64,000 nt of DNA from Fibrobacteria bacterium (GTDB taxonomy: Bacteria; Fibrobacterota; Fibrobacteria; UBA11236): contig JAYTSD010000017.1 in the NCBI GenBank assembly GCA_043745805.1, positions 96,001 through 160,000 of the forward strand. Direction: 5' to 3'. Under the pieces are notes generated by a model, which saw nothing but the letters and a program-made list of their open reading frames with translations, was not told where the DNA came from and ran no database searches. A program made the translations under genes and the position numbers. Below are positions 1 through 64,000 of the stretch, piece by piece (the first letter of the stretch is position 1; the number at the start of each line of letters is the position of its first letter).

Positions 1-449
1 TCTTCTGGGTCATCCGCTTCTTCAATTTCAGCATTAGGCAAAATTTGGCGAATGATGGTAACCGTTTCTTTACGGCGTGGGCATTCTTCATCAACAACCA
101 AAATGGTTCTATCAGAAGTATCAGTGGGTATTAGATTAGTTTCTAGAGACATATCCTCAAGATCGAGGTCCTCCTCGCCAAACAGTTCTTTTTCGTTCGG
201 CATTTTTATATCGTCTTCAATTTCTTTTTTACGCGTATCGAATTTTTCGATTAAGATGTCCGCGCTTATCTTTTGAATGTCGATGGAGTCTTCAAATTCC
301 AAAGGAACAGGTTTTTTAGCATTCTTGCTTTCTTTATTTTCTTTTAGTGGCTTGGCATTTTTTCCATCCCCAGCATCGGCACTATTGGCTTTTGCTTTGG
401 ATTTGGAGGAAGGTTCTTTTGAATCATTATTAGCTTTGGACTTATCCAT
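1..449 (-). CDS. Response-regulator receiver-like protein with long charged N-terminal extension (partial, runs off window start)
   Basis: Not in ORF track. Manual translation from ATG at 449 (GGAG RBS upstream): MDKSKANNDSKEPSSK...DRTILVVDEECPRRKETVTIIRQILPNAEIEEADDPE; ILVVDEE resembles REC beta1. Confidence 0.6.
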   Translation of the reverse strand, partial: MDKSKANNDSKEPSSKSKAKANSADAGDGKNAKPLKENKESKNAKKPVPLEFEDSIDIQKISADILIEKFDTRKKEIEDDIKMPNEKELFGEEDLDLEDMSLETNLIPTDTSDRTILVVDEECPRRKETVTIIRQILPNAEIEEADDPE

Positions 450-536
450 GCTTAGGCTCCAGCAAGTTTGGGGTATAAATATGCAAAAAAGATAGGGGAG
501 AGAGCGGTTAAATTTTAAGGGATATTTTTAATCGTC

Positions 537-2066
537 TCATTTTGACATGAGTGCTTCTATTTCTAGGACTTCTTTAGGAATATGAGCCGACATATTGCGG
601 CAGCCTTTGGTGGTAATCAGTAAATTGTCTTCAATACGAATGCCAATCCACTCCGAATATTTAACACCGGCTATAATCATTTCAAAATAACCATACAAAC
701 CTGGTTCACTGGATATCATCCACCCTATCTGTAAGGGATAATCTTGATAGAGGCGATGCGGATCTCCATCATGTTCTTGCTCACCCATCAAATGCGAAAC
801 ACCATGCGGTTGAAGGTTATAGGAGCGCTTTGCTTTCCCACCTTTCTCGAAAAAATCACTTTGGAGTTTCTCTTCAAGGAATAGCCATACCTTTTTATTT
901 AGTTCGCGTATGGTTGCATTGGGACAAACATTTTTTTGATTTTCAAGTTGCGCGGCCAAGACCACATTATAAAGCAATTTTTGCAAAGGATTATAGCGAC
1001 CCGAAGCGGGAATAGTACGGGAAATATCGGCATGCATGGTTCCAAAGCGTACGCCAAAATCCAGCAATATCAGGCCTTTAGGGTCCAGTGCTTCATCATT
1101 TTTTAAATAATGCAAAACCGTTGCGTTTTTTCCGGAAGCGATAATACTGGGGAAACTTAATCCAAAGGGACTACGTTTTTTCATTGCATATTCAATGTAA
1201 CAAGCCACTTCATTTTCATTATGGCAATTTTTTATTTCTTGTAAGGTGTCGCGAAAAGCCTGATGCGTGTGCTCCGTAGCCCATTCCACATCTTTAACTT
1301 GGAATTTTTCCAAAGGCAATCGTAAAGCAAAATGTGGCTCTATCCAAGTATTTATAGCAAATTTTTTGGTTGAAGCAAGGCGACTTAATTTTTCCAAGTA
1401 TTCTTTAAATACCCAATTATAATCGGATTTTGTTTCCAAAATTTTGGGTGGTTTTTTTTCGGTCTTGGGTTTTTGTTTTGAATCGCTTTTCGAGTTTGTT
1501 TTAGATTCCGATTTCGGTTCAAATTTTTGACTGGTATTGGGATAAGAATGAAATAGAGTATAGGCAAAACCTTTTTTATTCGCCTTCACTAACTTTTGAA
1601 AATAGGCGACAAAGTCCTGTATAGGTTTTACACAAGTTATTCCAGTTAAGGTGGTTATAGCAGATTTATCTTCGGCATAACTGTCGGAATTAGCCTTGGC
1701 TAATCCTAAACGTACGCCATCCCAAAATTCTTTTTTGGGATCTTTTTGCGGTACAAAGAGAATTTCTTTTTCATCTTTGCTAAATGGGTTCAAAATCAAA
1801 ATGATTTGGGTTTGGTTGATGCCGGTAAGATGCATGAGCGCAGGCTCTTGGAAAATACGTAGGCCGCTCATTACCCATAAATGTTCGGCTCCTGGTTCAC
1901 GAGGTAACCCAGAAAATACTGCAAAGCTATCTAGTTTAGCTAAGTGCGCTTTACGTCTTTGGATTAAAATTTGTGGCATGGTACTTCCCGCCGTGCCTAT
2001 TGGAAAAACTTGGGAATATTTTTTCAGTAAGGCAGGGGAAGGTTTAAGCATGGAATTAATTACCAA
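537..2066 (-). CDS. pepP: Xaa-Pro aminopeptidase (M24B); start may be ATG at 2051
   Basis: FWDG, SIIASGKNATVLHY, LLDFG, ADISRT, PHGVSH, SEPGLY, GIRIEDN motifs. Confidence 0.88.
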   Translation of the reverse strand: MVINSMLKPSPALLKKYSQVFPIGTAGSTMPQILIQRRKAHLAKLDSFAVFSGLPREPGAEHLWVMSGLRIFQEPALMHLTGINQTQIILILNPFSKDEKEILFVPQKDPKKEFWDGVRLGLAKANSDSYAEDKSAITTLTGITCVKPIQDFVAYFQKLVKANKKGFAYTLFHSYPNTSQKFEPKSESKTNSKSDSKQKPKTEKKPPKILETKSDYNWVFKEYLEKLSRLASTKKFAINTWIEPHFALRLPLEKFQVKDVEWATEHTHQAFRDTLQEIKNCHNENEVACYIEYAMKKRSPFGLSFPSIIASGKNATVLHYLKNDEALDPKGLILLDFGVRFGTMHADISRTIPASGRYNPLQKLLYNVVLAAQLENQKNVCPNATIRELNKKVWLFLEEKLQSDFFEKGGKAKRSYNLQPHGVSHLMGEQEHDGDPHRLYQDYPLQIGWMISSEPGLYGYFEMIIAGVKYSEWIGIRIEDNLLITTKGCRNMSAHIPKEVLEIEALMSK

Positions 2067-2665
2067 CCTGAGACATACGGTAAGCCCTGGGCGACCAATT
2101 CAATTTCATTCTGAGCAAGTAACAATTCATTCAAAGCGTTCCAACGCCCAGTGAGAAATTGCGTTTTCACTCCCAAGGGAATTTCGCATGGTTCGCTGAT
2201 AGGGCCTTTGACTGTGGAGGTGATTAAATCAACTTCCCAATTTGCTGCAGGATTTTGGCTTAAAGCGGCCACCAATTTATCTATAGACTCTTCGGTTACG
2301 GTAACGCATGGGATACCTAAGGAAACACAATTGCCATAAAATATTTCGGCAAAGGATTCACCCACAATGGCTTTGATTCCCCAACGCATAAGGGCTTGAG
2401 GGGCATGTTCACGCGACGATCCGCAGCCAAAATTTTTGTTCACAAAAAGAATCGAAGCCCCTTGATTTTGAGGTTTATCAAAGGCATGCAAATCGCCTTT
2501 CACTTTTAATTGGGCGCGATCATCTTCAAATGCATGTTCCCCAAGGCCATCGAATACTACGCAGCGTAAAAAACGTGCAGGGATAATGCGGTCGGTGTCT
2601 ATATCATTACCATTTACGGCAACGGCTTTTCCAGTAACTTTATTGACTATAGCTTGTGCTGTCAT
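2060..2665 (-). CDS. leuD: 3-isopropylmalate dehydratase small subunit
   Basis: DIDTDRIIPARFL, NFGCGSSREHAPQAL; adjacent to leuC. Confidence 0.97.
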   Translation of the reverse strand: MTAQAIVNKVTGKAVAVNGNDIDTDRIIPARFLRCVVFDGLGEHAFEDDRAQLKVKGDLHAFDKPQNQGASILFVNKNFGCGSSREHAPQALMRWGIKAIVGESFAEIFYGNCVSLGIPCVTVTEESIDKLVAALSQNPAANWEVDLITSTVKGPISEPCEIPLGVKTQFLTGRWNALNELLLAQNEIELVAQGLPYVSGW

Positions 2666-2696
2666 AATTTTATCCTTTTATTTCCCTAAACTTTAG

Positions 2697-4139
2697 TTAA
2701 ACTACCGATGCATAGGCGGGTTCAAAAACAACACGTGAATCCGCTACACTACCCGAAATAGCAGCCGCCGCAGCCATAGCTGGGCTCATTAATAAGGTTC
2801 TGCCTAAGGATGAGCCTTGACGACCTTTAAAGTTGCGATTGGAGGTGGAAGCGCAAAGCTGACGACCGGATAATTTATCAGGGTTCATCGCTAAGCACAT
2901 AGAACAGCCCGGTTCGCGCCATTCAAAACCAGCCTCTAAAAATATTTCTTTCAAGCCAATTGCTTCAGCCGCTTTTTGCACGGCTTCGGATCCAGGAACT
3001 ATTAAAGCTTGCACATTAGGGGCTACATGATGGCCTTTGACTAAGCGTGCGGCTTCTTGTAAATCGGATAAGCGTCCATTGGTACAGGAACCAATGAATA
3101 CCACATCCACTGGAAGTCCGAGTAAACTTTGACCTTCGGAAACTGACATATATTCAAAAGCTTCTTTAACCAAGCTTTGTTCGGAAATAGGGAATGCCGA
3201 GAGAGCTGGGATAGTCTGACTGATACCTACACTTTGACTAGGCGTGATACCCCAAGTTACAAAGGGTTCGATGTCTTCACCTTTGAGAACCACTATATCA
3301 TCATATTCCGCATCGGGATCCGAAGCAGTGGATTTCCAATAGGCCAAGGCTTTGTCCCATTCGCTATCCTTTGGCGCATAGGGGCGACCTTTTAAATAAG
3401 CATAAGTTTTCTCATCGGGGTTCACATAACCGGCGCGTGCACCACCTTCAATGGACATATTGCACAAAGTCATGCGCTCTTCCATCGAAAAATTTTCAAT
3501 TACCGAACCAGCATATTCGTAAGCGTGACCTACGCCACCATTTACTCCTAGTTTATGAATAATAGCCAAGATCACATCTTTGGCATATACACCTTTACGT
3601 AACTTACCCGTTACTTCGATTTTACGAACTTTTAATTTGCCCATGCTCATGGTTTGTGTGGCTAAAATATCGGCCACTTGACTGGTTCCAATCCCAAAAG
3701 CTAAGGCGCCAAAAGCACCATGCGTAGAGGTATGGCTATCCCCACAAGCGATGGTTTGTCCAGGTTGGGTTAAACCTAATTCTGGACCAATCACATGGAC
3801 CACGCCTTGTTTACCCGAATCGGGTCCAAAAAAAGGAATGTCTTGCGCCTTGGTGTTTTGTTCAATAGCCACGAACATTTCTTCCGCTAAAGCGTCTTTA
3901 AGCGGCCTTTGTCTGTCCTTGATGCCAGTGGGAATAATATGATCCACAGTGGCGAAAGTACGCAAAGGATATTTGACTTTTATGCCTCGGTCTTTAAGAA
4001 TTGAAAAGGCTTGGGGAGAGGTGACTTCATGAATTAAATGCAAGCCAATAAAAAGTTGATATTGTCCCGAAGGCAACTTTTGTACGGTATGTTTATCGAA
4101 AACTTTATGGTAAAGACTTTTACCCATTGTTTGTCCCAT
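2697..4139 (-). CDS. leuC: 3-isopropylmalate dehydratase large subunit
   Basis: [45 protein letters not shown]. Confidence 0.98.
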
Positions 4140-4161
4140 GGTTAATGATTTTTAAAATGTA

Positions 4162-4659
4162 TTAAATCGAATCGTGGAGCGCGCTTAGGATTTTCTCTTC
4201 GAGCTCTTCTTCGGGGTGTAATCCCACAATTTTTGCCTTAAACTTTTGATCTTTCCCAACTAAAAAGGAAGTCGGCAAACCTTCAATGCCACCAAATTGC
4301 TTGGTCAATTCTTCCGAACCAATGAGCAACGGATAGTTTATACCCATTTCTTGCGCTATCGCTTTCACTTTTGCGCCTTCAGGATCATCGACATTAATGG
4401 CTAATACCGAAAAATTTTGGGCTTTAAATTTCTCATGAAGTTTAATCAAGCTAGGAATTTCCATTTGACAAGGTCCACACCATGTGGCCCAGAAAACGAT
4501 TAGGCTTACGCGACTTTCCTTGCTCTTAAGAGAAACACTTTCGCCATTATACGTTTGCAGAATTAAATCCGGTACTTCACCGGAGATTGCATTTTTGCTA
4601 ACCTGGCAATTCCAAAAGCAAGTACAAAGAATTAGTAAAAAGGAGAGACGATAAAACAA
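4162..4659 (-). CDS. TlpA/ResA-family thiol-disulfide oxidoreductase, probable lipoprotein
   Basis: FWATWCGPC CxxC, cis-Pro GLPTSF, hydrophobic N-terminus with Cys. Confidence 0.9.
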   Translation of the reverse strand: MFYRLSFLLILCTCFWNCQVSKNAISGEVPDLILQTYNGESVSLKSKESRVSLIVFWATWCGPCQMEIPSLIKLHEKFKAQNFSVLAINVDDPEGAKVKAIAQEMGINYPLLIGSEELTKQFGGIEGLPTSFLVGKDQKFKAKIVGLHPEEELEEKILSALHDSI

Positions 4660-4780
4660 AAGACTCCTGAAAGTGGCATATCCTGTGGATGTGTTTTACA
4701 ATATATAAAAATATAAAAGCTCTGAAACAAAAAGGCAGAGTTAAAAGTTCGCATGAATTTCGGACTTTGAGGAAAAACAG

Positions 4781-6484
4781 TTGGCAGAAAAACTTGGTGA
4801 AATTTTATTACGTGATGGCATTGTTGCTCCCGAGCAATTAGATAAAGCCTTAAAGGCCCAAGCAGCACATGGCGGAAGTTTAGGCGAACATTTGGTAAGT
4901 GTGGGTGCGATTGCTACGGTAGACGATATAGTTTGGCAGCTTGCTGAGCAACTGAATACCAAAGTGGTGAATGTCGCTGAAATAGATATTCCTGCCTCGG
5001 TCATTTCCTTAGTTCCCGAAGAAATGGTTATGAAATACGGTGTTATACCGGTTCAACGGGAAGATAAGCTTATTCATATTGTAATTGCCGACCCCAAAAA
5101 TGTGTTCGTCAGCGAGGCCATTAAGTTTTTAACGGGCTGCCAAGTGCGGGTATGGTTGACTCCCGAAAGTCAGCTCAAAAAGGCCATGGAAAAATATTAT
5201 TTGTCCAATGTGAATTCGGGCGAAATGAAAAATATTTTGCAGGATGTAGAAGAGAGTTCCATTGAAGTCGATCAAAATACCGAGGATTTAGACGAGGCTG
5301 GTAGCGAATACCAAGTTATGGAAGCCCCACTTGTCCGCTTGGTAAATAAATTTATTTCGGATGCTATTAAATTAAGAGCTTCAGATATTCATGTAGAGAC
5401 CTATGAAAAATCAGTGCGCGTGCGCTATCGTATTGATGGTAATTTAAACGAATCCACTAATTTGCCTTACAAATTAAAAGGGGCCGTAGTTTCGCGTTTA
5501 AAAATTATGGCCAATCTCGATATTTCCGAACGACGCCTGCCTCAAGATGGGCGTATAAAAATTCATATTGGCAAAAAAAAATATGATTTGCGCGTAAGCA
5601 CATTGCCCACTATTTATGGTGAAAAAGTTGTAATGCGTATTTTGGATCAAGACAATTTAAACTTGGATTTAGCCAAAATTGGTTTTTCGGAAAAAAGCTT
5701 GCGTGATTTTAATGATGCTTTAGGCTCTCCCTTTGGAATGATTTTAGTAACGGGACCAACCGGATCTGGTAAATCCACTACGCTTTATTCGGCCTTACAA
5801 TCGGTCAATAAACCGGATATAAATATTATGACTGCAGAAGATCCCGTGGAATACAATTTGGAGGGCATTAATCAAGTGCAAGTCAATGGAGATATTGGAC
5901 TTACTTTTGCCTCGGCTTTAAAATCCTTTTTACGGCAAGATCCCGATGTTATCATGGTTGGTGAAATACGTGATTTGGAAACGGCGCAAATAGCTACCAA
6001 GGCTGCATTAACAGGACATTTAGTTTTAAGCACCTTACATACTAACGATGCGCCCAGCACGGTGACACGCATGTGCGATATGGGCATTGAACCTTTTTTA
6101 ATTGCAACTTCGGTGCGTATAGTAGTGGCGCAAAGATTAATGCGGAAAATTTGTGTCAATTGCAAAACCTTAGATCCCAATCCCAATCCCGAATTTATTC
6201 GCTTGCTGGAAATAACTGATGAAGAAGCAAAAAATATTCAGTTCTTTCATGGCAAAGGCTGTAGTACATGCTCAGGCTTAGGGACTAAGGGGCGTTTAGC
6301 CATTCATCAAGTGATGCCCATATCCAATGCTATTCGCCAGCTTATTGTGGACCGAGCTACTGCGGATGAAATTGAAAAAGTTTCCATTGGCGAAGGGGTA
6401 TTTAATTTACGTATGTCGGCTATCGAGCAATTTAAAAAGGGGATAGTTAGTGCACAAGAAGTGATAAAAACTACCAAAACATAA
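4781..6484 (+). CDS. pilB: Type IV pilus assembly ATPase PilB with N-terminal MshEN-like domain
   Basis: ASDIHVE, ERRLPQDG, GPTGSGKSTT, LRQDPDVIMVGEIRD, tetracysteine motif; TTG start. Confidence 0.96.
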   Translation: MAEKLGEILLRDGIVAPEQLDKALKAQAAHGGSLGEHLVSVGAIATVDDIVWQLAEQLNTKVVNVAEIDIPASVISLVPEEMVMKYGVIPVQREDKLIHIVIADPKNVFVSEAIKFLTGCQVRVWLTPESQLKKAMEKYYLSNVNSGEMKNILQDVEESSIEVDQNTEDLDEAGSEYQVMEAPLVRLVNKFISDAIKLRASDIHVETYEKSVRVRYRIDGNLNESTNLPYKLKGAVVSRLKIMANLDISERRLPQDGRIKIHIGKKKYDLRVSTLPTIYGEKVVMRILDQDNLNLDLAKIGFSEKSLRDFNDALGSPFGMILVTGPTGSGKSTTLYSALQSVNKPDINIMTAEDPVEYNLEGINQVQVNGDIGLTFASALKSFLRQDPDVIMVGEIRDLETAQIATKAALTGHLVLSTLHTNDAPSTVTRMCDMGIEPFLIATSVRIVVAQRLMRKICVNCKTLDPNPNPEFIRLLEITDEEAKNIQFFHGKGCSTCSGLGTKGRLAIHQVMPISNAIRQLIVDRATADEIEKVSIGEGVFNLRMSAIEQFKKGIVSAQEVIKTTKT

Positions 6485-6527
6485 TTTTTTCACTATATAT
6501 TTGTGTGTTCGATTATAGGCAGGTTAA

Positions 6528-7592
6528 ATGGTAAATATTCAAGAACTCCTCAATAAAATGATAGAGCTCGGGGCTTCCGATTTACATATTACACAAGGTA
6601 AACCTCCATTATTTCGGGTGCATGGAAATTTACGTGCTGCGATGCAAGACGCCTTAAATGCTGAGGATTGTATACGTATTTCGTATAGCGTTATGAATGA
6701 AGCGCAACGCAAAAATTTTGAACATAAAAAGGAATATGATTTTTCTTTTGGCATTAATAGCTTAGCCCGTTTTCGCGCTAATGTTTTTATGCAACGTGGC
6801 ACGGTGGCGATGGCCATACGTTTAATCCCCTTTGATATTCTAACCATGGATCAACTAGGCTTGCCAAAAGCGATGGGCGAATTTACCGATAGGCCTACTG
6901 GACTGGTTTTAGTGACTGGACCAACAGGTTCTGGCAAAAGTACCACTTTGGCTGCAATGATTGATAAAATCAATACGGAAATGGAAGGCCATATTTTAAC
7001 CGTAGAAGATCCAATTGAATTTGTCCATAAACATAAGCGTTGCATTATTAATCAAAGAGAAGTTCGTTCCGATACAGAAAGCTTTAGTTCGGCTTTAAGA
7101 GTGGCTTTACGTCAAGATCCTGATGTAGTTTTGATTGGAGAAATGCGCGATACTGAAACGATGGCTGCGGCATTATCGATTGCTGAAACCGGACATTTAA
7201 CTTTAGCTACTTTACATACTAATTCCTGCGCACAAACAATTAATCGTATTGTAGATGCTTTTCCGGCGGGAGAAAAATCACAAATTCGTACCCAACTCTC
7301 TTTTGTATTACAAGGTGTCATAAGCCAAAATTTGATTCCTAAAATTGGTGGTGGGCGGGTTTTGGCTTATGAAATAATGACCATAACTCCAGCGATACGC
7401 TCTATGATTCGCGATGATAAAATTCATCAAATCCAAAGTTCTATTGAAGCGGGTCAAAAATTTGGAATGAATACTATGAATGCTAAATTGGTTGAGTTGG
7501 TGCAAACTCGTAAAGTAGAACGCAATGAAGCGCTTAGCCGTTCTCCCGATCCTGAACATTTTGAGCGTTTATTAGCAGGTAATTTTCGTTAG
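6528..7592 (+). CDS. pilT: Type IV pilus retraction ATPase PilT
   Basis: GPTGSGKSTTLAAM, TVEDPIEF, AETGHL, AIRSMIRD. Confidence 0.97.
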   Translation: MVNIQELLNKMIELGASDLHITQGKPPLFRVHGNLRAAMQDALNAEDCIRISYSVMNEAQRKNFEHKKEYDFSFGINSLARFRANVFMQRGTVAMAIRLIPFDILTMDQLGLPKAMGEFTDRPTGLVLVTGPTGSGKSTTLAAMIDKINTEMEGHILTVEDPIEFVHKHKRCIINQREVRSDTESFSSALRVALRQDPDVVLIGEMRDTETMAAALSIAETGHLTLATLHTNSCAQTINRIVDAFPAGEKSQIRTQLSFVLQGVISQNLIPKIGGGRVLAYEIMTITPAIRSMIRDDKIHQIQSSIEAGQKFGMNTMNAKLVELVQTRKVERNEALSRSPDPEHFERLLAGNFR

Positions 7593-7638
7593 TGAGAGCT
7601 AATGCTTAAGCAAGTTAGGTATGAATTAAAGGAATACA

Positions 7639-8838
7639 ATGGCAAAGTGGTTATATAAAGGCCGAACGGCAAATGGTAAAGAAGTCAGTGGTGAATTTGA
7701 AGCCAATAGTAAAGAAGATGCAGAAAATCTTTTAAGAAAAAAACGCGTTCGGGTTAGTCAAATCAAAAAGAAGCCGATGGCTATGAATTTTAATATGAAC
7801 AAAGGTGTTCCGCTTAAAATTTTAGCCCGTTTCACCCGTCAATTTTCGGCTATGACTTCAGCCGGCTTACCTTTAATTCAATGCTTAGATATTCTACAAG
7901 AACAAACCGAAAATGAAAATTTAAAAGTTGCGGTAAAACAAGTAGCATCGGATATTCAAGGAGGTGGCACATTAGCCGATTCTTTAAATAAACATCGCGC
8001 CATCTTCTCAGAGCTTTATTGTCAAATGATAGCAGCCGGTGAAGCCGGTGGTATTTTGGATACCATTCTTTTAAGGCTTGCAGAATATCAAGAAAAAGCC
8101 GAAGCTTTGCGACGTAAAATTAAAGGCGCTATGACCTATCCTATTATTGTAGGTGTAGTGGCTATGGCTGCCGTGGCTATTTTAATGATTTTTGTGGTAC
8201 CCATTTTTACCGGGATGTTTTCCGAAAGTGGTGCAAAGTTACCGTTACCCACACGTATCGTTGTGGGGATCAGTGATTTTATACGCCATTGGATTTTAGG
8301 TATTGGCGCGGGCATAGGTTTGGGTATTGTGGCATTTAAAAAATATGTAAAGACAGATGCCGGCGCTTTGAGATTCGATAAAATTTTATTGAATGCGCCG
8401 GTATTTGGGGATTTGGAAAGAAAATCTTGCATATCACGCTTTACGCGTACCTTAGGAACGCTGTTAAATTCGGGAGTAAGTATTATAGATGCTTTACAAG
8501 TTACGGCTAAAACTGCGGGTAATAAGGTTTTAGAAATGGGTATTTATAAAACCTTAGAGAGTATATCTGGAGGCCAAACCATTGCCGATCCTTTGAAAGC
8601 GACTGGGGTTTTCCCTCCCATGGTGATTCAGATGATTGCGGTGGGTGAACGTACCGGTGGATTATCCGATATGCTTGTGAAAATTTCAGGATTCTATGAT
8701 GATGAAGTGGATGCTGCGGTTGATAACTTAACGGCGATGTTAGAACCTTTGGTGATTGTGGTTTTAGGTAGCATTATTGGTGGCGTACTTGTGGCTATGT
8801 ATTTACCAATGTTTGAAATGGCAGGTACGGTTGGTTAA
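7639..8838 (+). CDS. pilC: Type IV pilus inner-membrane platform protein PilC (T2SSF family)
   Basis: FTRQFSAM, GEAGG, AMTYP, GERTG, LEP, YLPMF; follows pilB-pilT. Confidence 0.96.
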   Translation: MAKWLYKGRTANGKEVSGEFEANSKEDAENLLRKKRVRVSQIKKKPMAMNFNMNKGVPLKILARFTRQFSAMTSAGLPLIQCLDILQEQTENENLKVAVKQVASDIQGGGTLADSLNKHRAIFSELYCQMIAAGEAGGILDTILLRLAEYQEKAEALRRKIKGAMTYPIIVGVVAMAAVAILMIFVVPIFTGMFSESGAKLPLPTRIVVGISDFIRHWILGIGAGIGLGIVAFKKYVKTDAGALRFDKILLNAPVFGDLERKSCISRFTRTLGTLLNSGVSIIDALQVTAKTAGNKVLEMGIYKTLESISGGQTIADPLKATGVFPPMVIQMIAVGERTGGLSDMLVKISGFYDDEVDAAVDNLTAMLEPLVIVVLGSIIGGVLVAMYLPMFEMAGTVG

Positions 8839-8882
8839 GCATAAGTTTTGATGGCTAATTTTAAGGAATATTTTAATTAGTC

Positions 8883-10598
8883 ATGCTTAAGAACTTTTTT
8901 AGACAAATAGGAAAATTGATTTTTCCTAATACCGAAAGCACTTCGCCTTGGCAAGGGCAATTTCATAAGTTGGATATACTCAGTGTGGTTATTTCACGAG
9001 CCACCTTATTTGGCATATTATTTTGGGTAGCCATATCTTTTGATCACGAAAATATTTTACGCACTTTACTTTTTGTTTATGGTTTATCCACGGTACTTTA
9101 TTTATCGGTATGGATATGGTCCTATCGTACCAAGCGATCTTCGCCCATAGGTGTTCTCCTTTATTTCCAATTTTTCATAGAACTATCCGTTGAAACCACT
9201 ATCTTTTTTTCGGGCGGAGGATTTACTTCCGATTATGGCTTACTTTTTTTACTTACCATTTTAAGTGCGGGTTTGTTTTTCCAATTTTGGGGATCACTTA
9301 TCATTGCGACTTTAGCAGTAGGATTATTAGGCTATTCAGGACTTTTGCATTTAGGGTTGGCAAATCCGTTAGGCATATATTTGCCGAGTTTATCGGTGGA
9401 AACTGTGCAAGTTCGATTTTTTCTATACACAAGTTTATTTTACTTAAGCGCATTACTCTCCTCTCATTTATCTGCGCGACTGATGGCGGCTACCAAAGAA
9501 TTAGCAGGGACTCATGAGGCATTAGATTTATATCAATTTAGTGCCGAAAATATGATGAGCAATTTGCCCAATGGCCTAATATTTTTCGATGCTGCAAATC
9601 TTTTGAAATACACAAATAATCGTAGTGAAGAATTGTTAGGGTTAAAATTAATTGCTGGCATGAGCATACAAGAAGTCTTTAGTGGCATACCTTTTCCTTC
9701 AGAAATAATAGATAGCGTGGAAAAGGAAAAAAGTGATTTCCCATTTACCGAAGTGGAAATATGGCTTTCGGAGGACAGGCCCTTACACGTGCAGCTTAAG
9801 GCTTTAGTGCGCAAAGAAAAGTTTTTGGGAATGATCATTACCTTGATGGATTTTACCCAAGAAAAGCAAATGGAAAAAGCTTTGCTAAAATCGGCGCGTA
9901 TGGCGGCAATTGGGGAAATGTCTGCAAAGATGGCGCATGAAATTCGTAATCCATTAGCCAGTATCAGCGGTTCTGCGCAAATGCTAGAGGACTCTACGGG
10001 TTTGGCAGGTAGTGATGCAAAATTATTGAGTTTAATTATTACGCAATCACAGCGTTTGGATAGAACTTTAACCGGTTTACTTAATTATGCAAAAGATAAA
10101 ACGCCATCTTATAGAAAAGTTTCGGCATTGGCTTTGTTTCGTGAAGTAGAGTCGGTATTGGAAAAAAATCCAAGTTTCAATAAAGATCTTGTTTCTATCA
10201 CACAATTTATAGAAAATGGAGATATTGAGTTTACTAGCGATAAGGATTTAATATTTCAAGTTCTATTGAATATCGCCTTGAATGGATTACAAGCTTTGCT
10301 CGAGGGGAATGGTGTTTTGGAGTTTAGTGCAAAACATTATGAAAAGGGAATTTGTTTTCAACTACGTGATAATGGAATAGGATTGACTCCATTGGAATTA
10401 TCGCGGGCATTTGAGCCTTTTTTTACAACTAAATCTTTTGGAACAGGGTTAGGTTTAGCAACTTGTTTTCATTATGTGCAAAAGCTGGATGGAAATATTA
10501 ACTTAAACTCCACCAAAGGTATCGGAACGGTGGTGACGGTCACATTGCCGAAGAACATTTCTAAAATGGGAATTGTACAGAATGGATATCAAGCATAG
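8883..10598 (+). CDS. pilS: PilS-like membrane sensor histidine kinase (multi-TM, PAS-like, HisKA, HATPase)
   Basis: Multi-TM N-terminus, MAHEIRNPL H-box, DNGIG, FEPFFTTK, GTGLGL; position after pilC. Confidence 0.8.
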   Translation: MLKNFFRQIGKLIFPNTESTSPWQGQFHKLDILSVVISRATLFGILFWVAISFDHENILRTLLFVYGLSTVLYLSVWIWSYRTKRSSPIGVLLYFQFFIELSVETTIFFSGGGFTSDYGLLFLLTILSAGLFFQFWGSLIIATLAVGLLGYSGLLHLGLANPLGIYLPSLSVETVQVRFFLYTSLFYLSALLSSHLSARLMAATKELAGTHEALDLYQFSAENMMSNLPNGLIFFDAANLLKYTNNRSEELLGLKLIAGMSIQEVFSGIPFPSEIIDSVEKEKSDFPFTEVEIWLSEDRPLHVQLKALVRKEKFLGMIITLMDFTQEKQMEKALLKSARMAAIGEMSAKMAHEIRNPLASISGSAQMLEDSTGLAGSDAKLLSLIITQSQRLDRTLTGLLNYAKDKTPSYRKVSALALFREVESVLEKNPSFNKDLVSITQFIENGDIEFTSDKDLIFQVLLNIALNGLQALLEGNGVLEFSAKHYEKGICFQLRDNGIGLTPLELSRAFEPFFTTKSFGTGLGLATCFHYVQKLDGNINLNSTKGIGTVVTVTLPKNISKMGIVQNGYQA

Positions 10599-10914
10599 AA
10601 CTTTAGGCAAGTGGAATATCTTGGATATTAGCGGCCATATTAAGGGAAATGAAGTTTCTCATTTTCGTGCAGCAATTCAAAAATCCATTAGTGAAAGTAA
10701 AAATTTTCTAGTGGCAAATATGGCTGAGGTCGGCTTTATTGATAGCTCAGGCGTGGGGATGTTAATTACCTGTCATCAAGATTTAAAATCTGTGGGCGGG
10801 CAATTAGTACTTATGCGTTTATCGGATGACATTTATGATTTATTTGAAATGACATCCATAGATAGGCTTTTTGAAATTGTGGATTCTGAGGAAGATTTAG
10901 CCTCCAAGGGATAA
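10582..10914 (+). CDS. STAS-domain anti-sigma factor antagonist
   Basis: VGFIDSSGVGML phosphorylatable Ser motif; ATG at 10582 overlaps the pilS 3' end. Confidence 0.9.
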   Translation: MDIKHRTLGKWNILDISGHIKGNEVSHFRAAIQKSISESKNFLVANMAEVGFIDSSGVGMLITCHQDLKSVGGQLVLMRLSDDIYDLFEMTSIDRLFEIVDSEEDLASKG

Positions 10915-10940
10915 ATTCAATAATTTTTATTAAAAACCCT

Positions 10941-10967
10941 TTAAGCTTCGGGATAATTATCCGATAC
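10941..10967 (+). promoter_or_regulatory. Sigma-28 (FliA)-type promoter upstream of flgM
   Basis: TTAAGCTT-N11-TCCGATAC versus consensus TAAAGTTT-N11-GCCGATAA, just before the flgM start. Confidence 0.7.
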
Positions 10968-10986
10968 TACTAGTAGGGAAGTAACC

Positions 10987-11295
10987 ATGAAAATCGATCC
11001 AATATATCAAGCGCTCGGTGTTGAAATCCAAAAGGTTTCGGGACAGGCCAAAAATGTAGAGAAAGCGGAGAAAGGCAATAAGCTTGATTCTGTTACCCTC
11101 TCCAAAAAAGCCCAAGAGTTAAGTCGCGCTTCAGATATCGATGCTGTATCACGTCAAATTGCAAATATTCCTGATATTCGTACTGAAAAAGTGCAAACGG
11201 TAAAGGCTAGAGTTGCTGCCGGATATTATGAAACGCCTCAATTTATGGATCAATTAGCAGAAAAGCTTATCAAGGATTTTGGACTTTCCGCTTAA
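10987..11295 (+). CDS. flgM: Anti-sigma-28 factor FlgM
   Basis: DSVTLSKKAQEL...PDIRTEKVQTVKARVAAGYY...LAEKLI matches the FlgM C-terminal pattern. Confidence 0.85.
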   Translation: MKIDPIYQALGVEIQKVSGQAKNVEKAEKGNKLDSVTLSKKAQELSRASDIDAVSRQIANIPDIRTEKVQTVKARVAAGYYETPQFMDQLAEKLIKDFGLSA

Positions 11296-11310
11296 ACTCA
11301 CTGTAACGAC

Positions 11311-12150
11311 ATGCGTTCAGTTTTTCTCCTCTTAATTAGCCTTACGTTTCTTTACTCCGAAAAGAATATTGTTTTCGAAAAAGCAAATTCACCGCTTCCT
11401 GAAACCAAAATTAATTTTTTAAATGCTGCGGATTGGAATGATGGGAAAGCCGAAATTTTGAGTTATAGTGTGGAAAAATCCTATCGAGGTGAGGAATTAC
11501 TTTTTAATAGCGATGTGCTTACCGAAAGAGAGTATCTCAATACGAAGTCCGGTATTTGCGCACATAAGGCTGGTGAAGAGGATATAGGGGTATTTGCCAT
11601 GACCTTACAATACCAATTTATCAGTGATACATTAATTACTCAATTTAGTACTTCCCTTAAAACCAATATGGAATGGCCGTTGCATATTATAAGGCAAGAA
11701 ACTGCCATACAAAGTTGGTTGGGATTAAGCTGGAGATCAATCAAACAAAATGAAAATGGTATCCGTCTCTCGCTTTTAAGTAGTGGCCTAGAAGCCAATA
11801 GGGAAAGTGATTTAAATAAAACCGATATTCTTAGCGAAGAATTGCTTTTTTTGTATTTGCGTAACCTTCCATTTGCTTCTGGATATAGCGAAGAAATTTG
11901 GTTACTGGACAGCCAATTTAATGAAAAAGCTCCTACTAATGTGCAGTATGCTAAAATTAAAGTGGAATCTAAAACGGTTAGCGTACAAGAAAGAGTTACT
12001 TGGCCTGTTACCGTAACAAAAGCAGATGGTCAAAAATTATTTTTTTGGATTAGCGTCGATGGTCTGCATCCTATTGTTAAAGCTATTTTAGCGGATAAGA
12101 GTATTTGGAACCTAGAAAAAATTCAGCGCAAAAAATATTGGACTTGGTAA
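11311..12150 (+). CDS. Exported hypothetical protein (beta-rich, possibly DUF3108-like)
   Basis: 279-aa ORF with N-terminal signal peptide; WNDGKAE motif. Confidence 0.6.
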   Translation: MRSVFLLLISLTFLYSEKNIVFEKANSPLPETKINFLNAADWNDGKAEILSYSVEKSYRGEELLFNSDVLTEREYLNTKSGICAHKAGEEDIGVFAMTLQYQFISDTLITQFSTSLKTNMEWPLHIIRQETAIQSWLGLSWRSIKQNENGIRLSLLSSGLEANRESDLNKTDILSEELLFLYLRNLPFASGYSEEIWLLDSQFNEKAPTNVQYAKIKVESKTVSVQERVTWPVTVTKADGQKLFFWISVDGLHPIVKAILADKSIWNLEKIQRKKYWTW

Positions 12151-12172
12151 AATCAAAACTATTGACAAGCTA

Positions 12173-12227
12173 TTCACTAACCTTCACCGCATTGCATTAA
12201 TCTTCACCTCACTTCACATCCCTTCAC
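12173..12227. repeat. Array of TTCAC pentamers at exact 10-bp periodicity (5 perfect + 1 degenerate)
   Basis: TTCAC at 12173, 12183, 12203, 12213, 12223; TGCAT at 12193. Confidence 0.85.
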
Positions 12228-12279
12228 TATAAAATAATCCTTACCTTGAATTTTAAAGCGAAAATCACGTTTTTTTAAA

Positions 12280-12296
12280 TTGGCATCGGGTTTGCA
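12280..12296 (+). promoter_or_regulatory. Sigma-54 (-24/-12) promoter upstream of spoVG-comM
   Basis: TTGGCATCGGGTTTGCA matches TGGCAC-N5-TTGCW with exact spacing. Confidence 0.75.
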
Positions 12297-12350
12297 TTAG
12301 AGATAAATTATCGGGGCAAGAGTGCTTCGAGTTAACTCAATGGAGAATAT

Positions 12351-12644
12351 ATGTCTTTACAAGGATTAGAAATTACCAATGTCAATGTTCACCCTATCAA
12401 AGAAAAAAAGCCCGATAGCCAAATCGAAGCAATGGCCAAAGTGGTTTTTAATAATCACTTCGCAGTGAATAGCATAAAAATTGTGCAAGGAAAATTTGGT
12501 TTATTCCTTTCCTTCCCTCGTCAATTTAGTCGTGATGAAAATAAAGGTTATAACCTATGCGCTCCGGTAACACGAGAAATGCGGGAGTATATTTCTGAAA
12601 TTGTTCTGGATCAATATCATATGCAATTAGCGGCATTATCCTAA
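12351..12644 (+). CDS. spoVG: SpoVG-family nucleic-acid-binding regulator
   Basis: EITNVNVHP, AKVVFNNHFAVNSIKIVQGKFGLFLSFP, CAPVTREMREYI; GGAG RBS. Confidence 0.88.
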   Translation: MSLQGLEITNVNVHPIKEKKPDSQIEAMAKVVFNNHFAVNSIKIVQGKFGLFLSFPRQFSRDENKGYNLCAPVTREMREYISEIVLDQYHMQLAALS

Positions 12645-12725
12645 AACTCAAATAATAATTAATCTCTAAAAATGTGATTGCATTTAGAAAAACATTTGCC
12701 TAGATGTAATCACAGGAAAAAATAT

Positions 12726-14270
12726 ATGCTCGCAATTATACATTCGGCTGCTTTACTTGGTATTAATGCCATACCGGTTATTATCGAAGTTGACATTAGT
12801 TTAGGCTTACCCGGTTTTAATTTGGTGGGCCTACCTGATTCCGCCGTGCGCGAAAGTCGGGAAAGAGTTTTTTCAGCTATTAAAAATGCTGGCTATCAAG
12901 TTCCTAGTCGCCGTATTACTATCAATTTAGCACCCGCGGATATACGCAAAGAAGGTACTGCATTCGATTTGCCTTTGGCCATAGGGATTCTCATGGCCTC
13001 GGAACAAATTGAAGCTTTGCCAGTAGGAAAAGTGATCATCTTAGGAGAACTGTCCTTGGATGGTGGTATTCGTCCGGTGCATGGTGCGCTCTCAATTGCT
13101 GCTTTTGGGCAACAGATGCAAGCAGCGGGTTTAATTTTGCCTTATGCAAATTCTGCGGAAGCCTCTTTGGTTTCTCGAGTAAAAATTTTTGGTGTGGAAA
13201 GTTTATCGGAAGCGATTCAAGTTTTACAAAACCCTCAGTATACAGCTCGTCCACCATTACCATTCATCGAAAAACAAGCTGAACCTACCTTAGACTTCAC
13301 GGAAGTAAAAGGCCAAGAACAAGCTCGCCGAGGGTTAGAAATTGCAGCAGCGGGCGCACATAATTTTTTAATGATCGGTAGTCCGGGGTGTGGGAAATCT
13401 TTAATGGCCAATTGTTTGCCTTCGATATTACCCCTTATGACAGAAACCGAAAGCCTAGAATGCACCAAAATTTATAGTGTATCAGGATTGTTATTACCCG
13501 GCGAAGGGCTTTTACGCAATCGACCTTTTCGCGCACCGCATCACACGATTAGCTCGCATGCTTTGGTAGGTGGAGGAACTTATCCTAAGCCTGGGCAAGT
13601 TAGCTTGGCGCATCATGGGGTTTTGTTTTTGGATGAAATGCCAGAATTTAACAAAGGGGTATTAGAGGTGTTACGGCAACCTTTAGAAGAGGGAAAAGTA
13701 ACCTTGTCGCGTACTCAGCAAACATTAACCTATCCATGTCGTTTCATGTTAGGAGCGGCATTAAATCCATGTCCTTGTGGTTATGCGATGGATTCAAGGC
13801 ATACTTGTACTTGCCGACCCGAAGAAATCGCCCGTTACCGGCAACGCTTGTCCGGTCCTTTGCTCGACAGAATAGATTTACATATGGAAATACCAAGTTT
13901 GAATTATGACCAATTGAGTGGAACGGAACCAGGTGAATCGTCTGCAGCCATTCGGCAAAGGGTGGAAAAGGCGAGGGCTATCCAACGCGAACGTTTTGCC
14001 GGTAAAGTGGGCTTATATTGTAATGCGCAAATGACGGGAAAAGAAATTCGGGAATTTTGCAAACTTCAGGAGGATGCTCAAGGTTTATTACGTGAAGCCG
14101 TTGAGACTTTGGGTTTATCGGCGCGTGCTTATGATCGGTTATTAAAGGTGTCGCGCACGATTGCCGATTTAGAAAATGTCGAAAATATTTTGGATTCTCA
14201 TTTAGCCGAAGCTATTCATTATCGTAGTTTGGATAGGCGAGAAAACCAGGTAGGAGTTATGCCTGCATAA
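12726..14270 (+). CDS. comM: ComM/YifB Mg-chelatase-like AAA+ helicase
   Basis: VGLPDSAVRESRERV, INLAPAD, GSPGCGKS, RPFRAPHH, LSGPLLDRID, LSARAYDR; start set at ATG 12726. Confidence 0.94.
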   Translation: MLAIIHSAALLGINAIPVIIEVDISLGLPGFNLVGLPDSAVRESRERVFSAIKNAGYQVPSRRITINLAPADIRKEGTAFDLPLAIGILMASEQIEALPVGKVIILGELSLDGGIRPVHGALSIAAFGQQMQAAGLILPYANSAEASLVSRVKIFGVESLSEAIQVLQNPQYTARPPLPFIEKQAEPTLDFTEVKGQEQARRGLEIAAAGAHNFLMIGSPGCGKSLMANCLPSILPLMTETESLECTKIYSVSGLLLPGEGLLRNRPFRAPHHTISSHALVGGGTYPKPGQVSLAHHGVLFLDEMPEFNKGVLEVLRQPLEEGKVTLSRTQQTLTYPCRFMLGAALNPCPCGYAMDSRHTCTCRPEEIARYRQRLSGPLLDRIDLHMEIPSLNYDQLSGTEPGESSAAIRQRVEKARAIQRERFAGKVGLYCNAQMTGKEIREFCKLQEDAQGLLREAVETLGLSARAYDRLLKVSRTIADLENVENILDSHLAEAIHYRSLDRRENQVGVMPA

Positions 14271-14319
14271 AGCTACTAAAGCCACTCTAAACAATATATT
14301 TTGCTGTGAGTGGTAATTT

Positions 14320-15957
14320 TTAAAAAGTTAAAATGCTTTGGTCCCACATGGCAGGCGCTTCATAGCCCAATAAATTAACCGTAGTAGCTGCGATATTCGA
14401 AAGTCTAAATTCCGAATTAGCAATTTTGTATTTGCCGACATTTTGATTATCATAAAAAATGCAAGGCACTGGATTTAAAGTATGGCTAGTTTTGGGTTTG
14501 AAATTTCCATCTACCGATTTAACTGGCTGTCCGGTTTTTTTATTCAGCTCATACATTTCATCGGCATTGCCATGATCTGCTGTAATAATCGCCATGCCAC
14601 CTAATAAATCGATAACCGGTAATAGGCGACTTAAAGCCAAATCTACTGTTTCAATTGCTAAAACGGTGGGAAAAAAATTGCCTGTATGTCCTACCATATC
14701 GCCATTAGCATAATTCACTCGTGCGGTGCGAAAATTTCCAGTTTTTAATTCTTTAATTAAAGCATCGGTAATTTCGGCGGACTTCATCCAAGGTCTTTCA
14801 TCAAAAGATACGCGGTCGGAAGGCACCTCAATATAGGTTTCTAGCTTTTCATCAAATTTACCGCTGCGATTTCCATTCCAAAAATAAGTGACATGCCCAA
14901 ATTTTTGTGTTTCAGAAATAGCTAATTGCGAAATACCGCTTCCCGCCAAATATTCGCCCATAGTATTTTTGATTTCAGGGGGCGTAACGAGGTAATGTTT
15001 AGGTAACATCAAGTCGCCATCATATTGCAACATTCCGGCATAACAGACTTTTGGGACGCGCATGCGAGGGAAAAAATTAAATTCAGCGTCTTCAAAAGCG
15101 CGGGTAATTTCAATGGCACGGTCGCCGCGGAAATTAAAAAACACCACACTATCATGGTCTACAATGCGTCCAACAGGCTGACCATCTTCTGCAATGATAA
15201 AAGCGGGTAAGTTTTGATCAATGACTTTTGCTTCGCCGCGATAAGTATTAATCGCCTCTTCCGCACTTGCAAATTGCCGACCTTCGCCAAGTACATGGGT
15301 TTTCCAACCTAATTCTACCATGGCCCAATCGGCTTCATAGCGATCCATAGTAACTTGCATGCGGCCACCGCCACTGGCAATTTTTACATCAAAATTAGTT
15401 TCACGAATTTCTTCTAAAAACCTCTCGAAGGGTAATACATAATCCAAGGCCGAGGTTTCGCCCACATCGCGCCCATCAAGTAAAATATGGACGCGAACTT
15501 TTTGTTGCCCTTCTTTTTTGGCACGCACAATCATTGCTTTCAAATGATTAATATGTGCATGCACATTGCCATCGGAAAATAAACCCAGAAAATGCAAGGT
15601 GCTTTGATGATCCTTCACATTTTTTAAAATTTCTTTCCAAGCATCGCGTTCAAAAATTTTACCCGAAGCTAAGGCTTCACTTACTAAGGAAGCGCCTTGA
15701 TTAAATATTTGACCTGCACCAATAGCATTGTGTCCCACTTCGGAATTACCCATATCTTCATCACTGGGCATACCAACTGCTTTGCCATGTGCTTGCAATA
15801 AAGTGTTGGGATATTTTGCAAACAGATTTTTGAGAATAGGCGAATTCGCCTGGGCAATGGCATTCCCTTCCGTATTTTGACTAATGCCAAAACCATCCAT
15901 TACAATGGTAACAATGGGGCCACGGTAACTTGGGAGATGCGAATTGCGCTGTAGCAT
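14320..15957 (-). CDS. gpmI: 2,3-bisphosphoglycerate-independent phosphoglycerate mutase
   Basis: MDGFG, MGNSEVGH, SDGNVH, NFRGDRA, DMVGHTG, TADHGN. Confidence 0.96.
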   Translation of the reverse strand: MLQRNSHLPSYRGPIVTIVMDGFGISQNTEGNAIAQANSPILKNLFAKYPNTLLQAHGKAVGMPSDEDMGNSEVGHNAIGAGQIFNQGASLVSEALASGKIFERDAWKEILKNVKDHQSTLHFLGLFSDGNVHAHINHLKAMIVRAKKEGQQKVRVHILLDGRDVGETSALDYVLPFERFLEEIRETNFDVKIASGGGRMQVTMDRYEADWAMVELGWKTHVLGEGRQFASAEEAINTYRGEAKVIDQNLPAFIIAEDGQPVGRIVDHDSVVFFNFRGDRAIEITRAFEDAEFNFFPRMRVPKVCYAGMLQYDGDLMLPKHYLVTPPEIKNTMGEYLAGSGISQLAISETQKFGHVTYFWNGNRSGKFDEKLETYIEVPSDRVSFDERPWMKSAEITDALIKELKTGNFRTARVNYANGDMVGHTGNFFPTVLAIETVDLALSRLLPVIDLLGGMAIITADHGNADEMYELNKKTGQPVKSVDGNFKPKTSHTLNPVPCIFYDNQNVGKYKIANSEFRLSNIAATTVNLLGYEAPAMWDQSILTF

Positions 15958-15958
15958 A

Positions 15959-17368
15959 TTAGCGTCCTTTAGGTTTAAAGCGAGTAGATGCTTTGGGTTT
16001 TTTTAAGAAAGAAGATTTGGAAGGATATTTGGCTTCGGCTTTAGTAGCGAATTTTAAAGATTCCAAAGCTGAAACCTTTCCCGTTTTAGGGTTGATTTTC
16101 GCTGCGCCTTTAATTTCACGCGCTTCAGCCTCATGGCTAGGCGGAGGGATACGATTTAATAAACCGAAGCTATCGGGAATTAACAATAACATGACTTCCA
16201 ATTTATCCGTACCAGGAAACATATCCAAAGGAATAATTTTGGAAACCATATAGCCGCTTTTACGCCAAGCATTTAGCTCTTCAGGAATAATATCGGTATT
16301 ACAAAAAATATGCACAATGCGTTGTGCGCCACGTTCGGCTAGTTTTTTAATCACGCCCGCTTCGGTGCCTTGGCGAGGAGGATCCAATAAAATGGCTTCC
16401 GGCTTGTCGCCATACTTGGGTAAAAGTTTTTCTAAAGTTTTTCGCTCGATTTTACCTGCGCGATACTGCACATGCCGTTTTATTTTTCCGCCGGTATTGT
16501 GAGCTTTAGCGGACTCAATGGATTCCCCAAAAGTTTCAATACCAAAAACTTCCGCAAATTGTGGTGCAAAATGATGGCTGAATAAACCATAACCGCAATA
16601 CAAATCGAGCAAGCGATTTTCGGCTTTGGGCTTGAGTAGTTGATTGGCTTTGTCTAATAATTCGGGAAGTATGGACACATTGATTTGCGAAAAGCAAATG
16701 GGATTATATAAATATTTGGTTTCGCCAACCTTAAGGAATAATTTTTCCGGCCCAAAAATATTTTTTAATTTCCAAATGCCTTCCGGCTTACGCTGGTCAA
16801 GATAAAAAGGACTTTCTTCGGGATCGTAAAAAATGAAAGCGGAAACAACTTTGGGTCCAATTTTCTTTAAATGTTCACCTAAAAGTTTTGCTTTGCGCAC
16901 CACTTCACCGCTTAAGTGACGCAAATTAAAAATTACACAAAACTCATCATAACTTCCACGTATCACCAAATAGTTAATGCGCTTGGCGATATAAGCATAG
17001 GCCGGTGAATTTAATTTTTGGGAAAGGAAGGCGTAAATCTCAGCATGGGCTTGTGGTTCGAGCGGAGAAGTAATTTGATTTTTTCTTTCCTTGCTATAAC
17101 CAATGCCTAATAAAAATTGGCCGCCACTCTCAAATACTTTGCGTTTGGAGGTGGTGCGATAATGCCGCGGTAATGGAGAGGGTATGACTTTATTTGGTTT
17201 ATCGGGTAAATGATGGGCTTTCCAGAAATCTTGCAAAGCCTCATTTTTGATTTTTAATTCCACTTCATAATCTAAAAAAGCCATCGGTTCAATATCGGAA
17301 CCTGCTTGGCGTGCTGGAGTATGAGGTCTTAATTTTTCGTGCAGAATTTCAGTAAAAGTCTTTTCCAT
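15959..17368 (-). CDS. RlmD/TrmA-family RNA uracil-C5 methyltransferase
   Basis: FSQIN, DLYCGYG, LDPPRQG, HIFCN catalytic Cys, DMFPGT; start set at ATG 17368. Confidence 0.85.
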   Translation of the reverse strand: MEKTFTEILHEKLRPHTPARQAGSDIEPMAFLDYEVELKIKNEALQDFWKAHHLPDKPNKVIPSPLPRHYRTTSKRKVFESGGQFLLGIGYSKERKNQITSPLEPQAHAEIYAFLSQKLNSPAYAYIAKRINYLVIRGSYDEFCVIFNLRHLSGEVVRKAKLLGEHLKKIGPKVVSAFIFYDPEESPFYLDQRKPEGIWKLKNIFGPEKLFLKVGETKYLYNPICFSQINVSILPELLDKANQLLKPKAENRLLDLYCGYGLFSHHFAPQFAEVFGIETFGESIESAKAHNTGGKIKRHVQYRAGKIERKTLEKLLPKYGDKPEAILLDPPRQGTEAGVIKKLAERGAQRIVHIFCNTDIIPEELNAWRKSGYMVSKIIPLDMFPGTDKLEVMLLLIPDSFGLLNRIPPPSHEAEAREIKGAAKINPKTGKVSALESLKFATKAEAKYPSKSSFLKKPKASTRFKPKGR

Positions 17369-17378
17369 GGGGCACAAG

Positions 17379-17798
17379 TTAAGAAATTTTTTGGGCAATG
17401 AGCTCAACAAAATCAGGATGAGAGCCAATATGGGGAAAAAGCGTGAGTTCCAGTGTTGGAAATTGAATTATTGCCTTTTCTAGAGCTTGAGGAATGTCGT
17501 GAATAACATGCATTCCCGAAAAAAGGAATAGGGGCAAGACACCCACTTGATAATGCCCAGCTTTAACCAAAAGGGTTAATGCTTCCACTAAATTGGGGGT
17601 TTGCAGAGTTAAAAAAGCAAAATGCACGACGGTATAATTTTGGGACTTCGCTACCGCTTTACTTAAGGCTTGTATTTCTGCTAATGTTTCGGGAGTTTTA
17701 CTCCCATGGGCCAAAAGTAAAAGTGCCTTTTTCCTTTTAGATTTCGCTAATTGCAGGGTGGGTTTTTTCATTGGTTTCTTTACAATAGACTTCGCCAT
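17379..17798 (-). CDS. CbiX/SirB-family small chelatase domain protein
   Basis: LLLAHGS, FAFL, PLFLFSGMHVIHDIP, IGSHP. Confidence 0.85.
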   Translation of the reverse strand: MAKSIVKKPMKKPTLQLAKSKRKKALLLLAHGSKTPETLAEIQALSKAVAKSQNYTVVHFAFLTLQTPNLVEALTLLVKAGHYQVGVLPLFLFSGMHVIHDIPQALEKAIIQFPTLELTLFPHIGSHPDFVELIAQKIS

Positions 17799-17839
17799 AT
17801 GCTAAAGTTAAAAATAACTTTCACTTCTCGGATTATTTC

Positions 17840-18151
17840 ATGAGCGCTTTAAATTTAAAAACAGTTTTATTTGCTGAGGAGCCTTGCATTGAGCTTAAAG
17901 GCGCATGCGATCAAAGAAGTTTAGATGTGCTTATTAAAGCTTTTCAAAAGGCTGTTCCTAAAGCCAAAGAATCCCTTTATCTACGACTGACGGAATTAGA
18001 GTATCTCGATAGTTCCGCCTTGGGAGTGATAATGTTTAATTATCATGAGCTTAAAAATAAAAGCGCCAAGCTTATTGTGCTCGAACCCTCCGATGAAATG
18101 CGCGAACTGTTTCATTCTACTTCATTGGATAAAATCATTATTATCCAATAA
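17840..18151 (+). CDS. STAS-domain anti-sigma factor antagonist
   Basis: LEYLDSSALGVI motif, ~100 aa. Confidence 0.85.
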   Translation: MSALNLKTVLFAEEPCIELKGACDQRSLDVLIKAFQKAVPKAKESLYLRLTELEYLDSSALGVIMFNYHELKNKSAKLIVLEPSDEMRELFHSTSLDKIIIIQ

Positions 18152-18241
18152 AATCAGTTTTTTTTCTGCGCGAATTAATTCTCAATAATTAGCAATCATA
18201 CTTAAATTTATCCTTTGATTAATTGATAAGGAACTCCTCTA

Positions 18242-18997
18242 TTGTCCTTTGCCATTGTATTAGTTGCCCCGGAACAGCCCGAGAATATTGGCTTTGTGGC
18301 TCGATCTATGAAATGCTTTGGACTGACTGAGTTGATTATTGTCGGGCATAAAAGTGCAGGCGACGCTGCTTACAGAACAGGTGTTGCGGCGCAAGAAATT
18401 TTAAACCAAGTAACTTTCTACGAGGATTCATCCAAGGCTTTGGAGAAAGCCTTGAACCCCTTTCAGGAAGCTTGGGGTTTTACGCGTCGGCCAAAAAATC
18501 CAGGTCAACTATGCGAGGACTGGTGGTCTTTTTTATCTCAGAACTTTGCGTCAAGTGAAGCGAGTCTAAGTGCGCTTTCCAATAAGCGTATCGCTTTAGT
18601 ATTTGGCAGAGAATCGGTAGGATTGCATAAGGAGGAAACCTTGTTGTTAACGCATTTGTTACGCATTGAATCCGCTTCGAAAACTATGAGTTTAAATCTC
18701 TCGCATGCCATAACTATAGTGCTAGCTGATTTACAAAGAAGTAAATTATTGGGACATGCAAAACAAGTTGCGCAACCCAAATCAAATGCGAATGCCTTTA
18801 CAAATGGCTTTACATTAGAAGAACGCCATAAAATATTACAACAATGGAAAAGGCTGTTGCAAAGCAAAGGATTTATGCATCCTGAAAAGGAAGCCGCGAC
18901 CACGGAATATTTACAACAGCTTTGGCAAAGATTAAATCCGCAAAAGCAAGAATTAGATTTTTTACAAGGTTTGCTGCGTAAAAGTTTAGGGGATTAA
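18242..18997 (+). CDS. SpoU/TrmJ-family RNA 2'-O-methyltransferase
   Basis: IVLVAPEQPENIGFVARSMKCFG, LVFGRESVGL, SLNLSHA. Confidence 0.88.
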   Translation: MSFAIVLVAPEQPENIGFVARSMKCFGLTELIIVGHKSAGDAAYRTGVAAQEILNQVTFYEDSSKALEKALNPFQEAWGFTRRPKNPGQLCEDWWSFLSQNFASSEASLSALSNKRIALVFGRESVGLHKEETLLLTHLLRIESASKTMSLNLSHAITIVLADLQRSKLLGHAKQVAQPKSNANAFTNGFTLEERHKILQQWKRLLQSKGFMHPEKEAATTEYLQQLWQRLNPQKQELDFLQGLLRKSLGD

Positions 18998-19080
18998 AGT
19001 AAATTACAGTGACAAGTTTTATCTTTAATTTGATGGAAAAATCAAGTACCACTTTATTCCCTAGCATTTAACTGAAAACT

Positions 19081-19932
19081 ATGCGGATTTTAAAAAATAC
19101 TCAATTGAAAATTGAAATCATTGATCCCGTAACCGATAGGGAACGGCTTGGTTCGAGGTATTGCCATGGCGGTTATATTTGGCAAGTGCACGATCTTAAA
19201 TTAGGGCCTTTGCTTTCAGGACCAGAATACCCTTTAGCCAATCCCACTCCATTTAGTGGACAAGGTTTACCCGAAGTCTTTGAAATTACCTTAGGCCAAA
19301 ATACGGTACAAATAGGGGAAGATGTGGCGGCCATTGGAGTCGGCTTGGTGACTCGCCAAAGTGAAGTCAAGCCTTTTCATGTACGCGATAATTTATTTGC
19401 TAAATCGGTTTTGGATTGGTCAATAGAAGAATTTTCTGATCGTATATGCATGACTACGACACAACAATTTGGCAAGTACAGTTTACTCTTGCAAAAAACC
19501 GTGAGTATTGATAACCGCAAAGTTACCTCTACCACCCAAATTAAAAACACCGGATCAATTGATTTACCCATTCGTTGGTTTGCACATCCCTTTTTTCCAA
19601 AATGTAAAGATGAGGTATACACAAAATTTTCAGTGGAAGCATTCATGCCGGAAAATAAAGGTTTTGCATGGAATGATCAAAAGCAAATTGTCATGCAGCA
19701 AAAACTGGATTGGAGCAAAGGTTGTTTTCAGCTTTTAGCCTTACCGTTTGGTTATCCGATAACAATTACACAAAATCATCCATTGCTTTCGCAAGTTTTA
19801 ATTGAATGCAATTTTGCATTGGCATGGATGCCAATTTGGGCAAATGATCGCACCTTTTCTTTTGAACCTTATTTCCATACTGTTTTAGCGCCGAATCAAA
19901 ATGTGGAGTGGTCTATAGCTTATGGTTTTTAA
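19081..19932 (+). CDS. Galactose-mutarotase/aldose-1-epimerase-like protein
   Basis: Beta-rich; NTG...WFAHPFF and SFEPY motifs typical of the fold. Confidence 0.65.
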   Translation: MRILKNTQLKIEIIDPVTDRERLGSRYCHGGYIWQVHDLKLGPLLSGPEYPLANPTPFSGQGLPEVFEITLGQNTVQIGEDVAAIGVGLVTRQSEVKPFHVRDNLFAKSVLDWSIEEFSDRICMTTTQQFGKYSLLLQKTVSIDNRKVTSTTQIKNTGSIDLPIRWFAHPFFPKCKDEVYTKFSVEAFMPENKGFAWNDQKQIVMQQKLDWSKGCFQLLALPFGYPITITQNHPLLSQVLIECNFALAWMPIWANDRTFSFEPYFHTVLAPNQNVEWSIAYGF

Positions 19933-19979
19933 AAGTGTTTGGGTGACAATTATTCTGAACCATTTTATTTGCGAGTGAA

Positions 19980-20744
19980 ATGAGTTTAATCAAATCTCCT
20001 GGATTTATTCTGCATAAAATTTCATTTTCGGAATCAAGTTTAATTCTCAAAGTTTATACCAAGCAATCAGGATTAATCAGCATGATTGCTAAAGGTGCCA
20101 AAGGCCCTAAGTCAAAATTTAAAGGTTTGCTCGATTCTTTTCACGAGTTGCAATTTCTGTACCCCGAAAAAAGCAAAAGCGAAATTTTAACCCTCACGGA
20201 AATTACCTTACTCAAAGATTTCCCCCAAATCAAAACGGATATTATGCGGCAGGCCATTGTGCATGTCTTATTCGAAACTTATTTGCGCTATTTGCATGGG
20301 CCTATGGCGCATGATGAGCTATACACTTTACTGGGAAATTTTTTATTTGCAATAGAAGCGGAAAGTGATTCTACCTGTTATGGTAAAATTTTATGTGAAT
20401 TTTTATTGCAATTTTGTTTAGGATTAGGATTTAGTCCACAATTCAATCGCTGTGTGCATTGTGAAGGACCGCTTAAGGAATTTAAAGTAAATATGCATAT
20501 CGATTTGGGTGGTCCCATTTGCGGAAATTGCAAAGTCCAACAATATGTGGCTTTGCAGCCCATGCGCATAAATATTTTACGATGGTTACATCAATTACAA
20601 AAAAAAATAGAAGCAGTAAATTCTATTACTTTATCCGAAGCGCGCGAAGCGGAAACATTTTTGTTTTCTTTTTTAGGAAAACATTCGGGTGGAGAGAAAA
20701 AATTAAAAGCTTTAGAATTTTATCGACACTTACAACATGAATGA
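19980..20744 (+). CDS. recO: DNA repair protein RecO
   Basis: FSESSLILKVYT, GLISMIAKGA, PQFNRCVHC...GGPICGNC Zn finger. Confidence 0.93.
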   Translation: MSLIKSPGFILHKISFSESSLILKVYTKQSGLISMIAKGAKGPKSKFKGLLDSFHELQFLYPEKSKSEILTLTEITLLKDFPQIKTDIMRQAIVHVLFETYLRYLHGPMAHDELYTLLGNFLFAIEAESDSTCYGKILCEFLLQFCLGLGFSPQFNRCVHCEGPLKEFKVNMHIDLGGPICGNCKVQQYVALQPMRINILRWLHQLQKKIEAVNSITLSEAREAETFLFSFLGKHSGGEKKLKALEFYRHLQHE

Positions 20745-21691
20745 AAGAAGATATTTTGAAAACACGCATCGCACCGACACCTAGTGGCTATTTACATATG
20801 GGAAATATTTGGTCCTTCGTTTTAACTTGGCTGATTGTTAAGCAAAACAAAGGTAATATTCGCTTACGCATCGACGATATGGATACGCCACGATTTCGCG
20901 AAGCTTATTTAGAGGATATTTTTGCTTCTTTAAAATGGATGGGCCTCACATTTGACGAAGGCCCCAAAGATTGTGGAGAATTTCATACTAGTTTTTCGCA
21001 AAAAATTCGTTTGGATCAATATCAAGAAGCCTTATTGCATTTATGTTCTTTGCAGGTGAATGGCCAGCCTTTGGTATATGCTTGCTCCTGTAGCCGCGAA
21101 AAAATCCGTCTTGCCGCCATAGCTTCAGGTAACCCCAAGGTTTATCCTGGCACTTGTCGCGATAAAGGGCATGATATACTTAACCCCAGTCATATCTTGC
21201 GAGTGAATGTACAAGGCATTGCTATTTTTAAAATCAAGGATAAATTACTCGGCGAAATTGATTTTAATCCGCAACAAGATATGGGTGATTTTGTGATTAG
21301 GCAAAAAGATGGATCACCAGCTTATCAACTCACTTCCTTAATCGATGATCAACTTTATGCCACAGATTTTATTGTACGGGGACGGGATTTACTTTTGTCA
21401 ACAGGAGCGCAATTATTATTAGCCCAGCAGTTAAAAATCGATTCCTTTTTAAACTGTGAATTTGTGCATCACGGTTTATTAACCGATGCTAAAGGGCATA
21501 AGCTTTCTAAATCCGAAGACGCGAAATCCTTAAATAATATTCGCCGCACCAAACCTACACCAGAATTTTTAATTCGGTATCTCGCCAAATTTGTGGGAGT
21601 GAATGAAGTGAAAACATTAGCCGATTTACTATTACAATTTGATTTTAAAAAAATTCCCAGTGAAGATCATATTTTGGAATTTAATGCCTAG
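20741..21691 (+). CDS. gluQ: Glutamyl-Q tRNA(Asp) synthetase-like protein (GluRS paralog)
   Basis: TRIAPTPSGYLHMGN, CSCSR..YPGTC, AYQL, VRGRDLL, KLSKS; no anticodon-binding domain. Confidence 0.85.
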   Translation: MKEDILKTRIAPTPSGYLHMGNIWSFVLTWLIVKQNKGNIRLRIDDMDTPRFREAYLEDIFASLKWMGLTFDEGPKDCGEFHTSFSQKIRLDQYQEALLHLCSLQVNGQPLVYACSCSREKIRLAAIASGNPKVYPGTCRDKGHDILNPSHILRVNVQGIAIFKIKDKLLGEIDFNPQQDMGDFVIRQKDGSPAYQLTSLIDDQLYATDFIVRGRDLLLSTGAQLLLAQQLKIDSFLNCEFVHHGLLTDAKGHKLSKSEDAKSLNNIRRTKPTPEFLIRYLAKFVGVNEVKTLADLLLQFDFKKIPSEDHILEFNA

Positions 21692-21728
21692 GTATCTTGT
21701 ATAGAGTCACGGAATGATTAAACCTAAA

Positions 21729-21799
21729 TTTTCAAGCAGGATCATATCGGTTTAACGCATTACTAGGTCTTAATGTGGCCGGTGCATATGCTTTGAAAA
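21729..21799 (+). ncRNA. Candidate structured RNA (long imperfect rod hairpin), family unassigned
   Basis: TTTTCAAGCA(21729-38)/TGCTTTGAAAA(21789-99), TATCGGT/GCCGGTG, CGCATTA/TAATGTG nested stems, followed by a terminator. Confidence 0.4.
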
Positions 21800-21808
21800 C
21801 TATGGATT

Positions 21809-21838
21809 AGGGTGAGGCTTTTGCTTCACCCTTTTTTT
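21809..21838 (+). terminator. Rho-independent terminator
   Basis: AGGGTGAGGC-TTTT-GCTTCACCC stem followed by a T7 run. Confidence 0.9.
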
Positions 21839-22207
21839 GTCAAATTTTTACCTTAGATTTTGACATTAGCGGGACAAATTTTCCCAAAAAACATGGATTC
21901 CATAGATAGAGATAAAGAAAGGAATTAGCTTTTCTCATCGATCATTTTTAAAATAGCATTGGGGAATGTGATACAAAATATCCATTATAATCATCTAAAC
22001 TTTGAAGAACGCTTGCTAAGCCCAAATTTGGGGTTTGGTTTAAAGTTGATATCGATATTAAAAAATCATTGCAAATCCATTGCAAATCAAGGTTTATTAA
22101 AAATTTCAGGAGTATTAAGCCCATGGTTGTCCAACCCTTGGTTTTACCAAATTCAAAGGGACTTAAATTCGGTTCTAACAACAAAATCGACTTCTGTGTC
22201 CAGCTCC

Positions 22208-22708
22208 ATGGTAATGGAAACGGAAAGTCCAAATACTCTTTCTTTGGAAGAGTTGTACAAAAAATACAGTGCTGCGCTTTATTGGGTTTGTTCTCGCTAT
22301 ACACGCAATCGCGAAGATGCTGAGGACATGGTTCATCAAGTTTTTATGAAGGTTCATCTCAATCGCCATCAATTTCAGGGTGGCAGTAGTATTTATACTT
22401 GGATTTATCGCATTGCGGTCAATGAATGCTTGCAAATGCTACGCAAGAAAAAATTTGAAAAAGAGGGAGAATTATTTCCTGGTTTAGAAAATAAGTTGGT
22501 TTATTTTCCTGAACGAACTATGGATGCCAAATTAATTTTGGAAAAAATCACTAAAACGGTTGATATTAAAACTATGGAAATATTATTTCTGCTTTATCTC
22601 GAAGATCATAAACAAGAAGATGTTGCAGAAATGTTGAATATTTCGCGTGCCACGGTTAATCGTAAAATTGCCCACTTTAAAATTTTAATGACACGCTTCA
22701 AATGGTAA
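22208..22708 (+). CDS. ECF RNA polymerase sigma-70 factor
   Basis: Region 2 EDAEDMVHQVF...TWIYRIAVNECL; region 4 QEDVAEMLNISRATVNRKI; start set at ATG 22208 rather than TTG 21959. Confidence 0.92.
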   Translation: MVMETESPNTLSLEELYKKYSAALYWVCSRYTRNREDAEDMVHQVFMKVHLNRHQFQGGSSIYTWIYRIAVNECLQMLRKKKFEKEGELFPGLENKLVYFPERTMDAKLILEKITKTVDIKTMEILFLLYLEDHKQEDVAEMLNISRATVNRKIAHFKILMTRFKW

Positions 22709-23553
22709 GGCCAACTCTCGAATCCGGAAGTGCAGAGATGCCCTCCGAAAAAAACATTCATCCTTCTAGGCTTATTTTAACAAACTTTCTCAATGGGGAT
22801 TTAAACTCTGAGCAACAAAAGGAATTTAATCACCATGTGCTTGGTTGTCTTCAATGCTCACAAATCATATCTGAGGCGCGACAAGTAACCTCCGAGTTCA
22901 CTCAAAAATTTCCAACTTTTGCTTCTCTAGATAGCAAATTTGGAATAAAATATTCATCCCGCTTAAGACCAACCTTTGTAGAAAGGCTGAAGGGGTTATG
23001 GCAAATTTTTGAAAGTAATATTTGCTATGCCATTTCGCCAAAAATCGCGTGGGCCCTTGTGTTGTTTTTTGTTGTAGGCGTAACTTGGATATTCAATTTA
23101 AAGTCTTTAAATACACAAGGTCAATCTTATAAAGGGCAAACTCGCTTCACACTTTTTCGAAACGGACATCAAGTATTGAAAGATACTTTTTTTGCCGAAC
23201 CACTGGATACCTTACAATTAATAATTACTAGTCCTGAACCCGTTTATTATGCAGTGCTATATCAAGATGATACTGCCGCTTTAGAAATTTATTTGCCCGA
23301 GCTGGGAAAAGAAAATTTATCACTGGGTAATGCCCATGGCGAACCCTTGCCGCATAGTTTGATTTTAGATGCAAGTTGGAAAAACGAAATTTTATATTGC
23401 TTATGGGGAAGCAAACCGATTTCCTTGTCTGAAATGACTTTAAATAAACTTTCAAATAGGATAATTAAAATTGATCCAAAAGATTTACGCAATTGGATGG
23501 ACAAGAAAAATATTCACTATCAAGTTTATTACTTAAATAATAGTTTACCATGA
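22702..23553 (+). CDS. Zinc-binding (ZAS/zf-HC2-like) transmembrane anti-sigma factor with extracytoplasmic beta-sandwich (DUF4384-like) domain
   Basis: HVLGCLQC (HxxxCxxC), single TM IAWALVLFFVVGVTWIFNL, overlaps ECF stop. Confidence 0.75.
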   Translation: MVRPTLESGSAEMPSEKNIHPSRLILTNFLNGDLNSEQQKEFNHHVLGCLQCSQIISEARQVTSEFTQKFPTFASLDSKFGIKYSSRLRPTFVERLKGLWQIFESNICYAISPKIAWALVLFFVVGVTWIFNLKSLNTQGQSYKGQTRFTLFRNGHQVLKDTFFAEPLDTLQLIITSPEPVYYAVLYQDDTAALEIYLPELGKENLSLGNAHGEPLPHSLILDASWKNEILYCLWGSKPISLSEMTLNKLSNRIIKIDPKDLRNWMDKKNIHYQVYYLNNSLP

Positions 23554-25130
23554 AATGGCCACACTATAAATTATTGCTGGCTTTGCTTTTTTGTTTTCAT
23601 CCCAGTTATGCATTAATAAAAATGGCCTTGGTAATAGGTAATAATACCGGAATGGATGATGAAAAGCCCTTGCAGTATGCCACGCGCGATGCCAAGCAAA
23701 TTTATGAGACCTTAGGTCAATTAGGAGGAATGGATAAAGGCAAAAGCTATTTATTGTTAGATTTATCCGTTGCCAAAGTAATGACGGCATTACGTGAGGC
23801 CAGTAATCGCATACAAACTTTGCATAAAGAAAAACAAAAAGTACAGCTGCTGATATATTTTTCGGGTCATGGCAGTGAGGATGCTTTGCATTTAAATGGT
23901 GAGAAATTGCCCATTGCACAAATCCGTGAATATTTTACCAGTATGGACGCGGATTTAAAAATTTTAATTGCGGATGCTTGTTATAGTGGGTCATTAATTC
24001 AAGCCAAAGGGGCTAAATTAGGGGCGGTCATTCCCGTTAAATACTCTGATGAATTAAAGGTAAATGGATCTGCTATTTTAACGTCTAGTTCCGCAGGAGA
24101 ATTGTCACAGGAATCTCAAGATTTTCACGGTTCAATTTTTACGCATTATTTTTTAACTGCCATGCGTGGAGCGGCGGATTTTGATCGCGATGGACAAATT
24201 ACTTTATGGGAAGCCTATAACTATACGCAATTGAATCTTCGACGAAAATCTATGACAAATAAAGGTTTTGTACAAAATCCAGGATTCGATATTGATGTAA
24301 ATGGTTCGGATAATGTGATTTTGACACACTTAGATTTAGGTCAAGCTCTGCTAAGTTTCAAGGGCTTTACCGAGGGGCAATATCAGATTTTAGAAGCGAA
24401 TAGCACATTGCAAGTTGCCGAAATAGATTTATCAGGTGGGGAAGGGGTAACTTTAGCATTACCTAAAGCCAATTATTTAGTGTATCGCTCTTCTCAAGGT
24501 AAGGCTTGGGCGGTATGGGCGGATTTGCGGCAAAACAAAATTACAGAAATAAATCCGTCCCTGTTATATCCGATTTCCATGGGCGCTTTAGCCGCAAAAG
24601 GCGGCGATGGAGGCTTAGAAGCTAAAGGCTTGCTAATACCTAGAGAAATAAACTCTTATCACTTAGCCTTGCATTCACGTTTATACCCTTATTTTCCAGG
24701 GCGAAAAGAAACGGCAACGAGTTGGATGCTATCTGCCGAGAGTCAATGGGAAACATGGAGTTTTTTACTCTCAGGAAGTTTTTTACCCACCTTACAAACT
24801 TTAGTAAAGGGTAACCGTTTTACTCAAACTGGATATAGTATTGGCGGAGAATTACGCTATTATTTTTATCCTACGCATAATAGTACTTGGCATTTGGGAC
24901 CGCATTGGGAAAGCTGGTTTTTGCAACAAAATTTAAATGGAAAAACCCTTGGCCAAGGAAATTTACTTGGCACTATGGGAAGCTTGGGTGCAGACTGGAT
25001 AATATTTCATCGATTCACTCTTGGCTTTAACTGGGAGCCTGGTATTTTTTTGCATTATGATAAGGCTGCTATATTACAAAAAGATTTCGCATCTCCAATT
25101 TCAATAGGCGTAACAATGGGTTTATGGTAA
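23550..25130 (+). CDS. Exported caspase-family (peptidase C14) protease with C-terminal probable outer-membrane beta-barrel
   Basis: Signal peptide; ALVIGNN, YFSGHG (His107), IADACYSG (Cys144), GAADFDRDGQIT; amphipathic beta-strand C-terminus ending in Trp. Confidence 0.88.
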   Translation: MKWPHYKLLLALLFCFHPSYALIKMALVIGNNTGMDDEKPLQYATRDAKQIYETLGQLGGMDKGKSYLLLDLSVAKVMTALREASNRIQTLHKEKQKVQLLIYFSGHGSEDALHLNGEKLPIAQIREYFTSMDADLKILIADACYSGSLIQAKGAKLGAVIPVKYSDELKVNGSAILTSSSAGELSQESQDFHGSIFTHYFLTAMRGAADFDRDGQITLWEAYNYTQLNLRRKSMTNKGFVQNPGFDIDVNGSDNVILTHLDLGQALLSFKGFTEGQYQILEANSTLQVAEIDLSGGEGVTLALPKANYLVYRSSQGKAWAVWADLRQNKITEINPSLLYPISMGALAAKGGDGGLEAKGLLIPREINSYHLALHSRLYPYFPGRKETATSWMLSAESQWETWSFLLSGSFLPTLQTLVKGNRFTQTGYSIGGELRYYFYPTHNSTWHLGPHWESWFLQQNLNGKTLGQGNLLGTMGSLGADWIIFHRFTLGFNWEPGIFLHYDKAAILQKDFASPISIGVTMGLW

Positions 25131-27064
25131 TCGCAACCAAGAGCATTAGGTTTCCGTTACTTATAGGTTACTTTTACCTATTAATCACCGGTATTTTTGT
25201 GTGTTCTTGTCTAAAAGAGAATCCAGTAATTTTACCGGAAACAATTTATGATGCCAAAACTTTTTTGCCGCTCGATTCACTTTATCGTTTTGATTCCGTG
25301 ACCATTACCATAATGAATGAAAAGGATATTACGCAACATAAAACTATATGGTTAGCTCCGGTTAAATATTCCTCAGAATTTCCGGTATTCATTTCTGGAG
25401 AACAAGAAAATCTATATCTCGATATTAAAGGTTATAAAAAAATTAAAGGATCATTGCCTTGCTACAAAGCAACAAGTAAACAGGGTAATTATTGGGTAAA
25501 TATTGATACATGTGATATTATTAACAGTATTTTGATTATCGATTCCATAGCATGGTCCGATTCCATTGTAGATTTTGATAGCCTAGATACAGAAAAAAAA
25601 ATCATATTTAATTTAGTTGGAAATAAAATTCATTCCTTAAACCTGACTCCGACTTCGAATTACCTACTCTTATTACCACCCTTTCAATTGGATTCTAATC
25701 ATAAACAAATAGAAATTCGTATTAAAATTATCCGTGATAGTTTGAGCAAGAGCTTGTATTCTACGGCTTATTCCATTACAGATAATGGCCTTAAGGTGGG
25801 GGAAATAAAAATCAAATTCAAAGTTGCAGAAAAGCTACCAGTCATAATATCTCACAAGGACAGTTCAGTAGTAAAATTGAAGGTACTTAATAAAATAGAT
25901 TCACTTCCGGTGTCAGGTGCTAAAATAAATCTGGATGGTAAAGATTTATTGGCGTTAACGGATTTAACGGGAAAAATAAAATTAGATTCGCTGGCCCTTG
26001 GTCAGCATAAGTTTTTTGTCACAATAGCAGATAGATTGGGAATTATTGATTCGATGAATATCACATACTTTGATACTGTGGTTTCATTCTATTTACCTCC
26101 TAAAACCGTATTGCAGAATTTAGCGGTGGGATGGAGCGCACCTAGTTTAGCGAACTTTACAACTTTTCAAAATCAGGCCATCTTTTTAAGTCAAGATATT
26201 CAAAGTTCGGGATTAGTTTTGAAATTTCCACTTAACAATTTGGACCCGCGACTACAAAGCACGATCGAACAAGGAAATAAAACTTTAGCAAATCCACCTG
26301 AAATTTTTGATGCCATTAATTCTGTTGCGGATGCCACTAATCTTTATATTACTTATCCAGATGTAAATAGAATTGGAAAAATAAGTGATTGGCAGAATAC
26401 TAGTGCGGCGAGCAACACCTTACTTGCATTTTCACCTTACGGTTTATTATTGGAAGGAAATAGTCTTTTTAGTATTGGACGTAATCAAAAAGAACAATTG
26501 ACACTAGCGGAATTCAATACAACCGATTTTTCCATTATTAAAATGGATACACTAGGTAACTTTAAATGGGATGAATTAGATATTTCTAATCGTGGACCTA
26601 AAATGGTCTCAACTCCAGATGCGTTTTATGTGGTCGATGGAAATGGACCACAGCAAATTGGGAATCTTATTAAGGTCAGCAAAACTTCACGGAATATTCT
26701 TGTTAGTCAACAAACAAAATCCGCACAAATTTCCGATATTTGTATTTATAAGGACCGAATTTATATCACTTCTCATGGTTCAAGTATTGTGGAAATTTAC
26801 GATTTTAATTTAGTGCCCAGTGGAATAATCAATATTGGAAAATCAGTAGAAAAAATTTCCATTGTGCAGAGTGGCTATTTGCAGGGGACCGGATTTTTGA
26901 CCACCAATGATAATTCAGTGCAGGTGATAAATACAGAAGCTAAATTAGTTATTGGCTCTTTAAGCTTACCCGTTGGGGAGCGATCCAAAAACATTATTTT
27001 CAATGCGGCCATAGCAAAATTAATCGTCACAACGGTTAATAAAATTTATATCGCAGAATTTTAG
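25124..27064 (+). CDS. Putative lipoprotein with carboxypeptidase-regulatory-like Ig domain and C-terminal beta-propeller
   Basis: Hydrophobic leader ending FVCSC; PVSGAKINLDG...TDLTG Ig motif; repeated short beta-strand blades. Confidence 0.65.
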   Translation: MVIATKSIRFPLLIGYFYLLITGIFVCSCLKENPVILPETIYDAKTFLPLDSLYRFDSVTITIMNEKDITQHKTIWLAPVKYSSEFPVFISGEQENLYLDIKGYKKIKGSLPCYKATSKQGNYWVNIDTCDIINSILIIDSIAWSDSIVDFDSLDTEKKIIFNLVGNKIHSLNLTPTSNYLLLLPPFQLDSNHKQIEIRIKIIRDSLSKSLYSTAYSITDNGLKVGEIKIKFKVAEKLPVIISHKDSSVVKLKVLNKIDSLPVSGAKINLDGKDLLALTDLTGKIKLDSLALGQHKFFVTIADRLGIIDSMNITYFDTVVSFYLPPKTVLQNLAVGWSAPSLANFTTFQNQAIFLSQDIQSSGLVLKFPLNNLDPRLQSTIEQGNKTLANPPEIFDAINSVADATNLYITYPDVNRIGKISDWQNTSAASNTLLAFSPYGLLLEGNSLFSIGRNQKEQLTLAEFNTTDFSIIKMDTLGNFKWDELDISNRGPKMVSTPDAFYVVDGNGPQQIGNLIKVSKTSRNILVSQQTKSAQISDICIYKDRIYITSHGSSIVEIYDFNLVPSGIINIGKSVEKISIVQSGYLQGTGFLTTNDNSVQVINTEAKLVIGSLSLPVGERSKNIIFNAAIAKLIVTTVNKIYIAEF

Positions 27065-27108
27065 CAGAGAATATTTTCAAATCATTTTAAAAATAATGAG
27101 GGTTTTTT

Positions 27109-30100
27109 ATGGTAAAAATGCCGGTTGGTTTTTTTTCTAAGGCTTTATCGAAGATCGTTTTCATAAGCGTGATTACACACTGTGCATCGATATATGCGCA
27201 AGAGTTTATAGTACTAAAAGACAATATTCGTAGTTTACAAGATCGTTCTTATAACTCGGCTGAAGTGGGAGAAATGAAAGGGCAAGTATCCTTTTTAGAT
27301 TTCAATTCCGATGGAAATAAAGATTTAGTGTTTTCGGGAAATTGTTGGCCTTCACCTGGGTGCATAGAATTATATCAAAATACAAATGGTGTATTTTCTA
27401 ACACCCATGCCTTTGATAGTCTCGAAAATTATCATTTGCAGGCCGGCGCTTGGGCAGATATTAACCATGATGGTAGCTTAGATTTTGTGACCTATGAGGA
27501 AAGAAATAATATTCGCTTGGCAAAATTTTATACTTACAATGTAACACAAAAAAAAATATTGCCTTTGAATATAAGTTTACCCACGGGTAAATGGACAAAT
27601 TTAAGCTTTAGTTTTTGTGACATTGACAATGATAGCTTTCCTGATTTACTAGTGAGTGGTCTGGTAGATTCTTCGCTTTTTTGGCCGCCATTCACTGAAG
27701 TTTATCATAATGAAAATGGCAAAAGTTTTAAAAGTATGAATATGGGCTTGTTACCTATGTGGAATGCGAATATGGCTTGGGCCGATTTTGATAAGGATGG
27801 ATATTCCGATTTATATATCACCGGAAACACAGGGGTTAAAAATTTTTCTGCGATTTATCCTACCTCCATGGCCACAAGGGTTTATCGTAATAATATCGGC
27901 AAATTAAATTTATACGCAACCTTGCCCAGTTTGGTTTATGGAGGTGCGGCGTGGGGAGATTATGATGGCGATGGAAAATTAGATTTAGTCGTTTCTGGAA
28001 CCCGTATGCCAGGCAATACTCTTCCTGCAACGCTTTTATATAAAAACAATGGTACGGGTTTTGATCTGCAAACGAATACGCCCTTTGATTCCTTATGCTT
28101 TGGATCGGTTTCTTTTGCGGATATGGACAAGGATGGTGATCCCGATCTTTTGTTAACCGGAGAAATTTCCGAAAGTGCACCGCTCACCAAAATCTTTCGC
28201 AATGATAAAAGTGTGTTTGTAGATATGCAATCCAATTTACCTTCCCTCACTCATGGTGTTTCATCGTGGGGCGATTTTGATGGGGACGGAAATATGGATA
28301 TCTTTTTAAGCGGAATAAATGCCAATAAAGAATCCAGCGCACATTTATTTCATAATATTCGTGGTGATTTTGAGCCCTTAAATAGTTTTTCCTCACCTAT
28401 TATTGCCTCAACACTACATTGGATAGATTATGATAATGATAAAAAGTTAGACTTTTTTATTAGCGATAATTCTGAAAGCAAGCTTTATCGGAATATCGGT
28501 AATGGGCAATTTTTAGCAGAGAATACAAATCTTCCTATAGGTTCTACGCAATCCGATTTAGGTGATTTTGATAATGATGGTAAAGTTGATATTGTGATGG
28601 TTGGCACAAACACTGCTACAAATGATGCCGTAACTATTCTTCAAAATAAAGGGGATGGAAATTTTTTAGATACCAAAATAAAAATTTTAGGCACAACTAA
28701 TCCGGGGCTTATAACCATTGACGGCGCTAAATGGGGGGATTATGATAATGATGGAAAATTGGATTTGGTGGTTTGGGGACATGATTATAAAATTGGAAAT
28801 AACCCTTTTACTAAAGTTTTTCATAATGAGGGGGACTGGACTTTTTCTGAATTAACAAAAATTTTTACCGGCATTACTCGCGGTCAAATTTCATGGGGTG
28901 ATTTTAATCGAGATGGTCGATTAGATTTAGCCTTAGCAGGGGATAGTCTTGAGAGCTCTTATACTCCCTTTGTTAAAATTTATCGTAATGAAAATGGAGT
29001 ATTAAATACCACTAATGATAATATTAGTCCATTATCGCATACTTCTTTTGCATGGGGTGATTTTGATAATGATGGGGATCTTGATTTTGCCCTTTCTGGA
29101 GAATACCGTGTAGGATCAGCTTTTGATTCAACCATAACCCGTATTTTTAGGAATAATGGAGGGGTTTTTGAACAATTTGGACAAAGTTTGATCGGTGTTT
29201 TTAATGGCCAAATCTTATGGATAGATGCGGATAATGATGGTGATCTAGATCTAATTATGAATGGGGGTTATCTAGATTCTCCTTATAAAAATGCCCGAAT
29301 TCTACGCAATGAAGGAAATCGTTTTACTGCAATTCCTCCGGTTTTCCCGAATTATTCCCCAACAGTTATGGATGTGGGTGATTTTGATGGCGATGGAAAA
29401 GTTGATTTACTGGTTTCGGGATCAAGTTGGAGTGTTCCCTCAGGAACTTTTATTTATAAAAACACAGTACTCACAGCTAATACTTTGCCTTCAGTTCCCC
29501 CAAATGCCAATGCGACTTTAGGTTTTTCGTCCGTTACTTTAGCCTGGGATAATTCCACCGATAACGAAACTTCTTCTTCCGGTTTGCAGTATAATGTGCA
29601 AGTCGGTAAAGCGAGCGGAGGGTTTGAAATATTATCGAGTGCGTCCCATTCCGATGGAATTCTCAGGGCCAATCAAATGGGTAATGCTTCACATGCAAAT
29701 TTTAAAAATCTTATTGGACTTGCTCCAGGAAAATATTTTTGGAAAGTACAAGCCATAGATAATGCCTTAGGAGGCTCTTCATTTTCGCCGGAAGGGAAGT
29801 TTACCATTGGCATTACTACACCAACTTTGTTGGAAACCGGTGCAGGTAATTCACAAGTGACTTTGAAATGGAAGAAATTGACTGATTCTAATTTCCAGAG
29901 ATATTATCTCTATTACGGCTTAATCACTAATCCTAGCAATAAAATGGATTCTGTATCACTCGCTAATGATACGGTTAAAGTTATTTCGGAATTACAAAAT
30001 GGACAGCTTTATTATTTTCGAGTTTCAGCTATTGATCAAGGGGGAAATCCTAGTGGTTACTCTAATGAATTAACTGCCATACCCGATGGAACGCCTCCCG

Positions 30101-32634
30101 CTATTCCCAGTGGATTGGTCGCAGTGGGTAATGATCGAACGGTTACTTTAAGCTGGAAAGCCAATACCGAAAATGATTTTCTCTGCTATTTCATTTATCA
30201 GCGAGCGTCCAATGGAGCATTATTCCTTATTGATTCTATTGCGAATATTAATCAAGTTTCAAAAACAGTTACGGGATTAAAAAATGGATCGGCTTATGCT
30301 TTTGTAATGTCTGCGGCGGATAAAGTTTTAAATCATAGTGGATTCTCCCAAGAGGTTCTAGCTTCTCCCTTTTATTTAGTGAGTAGCTCATTGAATAATT
30401 TAAACTTTGGAAAAACTCATATTAGTATTTATAAAGATTCGGTATTAATGCTTAATAATTCGAGTTCCTTGCCTGTAACCTTAGATTCAATAGTAATTTC
30501 AAATAGTAATTTTGCTATAACTAGTCCAATAAAGCTGATTCCTGCTAGTGGGCAGCTAATTTTGTCTATAAGGTTCAATTGTCTTCAGTCAATGGGAGGT
30601 GATTTTAATTCTACGTTAAAAATTTATTTTGGAAATTCTACCATCGAAATATCTTTATTGGCAAAAGCTGTGGCTAATCCGTATAGTACAATTGAACAGG
30701 CAAATCCCTCACCTGCAATATGGGATACTACATCCAATATTGCTTTTTTAGCGAGTGCCGATGATTCGGATATTGCTGGCACTGGGGATAAAATTGCATC
30801 CTATTTATGGTCCTCGAATCTTAATGGTATTTTACCAAGTACTAAAAACAGTTTTTTAATACACCCGTCGGGGTTCAAAATCGGTAATCACAAAATCTCT
30901 TTAAGGGTTGTGGATAATGATGGGGATACCTCAGCGATAGTGGAAAAACTTTTAACGATTAAGGGGCGAAAACCTTTTGCCAAAATCGATTCTATAACTC
31001 CCAAGAACCTTATCCTCCGAGGATCAGATAAACCTCATTTTTCATTTACCTCGTATGACCTCGATGAATTAGCAAATTCGGATCATGATAGTTTAGTTAA
31101 TTTTGGAATTTACTCCACTTTACAAGGCAAAATTAGCAGTAATAAAGATACTACCTTGGATTCCATCTCTCTGCAATTAGGTTTACATGGTTTTTATGCA
31201 CGTGCCATTGATAATGAAGGGGATACGGTATTTTCAGATACCCAATGGATTCCTGTTCAAACAGGGGTGGGATTAGCAGTATTAGTTGCGGGCTCACCTT
31301 TTGGTGATTATCGATACCTTTTTGAAAATATCTCCCCCAATTGTAATTGGGCTTATGCCAAATTACGTGAACGAGGATTTACCGATGAATTAATTCAATA
31401 TTTTAATCCAGTGGGTTGGCAAAGTATTGGCGATTCTTTTAGCAATAGTGGTATTGTAGACGTTACCGATATGACGGTAAAAAATTTACGCAAAGCTATA
31501 TTGGATTTGAAGCCTAAGGTTGAAAATGGTGTGCCTTTACTTATATCCTTTTTGGGTCATGGGACCAACAATACTCAATTAGGTAAGTTTTATTTAACTC
31601 CTACTGAGTTTATTACTCCTGATACTTTGAATGCTTGGTTAAATACTTTTACCATTTCTAAATCCATGAATTCTCCTATAGTTATATTATTAGACTTTTG
31701 TTATGCGGGTACTTTTCTCAATAAGTTAAAATCATCTACGCAAAATCGTATTGTAATAGCTTCAGCAGCAGCGGATAGAGTGGCTTATTTTGATGGGGGC
31801 CGATCATTTAGCTATAATATTTTTAAGCAAATTTCCAAAGGCAATAATTTGGCTCAAGCATGGAATACAGCCAATATTTGGTCTGCAAATCTTGGACAAA
31901 ATGCAAGCATCTCATCTAATCCCCAAATGAATGCGAATAGTGATAATAATTACAATGATCTATTAGATATAAATGTATTACAAAACATTTATGTTGGAGG
32001 TAGCCAACAAAATCAGGACTTGGAATCGGAATGGAAAAGTATAGATGGAAGTTATGACAATTTAAAGAATTTGATTTCTTTTAAAGTGATTCCTAAAAAT
32101 TTATCCAAAATAGATAAAGTATGGTACTCCATTTTGACACCCGATTTTGATCCTGCTAATCCCCTTATGCAATCTTTGCACTCCGAAGATATGGCGGTGC
32201 AGGATAGTGGTTTTGTGGGTACTTACACGCTCAAGCCAAATCAAAATGGCGAATTTTTAATCACAGCATATGGATCGGTGGGAGGAAAACAAATTTTACC
32301 TATTTCAAAATCAATTTATACGCTCACCACAGGTATTGGAAATGATTCTGCTTCTAAAATATTTAGTTTAAAACAAAACTTTCCAAATCCCTTCAAAAAC
32401 TTTACCACCATCCCTTTTAATTTAATGCATCAGGGAAATGTGAAATTAATTATTCAAAATTTAAAAGGCGAGAGGGTTAAATCCTTGATTAACACTCATG
32501 TTAACCAAGGAACGCATTTTGTGACTTGGAATGGGTTAAATGAAAACGGCTTCCAAATGCCTGCTGGTCTATATATCTATACTTTAATTGCACCCGATGG
32601 CATTTTGCGAAAGAAGTTTAATCTTCAGAGATAA
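27109..32634 (+). CDS. Large secreted protein: 14 FG-GAP/VCBS repeats, FN3/Ig domains, clan-CD (C13-like) peptidase domain, T9SS/FlgD-like C-terminal domain
   Basis: 14 DxDxDG-type repeats; FN3-like VTLxW...YFRVSAID; ISFLGHG (His1484) and ILLDFCYAG (Cys1531); LKQNFPNPF...VTWNG...AGLYIYTL. Confidence 0.85.
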   Translation: MVKMPVGFFSKALSKIVFISVITHCASIYAQEFIVLKDNIRSLQDRSYNSAEVGEMKGQVSFLDFNSDGNKDLVFSGNCWPSPGCIELYQNTNGVFSNTHAFDSLENYHLQAGAWADINHDGSLDFVTYEERNNIRLAKFYTYNVTQKKILPLNISLPTGKWTNLSFSFCDIDNDSFPDLLVSGLVDSSLFWPPFTEVYHNENGKSFKSMNMGLLPMWNANMAWADFDKDGYSDLYITGNTGVKNFSAIYPTSMATRVYRNNIGKLNLYATLPSLVYGGAAWGDYDGDGKLDLVVSGTRMPGNTLPATLLYKNNGTGFDLQTNTPFDSLCFGSVSFADMDKDGDPDLLLTGEISESAPLTKIFRNDKSVFVDMQSNLPSLTHGVSSWGDFDGDGNMDIFLSGINANKESSAHLFHNIRGDFEPLNSFSSPIIASTLHWIDYDNDKKLDFFISDNSESKLYRNIGNGQFLAENTNLPIGSTQSDLGDFDNDGKVDIVMVGTNTATNDAVTILQNKGDGNFLDTKIKILGTTNPGLITIDGAKWGDYDNDGKLDLVVWGHDYKIGNNPFTKVFHNEGDWTFSELTKIFTGITRGQISWGDFNRDGRLDLALAGDSLESSYTPFVKIYRNENGVLNTTNDNISPLSHTSFAWGDFDNDGDLDFALSGEYRVGSAFDSTITRIFRNNGGVFEQFGQSLIGVFNGQILWIDADNDGDLDLIMNGGYLDSPYKNARILRNEGNRFTAIPPVFPNYSPTVMDVGDFDGDGKVDLLVSGSSWSVPSGTFIYKNTVLTANTLPSVPPNANATLGFSSVTLAWDNSTDNETSSSGLQYNVQVGKASGGFEILSSASHSDGILRANQMGNASHANFKNLIGLAPGKYFWKVQAIDNALGGSSFSPEGKFTIGITTPTLLETGAGNSQVTLKWKKLTDSNFQRYYLYYGLITNPSNKMDSVSLANDTVKVISELQNGQLYYFRVSAIDQGGNPSGYSNELTAIPDGTPPAIPSGLVAVGNDRTVTLSWKANTENDFLCYFIYQRASNGALFLIDSIANINQVSKTVTGLKNGSAYAFVMSAADKVLNHSGFSQEVLASPFYLVSSSLNNLNFGKTHISIYKDSVLMLNNSSSLPVTLDSIVISNSNFAITSPIKLIPASGQLILSIRFNCLQSMGGDFNSTLKIYFGNSTIEISLLAKAVANPYSTIEQANPSPAIWDTTSNIAFLASADDSDIAGTGDKIASYLWSSNLNGILPSTKNSFLIHPSGFKIGNHKISLRVVDNDGDTSAIVEKLLTIKGRKPFAKIDSITPKNLILRGSDKPHFSFTSYDLDELANSDHDSLVNFGIYSTLQGKISSNKDTTLDSISLQLGLHGFYARAIDNEGDTVFSDTQWIPVQTGVGLAVLVAGSPFGDYRYLFENISPNCNWAYAKLRERGFTDELIQYFNPVGWQSIGDSFSNSGIVDVTDMTVKNLRKAILDLKPKVENGVPLLISFLGHGTNNTQLGKFYLTPTEFITPDTLNAWLNTFTISKSMNSPIVILLDFCYAGTFLNKLKSSTQNRIVIASAAADRVAYFDGGRSFSYNIFKQISKGNNLAQAWNTANIWSANLGQNASISSNPQMNANSDNNYNDLLDINVLQNIYVGGSQQNQDLESEWKSIDGSYDNLKNLISFKVIPKNLSKIDKVWYSILTPDFDPANPLMQSLHSEDMAVQDSGFVGTYTLKPNQNGEFLITAYGSVGGKQILPISKSIYTLTTGIGNDSASKIFSLKQNFPNPFKNFTTIPFNLMHQGNVKLIIQNLKGERVKSLINTHVNQGTHFVTWNGLNENGFQMPAGLYIYTLIAPDGILRKKFNLQR

Positions 32635-32648
32635 GTAAAAAATACTGA

Positions 32649-32680
32649 TTTTTTTTCCCGAGTGGAATCAGGAAAAAAAT
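32649..32680. terminator. Probable bidirectional terminator between convergent genes
   Basis: TTTTTTTCC...GGAAAAAAA inverted repeat. Confidence 0.5.
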
Positions 32681-32682
32681 AT

Positions 32683-33384
32683 TTATTTCACTATTTCAAA
32701 TTCCATGCGATAAATTGGTTTGCCAAGAAGTCGATATTTTTTTTCAAAATTAGTTTGAATACCTTCGGTAGGCTCTGCATTTCCATTAATCACTTTCAGC
32801 CAAGGCAATGAATTAAATAATTCCAAACTATCGGCGTGATACTCGGCATGATCGGTACCCCAATAAAATTTTCCATTGGGAATGGTTACTCTTTTAACTT
32901 GTTCTAAAAAAGCGACATTAGCTAAGCGATGCTTGCGCTGTCTTTTCTTAGGCCATGGATCAGGAAAATACATATGTACGGCCTGCGTACAGGAATCCGG
33001 TAAAAAATCGCGTAAGAAAAAAAAAGCATCGCCGAGTAATAAGCGTGCATGAGGGAGATGTGGTCTTTTTGCAATACGTGTGGCGGCAAAAAAAGCGATC
33101 TCGGCTTCTTTTTCTATTCCAATTATGGGTAACTCCGGATGTCTCTCGGCATACTCCACCATGAAACCGCCTTTACCACAGCCAACTTCAATTTCAATTA
33201 AGCCCTCTTTAGCAAAAAAATTGTGGAAATTAATAGGAGTAAATTCTGGCTTTCCACTTTCTGTAAGTACTGGTAAATTTTTGGCATCTTTTTTATGCCT
33301 AAGATGGTAATATTTTTCCAAGTCATTGGAGGGTAACAATTCACGCTGCAATTCATAAGAACTCAGCCCTTCCGGTAAAGCCAT
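32683..33384 (-). CDS. trmB: tRNA (guanine-N7)-methyltransferase
   Basis: IEVGCGKG, YFPDPWPKKRQRKHRL, GTDH, TNFEKK. Confidence 0.94.
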   Translation of the reverse strand: MALPEGLSSYELQRELLPSNDLEKYYHLRHKKDAKNLPVLTESGKPEFTPINFHNFFAKEGLIEIEVGCGKGGFMVEYAERHPELPIIGIEKEAEIAFFAATRIAKRPHLPHARLLLGDAFFFLRDFLPDSCTQAVHMYFPDPWPKKRQRKHRLANVAFLEQVKRVTIPNGKFYWGTDHAEYHADSLELFNSLPWLKVINGNAEPTEGIQTNFEKKYRLLGKPIYRMEFEIVK

Positions 33385-33863
33385 TATCCGCCCAACTTTC
33401 GTTTTACAATTTCGCTGACTAAACGCCCATCCGCTTTACCTTGAGTTTGCGGACGAATAACTCCCATCACGGCACCCATATCTTTAGGGCCTTTCGCATT
33501 TGCGGTGAGGATTGCTGCATCCACGAGTACAGTGATTTCCTCTTCACTCATTTGTGCAGGCAAATATTTTTCATATAAGGCAATTTTAATTTTTTCAAGG
33601 ACAATAATATCTTCACGCACAATACCCGCATCATTTTTTCCGCTAGCTTTTTCTAAAGTCTCACGGAATTGCTTAATGCCTCTCGACAAAATAGCGGAGA
33701 TATCTAAATCTTCGGGTTCTTTTTTATTGTTCATTTTAAAGGTTTTCACTTCTGCCAATAAGGTGCGCAATGAGGTAACCTTTTGTGAATTTTCTTCTTT
33801 TCGAGAGGGCTCTCTATCTTTCATAGCGGCAATGAGATCCACATTAATTTGATCAAGAATCAT
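33384..33863 (-). CDS. GatB/YqeY domain protein
   Basis: AAMK, YLPAQMSEEEI, KDMGAVMG, GKADGRLVS; start set at ATG 33863. Confidence 0.92.
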   Translation of the reverse strand: MILDQINVDLIAAMKDREPSRKEENSQKVTSLRTLLAEVKTFKMNNKKEPEDLDISAILSRGIKQFRETLEKASGKNDAGIVREDIIVLEKIKIALYEKYLPAQMSEEEITVLVDAAILTANAKGPKDMGAVMGVIRPQTQGKADGRLVSEIVKRKLGG

Positions 33864-34084
33864 GAGTTGTACCTTTGGCAAAAATTCACCCACAAAATAG
33901 GAATTGTTGGGCTTTGTAGGGTCACCTAGGTCGGATTAGACCTTAAGACTTGTAGGTAAATGACTTTGCACGCGGAAATTGCCAATTGGAGGGGGGTCAA
34001 CACTAGGTTTTCCGACCGATAAAAGATATTTTTGAAAAAAGTTTTAGTTTCGGATTGTTTCCTGATTGTATCCTTGAGGGTTTG

Positions 34085-35536
34085 ATGAAATATAGCGTTG
34101 TCATTGGTTTGGAAGTTCATGCACAGCTTTCTACGAACACGAAAATGTTTTGCGGTTGTCGCTTAGAGTTCGGATCCGAACCCAATACCTTGGTTTGTCC
34201 TATTTGTTTAGGCATGCCGGGAACTTTACCGGTTCCAAATGAAAAAGCAGTAGAATACGCGATTAAAATGGGCCTAGCCACCTCGGCAAATATTGATAGA
34301 CAAGCAATGTGGACACGCAAAAATTATTTCTATCCCGATTTACCCAAGGGTTATCAAATTACGCAACAAGGGGGAGTACCCTTATATGACCGCCCCATTT
34401 GCACCGGCGGATTTATTGATATCGATCTCGACGATGGTAGCCGTAAACGCATTGGCTTAACGCGTATTCACATGGAAGAAGATGCTGGTAAACTCATTCA
34501 TGATATGACGGTAACGGATTCTCTTTTCGATGCCAACCGTTGTGGCACACCGCTTTGTGAAATTGTATCCGATCCTGATTTGCGCACACCGCGTGAGGCT
34601 TATCTTTATTTGGAAAAGCTAAAACAGATTTTAGAATACTTAGAAATCTGTGATGCGAATATGGAACGCGGTAATTTACGTTGTGATGCTAATGTGTCTT
34701 TGCGCCTTAGCGAGGATGCTCCATTTGGAAATCGCGTAGAATTAAAAAATATGAATTCTTTCCACAATATTGAAAAAGCTTTGGAAGTAGAAATTGCTTT
34801 GCAAGCCGAAATGTTGGATCGCGGCGAGGTTATAGGACAACAGACGAAACGTTGGGATGTTGACCGAGGTGTTACAGTACCTATACGTACTAAAGAAAAT
34901 GCGACGGATTATCGTTATTTTCCCGAACCCGATTTAATGCGCATTAATATTTCAGAAGCCCAAATCGCGGCTATTGCTGCAAAGCAACCTGAATTGCCCG
35001 AGGCTCGACGCAGTCGCTATGTGACTGAATTCGGCATTCCGACTTATGATGCGGCGGTGCTGACTAAAGAAAAAATCGTTTCGGAATTTTATGAAGAAGT
35101 ATGTTCCATTACGGCTGATAAGAAACTAGCCTCCAATTGGGTGATGGGCGAAGTTTTACGCGTGGTTAAAGACAAAGGTATTTCTGTACAACAATTGGCT
35201 TTTAAGCCTCAACAATTAGGGGAATTGATCAATCTTATTATTGATCAAACTATCTCGGGTAAAATTGCAAAAACGGTTTTTGAAGAGATGCTAGAAACCG
35301 GTAAAGCGCCGGGAAAAATTGTTGTGGATAATGGTTTACAGGTCATTTCCGATGATGGCACTATTGAAAAAATAGTTCTTGAAGTGATAGAAAAAAATCC
35401 AAGCTCATTGGCTGATTATCGCGCAGGTAAGGTAAAGCTATTCGGATTTTTTGTAGGCCAAGCAATGAAAGCTTCGCAAGGAAAAGCTAGTCCAGAAAAA
35501 TTAAATCAATTGCTTAAAAAGCATTTGGATGGTTAA
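34085..35536 (+). CDS. gatB: Asp/Glu-tRNA amidotransferase subunit B
   Basis: IGLEVHAQL, RKNYFYPDLPKGYQI, HMEEDAGK, DYRYFPEPDL; start set at ATG 34085. Confidence 0.97.
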   Translation: MKYSVVIGLEVHAQLSTNTKMFCGCRLEFGSEPNTLVCPICLGMPGTLPVPNEKAVEYAIKMGLATSANIDRQAMWTRKNYFYPDLPKGYQITQQGGVPLYDRPICTGGFIDIDLDDGSRKRIGLTRIHMEEDAGKLIHDMTVTDSLFDANRCGTPLCEIVSDPDLRTPREAYLYLEKLKQILEYLEICDANMERGNLRCDANVSLRLSEDAPFGNRVELKNMNSFHNIEKALEVEIALQAEMLDRGEVIGQQTKRWDVDRGVTVPIRTKENATDYRYFPEPDLMRINISEAQIAAIAAKQPELPEARRSRYVTEFGIPTYDAAVLTKEKIVSEFYEEVCSITADKKLASNWVMGEVLRVVKDKGISVQQLAFKPQQLGELINLIIDQTISGKIAKTVFEEMLETGKAPGKIVVDNGLQVISDDGTIEKIVLEVIEKNPSSLADYRAGKVKLFGFFVGQAMKASQGKASPEKLNQLLKKHLDG

Positions 35537-35861
35537 AAAATTATCGCTTTTATTATGGCTAACTATGGCTAGCTTGGGAGTGAAAACTCTTTTGGGGGCA
35601 GAAAAAAATACTCTTCCAGTTACTTCCCAAATACATCAAGATTCAGTGAGTTCGCAAGGTGCAATTCATCCCGAGTTGCATGTGATCGCGGAGAGTTCCG
35701 CTACTTCAGTCAGTTCCGTTTTCATGCCTAAAACACGAGCCGATACAGTTATTATCATTCAGCATCAATTTGATCATAAAGAACAGATTATAACTGGAAG
35801 CGTAATTATGTCTTGTATGATTTTAGTTTTGGCTTTGATGAACAATTATAATCCTCGATAA
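35529..35861 (+). CDS. Small hypothetical membrane protein
   Basis: Signal-like N-terminus and C-terminal hydrophobic segment; overlaps gatB stop. Confidence 0.6.
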   Translation: MVKKLSLLLWLTMASLGVKTLLGAEKNTLPVTSQIHQDSVSSQGAIHPELHVIAESSATSVSSVFMPKTRADTVIIIQHQFDHKEQIITGSVIMSCMILVLALMNNYNPR

Positions 35862-36007
35862 TGAAGCCAGGAAACCTTTTGTTTCATGTTTGCATTGATT
35901 TATTTGGTAGATTGACTTATATTATTTTTAAATCTCACTAAGCTTAATTACAAAATAGATGGCTTTTGCTCAGCATTTTTTAAGTCGCTTAATTTGTGAA
36001 TGGTACT

Positions 36008-36162
36008 GCCCTTAGCAATTAATAAGGGTTAGTTCGGTGTTAGAGCGAACACTTTAAAAAGTCCCCCCTTCTTTATTTAATAGGGTAAAAGGGACACCCA
36101 GTTGTCGACATAATCAAGACAGCTAAATCCAAAATTTTTGACTGTGAAGCTGAAATTGCTTC
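36008..36162 (+). other. Chain of five hairpins in the rho 5' region (candidate leader or ncRNA)
   Basis: CCCTTA/TAAGGG, GTTCG/CGAAC, GTCCC/GGGAC with inner CCCT/AGGG, AGTTGTC/GACAGCT, GAAGC/GCTTC. Confidence 0.45.
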
Positions 36163-36237
36163 GTTTAAAAAAGGTTTTTCTTTTGAGCCTTATGAATGGC
36201 CAAAAGAGTTTAAATAAAAGATAGGACAGCTTTTGCT

Positions 36238-37692
36238 ATGATAGATGAAAATACTCCCGAAGAATATATCCATGCCAATGACCATAGTGTTGAAGAGGAT
36301 GTTCAGAACGATGTAGATGAAGAGTATGAAGAGGATGGAGAAGGCGAAGAAGAAGAGGAATATGTTGAAGGTGAAGAAAATATTAAAAAGCCCGAAAAAC
36401 CTTATGATCCTTCTCGCCAATTAAAAAACCTCACCACAATATCCCATGAATCCAATGATAGCATGCGCCGCAATCGTCGTCGTGCGAAGGTAACTAAAAT
36501 TAAAACTCGCACGGTACAACGCAAAAGAAAACCCGAAAAAGATGCCTATACTCCCGACTATACAAATGAATACGATGTTCGTTCGGAGCTCGAAGAATAT
36601 ACTGGCTATATTCAAATTCTAGAAGGTCACTTCGCCTTAATGCGTTCCGAAAAAGTCAGCTTTATTGCTCAAGAAGGGGATATTGTAATCCCTAAAGAAA
36701 TGGTGCAACGCTATTCCTTGCGCTCGGGTCATAAAATTCATGGTGTAGTGCGTACCAAACGAAATCGTCGCCAAAAAGTAGTAACAGAAATTTTGGATAT
36801 TCAAGACGAACCCATTCAAACTTGGCGCTCGGCTCCCACTTTTCAATCGCTTACGAGTGTGAATCCCTTTGAGTTTTTCCGTTTATCCACACCAGCGGAT
36901 AATGATAAAAGCATGAGCTTGATGGAACTATTAACACCAATTGGCCGTGGCCAAAGAGGTTTATTAGTAGCGCCTCCACGTACTGGCAAAACTATGCTCA
37001 TGGAAAAAATTGCTAATGGCATAGCATCTAATCATCCCGAAACAGAAATTTTATTATTGCTGATCGATGAACGTCCCGAAGAAGTTACCCATTTAACGCG
37101 TAAAGTAAAAGGTAAAGTTTTCGCCTCTTGTTTGGATAAACCCATTGAAGAACATATCGCCCTTTGCCAAATGGTTATTGACCTAGCTCATCGTAAAGTG
37201 GAGCGGGGTAAAGATGTAGTGATATTACTCGATTCTATTACTCGTATGGCGCGTGCTTATAATAACCAATTGAAATCCTCCGGCCGTACTTTATCTGGTG
37301 GAGTAGACGCGAAAGCCTTAATGGAACCTAAAAAGTTTTTTGGATCAGCCCGTAAATTAGAAGAAGGCGGCAGTTTAACCATTATTGCAACTGCCCTTGT
37401 ACAAACAGGTTCGCAAATGGATGAAGTTATTTTCCAAGAATTTAAAGGCACAGGTAATATGGAATTAGTGCTAAATCGCCGTCTGGCCGAAAAGCGCATT
37501 TATCCAGCTATTGATATTCCGATGTCCGGTACACGTCGTGAGGAATTAATTTTACCACCGGAATATTTTAAGGCCGCTTCGAAATTTCGCCGCTACCTTT
37601 CGAATATGACCGACACCAACCAAATGCCTGCGGCTATTCAAGCTTTGGAAAAATATAAGACTACGGCAGAATTCGTAAAAGCTTTCGCTTAA
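36238..37692 (+). CDS. rho: Transcription termination factor Rho with acidic/basic N-terminal extension
   Basis: [53 protein letters not shown]. Confidence 0.93.
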
Positions 37693-37715
37693 AATAAATA
37701 CAAAGGAGAATATCG

Positions 37716-38132
37716 ATGCTTGTTAAATTGTCAGCAACTCCTGATTTTAAATTTAAAGCCAGTAATGATTCGGGTGCGCAATTTGATATTGGCGCTTCCA
37801 AAAGTATTGGTGGCGATGAAAGCGGATTTCGCCCTATGCAATTAGTGTTGGCGGCAGTAGGCAGTTGCAGTGGTATCGACATTATTTCTATTCTTAAAAA
37901 ATCGCGGCAAGACATACAGCATTTAGATGTAGAAGTGGAAGGGGAAAGAGCGGATGCTATCCCATCACCCTTCACTAAAATTCATGTAAAATTTATTATG
38001 CAGGGCAAAGGCATTGAGTTGGCTAAGGCTGAAAAGGCCGTCTCGCTTGGCCTAGAGAAGTATTGTTCCGTAGCAACTATGTTGGTTCCAGGCGTGCAAA
38101 TTACCAGTTCTATTGAGATTCACGAAGTTTAA
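37716..38132 (+). CDS. OsmC/YhfA-family protein
   Basis: GFRPMQLVLAAVGSCSGID, EKYCSV; AGGAG RBS. Confidence 0.92.
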   Translation: MLVKLSATPDFKFKASNDSGAQFDIGASKSIGGDESGFRPMQLVLAAVGSCSGIDIISILKKSRQDIQHLDVEVEGERADAIPSPFTKIHVKFIMQGKGIELAKAEKAVSLGLEKYCSVATMLVPGVQITSSIEIHEV

Positions 38133-38133
38133 A

Positions 38134-38177
38134 TATTTATTGTAGGGGCACAAAATGTTGTGCTCCTACAATAAATA
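38134..38177. repeat. 20-bp-stem palindrome (GTAG-type REP-like), probable bidirectional terminator
   Basis: TATTTATTGTAGGGGCACAA-AATG-TTGTGCTCCTACAATAAATA between convergent genes. Confidence 0.75.
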
Positions 38178-38184
38178 ACGGCGG

Positions 38185-39564
38185 TTAAACGTAATGCTTT
38201 AGCGGGGATTTCCCAATCGCAAAAACATTGAATCCTAATTTATGCAGCTTTTGATGATCCAAAATGTTGCGACCATCAAAGATAAAAGCAGGTTTTGCCA
38301 TCGAAGTAAAAATTCGAGCATAATCTACTTCTTTATACAATTTCCATTCGGTCATGATGGCAATGGCATGACAACCTTCGGCGGCTTTATATACATCTTC
38401 TTCGAAAATCACATTATGGGCAATATCTTGTAAATCATGTTTTGCATTGATTAAAGCTTTAGGATCCGTAATCACCACATTGGCACGTTCTTCACAAAGG
38501 CCGCGCGCAATAGCAATTGCAGGGGATTCACGCGTATCGCCAGTATTCGCTTTAAAAGCAAAACCAAACAAGGCAATGCGTTTGCCTGCGACGGTATTAA
38601 ACATGTTACTGAGCATATTCAAAATAAAACGTTTTTGTTGCCAATTATTAATGCGAATGACAGATTCCCAATAATCGGCTACTTCGGAGAGTCCATAACT
38701 TTCGCAAATATATACTAAGTTCAAAATATCTTTTTGAAAACACGATCCCCCAAAACCCACACTGGCTTTGAGAAATTTAGATCCAATACGCGAATCGGTT
38801 CCAATAGCATAAGCCACTTCATCGACATCCGCTTCGGTTTTTTCACAAAGGGCCGACATGGCATTAATGGAAGAAATACGTTGCGCTAAAAAAGCATTGG
38901 CGGCAAGTTTAGAAAGCTCGGCGCTCCAAACATTGCTTTCAATAATATTGGCTTTGGGTACCCAATGGGCATAAATATTCACTACGTCTTCACGCGCTTT
39001 TAAGCCGCCGGCCGTTTCGCGTGAACCAATGAGTACACGATCAGGATTTTCTAAATCCACAACCGCACTGCCTTCTGCTAAAAATTCAGGATTGGAAAGT
39101 ACCTCAAAATGAATGCCCTTTTCATTAGCATTTAAAATTCTTTCCATGGCATCCGCAGTGCGCACTGGCAAGGTGGATTTTTCGACAATGATTTTTGCAC
39201 TATCTGAATTAGCTAAAATTTGACGAGCCGTTTTTTCCCAATATTGTAAATCGGCCGCGCGCCCAGAACCTTGTCCAAAGCTTTTGGTGGGTGTATTTAC
39301 AGAAACAAAAATAATGTCCGCTTCACGAATGCCGGTATCGACATCGGTAGAGAAGAATAAATTTTTACCGCGCGTTTCATTGACTAATTCTTCGAGGCCA
39401 GGTTCATAAATAGGGCAGGGGCCATTATTCCAAGCATCAATGCGATTTTTATTAATGTCTACTACAGTTATTTTATAGGTAGGGCATTTGCGAGCAATCA
39501 TGGTCATCGTAGGGCCGCCGACATAGCCGGCACCAATGCAGAGTATATGTTTTTCAAATTTCAT
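38185..39564 (-). CDS. ugd: UDP-glucose 6-dehydrogenase
   Basis: IGAGYVGG, EKSTLP, NPEFLAEG, GFGGSCFQKD, AFKANTGDTRES, FDGRN. Confidence 0.95.
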   Translation of the reverse strand: MKFEKHILCIGAGYVGGPTMTMIARKCPTYKITVVDINKNRIDAWNNGPCPIYEPGLEELVNETRGKNLFFSTDVDTGIREADIIFVSVNTPTKSFGQGSGRAADLQYWEKTARQILANSDSAKIIVEKSTLPVRTADAMERILNANEKGIHFEVLSNPEFLAEGSAVVDLENPDRVLIGSRETAGGLKAREDVVNIYAHWVPKANIIESNVWSAELSKLAANAFLAQRISSINAMSALCEKTEADVDEVAYAIGTDSRIGSKFLKASVGFGGSCFQKDILNLVYICESYGLSEVADYWESVIRINNWQQKRFILNMLSNMFNTVAGKRIALFGFAFKANTGDTRESPAIAIARGLCEERANVVITDPKALINAKHDLQDIAHNVIFEEDVYKAAEGCHAIAIMTEWKLYKEVDYARIFTSMAKPAFIFDGRNILDHQKLHKLGFNVFAIGKSPLKHYV

Positions 39565-39620
39565 AGTGTCCTAATTTAACAAAAACCGCTATTAAAAAAC
39601 GAGATTTAAAACTGATTATT

Positions 39621-41693
39621 CTATTCAATATTTAGGGCACTATCTTGCATAAGAATTTGTTTCAATTCAACTTCATTAAGAATACGAATACTCAACTTTT
39701 GGGCCTTATCTAATTTACTTCCGGCGGCTTCACCTGCAAGTAAATAGGAGGTTTTTTTGCTGACCGCATCGGTTATTTTACCACCGGCTTTTTCAATTTG
39801 AGCTTTGGCTTCTTCCCGCGACCAAGTCGGTAATGTTCCGGTTATCACAAAAGTTAAACCTTCGAGTACTTGGCTTTCCTGCGTAGAAAGATATTCTGTG
39901 TTTACACCTAATTCGGCAAGTTGCTTAAGTAAGTGTTGATTTTGCATGTCTTTAAAAAAGTTGAGCAAACTTTCGGCCATGCGTCCGCCAATTTCAGAAA
40001 CTGCTTCGAGTTGCTCTTGAGTGGCTTCACTTATGGCTTGCAGGGTTTTGAATTTTTTGGCGAGTAGGGTAGAAGAAGTTTTGCCGATATGCCGTATACC
40101 CAAACCAAAAATTAAGCGTTCCAAACTATTATTTTTACTTTGCGCTAAACTGCTCATCACATTTTGTGCAGACTTTTCAGCCATACGATCAAGGTCGGAT
40201 AAATCCTCTGCTTTAAGTTGATATAAGTCGGCCACATTTTTAATTAAGCCCTTAGCTAATAAAGTATCGACTAGGGCCGGACCAATATTTTCAATATTCA
40301 TCGCACCGCGACTCACAAAATGCAAAATGGCTCTTTGTACTTGTGCAGGACATTGTAAATTTTCACAACGTAAAACCACTTCTTCCGGCACTTTTACCAA
40401 TTCACCTTGACATACGGGGCAATGCGTAGGAAGTGCAATATTTTCAGCATGGGTAGGCCTTTTTTCTATGATCACGGCGGTAATTTTGGGGATTATTTCA
40501 CCACCTTTTTCTACCCAAACATGATCGTGCAATTTAAGACCCAAGCGTTCTATTTCCTCAAAATTATGCAAGGTGGCGCGCTTGACCAAAGTTCCACCCA
40601 ACGATACGGGTTTTAAATTAGCCACTGGGGTAACCGATCCGGTACGCCCCACCTGAAAGGAAACCGATTCCAAAATCGATTCTGCGGCTTCCGCTTTATA
40701 CTTATAGGCAATGACCCATTTGGGACTTTTAGACGTGCGCCCTAATATAATTTGTTGCCCGATGCCATTGACCTTAATTACCGCACCATCGATATTATAC
40801 GGTAAATCGTCACGGATTTTTTGTAAGCTATCGCAAATAGCCATAATGGCTTCCACCGTTTTAGCCTTAGCACGATGGGTATTGACCGGAAATGCTGTTG
40901 CGAGATGCTCCAAGTTTTCCCAATGACTGCCTTGTGTTTCATCATTCAATATGGCATAAGCAAAAAAATCCAACTTCCGTTGAGCCGCCTCAGCCGGATC
41001 TTTAAGCTTTAAACTACCGGAAGCCGTATTGCGAGGGTTTTGCATTTCTTTGCCATAATGCAATTGCGAATACGCATTATAGTGTTCAAAATTTTCTCGC
41101 GTCATATAAATTTCGCCACGTACTTCAAAGCGTTCAGCGGGAAAGCTAGAAGGTAACTTGTGTGGTACTGTAGCAATAGTTTTAATATTTTCTGTGACTT
41201 CATCGCCCATCACCCCATCGCCGCGTGTAACGGCTTGCATTAGTTTGCGGTTTTCGTAGATTAAACTCATGGCTACACCATCAATTTTTAATTCCACCAC
41301 ATATTCCACTTCCGCTTCGGGAATTTTGTCTATCACTTGCCCATGAAAATGGGCGACCTCTTCCATAGAATAAGTGTTTTGAATACTCAGCATAGGATAT
41401 TTATGCGTCACCTTCCGAAAACCATGACTTTTATCATCACCCACTTTTTGCGTTGGAGAGTTAGGATCGAGATAGGCAGGGTATTTTTCTTCTAAAGTGG
41501 TTAACTCTTGCAATTGAAAATCAAAGTCTCCATCGGACATAGGCGAGTGGCCTAAGCGATAATAGGCATGATTGGCTGCGATTAATTGCAGGCGCAATTG
41601 TTGTAAGCGCTCAATCTCTTGGGTTTCGGAAGCAGGTGTTTTATCAGCCCGTTCTGCATTATTTATTGCTTTATCAAATTTTTCGGCATTCAT
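39621..41693 (-). CDS. ligA: NAD-dependent DNA ligase
   Basis: ELKIDG, TRGDG, NPRN, QVGRTG, C4 Zn finger, C-terminal BRCT. Confidence 0.98.
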   Translation of the reverse strand: MNAEKFDKAINNAERADKTPASETQEIERLQQLRLQLIAANHAYYRLGHSPMSDGDFDFQLQELTTLEEKYPAYLDPNSPTQKVGDDKSHGFRKVTHKYPMLSIQNTYSMEEVAHFHGQVIDKIPEAEVEYVVELKIDGVAMSLIYENRKLMQAVTRGDGVMGDEVTENIKTIATVPHKLPSSFPAERFEVRGEIYMTRENFEHYNAYSQLHYGKEMQNPRNTASGSLKLKDPAEAAQRKLDFFAYAILNDETQGSHWENLEHLATAFPVNTHRAKAKTVEAIMAICDSLQKIRDDLPYNIDGAVIKVNGIGQQIILGRTSKSPKWVIAYKYKAEAAESILESVSFQVGRTGSVTPVANLKPVSLGGTLVKRATLHNFEEIERLGLKLHDHVWVEKGGEIIPKITAVIIEKRPTHAENIALPTHCPVCQGELVKVPEEVVLRCENLQCPAQVQRAILHFVSRGAMNIENIGPALVDTLLAKGLIKNVADLYQLKAEDLSDLDRMAEKSAQNVMSSLAQSKNNSLERLIFGLGIRHIGKTSSTLLAKKFKTLQAISEATQEQLEAVSEIGGRMAESLLNFFKDMQNQHLLKQLAELGVNTEYLSTQESQVLEGLTFVITGTLPTWSREEAKAQIEKAGGKITDAVSKKTSYLLAGEAAGSKLDKAQKLSIRILNEVELKQILMQDSALNIE

Positions 41694-41784
41694 TGGTAAT
41701 GCTTCCTCATTTTGTCATTCTTAGTGAGTAAAATATTACTTATTTTTAGGGCTCGATTTTGATTTAAGACAGGGAAAGTTCACT

Positions 41785-42663
41785 ATGACATTGCTTGAAT
41801 TGGTGGGGAATACACCCATGGTAGAATTGGTGCATATCAACCCAAACCCCAAGGTGAAAATTTATGCAAAGTTAGAAGGGCAAAATCCAGGCGGCTCTGT
41901 CAAAGATCGCCCAGCTCGCTCGATGATTTTAAAAGCAGAAGCGCGTGGCGAATTACGCAAGGGCATGAAATTAATTGAACCCACTAGTGGAAATACTGGA
42001 ATCGCTTTAGCTATGATAGCTTCGATGGCGGGTTATGAAATGCATCTGGTAATGCCTGAGAGCGCCACTCCTGAACGCGTACGTACCATGAAGGCTTATG
42101 GAGCTGTTGTGCATTTAACCTCGGCAGAACAGGGCATGGAAGGCACCATTGATTATGCACGTGCCAAGGTAGCCGAAGGCGGCTTTGTAATGCTCGATCA
42201 ATTTTCCAATCCCGATAATCCTGCCTCTCATTATGAAACTACTGGCCCTGAAATTTGGCGCGATACCGAGGGTAAAGTTACGCATTTTGTTTCGAGCATG
42301 GGCACCACAGGAACCATTATGGGTGTGTCGCGATTCTTGAAAGAAAAAAATTCCAAAATTGAAATTGTGGGGGCTCAACCTACCGATGGCTCTTGCATAC
42401 CAGGCATTCGTCGTTGGCCAATAGAATATTTGCCCAAAATTTATGAAGCTTCGCGTGTCGATACCATTATGGATGTGAGCCAAGCCCAAGCTGAAAAAGT
42501 AACCGTGGATTTAAGCCGACGCGAAGGTTTATTTTCCGGTATATCCTCGGGAGGGGCTGTGCATTGTGCTTTAGAGTTAGCCAAAAAATTAGAAGGCGGA
42601 GTGATTGTCGTCATTATTTGCGATCGCGGGGATCGCTATTTATCGAGCGCGGTATTTGCTTAA
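41785..42663 (+). CDS. cysM: Cysteine synthase B
   Basis: NPGGSVKDRPA, EPTSGNTGI, SMGTTGT, IPGIRRWP, CDRGDRYLS. Confidence 0.95.
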   Translation: MTLLELVGNTPMVELVHINPNPKVKIYAKLEGQNPGGSVKDRPARSMILKAEARGELRKGMKLIEPTSGNTGIALAMIASMAGYEMHLVMPESATPERVRTMKAYGAVVHLTSAEQGMEGTIDYARAKVAEGGFVMLDQFSNPDNPASHYETTGPEIWRDTEGKVTHFVSSMGTTGTIMGVSRFLKEKNSKIEIVGAQPTDGSCIPGIRRWPIEYLPKIYEASRVDTIMDVSQAQAEKVTVDLSRREGLFSGISSGGAVHCALELAKKLEGGVIVVIICDRGDRYLSSAVFA

Positions 42664-43482
42664 TGTGCTAAACATCGTGTGAAAAGCTTGGAATTGTTGA
42701 TCAATAACGAGTTTACAAAATTCATATCCATGATTGGCTTCCACTTCATTATAGGTAAAAGGAATTTTTGCTTTCCCTAATTCCATTTTAAGACGTTGAT
42801 GTTGTGCATAAGTAAAATCTTGTTTACCCACACTAAGCACTAAAACTTTTTCCTGTCCTTTAAGTTTTGCTAATAAATTTGCGAAATTATTTTTCTTCCA
42901 ATTTTGTTTTTGTTGGGAGTATAAACCTAAGGCTTGCTTTAACTCCCATTGATCTTTAAAGTCCGTTAAATCAAGAATGCCGGCCATTGAACCTGCCGCA
43001 CCATAAAGATTTAAATGTTTACATAAAAGAGTAAACGCACCGTGGCCTCCCATGCTGAAGCCCGCTATGGCGCGGCCTTGCGGTGTTTTAATGGTTTTAT
43101 ACGCACTATCCACAAAATGCAATAATTCACTCGTGATAAAACTTTCATATTGATTTTTTTTATTAAGGGAACTATTGATATACCATGAATTAAAACCTCC
43201 ATCGGGGGTAACAATTATACAATGATAGGTATTTGCATATTGCTGTAATTGAATCACCCTAGACCATGTGGTAAAATCTCCCGAATAGCCATGCAATAAA
43301 TAAACTACTGGCCAAGTGTTCGCACTATCTTCAGCATTTTTACAAAATGGCAAAGCAATACGCACGGGAATATACTTATGCATACTTTGGCTATAAATCT
43401 CATAATCCACTATATCGGCATAAAGTTTTGGGGATAAGAAAATAGACGAGAGAAAACTCAAAGTGAAAAGCAAAAATTTCAT
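42640..43482 (-). CDS. Exported alpha/beta-hydrolase esterase (CE1-like)
   Basis: YLLHGYS, GFSMGG nucleophile elbow, signal peptide; start set at ATG 43482. Confidence 0.88.
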   Translation of the reverse strand: MKFLLFTLSFLSSIFLSPKLYADIVDYEIYSQSMHKYIPVRIALPFCKNAEDSANTWPVVYLLHGYSGDFTTWSRVIQLQQYANTYHCIIVTPDGGFNSWYINSSLNKKNQYESFITSELLHFVDSAYKTIKTPQGRAIAGFSMGGHGAFTLLCKHLNLYGAAGSMAGILDLTDFKDQWELKQALGLYSQQKQNWKKNNFANLLAKLKGQEKVLVLSVGKQDFTYAQHQRLKMELGKAKIPFTYNEVEANHGYEFCKLVIDQQFQAFHTMFSTLSKYRAR

Positions 43483-43545
43483 GGACAAAAAATATCTTTT
43501 ATCGGCCAAGGCCTCAATGACTCATGACCTAACTATCTTTTAAAG

Positions 43546-43866
43546 ATGCAATGGTTAAATACAATTCCACATTGGATGCGCCATCATCTCGATGATATTG
43601 CCATCGGCTTAACCACTATGATTTTGGTGGTCAGTGGACCTTATATTAATGCGGCGACCAAAGGCTTAACGCGTAAACTGCATTGGCTTTTGCGATATAC
43701 TTTGTTCGTATTGCTTTCCACTTTAGGTTATGGCATACTCATGCATTTTCTCACCATCAATGCGCGGCATACCTTGCTTAATTTATCGGATTGGCAATTT
43801 GTGGGGGCAGTTGTCTTATTACATTTAGTCTTGGCCTGGTTGCTCAAGCGTGACAAAACGATATAA
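43546..43866 (+). CDS. Small membrane protein (DUF3392-like)
   Basis: Three hydrophobic segments; LVVSGPYIN...RYTLFVLL..GYG pattern. Confidence 0.6.
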   Translation: MQWLNTIPHWMRHHLDDIAIGLTTMILVVSGPYINAATKGLTRKLHWLLRYTLFVLLSTLGYGILMHFLTINARHTLLNLSDWQFVGAVVLLHLVLAWLLKRDKTI

Positions 43867-44024
43867 ATTTTGACTTAGTTTTCGGTTTAGGTTTTTTGCT
43901 TTTTCCTCAGCAAATAAAGAAAATATTTCCTTGTTTTTTGTTAAAAAATCTTGATTTCAAATTTTCAATCTTGTAATTTATGCTCAAATTTTTCACCCGG
44001 GTTTAACTTATTTAACCCTGAAAG

Positions 44025-44969
44025 GTGTTTATGATCGATGTGATAGGCTTGTCCAAGCAATATGGCCAAGCATTGGCGGTGGACAATATTTCCTTCCATA
44101 TTAAAAAAGGGGAAGTAGTGGGCTTGCTCGGTCCTAATGGCGCAGGCAAAACTACCACCATGAAAATTTTAACTGGCTTTATTTCGGCAACTTCCGGAAA
44201 AGTGATGGTTAACGGATATGATACCTTTGATGATGGTTTTAAAGTTAAAGGCTACATTGGCTATTTACCCGAAAGTTGTCCGCTTTATCAAGATGTAGAT
44301 GTGAATCATTATTTGGCCTTTGTAGCCGAAGTTCGAGCTATTCCCAAAAGTCAAAGAAAAACTGCGGTTGATAAAGTGATTTCTGATTGTGATTTAGGTA
44401 AAGTTCGGAATAAATTAATCGGGCATTTAAGTAAAGGTTATCGCCAACGTGTAGGGCTTGCGCAAGCGCTTATTCATGATCCGGCCATTTTAATTTTAGA
44501 TGAACCCACTTCGGGTTTAGATCCGAATCAAATTCGGGATATTTTAAAATTAATCAATAATTTAGGAGCGGAAAAAACTGTAATTCATTCCACGCATATT
44601 TTATCCGAAGTGGAAGCAACTAGTGACAGAGTACTTATTATTAATAATGGGCAAATCGTGGCGCAAGGCACACCTAAAGAACTTATGGCACGCTCCGCTG
44701 GACCAACTTTGTTTATTACAGTAAAAGGGGAAAATGTGCAAGCCCAATTGGCAGAGCACTCTGCAGTACAACGATTGGAAAAGCTTGGAGAATTGGAGGA
44801 GGGCTATATGCGTTTTGCTCTCCATGGAAAAGATAGTGCCGATGAAAAAGCCTTAGCTACCAGCCTTTTTAAATTCGCGGTAGAAAAACAATGGATACTT
44901 TCGGAGTTACGTACAGAATCTGCTAAACTCGAAGATGTATTCGCCAAATTAACCCGAGGTCAAGCATGA
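44025..44969 (+). CDS. ABC transporter ATP-binding protein (GldA-like)
   Basis: GPNGAGKTT, LSKGYRQRVGLAQA, LDEPTSGLDP. Confidence 0.92.
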   Translation: MFMIDVIGLSKQYGQALAVDNISFHIKKGEVVGLLGPNGAGKTTTMKILTGFISATSGKVMVNGYDTFDDGFKVKGYIGYLPESCPLYQDVDVNHYLAFVAEVRAIPKSQRKTAVDKVISDCDLGKVRNKLIGHLSKGYRQRVGLAQALIHDPAILILDEPTSGLDPNQIRDILKLINNLGAEKTVIHSTHILSEVEATSDRVLIINNGQIVAQGTPKELMARSAGPTLFITVKGENVQAQLAEHSAVQRLEKLGELEEGYMRFALHGKDSADEKALATSLFKFAVEKQWILSELRTESAKLEDVFAKLTRGQA

Positions 44970-45688
44970 ACAATGTCTGCTCCATATTCAAAAAAGAATT
45001 ACGATCATATTTCTCATCGCCTATTGGCTTTGTTTTCATTATTTTCTTTCTCATTATCTCCAATGCCTTTTTCTTTTTCGTGCAAGATTTTTTCCGTGCG
45101 GGGCAAGTGAGCATGCGCGGTTATTTCATGGCCTTGCCTTGGATATTACTTTTCTTTGTGCCTGCGATAACCATGCGGTTATGGGCCGAAGAAAAAAAAA
45201 TGGGTACTATAGAACTATTATTAACCATGCCATTGCGCGAATCCGAAGTGGTTTTCGGAAAGTTTTTAGCTAGCCTGGCTTTTCTCACCCTTACTTTACT
45301 CTGTTCCATCACTATTCCCATTTCATTGCATTTCTTAGGTCGAGCGGATATGGGCGTGATTGTAGGCTCTTATATTGGCGCATTATTTTTAGGTTCGGCT
45401 TATTTAGCAATTGGATTATATATTAGCTCGATTACTGAAAATCAAGTGGTCGCTTTTATTATATCCCTAACGGTAATTTTTTTATTATTACTGATTGGGA
45501 TAGCACCAAGCTACTTAAACAGCTTAGGTTCACTCGTATCTGTCTGTGAATATTTAAGCCTCCTGAGTCACTTTAATAATATCACACGTGGTGTTATCGA
45601 CACACGGGATGTCATCTATTATTTATCCTTAGTGGTTTTATTTTTAACCCTAAATGTGCAAAACATCGAAGCCAGAAAGTGGAGATAA
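44966..45688 (+). CDS. ABC-2 permease (GldF-like)
   Basis: KELRSYFSSPIG, PAITMRLWAEEKKMGTIELLLT, GVIDTRD. Confidence 0.9.
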   Translation: MNNVCSIFKKELRSYFSSPIGFVFIIFFLIISNAFFFFVQDFFRAGQVSMRGYFMALPWILLFFVPAITMRLWAEEKKMGTIELLLTMPLRESEVVFGKFLASLAFLTLTLLCSITIPISLHFLGRADMGVIVGSYIGALFLGSAYLAIGLYISSITENQVVAFIISLTVIFLLLLIGIAPSYLNSLGSLVSVCEYLSLLSHFNNITRGVIDTRDVIYYLSLVVLFLTLNVQNIEARKWR

Positions 45689-45690
45689 GC

Positions 45691-47310
45691 ATGTTTTCTA
45701 AAAACCAAAATTCCCGAACAAATTCTTATTTAATGATTTTTACTTTAGTGATTATACTCACCATTTTGGGTATTATTAGTGAACAATTTTTTCATAAACG
45801 CTTAGATCTAACTTCCAATAAACAGTTTACTTTAAGCAAAGCCTCGGTAAAAACTTTGGCGGGTTTACCTGATTTAATCACTATTAAAGCCGTAATGTCA
45901 AAAGACTTGCCTACACAATTCGCACAAATCCGTACGAATGTAGTGGATTTATTACATGAATTTGAAGCACAAAGTAATGGTAAGGTAAAATTAGTATTTG
46001 AAGATCCAGGTGAAAGTGAAAGTAAAAAACAAAGCGCCACGGCTTTGGGAATTCAAGAAGTGCAATTACAGGAACAAAGTTCAGAAGGCTTGCAAATTAA
46101 AAAAGGCTTTTTTGGATTAGCCTTACTTTATGGCGATAAAAAAGAAGTGATTCCAGTTCTCCAAAATTTAGAATCTTTTGAATATGATTTAATAGTAAAG
46201 CTTAAAAAATTAACGGGTAGCGTTAAGACCATTGGTATTGTGGAAGGAAGTGAAAAATTTTCCTTTACACTTTCGGGTCCTCAACCCAAAGTTACCACCG
46301 GTTTTGATGAAAATTATCCCACCGTTAAAGAAGAAGCTGGAAAGTTATATAAACTGGAAAAGCTGGATCTGGCTACCAATGAAATAGGGACTAATATTGA
46401 TTTACTTTTAGTTTTTGCTCCCAATCGATTAAGCGAAAAAGAAAAGTTTCGCATCGATCAATTTTTAATGAAAGGGAAATCTATTTTATTCCTTAGCCCA
46501 GGTGTGAATATTAACTTGGCCTCTGGCATTAGCGGCATGGCCAGTAATAATGGTTATGAAGATTTGTTGGCCGAATATGGCCTTGCAGTCAAAAAGAATA
46601 TCATTTTGGAAGATCGTAGTTATGAATTTGTGCGCTTTGGAAATTCTTTTTTTCCTACCCCTTATCCGCATTGGATCCGAACTGGAGCTAAAGGTTTAAA
46701 TTTAGAAAATCCTATTACTTCAAAATTAGGAAGTATTAGTTTGCCTTGGACTTCCGAAGTAGTTATTGATAGTAGTAAAAAAGGGAATGCTAAAATCGAA
46801 ATTCTTGCCTCGTCCACCAAGGGATCATGGGAAGAAGAAAATAGTTTTAATTTGTTACCCCGTGATTTAAAAGAGTATTTGCCCGTCAATCAAAAAGTAC
46901 ATGCCTTAGCCGTTTTAAAATCGGGTTCATTCAATTCCTATTATGCCAAACATCCTATTCCTTTCGATAGCACACATCCCATAGATCCAAATACGGTATT
47001 GAAGTCCACACAGGGCGATGCGCGAGTGCTTGTCATTGGCAATGCTTTGTTTGCCACAGATTTTTATGCAGGCCTCACGCAAGCTGTTGCTAATTTGCAT
47101 TTTATTTTAAATAGTTTTGATCACCTGGCCTTAGATCCTGATTTGATCAGTATTCGCAGCCGCGAATTTAATAATGTGCCTATTTTGGACGAAAAGAAAA
47201 ATTTAAAATTACCGATTCTATTGATTGATTTTTTATTGGCTCCGATAGTATTACTGATTATTGGCGTTACCATAGGTATTCGTCGCAAAAGCAAGGAATC
47301 CTTATCATGA
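45691..47310 (+). CDS. GldG-family ABC auxiliary component
   Basis: RLDLTSNKQFTLS, EYDL, IDQFLMKG, LISIRSR; N- and C-terminal TMs. Confidence 0.88.
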   Translation: MFSKNQNSRTNSYLMIFTLVIILTILGIISEQFFHKRLDLTSNKQFTLSKASVKTLAGLPDLITIKAVMSKDLPTQFAQIRTNVVDLLHEFEAQSNGKVKLVFEDPGESESKKQSATALGIQEVQLQEQSSEGLQIKKGFFGLALLYGDKKEVIPVLQNLESFEYDLIVKLKKLTGSVKTIGIVEGSEKFSFTLSGPQPKVTTGFDENYPTVKEEAGKLYKLEKLDLATNEIGTNIDLLLVFAPNRLSEKEKFRIDQFLMKGKSILFLSPGVNINLASGISGMASNNGYEDLLAEYGLAVKKNIILEDRSYEFVRFGNSFFPTPYPHWIRTGAKGLNLENPITSKLGSISLPWTSEVVIDSSKKGNAKIEILASSTKGSWEEENSFNLLPRDLKEYLPVNQKVHALAVLKSGSFNSYYAKHPIPFDSTHPIDPNTVLKSTQGDARVLVIGNALFATDFYAGLTQAVANLHFILNSFDHLALDPDLISIRSREFNNVPILDEKKNLKLPILLIDFLLAPIVLLIIGVTIGIRRKSKESLS

Positions 47311-48323
47311 AAAAAACTTTAATCGTACTTGCTGCAGCTATTGCTGTTTTAGTTTTAATTCTCTTTAAAAATAAGCATGATGAAAAAACCTCTTCAGCGG
47401 ATGTTTTTGCTTTTGATAGCACGCAAAAAGCTACCGTAAAAAGTTTTAAAGTGTGTAAAAATGCCGATACTTCTGAGTTACAGTTAAAGGATGGAAAATG
47501 GGTGGTGACACCCAATGATTTCCCCGCTGATACAGCGAAAGTAAATAAAGTTTTAAAAGTTTTATTCGCCTTACAGAATAAAGAAATCGTGTCGCAAAAC
47601 CCTGAGAGGCTTAAGGAATATGGCTTGGATGCTTCTGAAGCTAAAAATATTTCTGTGCAATCCGTCGACGGTAAAAAACTTGTGGATGCATGGATAGGAA
47701 AAACCTCGGGAGCGGATTATAATTCCACTTATTGGAAAATGCCTAATCAAAAAGAAGTGTTTCGTACTCCAGGAAATTTCACTTGGGAAATATTGGCCAA
47801 GGCCGACGAATGGAAAGATCGTAAACTATTTTCCGCAACACTGTCTAAAGAAGTGAAATCTTTGGAGGTTACTTGGCGTGATAGTACGGATTCTGTATTT
47901 ACTTATCATGTAGTTAATGAAAATGACAGCAATTGGAAAATGACCGCTCCGGTAGAAACCAAGGTGGTTAAGCAAGCGGTAACCGAATTAATTAATCGCT
48001 TTGCAGAGTTTAGTGTTGATGAATTTATAGCTACCAATGATACAAATTTAAGCAAAGTGGATTTACAAAATCCTCGCATACAAATTCAAGTTGGTTTAAA
48101 AAATGGAAACACTATCGTGCTTAAAGCGGGCAAAACGTTTAATTTTTATACTTATGCCCAACATCCAAGTCGTTCGGATCTAATTAAGTTTTCCAGCTGG
48201 CGTTTTGAAGGTTTTAAAAAGCGTCCTTATGAATTGCAGGTATTGTCGCATGAAGACAGCCTAGCTTTGAAGTTAGATAAGAAATTAATGCCCGTGCCAA
48301 TGCCGAAAGCGATGAAGAGGTAA
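47307..48323 (+). CDS. DUF4340-like periplasmic protein
   Basis: N-terminal anchor, FPAD, EYGLD, WKDRKLF; usual position after a GldG-like gene. Confidence 0.75.
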   Translation: MKKTLIVLAAAIAVLVLILFKNKHDEKTSSADVFAFDSTQKATVKSFKVCKNADTSELQLKDGKWVVTPNDFPADTAKVNKVLKVLFALQNKEIVSQNPERLKEYGLDASEAKNISVQSVDGKKLVDAWIGKTSGADYNSTYWKMPNQKEVFRTPGNFTWEILAKADEWKDRKLFSATLSKEVKSLEVTWRDSTDSVFTYHVVNENDSNWKMTAPVETKVVKQAVTELINRFAEFSVDEFIATNDTNLSKVDLQNPRIQIQVGLKNGNTIVLKAGKTFNFYTYAQHPSRSDLIKFSSWRFEGFKKRPYELQVLSHEDSLALKLDKKLMPVPMPKAMKR

Positions 48324-48339
48324 ATTTTAGGGTTTTGCT

Positions 48340-48990
48340 TTAAAAATCCAAACACTCTTCCTGCAATTTAATCTCCGCTTTGATCCAATCCTCCAAAGCG
48401 GCGGTATCAACCGTTGATCCACTTAACGCGTCCACACAAGTCAAAAACTCCCGATGCCCTCGCTGGCCCCTATATTCGGGCTCTCGTGAAGGATGGCCCA
48501 AATATTTTTCGATTTCCGAAATATTATCCCGCACCAAAACCGAAGCCAAATACAAAGCAAAACCTTTGGGCATATATAGCGAGCAACCTAAAATCTTTTT
48601 TCCACGAAAACTCAGATCCGAAATGCCGGAGGCTTCCGCTTCAATCTTTAAATTTTTCTGCAAGGCCTCGCGAATAATTCCTGAACCCGTTTTAAAATAA
48701 TCGGGAATATGCCAAGCCTTATCTTTTTTAAAACGCAAGGCTACACAAATGCAAGCAGGGGAGAGTAGTACCGCTCCGCCGCCGCCATGTCTTTTATAAA
48801 TCGGAATATTATCGCTTAAACAGGCCTCTACATTAATTTCAGTTTCCGCAACTTGGGAGTTACCTAAGACAATAACTTTTTTTTGAGGAATCCAAATTTT
48901 ATAGGGAAGGTTTTCGTGATTTAATAAAGTTTCGCCAGTAACTTCCAAATCCCCTTGGGCATCGGTATAATGCAAAGGGGAAATAGTCAC
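48340..48990 (-). CDS. Lipoate-protein ligase family protein
   Basis: KRHGGGGAV, SDL..GKKILG, PSREPEYR..R.H; downstream of the pdh operon. Confidence 0.85.
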   Translation of the reverse strand: MTISPLHYTDAQGDLEVTGETLLNHENLPYKIWIPQKKVIVLGNSQVAETEINVEACLSDNIPIYKRHGGGGAVLLSPACICVALRFKKDKAWHIPDYFKTGSGIIREALQKNLKIEAEASGISDLSFRGKKILGCSLYMPKGFALYLASVLVRDNISEIEKYLGHPSREPEYRGQRGHREFLTCVDALSGSTVDTAALEDWIKAEIKLQEECLDF

Positions 48991-49009
48991 AGAATTAGAA
49001 ATTCGAAAA

Positions 49010-50413
49010 TTAAATATGAACGGATAGGCCTTGCGAATCCATCGCGGCTTCCATGACCGCTTCGCTCAAGGTTGGATGCGCATGAATAGTATGCATAATT
49101 TCGGAATAAGTACTTTCCAATTTCATGGCTAAACCTAATTCGGCAAGCATTTCTGTCGCTTCGGTGCCGATGATATGTGCGCCAATAAGTTCGCCATATT
49201 TCGCGCCAAAAATTAATTTCACCATGCCTTCGGTATGTCCAATAGCACGAGCTTTGCCACTGGCCATAAAAGGAAAGCGACCAATTTTCACGGCGATATT
49301 TTTTTCCTTACAAGCCTTTTCGGTTAAGCCAATCGACGCCACTTGTGGCTGACAATAAGTAGCTCCAGGAATTTGGCCATAATTCAGGCCATGCTTGGCA
49401 GTGCCTAAAATTTTTGCGACAGCTGTTTCACCTTCTGCCGAAGCTTTATGCGCCAATAACTGTTTACCAGCGCAATCGCCTATTGCAAAAATGCCTTTGA
49501 TATTGGTTTCTTGGAATTCATCCACTTGAATAAATCCGCGTGTATCGAGTTTCACACCAGCTTGTTCTAAACCTAAATCTTTAGTGTTAGGTGCTATACC
49601 CACAGCCACTAAAACTTTATCTACTTCAATTGGAGTAGCTTTTTTAGCTGCATCTACCAATTTGGCAGAAATTTGTCCGGGTTTAATTACTTTCACATCT
49701 TCCACCGCGGTGGTGAGATAACAATTAATGCCTTGCTTTTTAAATGAGCTTAATAAAGCTTTGGAAATTTCTTCATCTTCCACAGGTAACAATTGGGGTA
49801 ACATTTCTACTAAATGTACTTCGCTGCCCAAACTATTGAAAAAGTATGCGAATTCCACACCGATAGCACCAGCGCCTACAATTAAAATTTTCTTAGGTTG
49901 TTCTTTGCTTTCTAAAGCATGGCGATAGGTGATAAGGTTTTGTCCGTCGATAGGGAATTGCGGAAAGCTACGTGCTGCACCACCCGTGGCGATAACAATA
50001 TTTGCCGCTTGTACATTACTTTTTTTACCATCAGCGGATGTTACTTCAATGAGACCTTTGGAGAGCAACTTAGCCATTCCGGCAATCACTTCAATTTTAT
50101 TTTTTTTCATCAAAAATTGCACGCCCGAACTATTCACTTTTGCCACGGAACGGGAACGATCCACTACTTTGTCATATTGTACGGTTACATTGTCGGCGGT
50201 TAAACCATACTCTTTTGCGTGTTTTAAATTATTGAATACTTCCGCGCTTTTCAATAAAGCTTTAGTCGGGATACATCCCCAATTCAAACAAATGCCGCCG
50301 AGTTCACTACGTTCTATAATCGCTACTTTTTTGCCAGCTTGCGCGCCTTTAATCGCGGCCACATAACCGCCAGGTCCACTGCCTATTACTACGATATCAA
50401 ATTGTTGACTCAA
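49010..50413 (-). CDS. lpdA: Dihydrolipoyl dehydrogenase (E3)
   Basis: GSGPGGY, GGICLNWGCIPTK, HAHPTLSE. Confidence 0.97.
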   Translation of the reverse strand: MSQQFDIVVIGSGPGGYVAAIKGAQAGKKVAIIERSELGGICLNWGCIPTKALLKSAEVFNNLKHAKEYGLTADNVTVQYDKVVDRSRSVAKVNSSGVQFLMKKNKIEVIAGMAKLLSKGLIEVTSADGKKSNVQAANIVIATGGAARSFPQFPIDGQNLITYRHALESKEQPKKILIVGAGAIGVEFAYFFNSLGSEVHLVEMLPQLLPVEDEEISKALLSSFKKQGINCYLTTAVEDVKVIKPGQISAKLVDAAKKATPIEVDKVLVAVGIAPNTKDLGLEQAGVKLDTRGFIQVDEFQETNIKGIFAIGDCAGKQLLAHKASAEGETAVAKILGTAKHGLNYGQIPGATYCQPQVASIGLTEKACKEKNIAVKIGRFPFMASGKARAIGHTEGMVKLIFGAKYGELIGAHIIGTEATEMLAELGLAMKLESTYSEIMHTIHAHPTLSEAVMEAAMDSQGLSVHI

Positions 50414-50446
50414 GTTAACTCCAAATTTATTCGTGACGATATTTAC

Positions 50447-50477
50447 AAAAAATAAAAAGGCTAATAAAAATAGCCTT
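50447..50477 (-). terminator. Weak intrinsic terminator between pdhC and lpdA
   Basis: AAGGCTA/TAGCCTT stem followed by a U-rich tail on the minus strand. Confidence 0.4.
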
Positions 50478-50484
50478 AGTTTAA

Positions 50485-51783
50485 TTACAACATTAAGCTA
50501 ACTGGATTTTCCAAAATGGCTTTTAAGCCCATTAGGAACTTGGCTCCCAAAGCACCATCCACCGCGCGATGATCAGCACTTAAAGTCACATTCATATAAG
50601 AACGTTCTTTAATGGCCTCTCCATCTTTATACAATTCATTTTGAATACCACTTACTGCTAAAATGCCTACTTGCGGAGGATTTATGATAGCGGTGAAAGA
50701 ATCGACGCCAAACATGCCCATATTAGAAATAGTAAAAGTGCCGCCTTGATACTCTTCGGGAGATAATTTATTCGCTTTCGCTTTTTCCACTAAGTTTTTA
50801 ATATCCACGGAAATTTGTCCCAAACCTTTTTGATCTACATTGCGTACAATAGGAGTAATCAATCCACCATCTACGGACACTGCCACGCAAATATCAATGT
50901 TGGCATATTGACGAATATAATCGCCATGGAAAGTCGCATTCAATTCCGGATGTTGACGTAAGGCATAAGCGGTGGCTTTTATCACCAAATCATTTACACT
51001 CACTTTATAGCCGGGTGCTTTGTTTAGTTTGCCACGCAATTCTTGTAAAGCATCCATTTCAATTTTCATGGTCACATAGAAAGTAGGCATGCTTTGTGTC
51101 GATTCTAGTAATCGTTTCGCAATGACTTTACGCATCATGTTCATAGGAATATCAGTTGTAGGTAACACTGGTGCTAACGATCCATAATGCGGACGCGATA
51201 GAGGCGCTGCGGCTCCCTTACCTGCTGCTGGAGCGCCAACTGGAGCTTTGGGTTGAGCTAAATAATGATCGACATCTTGACGAATGATGCGGCCATGTGG
51301 GCCACTGCCAGTAATATTATTTAAGGCAACTTGAGATTCTTCCGCCACTTTGCGTGCTAGGGGAGAGGCTTTAATGCGAGAGTTCTCCACGGGTGCCACA
51401 ACAGGTTGAGCGGCCACGGCAATGGGTGCCGGAGTTGGTATTGATGCCGCAGCAGCTGCTACCGGTTTTGCACCGCCGCTTTTTATGGACTCATCTTTTT
51501 TTAAGGCCTTTTCTAAAAATGCCGAATAGTCTTCTTCTTTTTCATCAGTAAGAATACCTATCAATTGATTGACTTTACCTGCGGCGCCGCTAGGCAAAAT
51601 AATTTTACGTAAAAAGCCTTCGTCTAGACTTTCATAATCGACTGTGGTTTTATCGGTTTCCACACTGCATAACATGGTTCCAGGTTTAATGAAGTCGCCT
51701 TCTTTAACCAACCATTTTGCTAATACGCCTTCTTCCATAGTGGGGCTTAAACTTGGCAATAATAAACTTGTAGGCATTGTCAC
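50485..51783 (-). CDS. pdhC: Pyruvate dehydrogenase E2 dihydrolipoamide acetyltransferase
   Basis: PSLSPTMEEG, VETDK lipoyl motif, ASPLARK, DHRAVDGA. Confidence 0.95.
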   Translation of the reverse strand: MTMPTSLLLPSLSPTMEEGVLAKWLVKEGDFIKPGTMLCSVETDKTTVDYESLDEGFLRKIILPSGAAGKVNQLIGILTDEKEEDYSAFLEKALKKDESIKSGGAKPVAAAAASIPTPAPIAVAAQPVVAPVENSRIKASPLARKVAEESQVALNNITGSGPHGRIIRQDVDHYLAQPKAPVGAPAAGKGAAAPLSRPHYGSLAPVLPTTDIPMNMMRKVIAKRLLESTQSMPTFYVTMKIEMDALQELRGKLNKAPGYKVSVNDLVIKATAYALRQHPELNATFHGDYIRQYANIDICVAVSVDGGLITPIVRNVDQKGLGQISVDIKNLVEKAKANKLSPEEYQGGTFTISNMGMFGVDSFTAIINPPQVGILAVSGIQNELYKDGEAIKERSYMNVTLSADHRAVDGALGAKFLMGLKAILENPVSLML

Positions 51784-51907
51784 TCCAATTTTGATGAGTA
51801 AATATTTAAGAAATTAGAATTTTAAAATTGCCGCCATAATTGCGGCATGAAAGAAATAAGATTAAGACAAAAAATGTGTAATCTATCGGTTACACATTAG
51901 TTACCTA

Positions 51908-52888
51908 TCAGTTACGATAGGTAACTTGTCTTGCAGCTTGGATTATTTTTTCCACCGATGGCAAGGTGGCTGCTTCTAAATTAGCAGCGTATGGCATGGG
52001 GTTTTCGCTTTGGGCAATACGCACAATAGGCGCATCGAGATAATCAAAAAGGTTAGAGTAAATGCTTTCGGCAATTTGCGCACCCACGCTGGAAAAGAAA
52101 TGTCCTTCTTCAGCAATCACCACGCGATTAGTTTTCTTTACACTTTGCGCGATAAGCTCCATATCGAGAGGTTTTAAAGTACGCGGATCCAAAATTTCCG
52201 CATTGATTTCTTGTTTGGCTAATTCTTCAGCCGCCTTCATAGCATAGCCGCAAGTACGTGACCAAGCAATAATGGTTACATCTTTACCTTCGCGTTTAAT
52301 ATCGCCTTTACCGATGGGAATGATATATTCATTATCGGGAACATCTTCTTTAAGATTATAAGCCATTTCGTTTTCTAAAAAGATCACCGGATCATTGCAA
52401 CGAATAGCGGCTTTAAGCATACCTTTTGCATCGGCAGGCGTTGACGGAGCCATCACATAAAGCCCAGGGAAATGCGCATAAATACTTTCCATATTATGCG
52501 AATGTTGCGAAGAAACACGAGGTCCCGCACCATTAGGACCGCGAAACACAATAGGAATATTAAATAAACCACCGGACATATAATACATCTTGGCCGCATT
52601 AGAAATAATTTGATCAATGGCTACTAAGGAAAAATTCATACTCATGAATTCTACTATAGGACGTAAGCCCATCATAGCCGCACCTACAGCCAAACCTGCA
52701 AACCCGGATTCGGAAATAGGGGTATCAATTACGCGCTTTGGACCAAAATGATCCAATAAACCTTTAGTGACTTTGTAAGCACCATTGAATTCGGCAACTT
52801 CTTCCCCTAAAATGAAAACTTTTTCATCGCGGGTCATTTCTTCTTTCAAAGCTAAATTTAAAGCTTCTCTCATTTCAAGCGTGGCCAC
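51908..52888 (-). CDS. pdhB: Pyruvate dehydrogenase E1 beta subunit
   Basis: GEEVAEFNGAYKVTKGL, DTPISE, FRGPNG, QHS. Confidence 0.96.
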   Translation of the reverse strand: MATLEMREALNLALKEEMTRDEKVFILGEEVAEFNGAYKVTKGLLDHFGPKRVIDTPISESGFAGLAVGAAMMGLRPIVEFMSMNFSLVAIDQIISNAAKMYYMSGGLFNIPIVFRGPNGAGPRVSSQHSHNMESIYAHFPGLYVMAPSTPADAKGMLKAAIRCNDPVIFLENEMAYNLKEDVPDNEYIIPIGKGDIKREGKDVTIIAWSRTCGYAMKAAEELAKQEINAEILDPRTLKPLDMELIAQSVKKTNRVVIAEEGHFFSSVGAQIAESIYSNLFDYLDAPIVRIAQSENPMPYAANLEAATLPSVEKIIQAARQVTYRN

Positions 52889-53883
52889 TATTTCACCTCA
52901 TCCATATAAACGTGCATCGTTAATTCTTCCAATGGGGGTTCGGGACTTTCATCCGCAAACTCTAAAGCGTCTTGTACTAAATCTTTAATTTTTTTCTGTA
53001 GCGTTTTAAATTCATCTTCTTTTAAAATCTTTTCATCAATCACAAATTTGGTGAGTGCATGCAAAGGATCTTTTGCTTTATAACAATCCACTTCTTCCTT
53101 ACTGCGATAAAGTCCCGCATCCGAAACCGAGTGGCCAGTATAGCGATAGGTTTTCATATGCACTAAAGCGGGGCGACGTGTAGTACGGGTTTCATGCACA
53201 ATTTGTTGCATTTTTTCTTGCACTTCAAAAAAGTTCATGCCGTCAATGGTATAACCTTTAACACCATAAGCTTCGGCTTTAGAAGCAATATCGGTATTCG
53301 CAATAGCGCGAGTATTCGCTGTGCCCATGCCATATTGATTATCTTCACAAATAAAAATGGCCGGTAAATCCCAGAGCGCGGCCAAATTCATACATTCATG
53401 GAAAGTGCCTTGCACCGTGGCTCCATCGCCAAAGAAAATAAAACTCACGGCATTATCTTCATTGTAATTGGATTTAAAAGCGGCACCGATACCGATACCA
53501 AATTGACCGCCTACAATACCATGTCCGCCAAGGAAATTATGTTCCTTGGAGAAAAAATGCATAGAGCCGCCTTTGCCACGCGCGCAACCAGTCACTTTAC
53601 CAAAAAGTTCCGCCATACCGGCACGAGGCGACAAGCCTAAAGCTAAGGAAAGACCATGACAACGATAAGTGGTGACAACGGAATCTTGGGGAAGTTTATG
53701 CTCCAAGGTTCCTACGCCAACAGCCTCTTGACCTATATAAGTATGTAAAAAACCGGCAATTTTCTTTTGTTGATAAGCTTTGATGCTGGCTTCTTCAAAG
53801 AAGCGGATAATCAGCATTTTTTCGAGGGCACTTAAGAGTTTTTCCTTAGAAAAACTCTTTTTCTCTTTTTTTACGCTTTCCAT
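52888..53883 (-). CDS. pdhA: Pyruvate dehydrogenase E1 alpha subunit
   Basis: GFLHTYIGQEA, GKGGSMH, GDGA...N ThDP motif, YRYTGHS. Confidence 0.96.
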   Translation of the reverse strand: MESVKKEKKSFSKEKLLSALEKMLIIRFFEEASIKAYQQKKIAGFLHTYIGQEAVGVGTLEHKLPQDSVVTTYRCHGLSLALGLSPRAGMAELFGKVTGCARGKGGSMHFFSKEHNFLGGHGIVGGQFGIGIGAAFKSNYNEDNAVSFIFFGDGATVQGTFHECMNLAALWDLPAIFICEDNQYGMGTANTRAIANTDIASKAEAYGVKGYTIDGMNFFEVQEKMQQIVHETRTTRRPALVHMKTYRYTGHSVSDAGLYRSKEEVDCYKAKDPLHALTKFVIDEKILKEDEFKTLQKKIKDLVQDALEFADESPEPPLEELTMHVYMDEVK

Positions 53884-54274
53884 TCAATACCTTTCATTTT
53901 CTTACTTGTCACTTTTCATATTTCACGCATTAAAAGCAATGTAACTGGGCATAAAGCTTGCCTTATAGCTCAAAATCGAATCCATCTCCTGATTTCTGCT
54001 CCAAAAGGCAAAAATGTTACTTGAGAGGCTTGGATTGATGTTTTGGTTTTTCATTTGTTGCAGAAACTTAATAAAAAATTCATATATTGCATATTTCAAG
54101 TTAAGATCATTTCAGAAAAAAACCTTGTTTGCCAAAAAATTGTCGATTTTCATTCCATCTTGTTTTTTCATGAATACGAAATTAGCCTTTAAGTCCTAGT
54201 TTTTGATAAATTAAACTTACCCGATTATTGTAATGGGGACATGGGAAAATTGCAATCTTAATTATGAGGGTTTC

Positions 54275-54757
54275 ATGACTACAGAAAATACCGATAAGGC
54301 TTTGGCCATTGGCAAAATAACTTCCGGCTTATTCATTGTAACTGCAGGTAAAAATGAAGTTTATGATGGTTACTTGGCTTCTTGGATTCAACAAGTGTCC
54401 TTTGAACCCTTATTACTTTCTATTGCAATGAAACCAGGTCGGCCCTGTTATGATTTTATTCAAGAAAATGGAATTTTCTGCATAAATATCGTGGGATCGG
54501 AAAATAATGGCCTGATGAAACCCTTTTGGAAAGGCTATGATCCGCAAATTTCTCCCTTCGAGGGTTTACAAAAAAGCATTTCTAGCCAGGGAAGTCTCAT
54601 TTTGCTCGATGCCATGGCTGCTATTGAATGCAAAATGCTTTCATCGATCAAACCTGGAGATCATGAAATCTTAATTGCCGAAGTTTTAGCCAGCTATACG
54701 CTGAAAGAAAAAGATAAACCTTTAGCCCATGTGCGAAAATCTGGTTCGAGCTATTAG
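54275..54757 (+). CDS. Flavin reductase family protein
   Basis: GLFIVTA, ASWIQQVSFEP, GDH, HVRKSG; start set at ATG 54275. Confidence 0.9.
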   Translation: MTTENTDKALAIGKITSGLFIVTAGKNEVYDGYLASWIQQVSFEPLLLSIAMKPGRPCYDFIQENGIFCINIVGSENNGLMKPFWKGYDPQISPFEGLQKSISSQGSLILLDAMAAIECKMLSSIKPGDHEILIAEVLASYTLKEKDKPLAHVRKSGSSY

Positions 54758-54811
54758 GGCATTTTTACTGTAACATACAAGGACACTTGGCGACTTATAA
54801 GTAAACGTAGG

Positions 54812-56086
54812 ATGTTTAAAAGCTTGGGTTATAAAGGAAAAATCATGCACTCGACAATGAATTTATGGCGGCCTGCTACTTTGGGTTTAATGGGTTTACT
54901 AATAGTTTTGCTATGTATAAAACTATTACCCGCCTCTAATAGTTATTTAGAAAAAGTCTCCGAAACAGCCGATCAAGCGGCAGCCCGTGAAGCCAAGGCC
55001 TTAGCCGATCCGAATTTAGCATTAGCCACCTTTGCTGGAGGATGTTTTTGGTGTATGGAAACTGCTTATGAACATGTGCCCGGTGTAAAGGCCGTAATAT
55101 CAGGGTTCTCCGGCGGTGCTGAAAAAAATCCCACTTATGAACAAGTAGGGGAGGGATTAACCGGCCATGCCGAGTCGGTGCAAGTGCATTATGACCCTAC
55201 TATGATCAGCTACGCTTCCCTAGTGGAAATTTTTTGGCGGCAAATTAATCCTACGGATGCCGGAGGTCAATATGCTGATCGTGGTAAACAATATCGAACA
55301 GCTATCTTTTATCATAATACAGAGCAAAAAGGTATAGTGGATGCTTCGGAATTACAATTAATCAAGAGTGGTCGTTTTAATAAGCCTATTGTGACAGAAA
55401 TTACAGCGTATAATGCTTTTTATGCTGCGGAAGAATATCATCAAAATTTTTATTTAAAGGATCCTTTCCGTTATAAAAGCTATCGAAAAGGGTCGGGTCG
55501 TGTGGACTATTTGGCTAAAACTTGGAAAGATGAAAAGGAGATAAAAATGATTCCTGTAAATGCAGATAATGATGGTGTGGAAAATAAAATGGGTGAGGAA
55601 AAAAAAGATAATATGAACAATAAAGTTAAAGTAACTTCTCGATTCACCAAGCCTTCGGCGAATGAATTAAAGAAAAAACTAAGTCCCGTGCAATATCGTG
55701 TCACTCAAGAAAGTGGCACAGAACGGCCTTTTGAAAATGAATTTTGGGACAACCATAAAGACGGCCTATATGTCGATATTGTTTCTGGCGAAGCCTTATT
55801 TAGTTCTGCAGATAAATTTAATAGCGGTACCGGTTGGCCAAGCTTTACTAAGCCCGTGGATAAAAATAGCTTGAAGTCACTAGGTGACAATAGCCTTGGT
55901 ATGGATAGAATGGAAGTGCGTAGTAAATTAGGCGATTCGCATTTGGGGCATGTATTTGACGATGGACCAAAGCCGATGGGTTTGCGTTACTGTATAAATT
56001 CCGCCTCTTTACGTTTTATCCCTAAGGAAAAACTTGAAGCTGAAGGTTATGGAAATTGGAAAATGCTTTTCGAGAAAAAGCCCTAG
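54812..56086 (+). CDS. msrAB: Exported bifunctional methionine sulfoxide reductase MsrA-MsrB
   Basis: GGCFWC (MsrA); [23 protein letters not shown] (MsrB); N-terminal anchor; start may be 54845. Confidence 0.95.
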
Positions 56087-56115
56087 TTTAGAATTCGAAT
56101 TGACCCGATCATGGT

Positions 56116-56142
56116 AATTCTCGCAACAGTGTTGCGTGAATT
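56116..56142. terminator. Hairpin between convergent msrAB and PHP gene
   Basis: AATTC-T-CGCAAC-AGT-GTTGCG-T-GAATT. Confidence 0.5.
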
Positions 56143-57690
56143 TTAGTTTAAATAAACTGGCGCGCTTATAGCCAGCTTTTTTTCCGAAGTCCAAGCTTCG
56201 GCACGGTAATATAAACCGGTGTTTAACGCATGTTCTCTTTCAATGTGATAAGCACCTGAACGAAGCTCCCAAGTCTTTTCAATACTTTCTTGTGAACCGC
56301 CAAGTTTCCCCATGAACAAATGAATTTTTTGTAGTTCTCCAAAATCAGGTGAGGAATGCGCTGCTATTTTAATTTTATTGGCTTCGGTTTTTAAGGAAAT
56401 AACTGGCCCATCGGTGATACAAATATCACCATTATTAATGGCTTTTTGATATCCCTCAATACTTTTGTTTTCAGTTTTCACAACGGTACGCACCGAACCT
56501 AAAACATGCTTACGACTGTGGTATAAGGAAAACATGGGCATTTTAACGCCGATATTCTGATTTAAATCTCCATGAGCATCACTCGATCCAATCGGCAAAT
56601 AGCGATTGCCTTTGAGTAATTCACTAACCCATAAAGCTCTTCCATGCGAAAAATCAATACCACGATGACCATTCCAAAATTGTAAGCCAGTAACACTGCG
56701 AGTCTTTTCTTTGGTTTGTAAATCTTGTGCATGCCACATGCCACGACGGAAAATCATTTGCTCTAAGCGACTTACTTTAACGCGTGGGTGTGCAGCAAAG
56801 GCTGGAATTTTACCAATGCGTTCTAAGACTTCCTCAATTTTTAAATCGGGTTTATTATTGAACCAACGTCGTCCGCCATCACCATGGCCCGGAATAAATT
56901 CTGGATGCCCCATTACCAAAAGATGCACATTTTCACCACGACTATTGCCGCAGGAAACTTCTTCACCAGGAATAAGAGTGGGGAAGTGTTCCTGTTTCGT
57001 TTCGTTTAACTGCAAAGCTTCTTGACGATAATTTTGAAAATTTTTAAAAGGATCGGTAGGTTGCATATATTGATCTTTACGATAGTAAAAATCATAAGAA
57101 TGATCGGTACAGCAAACAAAGCCCAAGCCTAAAGCCGCTCCAGCTTCCTGTAACACTTTTAAAGGCGCTCCATATTCCACAGGATCATTGGAATAGTCCG
57201 AATGGCAATGTAACTCCCCTGCTACCCAATGCTCGGGATAGGGTAAGGCATGGGCCAAGCGCTGCACTTGTAAAGACGGTGTTTGTAGGCTAGGAAAATT
57301 GCCATTGAAAATAATTTGCAGCTTGCCATTTTTTTCAATTACAATTTTTGTGTGTAGGGTATAGGTATCTGGTTGTTTAGGTAGCTTTAATGCAAGAGGA
57401 AAAAATAAAAGATTTTCATTGACTAAAAAATCGAAGGAAAAAGACTGTTGCGTTTTTTCTTGCTGCGCATGGATTTGTACATCCACACTTTTAACTTTTA
57501 TGGGAAAATAATCGGCATCTTTAATGATGAGATAAAAAATTGGATCACTGTCAGGTAAACAAATGCTCGGCCCATCTATAAAAACTTCTGGCCACTTTTT
57601 ATGTAGCGGTGACCATAGCAATTTGAATTTATAATGGGTTTCCGCGTAAGGTAAAGAAAATGGCGGTTTAAACATTCTATAAGGGTTCAC
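56143..57690 (-). CDS. PHP-superfamily (CehA/McbA-like) metallohydrolase
   Basis: GELHCHSDYS, CTDH, GEEVS, AHP, GSSDAH. Confidence 0.8.
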   Translation of the reverse strand: MNPYRMFKPPFSLPYAETHYKFKLLWSPLHKKWPEVFIDGPSICLPDSDPIFYLIIKDADYFPIKVKSVDVQIHAQQEKTQQSFSFDFLVNENLLFFPLALKLPKQPDTYTLHTKIVIEKNGKLQIIFNGNFPSLQTPSLQVQRLAHALPYPEHWVAGELHCHSDYSNDPVEYGAPLKVLQEAGAALGLGFVCCTDHSYDFYYRKDQYMQPTDPFKNFQNYRQEALQLNETKQEHFPTLIPGEEVSCGNSRGENVHLLVMGHPEFIPGHGDGGRRWFNNKPDLKIEEVLERIGKIPAFAAHPRVKVSRLEQMIFRRGMWHAQDLQTKEKTRSVTGLQFWNGHRGIDFSHGRALWVSELLKGNRYLPIGSSDAHGDLNQNIGVKMPMFSLYHSRKHVLGSVRTVVKTENKSIEGYQKAINNGDICITDGPVISLKTEANKIKIAAHSSPDFGELQKIHLFMGKLGGSQESIEKTWELRSGAYHIEREHALNTGLYYRAEAWTSEKKLAISAPVYLN

Positions 57691-57904
57691 CTTGTGGATA
57701 TTCGGAGTGAGAATTTTTTACAATAACAGAGTCATCGGTATTCAAATCTTCATTGAAGAGTGGAAAATAATCCCTTCTATCGTGAATTCTATCTTCTGCT
57801 CGCCGGTTAGCAAACTCGATAGTAATTTGATTTAAACGTCTTTCCGTTTTACGTAAGTCCCAAGAACCACCCTTAAAAACTCTGCTTTCATTTAAGTCAC
57901 TCAT
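57677..57904 (-). CDS. Small hypothetical protein with ERR/NRR/DRR repeats
   Basis: 75 aa, G-rich RBS, overlaps the start of the downstream gene. Confidence 0.55.
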   Translation of the reverse strand: MSDLNESRVFKGGSWDLRKTERRLNQITIEFANRRAEDRIHDRRDYFPLFNEDLNTDDSVIVKNSHSEYPQGEPL

Positions 57905-58050
57905 ATAGACCCCCCAAAAAAATTAAAGCAATGAGCATGATTTAATATAAAATTAATAAGACTACGTATTCATTCTAATTTTTTTGCAATGCTATGATTT
58001 TCGAGACAAAATACAATTAAAGCAACAAAACTAGGCTTGTAAAGAATTTA

Positions 58051-58078
58051 AGTTTACATAATATATATTATGCGAATA
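58051..58078 (-). other. dif site (XerC/XerD recombination site)
   Basis: Minus strand TATTCGCATAA-TATATA-TTATGTAAACT; 11-6-11 layout; XerC arm resembles E. coli GGTGCGCATAA, spacer plus XerD arm match the B. subtilis dif. Confidence 0.85.
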
Positions 58079-58104
58079 TAAACTTCATTTCTTAAATGGG
58101 GAGT

Positions 58105-58692
58105 TTAAAAATTTTCAGGCACTCTTAAGAGTTTTGTTTCAGTTGTAAACTCTTTAGCCTCTGTGCCATTTATTAACAATCTGTCTTTGGCATCCCAAAT
58201 CATTCTCATTATAAATTGATTTTTTGAAAGTTCTATTTTACTGGCAACTTGCTTTAATTTTGAGTGTGTAGGTTCATCGAGTTTAAAAGATAATCTGGAC
58301 CTTGCGGGACCTAAATTTGTAACCTTCGCTTTTTTTATCCAGGATATTCTATTCGATTTAGAAAGGTAATATCGCAACATAGATTTAAATGCATCAGGTG
58401 TTTCAAGTCTTGAATGATATCCAATACTTAAAAGCACATCATTTATAACCTCGGGAACCATATAATCAACAAATTCCGATTGCTTTTTGTAATATGGAGC
58501 AATTTTCGGAGTCGATTGTGGCGGCAAAAGCAATCTTTCATGGCAACTATCACAAAAGCCTTGTAAAACGTTCGGAATTTCATCCTTTTTTTCTGTTAAA
58601 TAGGGTCTATAGATAAATGTTACCGTAACAATAGATTTACAAGTTGGGCAAAATGCTTTTATTTTATCATTTTCATTAAATATTTTAGTCAT
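58105..58692 (-). CDS. Putative antitoxin: MqsA-like Zn ribbon plus two RHH-like domains
   Basis: CPTC...IPNVLQGFCDSC; RLSFKLDEPTHSKLKQVASKIELSKNQFI RHH pattern; ATGA overlap with upstream gene. Confidence 0.65.
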   Translation of the reverse strand: MTKIFNENDKIKAFCPTCKSIVTVTFIYRPYLTEKKDEIPNVLQGFCDSCHERLLLPPQSTPKIAPYYKKQSEFVDYMVPEVINDVLLSIGYHSRLETPDAFKSMLRYYLSKSNRISWIKKAKVTNLGPARSRLSFKLDEPTHSKLKQVASKIELSKNQFIMRMIWDAKDRLLINGTEAKEFTTETKLLRVPENF

Positions 58693-58973
58693 TGATGTAC
58701 CGATATAAAGAAACAATCTGGATCAACAAAATAAAGTTTGATATACCATTTTTGCGATTTAAATAAATGGACTGGTATTTTAAGGTCAGAGTGCAATTCA
58801 CTACAGGTGTATTCATTTCCATTACATCCCTTTAATATTTTTATAACCTCTGCCTCGCTTATTATGCCAATGGCAAATAAGTTTTTCTCGGCTTGGTCTA
58901 TCCTATTTTCATGTATATATTGACCTTTTAATAAGCAATCTATCACCTTTGCTCTTATAACTTTGAAATTCAT
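58689..58973 (-). CDS. Putative MqsR/DUF4258-like ribonuclease toxin
   Basis: 94 aa; ISEAEVIKIL...HLFKSQKWYIKLYF...FFISVH resembles the RelE-superfamily/MqsR C-terminus; AGGA RBS. Confidence 0.6.
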   Translation of the reverse strand: MNFKVIRAKVIDCLLKGQYIHENRIDQAEKNLFAIGIISEAEVIKILKGCNGNEYTCSELHSDLKIPVHLFKSQKWYIKLYFVDPDCFFISVHQ

Positions 58974-59063
58974 TAAAAATTCCTTTATTTGATTTTTCCA
59001 TATTGTCGTTTCCTTAGTTTTCCATTACGACTATTCCGTTATTGGAACAGTTTCTTTTGGTTC

Positions 59064-59285
59064 CTATAATGTTACAACAAAAGTTGGGTAAAAGTCAATG
59101 TAAATCATTAAGATTTTCTGATAATTTTTATTTTTAGGTGGCTTTGTGACCCAAAAACACTTATTTAAGTGCTCATCGACATTAACTTTGGCATTGGATA
59201 TTAATCTGTACATTTTTAAGGCCATTTCCGGCTTGGTATTAGGTAGAACAGAACGGAAATTTCTGGAATCGAGCCATAATTCCAA
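59064..59285 (-). other. Short AT-rich ORF or gene remnant of unknown function
   Basis: 73-aa ORF between engB and the TA pair; no recognisable motif. Confidence 0.25.
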
Positions 59286-59314
59286 TATTTTGACCCGCTT
59301 AAAAGCTTTTACTT

Positions 59315-59932
59315 CTACTTTGGAGCCACTTCAAACCGAATCTCCGGTTTTTCGCCGTACAGCAAAATGTCGATTTGCTCCCAAACTTCTTCGCGCCCAA
59401 TTTTTTCCGAGGCGCTCGTTAAGCAAGGTTTAGCGGGAAAATCATAACGGGCTTTTAAATCTTCCACAGCTTTTTTGGCTTGCGCGCTAGTGAATTTATC
59501 AGCCTTGGTCGCGACAATCAAAATAGGGAAATCAAATTTAGACAACCAATCTAAAGCAGCTCGGTCCACTGGGCTATCCTGCATACGAATATCGATAAGA
59601 TAAAGTACACCATGGATTTGTGGAGAGCGTTTAAAATAAGTTTCCACTGTGGTTTCGAGCAAATGGCGTTTTTCTTTGCTGGCCTTGGCATAACCAAAGC
59701 CAGGAATATCCACAAAATAAAAGGCTTTATTAATGGAGAAAAAATTTAATTCGCGAGTTTTACCTGGGCGTGCACTGGTCTTTACCAAATTTTTACGCTC
59801 TAACAAAAAATTCAGCAGGGTGGACTTCCCCACATTGGAACGACCTGCCACGGCAATTTGCGGCATCTTATCTTTGGGATAATCTTTTTCTTCTACAATG
59901 CCACGGATAAATTCAGCGCTTTTAATTTTCAT
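59315..59932 (-). CDS. engB: Ribosome biogenesis GTPase YihA/EngB
   Basis: GRSNVGKS, PGKTRELNFF, DIPGFG, TKADK. Confidence 0.95.
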   Translation of the reverse strand: MKIKSAEFIRGIVEEKDYPKDKMPQIAVAGRSNVGKSTLLNFLLERKNLVKTSARPGKTRELNFFSINKAFYFVDIPGFGYAKASKEKRHLLETTVETYFKRSPQIHGVLYLIDIRMQDSPVDRAALDWLSKFDFPILIVATKADKFTSAQAKKAVEDLKARYDFPAKPCLTSASEKIGREEVWEQIDILLYGEKPEIRFEVAPK

Positions 59933-60534
59933 GAGAGTTCCACACGGCCTTCAAAAGCCCTTTGTACGGTGAGTTCATCGACATATTCTAATTCGCTACC
60001 CACAGGAATGCCGCGCGCAAGTCGAGTAATGCGCACATTTTTTCCCGTTAATCTTTGCGCGATATACATAGAAGTTGCTTCGCCATCGGCATTCGTATTT
60101 AAAGCTAAAATCAATTCTACGCCTTCCTGGCAACGCTCAAAGAGGCTGGCCATATTTAATTCGGCGGGCCCAATTCCATCAAGCGGTGAAATCGATCCGC
60201 CTAAAATATGATACACACCACCAAAAACATCGGAGCGTTCAAAGGCAATCACATCAGCCGGTTTTTCGACTACGCAAATCAAATTTTGATGTCGACGAGT
60301 ACTACTACAAATGCGACATAAATCACGTTCTGTATAATTTCCACAACGGGTGCACGCATGAACATTTTGTTTGGCCGCGAGCATGGACTGAGCCAATTTT
60401 TGCACGGATTCGGATTTTTGTTGTAATAAATAATAGGCTAATCTTTGCGCCGATTTTTTACCGATGGAAGGTAATTTCGACAACTCCCCTACCAAATTTT
60501 CAATCAAAGTTTCGTCTTTGGAATATTCTGTCAT
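59929..60534 (-). CDS. recR: Recombination mediator RecR
   Basis: LPSIGKKSAQRLA, C4 Zn finger, CVVE, GEAT, YVDELT. Confidence 0.97.
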   Translation of the reverse strand: MTEYSKDETLIENLVGELSKLPSIGKKSAQRLAYYLLQQKSESVQKLAQSMLAAKQNVHACTRCGNYTERDLCRICSSTRRHQNLICVVEKPADVIAFERSDVFGGVYHILGGSISPLDGIGPAELNMASLFERCQEGVELILALNTNADGEATSMYIAQRLTGKNVRITRLARGIPVGSELEYVDELTVQRAFEGRVELS

Positions 60535-60643
60535 GGGCTAAAAATACTTTCCGCAATCATTTCCGTCCGATTTGTTTTTTTTTTCTGATTTTTTGTAATT
60601 TCTTCTCGAATTAAGAGGATTTAAATTTTTAACCATTGATATC

Positions 60644-61585
60644 GTGAAGACATTTCTTTTTATAGCATTTTTACTTTTACAAGCTTGGCCACAAGACTCT
60701 ACCTCCATTTTATCGGGCCAAAATCCCATGATTAAGGCTCCGGTTGACAGCGCTGCGATTCAGCCTGTTGCTGAAATCACTGCATTTAAAATAGATTCCA
60801 AAACGGCTTTCAGTCTCCCCTCCCCTCATGTGGGTGATTCCCTTGATTTTGTCATTTCTTTGGAATGGAAAGACATGCAAATTCCCATTATGGTGTTGGC
60901 TCCCGAAAGCTTAAGTTTTTCGGGTTTTAAAATTTTAGGCCAAAATACTCAGCATCAAAAATTAGTACGCGGCGAAAATGTGATTAATCATACCGAGTTT
61001 ATTTATCAGGTCAAGGCTATCACTCAAGGTGCAGGAAAAGCCTCCTCGATTAAATTGCGCTATATGTCTCCCCTATCTAAAAACGAAGAAGCCATTTTTG
61101 TACAACCTACTTTTATTGATATTGGCAAACAAAAAATTCCCTTTACGCATTCGTGGATTTTTAAAATCATCGTGGGCTTGGTTCTAGGAGTATTAGTTTA
61201 CTTTGGCATTCGCATGGGTTTGCAAAAATTAAAAGAAAGAAAAAAAGCCAAAACACCGTCGCAAAAAGATTTTTTACCTGCCCTACAGGCGATTAAAGCA
61301 CGCTTGTTGGTGGTAGATAGCAAAAGTGTGATCGAACAAATGGAAAAAATTTGCATTGATTTTTTAAGTGAAAAATTATCTTTGACACAAACGGGGATAT
61401 TAAAGTTTGAACCTTTATTGTTAAACTATTTGCCGACTTGTGAAGATGCGATGCAAAGCGAGTGGAAAGAATTACAAGGTTTGTTTCATCATGCCCGCTT
61501 TGCGGGTGGACAAAAAGCCAGTCATGAAATGCAAGATTATTATCGTCGATTAAAAAAATGCCTGAACCTAGGGGACAATGAATGA
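60644..61585 (+). CDS. BatD-like domain membrane protein
   Basis: Signal peptide, beta-sandwich (VGDS...), TM, C-terminal helical region with ARFAG; ATGA overlap with moxR. Confidence 0.55.
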   Translation: MKTFLFIAFLLLQAWPQDSTSILSGQNPMIKAPVDSAAIQPVAEITAFKIDSKTAFSLPSPHVGDSLDFVISLEWKDMQIPIMVLAPESLSFSGFKILGQNTQHQKLVRGENVINHTEFIYQVKAITQGAGKASSIKLRYMSPLSKNEEAIFVQPTFIDIGKQKIPFTHSWIFKIIVGLVLGVLVYFGIRMGLQKLKERKKAKTPSQKDFLPALQAIKARLLVVDSKSVIEQMEKICIDFLSEKLSLTQTGILKFEPLLLNYLPTCEDAMQSEWKELQGLFHHARFAGGQKASHEMQDYYRRLKKCLNLGDNE

Positions 61586-62574
61586 GCAATGTAGACATAC
61601 AAGCCATCACCGAAAAAGTAAAAGTTGAAAGCGCCATTATCCAAAGAGTTTTAGAAGAACTCGGGCAAACGGTGATTGGCCAAAAAAATATGTTAGAGAA
61701 GCTGATGATCGGTTTATTAGCCGACGGGCATGTGCTACTCGAAGGTGTGCCAGGCTTGGCTAAAACCACGGCGGTTAAAGCGCTTGCGGCAACGATTCAA
61801 TGTCATTTTAATCGCATTCAATTCACTCCCGATTTATTGCCAGCCGATTTAGTGGGTACTTTAATTTTCAATCCTAAAAGCGGTGAATTTAATGTGAAGC
61901 GCGGCCCGATTTTTTCCAACATTGTATTGGCCGATGAAATCAATCGCGCGCCTTCCAAAGTGCAATCGGCTTTGCTCGAAGCCATGCAAGAAAAGCAAGT
62001 AACTATTGGCGATACCACCTATCCCCTACCTAAACTCTTTTTGGTTTTGGCCACGCAAAATCCCGTGGAACAAGAAGGAACATATCCTTTACCCGAAGCG
62101 CAAGTGGATCGCTTTATGCTCAAAGTAACTCTAGGTTACCCTACCAAGGCCGAAGAAAAAGCCATTGTGAATGCGGTTTCGGGTAGTGGTTTGCATATGC
62201 CAAAGGTGATTACCACCGAAGAAGAAATTTTAAAAGCGCGTCATGTGGTACAAGAGATTTATATCGATGATAAAATTACCGATTATATTATTAATCTCGT
62301 TGCCGCCACACGCGATCCGATGGGACATGGAATTAAAGATTTAGCGAATCTTATTGAATATGGAGCTTCGCCAAGAACAGGCATTAGCTTGGCCAAGGCG
62401 GCAAAGGCGCATGCTTTAATTCGAGGTCGTGGCTATGTTACTCCTGAAGATGTGAAAGCCATTGGTATGGAAGTGATGAAGCATCGCGTCATTTTAACTT
62501 ATGAAGCTGAAGCCGAAGAAATCAAATCGGAAAACATTATCCAACGTGTTTTTGATAGCATAGAAGTTCCTTAA
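61582..62574 (+). CDS. moxR: MoxR-family AAA+ ATPase
   Basis: EGVPGLAKT, RIQFTPDLLPAD, DEINRA, TQNPVEQEGTYPLPEAQVDRF. Confidence 0.95.
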   Translation: MSNVDIQAITEKVKVESAIIQRVLEELGQTVIGQKNMLEKLMIGLLADGHVLLEGVPGLAKTTAVKALAATIQCHFNRIQFTPDLLPADLVGTLIFNPKSGEFNVKRGPIFSNIVLADEINRAPSKVQSALLEAMQEKQVTIGDTTYPLPKLFLVLATQNPVEQEGTYPLPEAQVDRFMLKVTLGYPTKAEEKAIVNAVSGSGLHMPKVITTEEEILKARHVVQEIYIDDKITDYIINLVAATRDPMGHGIKDLANLIEYGASPRTGISLAKAAKAHALIRGRGYVTPEDVKAIGMEVMKHRVILTYEAEAEEIKSENIIQRVFDSIEVP

Positions 62575-62641
62575 TTTAAATACAAAAGAGTTAAGCTGAG
62601 TACGGAATAATCGTTAAAGAAGAGTTAGCATTATTTAAATC

Positions 62642-63529
62642 ATGATCTCAAAAGAAGTTTTAAAAAAAGTTCGCCAAATAGAAATACGCACCAGCAGTAT
62701 CGTGAATTCGGTATTGTCCGGAGCTTATTCATCTTCCTTTAAAGGACGTGGAATGGAATTCGCGGAAGTGCGCGAATATATTCCAGGAGATGAAATTCGT
62801 TCCATTGATTGGAATGTTACGGCTAGAACTGGTGTACCCTATGTTAAAAAATTTATTGAAGAACGTGAGCTTACGGTTATTTTGGTGGTGGACGCTAGTT
62901 CTTCTGGTGAATTTGGAAGTCAAAGTGAAATGAAAGGTGAAGTGATGGCGACAATTACCGCCTTACTTGCTTTTTCGGCTATTAAAAATAATGATCGCGT
63001 AGGATTACTCATTTTTACTTCGCAAGTGGAAAAATTTATTCCTCCCCAAAAGGGTAAGAAGCACGTGTTACGTGTCATACGTGAGTTACTTTATTTTAAA
63101 CCCAAAGAAAAAGGCACCAATCTTTCGTTGGCTTTGGAATATCTCAACAAAATTTTAAAGCGTAAAGCCGTGGTGTTTTTAGTCTCGGATTTTGCCACGG
63201 GAGATTTCGAAAAACCCATTAAAATGTTGCAACGCAAGCATGATAGCGTAGCTATAACGGTTCTCGATCCACGTGAAAAAGAATTACCCAATGTGGGCTT
63301 TATTGAATTTGAAGATGCGGAAACCGGAGAAATTATTTTAGTGGATACTGGGGATGCCGATTTTCGCCAAACTTTTAAAAAAGAAGCCATTAAAGAAAGT
63401 ACTGTTTTAAAGCGTTTGTTTCGCAAATTAAAAATGGACTATGTGGAAATTATTATTCAAAACAATTATGACAATACGATACAGCCTCTTTTGGAATATT
63501 TCCGAAAAAGAGCCGCTAAACTTTCTTAA
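62642..63529 (+). CDS. DUF58 (vWA-like) protein of a MoxR/Bat operon
   Basis: FKGRGMEFAEVREY.PGD..IDWNVTAR, EERELT, SDF, DAETG. Confidence 0.93.
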   Translation: MISKEVLKKVRQIEIRTSSIVNSVLSGAYSSSFKGRGMEFAEVREYIPGDEIRSIDWNVTARTGVPYVKKFIEERELTVILVVDASSSGEFGSQSEMKGEVMATITALLAFSAIKNNDRVGLLIFTSQVEKFIPPQKGKKHVLRVIRELLYFKPKEKGTNLSLALEYLNKILKRKAVVFLVSDFATGDFEKPIKMLQRKHDSVAITVLDPREKELPNVGFIEFEDAETGEIILVDTGDADFRQTFKKEAIKESTVLKRLFRKLKMDYVEIIIQNNYDNTIQPLLEYFRKRAAKLS

Positions 63530-63550
63530 ATTCGTCGGAAAAAAATCTTC

Positions 63551-64000
63551 ATGAAATTTCGTTCACTAGGATTACTTGCTTTAATTTGGCTTGCATTAAG
63601 CGGGCAAATGTCCTTTGCAGCTGATGTGAGCATTGTTTCGAATGTGGATCATGCCGAGATCACTATTGGCGATCGCATTACCTATAAAATTGAAATTCAA
63701 TTTCCATTAGAGGGGCATATTGAATTGCCTTCCGTATTAGGAAATTTAGGAAGCTTTGAAGTTAAAGATTATAAAAACGCTGAACCACGCAAAGAAGGTG
63801 ATCATCGAGTACAGGTTTGGACTTTTAATCTCTCTACTTTTACCGTAGGTAAATATGCTATACCGCCACAAGAAGTAAAATACTTTGCGGGACAGGACAC
63901 TTCGTCAAAAATTTATTTCACTCAGCCCATTGAAATCAATGTAAAACGTACTTCGCCGGAAACCGTAAAAGATATTGCTGACATTCAAGATTTAATATCA
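63551..64000 (+). CDS. BatD-like exported protein (partial, runs off window end)
   Basis: Manual translation MKFRSLGLLALIWLALSGQMSFAADVSIVSNVDHAEITIGDRITY...TFTVGKYAIPP...DIADI; follows DUF58. Confidence 0.7.
   Translation, partial: MKFRSLGLLALIWLALSGQMSFAADVSIVSNVDHAEITIGDRITYKIEIQFPLEGHIELPSVLGNLGSFEVKDYKNAEPRKEGDHRVQVWTFNLSTFTVGKYAIPPQEVKYFAGQDTSSKIYFTQPIEINVKRTSPETVKDIADIQDLIS

What the first reader, a model, noticed from the sequence alone, without database searches (positions are those of the whole stretch)
22208..32634. Candidate trans-envelope two-protease signalling system: ECF sigma, ZAS anti-sigma, exported caspase, lipoprotein and giant secreted clan-CD protease
Seen in sequence: five co-oriented genes, the first four overlapping (22702/22708, ATGA at 23550-23553, 25124/25130), bounded by terminators at 21809 and ~32650. 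Two genes carry intact clan-CD His-Cys dyads (His107/Cys144 in 23550; His1484/Cys1531 in 27109) and both have signal peptides. Established: ECF factors are commonly released by proteolysis of membrane anti-sigmas. Caspase-fold proteases are coupled to sigma factors in type III-E CRISPR (Csx29/Csx30/CASP-sigma) and occur with a sigma factor in SAVED-CHAT/PCaspase loci. Inference: a CRISPR-independent extracytoplasmic cascade in which a surface FG-GAP sensor-protease and an OM-anchored caspase process the anti-sigma periplasmic domain to fire the ECF. From memory, ECF/anti-sigma/caspase triads occur in myxobacterial annotations, but I know of no characterisation of this two-protease version.
Basis: partly seen in the sequence, partly recalled or inferred. 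Interest (0 to 1): 0.9.

Follow-up and report, generated by a model that had tools for sequence, protein, structure and literature searches.

The report
Sigma switch with outer-membrane-tethered caspase
A sediment Fibrobacterota bacterium carries a widespread but untested three-gene switch (sigma factor, membrane inhibitor, caspase-like protease tied under the outer membrane), here followed by a lipoprotein and a giant secreted protein that look like lineage-specific additions and not a second signalling protease.

Summary
The five co-oriented genes are real, with the stated overlaps. The conserved unit is the first three genes only.

- **ECF sigma.**
- **Anti-sigma:** single-pass, with an HxxxCxxC motif and a DUF4384-like periplasmic domain.
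- **Caspase:** a metacaspase-like C14 protease with invariant His107/Cys144, followed by an Ig-like domain, a disordered linker and an 8-stranded OmpA-like barrel (AF2 pLDDT 90.6). The protease should therefore hang in the periplasm from the outer membrane.

Sigma, anti-sigma and caspase lie in this order in 38 of 40 hand-picked Fibrobacterota loci. They also do so in a second locus of this genome and in one Myxococcota locus.

Both the caspase loop after the catalytic Cys and the anti-sigma segment after the membrane helix carry a Lys-Gly motif. The three residues before it co-vary between partners (0 of 20,000 shuffles reach the observed score).

My best reading, untested, is that the caspase cuts the anti-sigma there as a site-1 protease, and RseP follows.

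The lipoprotein and the 1841-aa protein (FG-GAP, fn3, legumain-like fold, probable T9SS tail) occur only in close relatives. The giant protein should be extracellular, so the "two-protease cascade" is not supported.

Sigma/metacaspase operons were noted in 2012. This scan has also flagged the same three-gene unit on other DNA.

The parts
21809..21832 (+). Intrinsic terminator of the preceding housekeeping gene; upstream boundary of the cluster
   Evidence: 10-pair stem with 6 GC pairs, followed by a T-run; the upstream genes are RecO and a class I Glu/Gln tRNA-synthetase-like gene.
22147..22172 (+). Weak candidate ECF-type promoter (CCAAAT-N16-TCGG), 36 nt before the sigma start
   Evidence: The same bipartite pattern lies upstream of the sigma gene in L033, L036 and L037, and this is the only match in the window. 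The pattern is not specific: the genome holds 69 matches against 23 for the reversed control. Treat it as a lead only.
22208..22708 (+). ECF (group 4) sigma factor, 166 aa; start taken at the ATG at 22208
   Evidence: Sigma70_r2 at 4.9e-16, r4_2 at 9.2e-7, TIGR02937 at 80 bits against a cut-off of 42.9. The start is supported by the N-terminus of the paralog in L001.
22702..23553 (+). Single-pass anti-sigma, 283 aa: N-terminal HxxxCxxC domain (res 45-52), membrane helix near res 115-133, Lys144-Gly145 motif, then a conserved DUF4384-like periplasmic domain
   Evidence: K144 is present in at least 90% and G145 in all of 21 aligned sequences. Among relatives, 8/21 hit zf-HC2 and 4/21 hit DUF4384. 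The profile hits the anti-sigma RslA (3hug_B) at E 0.0019. The family has 3,940 50%-identity cluster representatives at E<=1e-10.
23550..25130 (+). Exported metacaspase-like protease, 526 aa: signal peptide, C14 domain (res 22-250; H107, C144), Ig-like sandwich (257-342), disordered linker (349-364), 8-stranded OmpA-like barrel (369-524)
   Evidence: Peptidase_C14 at 5.8e-17; dyad invariant in 71/71. AF2 pLDDT 90.6. Foldseek hits MALT1 caspase-Ig3, metacaspases and legumain, plus the OmpA and NspA barrels (TM 0.64-0.69); the nearest solved sequences are metacaspases.
25124..27064 (+). Lipoprotein of unknown family, 646 aa, translationally coupled to the caspase gene
   Evidence: No Pfam or NCBIfam family. 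Homologs occur only in the six closest loci. The Cys followed by L-x-[DE]-x-P is conserved in orthologs. The Atlas gives only weak leads to Ig-like or NHL-propeller proteins (scores 0.77-0.84).
27109..32634 (+). Giant secreted protein, 1841 aa: signal peptide, FG-GAP/VCBS repeats, fn3 domains, legumain-like clan-CD domain, Ig-like domain, probable T9SS C-terminal sorting domain
   Evidence: FG-GAP_3 at 2.1e-65 in 10 stretches, fn3 at 4.8e-12, FlgD_ig at 1.6e-8; 14 full-length orthologs, all from Fibrobacterota sources where a source name is given.
31273..31980 (+). Legumain-like clan-CD domain of the giant protein (about res 1389-1624; H1484, C1531)
   Evidence: AF2 pLDDT 81. Foldseek top hits are plant and human legumains (E 4e-10, TM to target about 0.6). 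His and Cys each in at least 90% of 20 sequences. Pfam C13 is below its cut-off.
32380..32631 (+). Probable T9SS type A C-terminal sorting domain (res 1758-1841)
   Evidence: FlgD_ig at 34.8 bits is above its cut-off of 27. TIGR04183 at 21.5 against 23 and Por_Secre_tail at 19 against 27 are below theirs. The genome has SprA and 42 Por_Secre_tail matches.
32650..32679 (.). AT-rich hairpin between convergent genes; possible bidirectional terminator
   Evidence: z-score -2.49. It was not called by the terminator scan.

Best explanation
The core is a self-contained three-gene envelope switch.

1. The ECF sigma factor is held at the inner membrane by a single-pass zinc-type anti-sigma. Its periplasmic part is a DUF4384-like domain, preceded by a conserved Lys-Gly motif just outside the membrane helix.
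2. The third protein is a metacaspase-like cysteine protease that hangs into the periplasm from the outer membrane. It is tethered by a flexible linker to its own 8-stranded barrel.
3. On an unknown envelope signal, the protease recognises and cuts the anti-sigma at or near the Lys-Gly motif. Its own post-Cys loop carries the same motif and is probably an autoprocessing or autoinhibitory site.
4. The remaining stub is cleared by the RseP-type site-2 protease, and the sigma factor is released.
5. The sigma factor transcribes its own operon.

In this lineage the operon has been extended by a lipoprotein and a giant T9SS-exported FG-GAP/legumain-like surface protein. I read these two as co-expressed output or accessory genes, not as parts of the relay.

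Shown here: gene order, domains, folds, the conserved dyad, conservation of the three-gene unit, and motif co-variation. Inferred: topology, cleavage, the cleavage site, RseP involvement, autoregulation, and the output role of genes 4 and 5.
For: Conservation of the unit:
- Sigma and caspase are adjacent and co-oriented in 20 of 20 loci around the best caspase matches in the phylum.
- Sigma, anti-sigma and caspase are all present in 18 of 20 further, lower-ranked loci that I picked by hand across families.
- With the anti-sigma profile, 41 of 43 caspase loci have the anti-sigma. This count includes the window, its paralog L001 and the Myxococcota locus L072.
- The caspase family matches in 146 of 201 genomes of the phylum.
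- The anti-sigma family has 3,940 cluster representatives at E<=1e-10.

Active protease:
- His and Cys are invariant in 71/71 homologs and present in 43/43 loci.
- The nearest solved sequences are metacaspases. A D-x-C-x-S-G motif and an Asp align to their N-D motif.
- From established knowledge, metacaspases and orthocaspases cut after Arg or Lys (also stated in the abstract of PMC6426788, search listing).

Topology:
- The AF2 model (pLDDT 90.6) shows caspase, Ig, a disordered linker and a barrel.
- The barrel matches the OmpA and NspA 8-stranded barrels (TM 0.64-0.69).
- From established OMP topology, both ends of such barrels are periplasmic.

Shared motif:
- K153 (at least 90%) and G154 (invariant) open the low-confidence loop 154-166 after C144.
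- K144 (at least 90%) and G145 (invariant) follow the anti-sigma membrane helix.
- In 39 usable pairs of 43, the three residues before Lys-Gly are more alike between cognate partners than between shuffled partners. The BLOSUM sum is 118 against a shuffle mean of 10.7 (sd 21.3), reached by 0 of 20,000 shuffles. With one pair per caspase motif (n=24), 1 of 20,000 shuffles reaches the observed sum.

Supporting context:
- An RseP-like M50 protease is present in the genome.
- The paralogous locus in this genome has the same grammar: sigma, anti-sigma (DUF4384 at 2.8e-4), caspase, two lipoproteins, then a Por_Secre_tail protein.
- Precedents read as passages: Csx29 cleaves Csx30 to free an ECF sigma, and some Csx30 C-terminal domains are DUF4384. 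DdvA carries a periplasmic CHAT domain proposed to act as its own site-1 protease, with RseP shown to act afterwards.
Against: - No cleavage, binding or expression data exist for any member that I could find.
- In the window's own pair the motifs agree only at Lys-Gly itself; the preceding residue is Ala in the caspase and Tyr in the anti-sigma.
- The shuffle test does not correct for relatedness of the loci, and 4 of 43 loci gave no motif pair.
- The window's anti-sigma does not itself reach any Pfam model, and DUF4384 hits in relatives are below Pfam's cut-off.
- Two caspase loci (L055, L058) stand alone without sigma or anti-sigma, so the protease can exist outside the switch.
- The candidate promoter is not specific, so autoregulation and the regulon are unproven.
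- Whether an outer-membrane-tethered domain can reach a site 10-25 residues from the inner membrane is not known.
Confidence: 0.5

Rival explanations
1. This is a two-protease trans-envelope cascade in which the giant surface FG-GAP/clan-CD protein senses something outside. Together with the caspase, it processes the anti-sigma periplasmic domain to fire the sigma factor.
For: - Both proteins have clan-CD folds with conserved His/Cys.
- The five-gene order recurs in a sublineage. It is seen in L032 and L037.
- Eight of 14 giant orthologs sit on contigs whose lengths equal those of contigs carrying caspase orthologs. That they are the same contigs is inferred from length only.
- The M. xanthus ddvS operon also ends with a second clan-CD (C25-type) peptidase (passage).
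Against: - A giant homolog is found in 2 of 20 loci that carry the unit, even within the closest group. L033, L034 and L036 lack it; L035 is cut by its contig end.
- Most loci end at the caspase, so the switch works without it.
- Its probable T9SS tail places it outside the outer membrane, away from the periplasmic anti-sigma domain.
- The same legumain-like plus Ig plus tail cassette is attached to unrelated N-terminal parts in other proteins (P0135-P0137). This suggests a generic surface-protein module.
Confidence: 0.07
2. The caspase is an output, not a regulator. It would be an envelope protease (quality control, remodelling, or self-destruction) that is merely co-transcribed with a conventional ECF pair. 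The anti-sigma of that pair would be degraded by general proteases of the DegS, Prc or RseP type.
For: - ECF operons often carry their targets.
- Two caspases of this family stand alone.
- No binding or cleavage evidence exists.
- Metacaspases have been linked to cell death in the reviews listed (listing and passages only).
Against: - The fixed order sigma, anti-sigma, caspase, with overlapping or near-abutting genes, holds in 38 of 40 loci across a whole phylum and in Myxococcota. That is tighter than typical regulator-target linkage.
- The Lys-Gly motif co-varies between the caspase loop and the anti-sigma. This model does not explain that.
Confidence: 0.2
3. Reverse wiring. The anti-sigma's Lys-Gly segment and DUF4384-like domain act as a pseudo-substrate or docking site that holds the outer-membrane protease inactive or in place. 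The signal would be loss of this contact, for example when the envelope is damaged. The protease would then act on other substrates, while the anti-sigma is removed by other proteases.
For: - The same motif co-variation supports it.
- Kato et al. state that DUF4384 is often fused to protease domains (passage).
- In cell-surface signalling, an outer-membrane partner protects the anti-sigma from proteolysis (PMC11637429, title and abstract in the listing).
Against: No data separate this from the best explanation. The conserved catalytic dyad and the position of the motif next to the membrane helix fit a cleavage site at least as well.
Confidence: 0.12

Closest known systems
Sigma-70/metacaspase operons noted by Asplund-Samuelsson et al. 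2012 (PMC3501461; passages read)
   Same: The same gene association. The paper reports metacaspase genes in operons with sigma-70-type factors in Myxococcus xanthus (4 of its 5 metacaspases), Anaeromyxobacter, Haliangium, Sorangium, Ralstonia and Fibrobacter.
   Different: The passages I read give only the co-occurrence. They contain no anti-sigma, no barrel tether, no topology, no motif and no mechanism. The lipoprotein and giant protein are not part of it.
RpoE-RseA with DegS/RseP, and SigW-RsiW with PrsW (regulated intramembrane proteolysis of class I anti-sigmas; established knowledge, reviewed in PMC10202637, listing only)
   Same: An ECF sigma, a single-pass anti-sigma, a dedicated site-1 cut outside the membrane, then a site-2 M50 protease. 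An RseP-like gene is present in this genome.
   Different: Here the candidate site-1 enzyme is a clan-CD cysteine protease encoded in the operon and tethered to the outer membrane. In the known systems it is an inner-membrane serine or metalloprotease. None of the steps is shown here.
DdvS/DdvA of Myxococcus xanthus (PMC11506125; abstract and passages read)
   Same: A zinc-type anti-sigma whose periplasmic side involves a caspase-family His-Cys protease proposed to act as site-1 protease. RseP was shown to degrade the truncated anti-sigma. The operon also has an unknown protein and a second clan-CD (C25-type) peptidase downstream.
   Different: In DdvA the TPR-CHAT protease is fused to the anti-sigma and would act in trans within a dimer. 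Here the protease is a separate C14-type protein anchored in the outer membrane. The anti-sigma carries a small DUF4384-like domain in place of about 900 residues. No defence island lies nearby; PADLOC gives only weak hits.
Type III-E CRISPR Craspase module: Csx29 (TPR-CHAT), Csx30, Csx31, RpoE (bioRxiv 10.1101/2022.08.17.504292, passage read; PMC10028731, listing only)
   Same: A caspase-family protease cuts an anti-sigma-like protein to modulate an ECF sigma. One group of Csx30 C-terminal domains is DUF4384, the family that the anti-sigma periplasmic domain here resembles.
   Different: That module is cytoplasmic, RNA-guided and CRISPR-linked, and its protease is a CHAT type. Here there is no CRISPR, the setting is periplasmic, and the protease is C14 metacaspase-like.
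ECF54 group (PMC8999054, passage read)
   Same: A proposal that proteases, including CHAT-domain proteins, in the genomic context control an ECF sigma.
   Different: ECF54 is described as lacking an anti-sigma. Here a clear anti-sigma is present, and the protease is C14 with a barrel.
[quoted passage not shown]
   Same: An FCB-group ECF system that links the inner and outer membranes through a barrel.
   Different: In Dma the barrel belongs to the anti-sigma itself. Here it belongs to a separate protease.

Membership tests
ECF (group 4) sigma-70 factors | Sigma-2 and sigma-4 regions only; family model above its cut-off | tested here: met
   Sigma70_r2 at 58.7 bits (cut-off 24), r4_2 at 28.9 (cut-off 25.7), TIGR02937 at 80 (cut-off 42.9). 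The protein has 166 aa. The ECF subgroup was not assignable with these tools.
Class I zinc-type (ZAS) anti-sigma factors | N-terminal anti-sigma domain with HxxxCxxC, encoded next to the sigma gene | tested here: met
   The motif is at residues 45-52, and the gene overlaps the sigma gene. Pfam zf-HC2 hits 8 of 21 relatives (best 4.8e-10) but not this protein. The profile hits the RslA anti-sigma 3hug_B at E 0.0019.
Class I zinc-type (ZAS) anti-sigma factors | Binds and inhibits its cognate sigma | not testable with these tools
   I did not fold the sigma with the anti-sigma.
DUF4384 (PF14326) | Match to the family model above its cut-off in the periplasmic domain | tested here: inconclusive
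   The window protein has no hit even at E<=10. Four of 21 aligned relatives hit, best at 2.8e-4 and 21.3 bits against a cut-off of 27.
Peptidase C14 (caspase/metacaspase, clan CD) | Family model above its cut-off, caspase-hemoglobinase fold, His-Cys dyad | tested here: met
   62.6 bits against a cut-off of 21.4. H107 and C144 invariant in 71/71; a confident model matching MALT1, caspases, metacaspases and legumain.
Metacaspase/orthocaspase type (cut after Arg/Lys) | Acidic S1 pocket; cleavage after basic residues | tested here: inconclusive
   the nearest solved sequences are metacaspases (AtMC4 at 1.3e-6). D47 and D142 align with their N-D and D-x-C positions. Pocket geometry was not measurable, because model coordinates are not exposed. 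Activity is not testable.
OmpA-like 8-stranded outer-membrane barrels | Eight-stranded antiparallel barrel at the C-terminus, aromatic last residue | tested here: met
   strands over residues 369-524 at pLDDT above 90. OmpA 9fzc_A at TM 0.69 and NspA 1p4t at TM 0.68. The last residue is Trp. Membrane insertion itself is not testable.
Peptidase C13 (legumain) | Family model above its cut-off | tested here: not met
   16.1 and 18.7 bits against a cut-off of 22.8. The fold is legumain-like, and His and Cys are each conserved in at least 90% of 20 sequences. I therefore call it legumain-like clan CD and not a C13 member.
T9SS type A cargo | C-terminal sorting domain above cut-off; T9SS present in the genome | tested here: inconclusive
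   TIGR04183 at 21.5 against 23, and Por_Secre_tail at 19 against 27, are below their cut-offs. FlgD_ig at 34.8 against 27 is above. The genome has SprA_N at 110 bits and 42 Por_Secre_tail matches, none of which is this protein.
Type III-E Craspase / other catalogued defence systems | CRISPR-Cas7-11 neighbourhood, TPR-CHAT protease, Csx30/Csx31 | tested here: not met
   PADLOC gives only weak hits: a generic caspase model at 6e-5 and CasR-like HTH at 4.6e-4. The flanking genes are housekeeping.
DdvA-type anti-sigma | Periplasmic TPR-CHAT fused to the anti-sigma | tested here: not met
   The anti-sigma has 283 aa with a periplasmic domain of about 150 aa. The protease is a separate gene.

The most novel reading that the evidence does not exclude
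The three-gene unit is an envelope 'reach' sensor. A metacaspase is tethered under the outer membrane, and its substrate motif sits just above the inner membrane. The two meet only when envelope geometry or outer-membrane state changes. In roughly half the family, calcium at the EF-hand-like loop may also be needed.

The protease's own Lys-Gly loop would serve as an autoinhibitory decoy for the same site on the anti-sigma. This would give bacterial metacaspases a primary role in signalling and not in cell death. It would also make free-standing sigma, DUF4384 anti-sigma and caspase units the evolutionary source of the Csx29/Csx30/RpoE module of type III-E CRISPR systems.
Probability: 0.15. Interest if true: 0.85.

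Novelty: new variant of a known kind. Interest (0 to 1): 0.6.

Why it matters
The physiological role of bacterial metacaspase and orthocaspase homologs is a long-standing open question. This family offers a concrete, testable answer: a dedicated site-1 protease for an ECF anti-sigma, with a predicted cut site.

The family is large. The caspase matches in 146 of 201 sampled genomes of this phylum, and the anti-sigma has thousands of cluster representatives. The test needs only two soluble domains and two point mutants.

It would add a new protease class and a new geometry, an outer-membrane tether, to regulated proteolysis of anti-sigma factors. It would also connect that pathway to the Craspase and DdvA systems. 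The lineage-specific giant FG-GAP/legumain-like surface protein gives a candidate output for working out what the switch responds to.

Tried and rejected
Tests that gave no usable answer:
- **Complex prediction.** Caspase (res 22-348) with the anti-sigma periplasmic part (res 136-283), both as alignments, returned 'no answer' with a score of 0.02 against a mark of 0.32. This is no evidence either way.
- **Sequencing runs.** No RNA holder is listed. Four DNA runs from one sediment-metagenome study hold the stretch.
- **Promoter search.** A bipartite word count over 21 upstream regions gave only a weak CCAAAT-N16-TCGG signal in 4 loci. Shuffles reached the same maximum count of 4. The pattern is too common in the genome to define a regulon: 69 matches against 23 for the control.
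- **Lipoprotein relatives.** The search for homologous proteins returned only the query itself. The Atlas gave leads below 0.9 only.

Searches that failed or were limited:
- The search for related loci with alignments A2 and A4 failed because no stretch was conserved enough. A single Myxococcota homolog (P0066) then gave one locus.
- The main text of Casas-Pastor 2021 has no mention of caspase, C14, peptidase, Fibrobacter or DUF4384. Its supplements, which list the genomic context of each ECF group, were closed and may already catalogue this group.
- Literature searches for a characterised ECF/anti-sigma/caspase system found none in the held library.

Readings considered and rejected:
- A defence-system reading.
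- C13 family membership by sequence.
- The ORF start at 21959, rejected in favour of 22208 because of the paralog's N-terminus.

The test was then run from stored files.

Full report
**Observation**

The region holds five co-oriented ORFs at the stated coordinates: 22208-22708, 22702-23553, 23550-25130, 25124-27064 and 27109-32634. The overlaps are 7 nt, 4 nt (ATGA) and 7 nt, and a 44-nt gap precedes the last gene. Upstream lies a clear intrinsic terminator at 21809-21832, behind RecO and a Glu/Gln-tRNA-synthetase-like gene. Downstream, a convergent TrmB-like methyltransferase gene ends at 32683. Between them is only an AT-rich hairpin (z -2.49), which the terminator scan did not call.

The window is contig C17:96001-160000 of a 3.95-Mb, 50-contig genome of about 38% GC. 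Its nearest protein relatives are named as Fibrobacteria or Fibrobacterota MAGs. DNA runs holding the stretch are sediment metagenomes from one study.

**The five proteins**

1. *Sigma factor.* It is an ECF sigma: Sigma70_r2 at 4.9e-16, r4_2 at 9.2e-7, and TIGR02937 above its cut-off.
2. *Anti-sigma.* It has HxxxCxxC at residues 45-52 and one membrane helix near residue 115, followed by a periplasmic part of about 150 residues. The protein itself reaches no Pfam model. In an alignment of 21 positional homologs (A1), 8 hit zf-HC2 (best 4.8e-10) and 4 hit DUF4384 (best 2.8e-4, below cut-off). The profile weakly finds solved anti-sigma domains: RslA at 0.0019, with DdvA, RsiW and ChrR above 0.3.
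3. *Caspase.* It is a Peptidase_C14 protein (5.8e-17), and H107 and C144 are invariant in 71 of 71 homologs (A2). The AF2 model is confident (pLDDT 90.6). It shows a caspase domain (22-250), an Ig-like sandwich (257-342), a disordered linker (349-364) and a beta-barrel (369-524). Foldseek matches the first two parts to MALT1 caspase-Ig3, metacaspases, caspases and legumain. It matches the last part to the 8-stranded OmpA and NspA barrels (TM to target 0.64-0.69). By sequence, the nearest solved proteins are metacaspases. In all known outer-membrane proteins of this kind both barrel ends face the periplasm (established knowledge). I therefore infer that the protease hangs in the periplasm from the outer membrane.
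4. *Lipoprotein.* It belongs to no known family and has only weak Atlas leads.
5. *Giant protein.* It has FG-GAP repeats (10 stretches), fn3 domains and a FlgD_ig/T9SS-like tail. The model of residues 1380-1760 (pLDDT 81) is legumain-like (Foldseek E 4e-10) and is followed by an Ig-like domain. H1484 and C1531 are each conserved in at least 90% of 20 sequences. Pfam C13 stays below its cut-off, so I call it legumain-like clan CD and not a C13 member. The T9SS tail is probable but not certain, because two models fall just under their cut-offs and one is above. The genome has SprA and 42 sorting-domain matches.

**What is conserved**

The same genome holds a second locus (C44) with the same grammar. 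It encodes a sigma, an anti-sigma (DUF4384 at 2.8e-4), a 691-aa caspase, two paralogous lipoproteins, then a 748-aa protein with a clear Por_Secre_tail.

The caspase family matches in 146 of 201 sampled genomes of the phylum. That tally includes one genome flagged unpublished, G194, on which no other claim rests.

I fetched 20 loci around the best matches, including two that I chose from other genera. Sigma and caspase are adjacent and co-oriented in 20 of 20. The anti-sigma is found by single-sequence search in 16 of 20. In three of the other four loci, an ORF of 262-333 aa fills the gap and aligns over the periplasmic domain.

I then picked by hand a second set of 20 lower-ranked matches across families. 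It shows the full three-gene unit in 18 of 20. L055 and L058 are stand-alone caspases with divergent neighbours.

With the A1 profile, 41 of 43 caspase loci carry the anti-sigma. One Myxococcota locus (an Archangiaceae MAG) has the unit too. The anti-sigma profile finds 10,525 cluster representatives at E<=0.001 and 3,940 at E<=1e-10 in the 1.84-billion-protein library.

The other two genes behave differently. Lipoprotein homologs occur only in the six closest loci, and full-length giant homologs in two of 20. Many loci have no co-oriented gene after the caspase. A lipoprotein of some kind, with a lipobox by pattern, follows the caspase in 11 of 40 loci, and 10 of these start within 30 nt of the caspase stop. 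An accessory lipoprotein is therefore frequent but not fixed.

Fourteen full-length orthologs of the giant protein exist. Eight sit on contigs of the same length as contigs that carry caspase orthologs. The five-gene form thus recurs, but only in a sublineage. The legumain-like, Ig and tail cassette is also attached to unrelated N-terminal parts (P0135-P0137).

**Mechanism**

The anti-sigma alignment has a nearly invariant Lys and an invariant Gly (K144, G145) shortly after the membrane helix. I noticed this pair myself. A note from an earlier window of this scan said that protease and inhibitor share a short motif, so I compared the two proteins here.

The caspase has K153 (at least 90%) and G154 (invariant), nine residues after the catalytic Cys. 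They sit at the start of the only low-confidence loop of the domain, residues 154-166. Caspases and metacaspases carry their autoprocessing linker at this position (established knowledge).

Across 39 usable pairs of 43 loci, the three residues before Lys-Gly are more alike in cognate partners than in shuffled ones. The results are:
- BLOSUM sum of 118 against a shuffle mean of 10.7 (sd 21.3), reached by 0 of 20,000 shuffles.
- 31 identities of 117 against a mean of 18.9, reached by 10 of 20,000 shuffles.
- With one pair per distinct caspase motif (n=24), 1 of 20,000 shuffles by BLOSUM and 240 of 20,000 by identity.

Examples include clades where both proteins have Arg two residues before the Lys, clades where both have an aromatic residue before the Lys, and one locus with an identical six-residue stretch.

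There are caveats. The loci are related, so the shuffle overstates significance. Four loci gave no pair. In the window's own pair only Lys-Gly itself agrees.

Several observations point the same way:
- The protease has metacaspase affinities.
- The predicted topology puts both partners in the periplasm.
- An RseP-type protease is present.
- The Craspase and DdvA systems are precedents.

On these grounds, the best-supported reading is that the caspase is the dedicated site-1 protease of this anti-sigma. Nothing in this chain after the folds and the statistics is shown.

**Why the two-protease cascade is not supported**

The switch exists in most genomes without the giant protein. The giant protein is probably exported through the T9SS to the cell surface, while the anti-sigma domain is periplasmic. 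Its protease-like cassette also looks like a reusable surface-protein module.

The parallel locus on C44 also ends in a T9SS cargo protein of a quite different kind. This fits 'operon extended by exported output genes' better than 'second signalling protease'. It stays possible that the surface protein generates or captures the signal; I give that 0.07.

**Literature**

Asplund-Samuelsson et al. 2012 reported metacaspase genes in operons with sigma factors in myxobacteria, Ralstonia and Fibrobacter (passages). I found no paper in the held library that characterises such a system. The main text of the 2021 ECF re-classification does not mention it, and its supplements were closed. ECF54 is a different case, with a CHAT context and no anti-sigma. 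This scan has flagged the same three-gene unit on other DNA: 22 notes hold the search words, of which I saw eight.

**Verdict**

The window is a lineage-specific, extended member of a very large, experimentally untouched family, and it offers a sharp, cheap test. Interest is 0.6, and I class it as a new variant of a known kind (regulated proteolysis of anti-sigma factors).

Noticed in passing
window 22063-22088: An 11-bp unit is repeated 2.5 times in tandem in the 375-nt leader between the upstream terminator and the sigma start. It may be a binding site for another regulator.
   Followed up: no
L001 (G000:C44:27000-44000), minus strand 10267 down to 1304: A second, paralogous locus lies in the same genome. 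It encodes an ECF sigma, an anti-sigma (DUF4384 at 2.8e-4), a 691-aa caspase with a repeat-rich middle part, two paralogous lipoproteins, a 748-aa Por_Secre_tail protein and a ThuA-like protein.
   Followed up: partly
window 24177-24212 (caspase residues 210-221): An EF-hand-like 12-residue loop (D-x-D-x-D-G-x-I-T-x-x-E) has positions 1, 5 and 12 invariant in the 71-sequence alignment. A pattern for it matches in 24 of 43 loci. It hints at calcium control, as in metacaspases.
   Followed up: partly
P0191 (library protein, 758 aa): One relative carries five tandem copies of the anti-sigma periplasmic domain. The domain therefore also exists as a repeat module outside anti-sigmas.
   Followed up: no
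L051 (G102:C1:2743000-2759000): No separate anti-sigma ORF lies between the sigma and the caspase. The caspase's stop-to-stop frame is 1078 aa long. The anti-sigma profile also scores in this locus (72 bits; I did not record in which frame), which raises the possibility of a fusion or a frame problem.
   Followed up: no
G146 and other genomes of genus g3: Some relatives hold up to seven caspase matches per genome, including three close copies of this unit in G146 (contigs C219, C346, C8). Only one of the three is seen next to a giant-protein gene; C346 ends at its contig end before that position.
   Followed up: partly
P0135-P0137 (library proteins): The legumain-like domain, Ig domain and sorting tail of the giant protein recur at 39-41% identity. 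There they sit behind unrelated N-terminal parts: pectate-lyase-like, Chlamydia-PMP-like and choice-of-anchor D repeats.
   Followed up: no
G000:C17:70546-70779 (same contig, outside the window): An open frame of 6712 aa ends in a weak Por_Secre_tail match about 25 kb upstream of the window. It is another giant T9SS-type protein.
   Followed up: no

What the first reader, a model, noticed from the sequence alone, without database searches (positions are those of the whole stretch)
23550..25130. Caspase domain with signal peptide fused to a probable outer-membrane beta-barrel
After the C14 domain (with EF-hand-like DFDRDGQIT) and a beta-rich linker, the last ~160 aa show alternating hydrophobic strands (GYSIGGELRYYF, WHLGPHW, GTMGSLGADW, FTLGFNW, ISIGVTMGLW) ending in an aromatic residue, as BAM substrates do. 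Inference: a periplasm-facing caspase tethered to the outer membrane, placed to relay an external signal inward; the EF-hand-like loop suggests Ca2+ dependence.
Basis: partly seen in the sequence, partly recalled or inferred. Interest (0 to 1): 0.7.

Follow-up and report, generated by a model that had tools for sequence, protein, structure and literature searches.

The report
Outer-membrane-anchored caspase in sigma-factor operon
This gene encodes a caspase-like protease that hangs into the periplasm from a small outer-membrane barrel and sits in one operon with a sigma factor and its membrane inhibitor, so it probably switches that sigma factor on by cutting the inhibitor, a widespread gene set whose function has never been tested.

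Summary
ORF 23550-25130 (+, 526 aa) has five parts. They are a Sec-type signal peptide, a C14 caspase domain with the His107/Cys144 dyad, a canonical EF-hand-type loop (D210-E221), a beta-sandwich (250-345) and a C-terminal domain (365-526). AlphaFold2 folds that last domain at pLDDT 95 as an 8-stranded barrel. Its structural matches are OmpA, NspA, OmpX, OmpW and OprF.

The gene is third in an overlapping operon: ECF sigma, zinc-type single-pass anti-sigma, caspase, lipoprotein, giant T9SS surface protein. The sigma/anti-sigma/caspase triad was present in 20 of 20 caspase-centred loci and 29 of 30 anti-sigma-centred loci of the same phylum.

An (A)KG motif is conserved at three flexible sites: the loop after the catalytic Cys (K153), the tether to the barrel (K350) and the anti-sigma juxtamembrane linker (K144). 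The S1 pocket residues are acidic, as in Lys/Arg-specific metacaspases.

My best reading (about 0.5) is an outer-membrane-tethered, possibly Ca2+-gated, Lys-specific site-1 protease of the anti-sigma factor. Nothing biochemical is shown.

A 2012 survey noted sigma/metacaspase operons, and this scan has found the same module on other DNA. I found no functional study.

The parts
22147..22173 (+). Candidate ECF-type promoter CCAAAT-N15-TCGGT, about 35 nt upstream of the sigma ATG (weak)
   Evidence: It is the only match to CCAAAT-N13-19-TCGG in the 64 kb window on either strand. The looser pair CCAAA...TCGG occurs upstream of sigma in 4 of 7 close loci. Not tested further.
22208..22708 (+). ECF sigma factor, 166 aa from ATG 22208 (the listed ORF from TTG 21959 is probably over-extended)
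   Evidence: Sigma70_r2 E 9.8e-16, Sigma70_r4_2 E 2.1e-6. TIGR02937 sigma70-ECF scores 78.5 bits against a cut-off of 42.9. The start was chosen by comparison with 160-200 aa orthologs.
22702..23553 (+). Single-pass anti-sigma-like protein, 283 aa. It has the H45x3C49x2C52 motif (nt 22834-22857), a TM helix at about 113-133 (nt 23038-23100), K144-G145 (nt 23131-23136) and a periplasmic beta-rich domain 146-283.
   Evidence: It overlaps sigma by 7 nt and the caspase gene by 4 nt. Pfam zf-HC2 reaches only E 0.13 for this protein but matches 6 of 20 orthologs, best 4.7e-10. DUF4384 matches 2 of 20 orthologs and the paralog's partner at E 2.8e-4, all below the cut-off. K144 is kept in 18 of 20 and G145 in 20 of 20.
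23550..23612 (+). Signal peptide of the caspase protein (residues 1-21, predicted cleavage after SYA)
   Evidence: Read from the sequence by eye. The N-termini of orthologs are all hydrophobic and end in small residues just before the first strand.
23613..24284 (+). C14 caspase/metacaspase-like protease domain (residues 22-245). Features: His107 (nt 23868-23870), Cys144 (nt 23979-23981), the disordered loop 146-172 with invariant K153-G154 (nt 24006-24011), and the EF-hand-type loop 210-221 (nt 24177-24212).
   Evidence: Pfam match. VIA-align Z 19.4 to metacaspase-4 6w8r and Z 19.2 to pro-caspase 2nn3. The profile aligns to metacaspases so that D47, S105-G-H107 and D142-x-C144 match the LRGCxND, YSGHG and DSCHSG motifs.
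24297..24584 (+). Beta-sandwich middle domain (residues about 250-345), family unassigned
   Evidence: AF2 gives nine short strands with pLDDT of roughly 87-96. No Pfam hit at E<=10. The Atlas score of 0.77 is a lead only.
24585..24641 (+). Flexible tether (residues 346-364) carrying invariant K350-G351 (nt 24597-24602)
   Evidence: pLDDT is below 50 for residues 350-363. K350 and G351 are kept in 50 of 50. hhalign places the same KG in a deltaproteobacterial homolog, P0090.
24642..25127 (+). 8-stranded outer-membrane-type beta-barrel (residues 365-526)
   Evidence: AF2 of this part alone: pLDDT 95.0, pTM 0.86. Foldseek against PDB: OmpA 9fzc E 6.3e-8, NspA 1p4t E 2.4e-7, OmpX 1qj9 E 4.7e-6, with 53 hits at E<=0.001; every listed row is an outer-membrane barrel or porin. 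VIA-align: Z 17.9 to 6x9z, 17.4 to OprF-N 4rlc, 17.2 to NspA, 16.7 to OmpA 3nb3.
25124..27064 (+). Lipoprotein-like 646-aa protein, overlapping the caspase gene by 7 nt
   Evidence: No Pfam or NCBIfam family. A homolog follows the caspase gene in 5 of the 6 close ortholog loci; in L034 a homologous piece lies upstream of it instead. All five of those homologs carry a lipobox Cys: LTAC, LASC, LGGC, ALGC, LWGC.
27109..32634 (+). Giant 1841-aa secreted protein: 10 FG-GAP-like repeats, fn3, a second clan-CD-like module (GHG at 1483, DFCYAG at 1529) and a T9SS C-terminal sorting domain
   Evidence: FG-GAP_3 E 2.1e-65, fn3 E 4.8e-12, weak Peptidase_C13 E 0.0086. Por_Secre_tail scores 21.5 bits against a cut-off of 23. 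Homologs lie downstream in 2 of 6 ortholog loci, L032 and L037.

Best explanation
Shown by computation: the protein is an exported caspase-fold cysteine protease. It has an intact His/Cys dyad, a beta-sandwich domain, a flexible tether of about 20 residues and an OmpA/OmpX-like 8-stranded outer-membrane barrel. It is encoded in an overlapping operon directly after an ECF sigma factor and its single-pass zinc-type anti-sigma factor.

Inferred mechanism: Sec exports the protein and BAM inserts the barrel. Because an 8-stranded barrel has both ends on the periplasmic side, the protease hangs into the periplasm from the outer membrane. Its S1 pocket is acidic, like that of Lys/Arg-specific metacaspases. 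An invariant Lys-Gly in the loop after the catalytic Cys (K153) is the likely self-activation cut, possibly gated by Ca2+ bound at the single EF-hand-type loop. The active enzyme then cuts the same (A)K-G motif in the anti-sigma factor's short periplasmic linker (K144). That removes the anti-sigma factor's periplasmic domain, which is site-1 cleavage. An RseP-type protease then finishes the job and frees the sigma factor. The sigma factor drives the operon, including the lipoprotein and the giant T9SS surface protein. A third invariant K-G in the tether (K350) could release the protease from its anchor.

The trigger is unknown. The barrel shows no receptor loops, so the input is more likely an envelope condition, Ca2+ or the partner lipoprotein than a ligand bound at the cell surface.
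For: Architecture.

Operon coupling: overlaps of 7, 4 and 7 nt between the four genes.

Linkage: all 20 caspase-centred loci from 18 genomes of the phylum have sigma, then an ORF in the anti-sigma position (split in two in L034), then the caspase. Sigma was found by tblastn in 19 and by Pfam in the twentieth; the anti-sigma was found by tblastn in 15. In the reverse search with the anti-sigma profile, 29 of 30 loci have the caspase domain immediately downstream. The genomes lacking one gene mostly lack the other: 17 of the 20 listed no-match genomes are the same. A second triad exists in this genome.

Motif: K153-G154 and K350-G351 are invariant in 50 of 50, and both lie in the only two segments with pLDDT below 50. 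A KG lies within 14 residues after the DxC motif in 119 of 119 homologs that have that motif. In the anti-sigma, K144 is kept in 18 of 20 and G145 in 20 of 20, just before the first strand of the periplasmic domain, in a protein with only 26% mean column identity. The preferred P2 residue is Ala at all three sites (27/50, 32/50, 10/20).

Specificity: the profile alignment puts D47 and D142 at the two Asp positions that hold basic P1 residues in metacaspases. The literature basis is PMC6426788 section 17 and passages of PMC7206013, where AtMC4 Lys225 sits in a pocket containing Asp137.

Host machinery: the genome has an M50/RseP-type protease (E 2.7e-63) and Omp85/BamA.

Precedent: DdvA of M. 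xanthus is an anti-sigma with a periplasmic caspase-fold CHAT domain that its authors propose acts as its own site-1 protease (passages of PMC11506125).
Against: No cleavage, localisation or Ca2+ binding has been measured. No signal is known.

Kin share motifs by descent, so conservation shows constraint, not cleavage. A KG next to the catalytic Cys in every homolog could be structural.

The profile-profile comparison of the caspase and anti-sigma families is not significant (E 0.35, 15 columns), although its only match is the tether AKG against the anti-sigma AKG. In one anti-sigma ortholog (L040) the motif reads K-A-G.

This anti-sigma protein itself does not reach any Pfam cut-off.

The barrel's membrane nature rests on a predicted model; I could not inspect coordinates for a lipid-facing belt. 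No Pfam OMP family matches this protein. Soluble 8-stranded barrels also align, at lower Z (13.5 and below).

No conserved sigma-dependent promoter was established.
Confidence: 0.5

Rival explanations
1. Output protease. The sigma/anti-sigma pair responds to some other signal, and the caspase is simply part of its regulon. It would be a periplasmic, outer-membrane-anchored maturase or quality-control protease for the co-encoded lipoprotein and the giant T9SS cargo as they cross the periplasm.
For: The lipoprotein gene overlaps the caspase gene, and a homolog follows it in 5 of 6 close ortholog loci. The giant protein is T9SS-type cargo that must cross the periplasm. The DdvS operon also carries an unknown protein and a C25-type peptidase (passage of PMC11506125).
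Against: The lipoprotein and giant protein are not conserved beyond the closest orthologs, whereas sigma, anti-sigma and caspase stay together in 20 of 20 and 29 of 30 loci. This reading does not explain the conserved KG in the anti-sigma linker.
Confidence: 0.2
2. Docking or pseudo-substrate. The anti-sigma (A)KG linker sits in the caspase active site without being cut, or is cut constitutively with the pieces staying together. The pair would form a bridge between the two membranes. The signal would be loss of this contact, for example through changed envelope spacing or outer-membrane damage, rather than a triggered cut.
For: In AtMC4 a linker Lys occupies the S1 pocket as a self-inhibitor (passage of PMC7206013). 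Both partners have short flexible tethers from opposite membranes. Self-cleaved anti-sigma factors whose pieces stay associated are cited in PMC11506125.
Against: There is no direct evidence of binding. The catalytic dyad is invariant in 50 of 50 relatives, which argues that catalysis matters.
Confidence: 0.17
3. Cell-suicide or anti-phage effector. The caspase would be a death or defence protease, released or activated on infection, as in other bacterial caspase-like defence systems.
For: Caspase-fold proteases act in CBASS and type III-E CRISPR systems, and the DdvS regulon is a defence island (passages of PMC11506125). There is a weak PADLOC 'caspase' hit at E 6e-5 and an NCBIfam caspase_w_EACC1 match of 67 bits against a cut-off of 140.
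Against: No defence genes were recognised among the five operon proteins beyond those weak generic hits. The neighbours are envelope and surface proteins. The enzyme is exported, away from cytoplasmic targets. The triad is found in most genomes searched in the phylum (145 of 201), unlike patchy defence islands.
Confidence: 0.06

Closest known systems
DdvS/DdvA of Myxococcus xanthus (ECF sigma plus a transmembrane zinc anti-sigma with a periplasmic TPR-CHAT caspase-fold domain; PMC6061681, PMC11506125, passages read)
   Same: In both, a caspase-fold His/Cys protease module sits in the periplasm and is genetically tied to an ECF sigma and a zinc-type single-pass anti-sigma. The DdvA authors likewise propose site-1-type cleavage of the juxtamembrane linker followed by RseP. 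Their operon also carries an unknown protein and a clan-CD (C25) peptidase.
   Different: Here the protease is a separate C14-type protein, not CHAT/TPR fused to the anti-sigma. It is anchored to the outer membrane by its own beta-barrel. It also carries an EF-hand-type loop and a shared KG motif. The operon holds surface proteins and no recognised defence genes.
Sigma-70-family/metacaspase operons noted by Asplund-Samuelsson et al. 2012 (PMC3501461, passages read)
   Same: This is the same gene association. That survey lists sigma-factor/metacaspase operons in M. xanthus, other Deltaproteobacteria, Ralstonia and Fibrobacter.
   Different: The passages I read give no anti-sigma partner, no outer-membrane barrel, no motif and no mechanism. 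'Barrel' and 'periplasm' do not occur in the main text.
RpoE-RseA with DegS and RseP (regulated intramembrane proteolysis; general knowledge, and as summarised in PMC11506125)
   Same: The logic is the same: a periplasmic site-1 cut of a single-pass anti-sigma removes a bulky domain and licenses an M50 site-2 protease. An M50 protease is present in this genome.
   Different: DegS is an inner-membrane-anchored serine protease activated by OMP C-termini. Here the candidate site-1 enzyme is a cysteine protease of the caspase fold, tethered to the outer membrane and encoded in the operon.
Cell-surface signalling of the FecA/FecR/FecI type (recalled; review PMC9249621 seen only in a search listing)
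   Same: An outer-membrane beta-barrel protein is coupled to a periplasm-spanning anti-sigma and an ECF sigma.
   Different: FecA is a 22-stranded TonB-dependent transporter with a ligand site and a signalling domain, and it is not a protease. The barrel here has 8 strands and no sizeable loops.
Plant and protist metacaspases (AtMC4 6w8r, TbMCA2 4af8, Yca1 4f6p)
   Same: They share the fold (Z 19.4, 13.1 and 15.9), the His/Cys dyad, two Asp residues at the S1 positions and a Lys in a flexible linker as the self-processing site. Ca2+ dependence is established for AtMC4 (PMC7206013).
   Different: Sequence similarity is marginal (best profile E 1.8e-4). The Ca2+ site proposed here is a single EF-hand-type loop, not the metacaspase Asp cluster. 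This protein is exported and membrane-anchored.
8-stranded outer-membrane barrels OmpA-N, OmpX/Ail, NspA, OmpW, OprF-N
   Same: The predicted fold is the same, with long strands.
   Different: No sequence-family membership was detected for this protein. The loops are very short on both sides. The barrel is C-terminal and carries a protease, whereas OmpA carries a C-terminal peptidoglycan-binding domain.

Membership tests
Peptidase C14 (caspase/metacaspase/orthocaspase, clan CD) | Match to the family profile above the curated cut-off | tested here: met
   PF00656: 62.6 bits against a cut-off of 21.4, residues 24-245, profile positions 2-222 of 233. 50 of 50 relatives match.
Peptidase C14 (caspase/metacaspase/orthocaspase, clan CD) | Catalytic His-Cys dyad in SGHG and DxCxSG contexts | tested here: met
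   H107 and C144 are invariant in 50 of 50. They align to YSGHG and DSCHSG of metacaspase-4.
Peptidase C14 (caspase/metacaspase/orthocaspase, clan CD) | Caspase-hemoglobinase fold | tested here: met
   The AF2 model matches 6w8r at Z 19.4 (208 aligned residues, rmsd 3.3) and 2nn3 at Z 19.2. This rests on a predicted model.
Metacaspase-type (Lys/Arg) specificity | Two acidic S1 residues (equivalents of TbMC2 Asp95 and Asp211) | tested here: met
   D47 and D142 are invariant and fall at the ND and DxC positions in the profile alignment to metacaspases. Residue roles are taken from PMC6426788 section 17. The specificity itself was not measured.
Metacaspase proper (as opposed to orthocaspase) | A recognisable p10 domain with its Ca2+-binding Asp | tested here: inconclusive
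   The profile alignment to solved metacaspases covers only the p20 part (profile positions 17-107 and 136-165). The fold match spans residues 19-263. No p10-specific model was available.
EF-hand Ca2+-binding motif | Canonical 12-residue loop DxDxDGxIxxxE between two helices | tested here: met
   D210...E221 fits the pattern. The strict pattern occurs in 90 of 120 homologs against 1 of 2400 shuffles. Helices 196-208 and 219-236 flank it in the model.
EF-hand Ca2+-binding motif | Match to an EF-hand profile, and pairing of two EF-hands | tested here: not met
   No Pfam family matched residues 191-247 at E<=10. Only one such loop is present. So this is EF-hand-like, not a member of the paired EF-hand domain family.
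8-stranded outer-membrane beta-barrel (OmpA/OmpX/OmpW class) | Closed antiparallel 8-stranded barrel with membrane-length strands | tested here: met
   The AF2 model of the domain alone has pLDDT 95 and eight strands of 10-22 residues. The top Foldseek and VIA matches are OmpA, NspA, OmpX, OmpW and OprF. This rests on a predicted model.
8-stranded outer-membrane beta-barrel (OmpA/OmpX/OmpW class) | Sequence membership in a Pfam OMP barrel family | tested here: not met
   No OMP family matches residues 246-526 or 351-526 at E<=10. 1 of 50 relatives hits PF13568 at E 3.3e-4. A distant homolog, P0090, carries PF13505.
8-stranded outer-membrane beta-barrel (OmpA/OmpX/OmpW class) | C-terminal beta-signal ending in an aromatic residue | tested here: inconclusive
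   This protein ends in W526. Of 50 relatives, 14 end in F or W and 22 end in P after an aromatic at -3. 14 of 14 more distant phylum homologs end in F. The form of the beta-signal is recalled knowledge.
8-stranded outer-membrane beta-barrel (OmpA/OmpX/OmpW class) | Actual insertion in the outer membrane with periplasmic termini | not testable with these tools
   This needs fractionation, heat modifiability and protease accessibility. The genome does encode Omp85/BamA.
Class I zinc-binding (ZAS) anti-sigma factor (the upstream gene) | Hx3Cx2C motif, single TM helix, gene next to an ECF sigma | tested here: met
   H45VLGC49LQC52, a hydrophobic helix at about 113-133, and a 7-nt overlap with the sigma gene.
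Class I zinc-binding (ZAS) anti-sigma factor (the upstream gene) | Match to Pfam zf-HC2 above the cut-off | tested here: not met
   E 0.13, 12.8 bits against a cut-off of 22.2 for this protein. 6 of 20 orthologs match, best E 4.7e-10. 10 of the 19 fetched orthologs that could be scanned lack the Hx3Cx2C motif.
DUF4384 (periplasmic domain of the anti-sigma) | Match to PF14326 | tested here: inconclusive
   No hit for this protein. 2 of 20 orthologs hit (best E 0.0035), and the paralogous partner in this genome hits at E 2.8e-4, 21.3 bits against a cut-off of 27.
Type V autotransporter | 12-stranded C-terminal barrel that exports an N-terminal passenger | tested here: not met
   The model has 8 strands, and its best matches are 8-stranded barrels.

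The most novel reading that the evidence does not exclude
A caspase-type proteolytic relay may span the bacterial envelope. In this reading, a Ca2+-gated, Lys-specific caspase homolog is parked on the inner face of the outer membrane. It activates itself at one AKG site, cuts itself loose at a second, and then cleaves a third AKG site in an inner-membrane anti-sigma factor. It would thereby act as the dedicated site-1 protease of an ECF sigma switch. The module would be conserved in most Fibrobacterota genomes searched and, according to source names and earlier notes of this scan, in Myxococcota and other phyla. That would make it a signalling rather than killing role for a caspase homolog in bacteria, and a new class of anti-sigma site-1 protease.
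Probability: 0.3. Interest if true: 0.8.

Novelty: new variant of a known kind. Interest (0 to 1): 0.6.

Why it matters
Two fields have open questions here.

- ECF signalling: for most ECF sigma groups, the protease that makes the first cut in the anti-sigma factor is unknown.
- Bacterial caspase homologs: thousands are catalogued, but few have a known substrate or role.

This module offers a concrete enzyme-substrate pair that can be tested directly. The proposed cut site is defined (A-K|G in the anti-sigma linker). The cofactor is predicted (Ca2+). The location is defined (tethered under the outer membrane). The association is strong enough to trust: 20 of 20 and 29 of 30 loci. If the reading is right, it links caspase-fold proteases to ordinary envelope signalling rather than cell death. 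It would also complement the DdvA case, where the signal and the cleavage are still unproven.

Tried and rejected
- Word-indexed search with the C-terminal 281 aa found only the protein itself. Full phmmer over 1.84 billion representatives found 13 proteins at E<=0.001, so the barrel sequence family is narrow.
- Pfam on the C-terminal parts at E<=10 gave nothing relevant.
- phmmer of the caspase domain against PDB sequences gave 0 hits; the profile was needed.
- Complex prediction with caspase residues 22-350 and anti-sigma residues 133-283 gave no verdict: score 0.01 against a mark of 0.32, controls not run. It counts neither for nor against binding.
- hhalign of the caspase family against the anti-sigma family found no domain homology (E 0.35). 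hhalign against P0090 aligned the caspase and middle domains up to the KG but not the barrels.
- An HMM of the barrel found the six close orthologs strongly. Among the 14 distant homologs it found only weak matches: 3 at E<=5e-6, the rest at E>=0.017. Pfam saw no OMP family in the seven distant homologs scanned. Whether their F-terminated C-termini are barrels is therefore unproven.
- The promoter search found no motif shared by most loci, only CCAAA...TCGG in 4 of 7.
- Protein Atlas on the middle domain gave a best score of 0.77, a lead only.
- Sequencing runs: no RNA holder listed; four sediment-metagenome DNA runs of one study hold the stretch.
- PADLOC gave only weak generic hits.
- Literature: no paper held 'ECF' + 'anti-sigma' + 'Peptidase_C14', 'Myxococcus xanthus' + 'metacaspase' + 'ECF sigma', or a relevant match for metacaspase, outer membrane, periplasmic and sigma factor. 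The main text of the ECF re-classification paper PMC7826278 does not mention caspase, CHAT, DUF4384 or Fibrobacter.
- The autotransporter reading was rejected because the barrel has 8 strands, not 12.

Full report
1. What is there

The ORF 23550..25130 (+) encodes 526 aa. Its ATG overlaps the stop of the preceding gene (ATGA).

The N-terminus MKWPHYKLLLALLFCFHPSYA looks like a Sec signal peptide. I read this by eye, because no predictor was available.

Pfam places a Peptidase_C14 domain at residues 24-245, at E 5.8e-17 and 62.6 bits against a cut-off of 21.4. NCBIfam gives only a sub-threshold match to 'caspase, EACC1-associated type', 67 bits against a cut-off of 140.

A word-indexed search found 162 relatives at E<=0.001, of which 120 were listed. 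Among rows P0002-P0042, 40 of 41 cover at least 90% of the query at 39-51% identity. The rows that carry a source name are called Fibrobacterota, Fibrobacteria or Fibrobacteres MAG proteins.

In an alignment of 50 relatives (A1), these residues are invariant: H107, C144, D47, D142, K153, G154, D210, E221, K350 and G351.

2. Fold

AlphaFold2 on A1 gave mean pLDDT 84.5. It shows a caspase-like alpha/beta domain, a nine-strand beta-sandwich (about 250-345), and a C-terminal block of long strands (370-525). Only two segments fall below pLDDT 50: residues 146-172 and 350-363.

I aligned the model to 48,161 PDB representatives.
- Residues 19-263 match metacaspases and caspases: 6w8r at Z 19.4, 2nn3 at Z 19.2.
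- Residues 362-526 match 8-stranded membrane barrels: the designed transmembrane barrel 6x9z at Z 17.9 (rmsd 1.7, 119 aligned), OprF-N 4rlc at 17.4, NspA 1p4t at 17.2, OmpA 3nb3 at 16.7 and OmpW 2f1t at 16.1.
- Soluble 8-stranded barrels also appear, but at 13.5 and below.

Folded alone, residues 363-526 reach pLDDT 95.0 and pTM 0.86. Foldseek against the PDB returns OmpA (E 6.3e-8), NspA, OmpX, Ail, OmpW and OprF. There are 53 hits at E<=0.001, and every listed row is an outer-membrane barrel or porin.

The strands show one hydrophobic face and one small or polar face. In the last strand, for example, the faces are I-I-V-M-L and S-G-T-G.

No Pfam OMP family matches this sequence. One of 50 relatives hits OMP_b-brl_2, and a deltaproteobacterial homolog carries OMP_b-brl. 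The genome encodes Omp85/BamA.

I take the barrel as well supported but still predicted. The periplasmic position of the protease is an inference from the even strand number and the known topology of this barrel class. The connections between strands are 2-9 residues on both sides, so the barrel looks like an anchor rather than a receptor.

3. The EF-hand-like loop

D210-F-D-R-D-G-Q-I-T-L-W-E221 fits the canonical 12-residue loop and lies between helices 196-208 and 219-236. It is conserved: D210, L219 and E221 in 50 of 50, D214 in 49 of 50. The strict pattern occurs in 90 of 120 homologs against 1 of 2400 shuffles. No EF-hand profile matches, and there is only one such loop. Ca2+ binding is plausible but untested.

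4. Context

The gene is the third of four overlapping genes.
- ECF sigma, probably 22208-22708.
- A 283-aa protein with H45x3C49x2C52, one TM helix and a periplasmic beta-rich domain, 22702-23553.
- The caspase gene.
- A 646-aa lipoprotein-like protein, 25124-27064.

After a 44-nt gap comes a 1841-aa protein. It has FG-GAP repeats, fn3, a second clan-CD-like module and a T9SS sorting domain.

The caspase clade is common in the phylum sample: 145 of 201 genomes match at E<=1e-20. Full-length matches that include the barrel occur only in one genus of the same family. That count and one partial ortholog include the unpublished genome G194.

I fetched 20 loci from 18 genomes. Sigma lies upstream in 20 of 20: 19 by tblastn and L050 by Pfam. 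An ORF of 239-333 aa sits between sigma and the caspase in 19. In L034 that region was split in my ORF call, so I left it out of the alignments.

In the reverse search with the anti-sigma profile, 152 of 201 genomes match. In 29 of the 30 loci returned, the caspase domain lies directly downstream. The exception is in G194.

This genome has a second triad on another contig. All 14 of the more distant caspase homologs fetched end in Phe. Whether they carry barrels was not tested by folding.

5. A shared motif

Earlier notes of this scan suggested that protease and inhibitor share a short motif, so I tested that here.

- K153-G154 lies 9 residues after the catalytic Cys, in the disordered loop where caspases carry their intersubunit cut. 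It is present in 50 of 50 relatives, and in 119 of 119 homologs that have a DxC motif.
- K350-G351 lies in the disordered tether before the barrel and is present in 50 of 50. hhalign places the same KG in a distant homolog.
- In the anti-sigma, K144-G145 sits between the TM helix and the first periplasmic strand. K is kept in 18 of 20 and G in 20 of 20, although mean column identity is only 26%. L040 reads K-A-G. L050 has its IKG in an insertion.

Ala is the commonest residue before the Lys at all three sites.

The two protein families share no domain homology. The only local match hhalign reports is the tether AKG against the anti-sigma AKG, at a non-significant E of 0.35.

The profile alignment to solved metacaspases puts D47 and D142 at the two Asp positions that bind basic P1 residues (PMC6426788 section 17). 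In AtMC4 a linker Lys sits in that pocket (passages of PMC7206013).

6. Reading

The best-supported mechanism is an outer-membrane-tethered, Lys-directed cysteine protease that makes the site-1 cut in its cognate anti-sigma factor. It may first process itself, and it may be gated by Ca2+. An M50 protease for the second cut is encoded in the genome, but that family is in all 14 control genomes, so this adds little.

Shown: the architecture (predicted), the linkage and the motif conservation. Inferred: the topology, the specificity, every cleavage event and the regulon.

The rivals are:
- an output maturase for the co-encoded envelope proteins;
- a non-cleaving docking bridge between the two membranes;
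- a defence or death effector.

PADLOC gives only weak generic hits.

7. What is known

Asplund-Samuelsson et al. 2012 listed sigma-factor/metacaspase operons, including in Fibrobacter, without a mechanism (passages). For M. xanthus DdvA, a periplasmic TPR-CHAT domain fused to the anti-sigma has been proposed as its own site-1 protease; that remains unproven (passages).

My searches found no paper on an outer-membrane-anchored caspase homolog or on this triad.

This scan has noted the same module on other DNA, mostly myxobacteria. This window is therefore another, fibrobacterial, instance, and it adds the three-site AKG pattern and the EF-hand-type loop.

I rate it a new variant of a known kind, regulated proteolysis of anti-sigma factors, with interest 0.6.

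Noticed in passing
window 27109-32634 (+): The giant 1841-aa protein has 10 FG-GAP-like repeats, fn3 domains and a T9SS sorting tail just under the cut-off. It also carries a second clan-CD-like module with GHG (residue 1483) and DFCYAG (residue 1529). The operon may therefore encode two caspase-fold proteases, one periplasmic and one secreted.
   Followed up: partly
G000 contig C44, locus L002 502-3991 (-): This is a second sigma/anti-sigma/caspase triad in the same genome. Its 691-aa caspase has a long run of GLQxGxxN-type repeats between the protease and a hydrophobic C-terminus. Its partner protein gives the best DUF4384 hit seen (E 2.8e-4) and has LKG after its TM helix.
   Followed up: partly
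window 25124-27064 (+): The 646-aa protein has no family. Its orthologs all carry a lipobox Cys, and its gene overlaps the caspase gene by 7 nt. A weak beta-propeller-like hit (E 0.013) lies near residues 516-562. It may be a partner or a sensor of the protease.
   Followed up: partly
window 24696-24707 (caspase residues 383-386): The most conserved stretch of the barrel region is PRxYxxFPGR, spanning the end of strand 1 and the first connection. If the standard topology holds, the FPGR turn would face outward. Its role is unexplained.
   Followed up: no
window 22147-22173 (+): CCAAAT-N15-TCGGT lies about 35 nt upstream of the sigma ATG and is unique in the window. A similar pair lies upstream of sigma in three ortholog loci. 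It could be the autoregulated promoter, but the support is weak.
   Followed up: partly
loci L073-L082 and L050 (one genus of the phylum): In this genus the caspase homolog is about 757 aa, with a long extra region before an F-terminated C-terminus. Its sigma is too diverged for tblastn with the window's sigma but is a clear ECF sigma by Pfam.
   Followed up: partly
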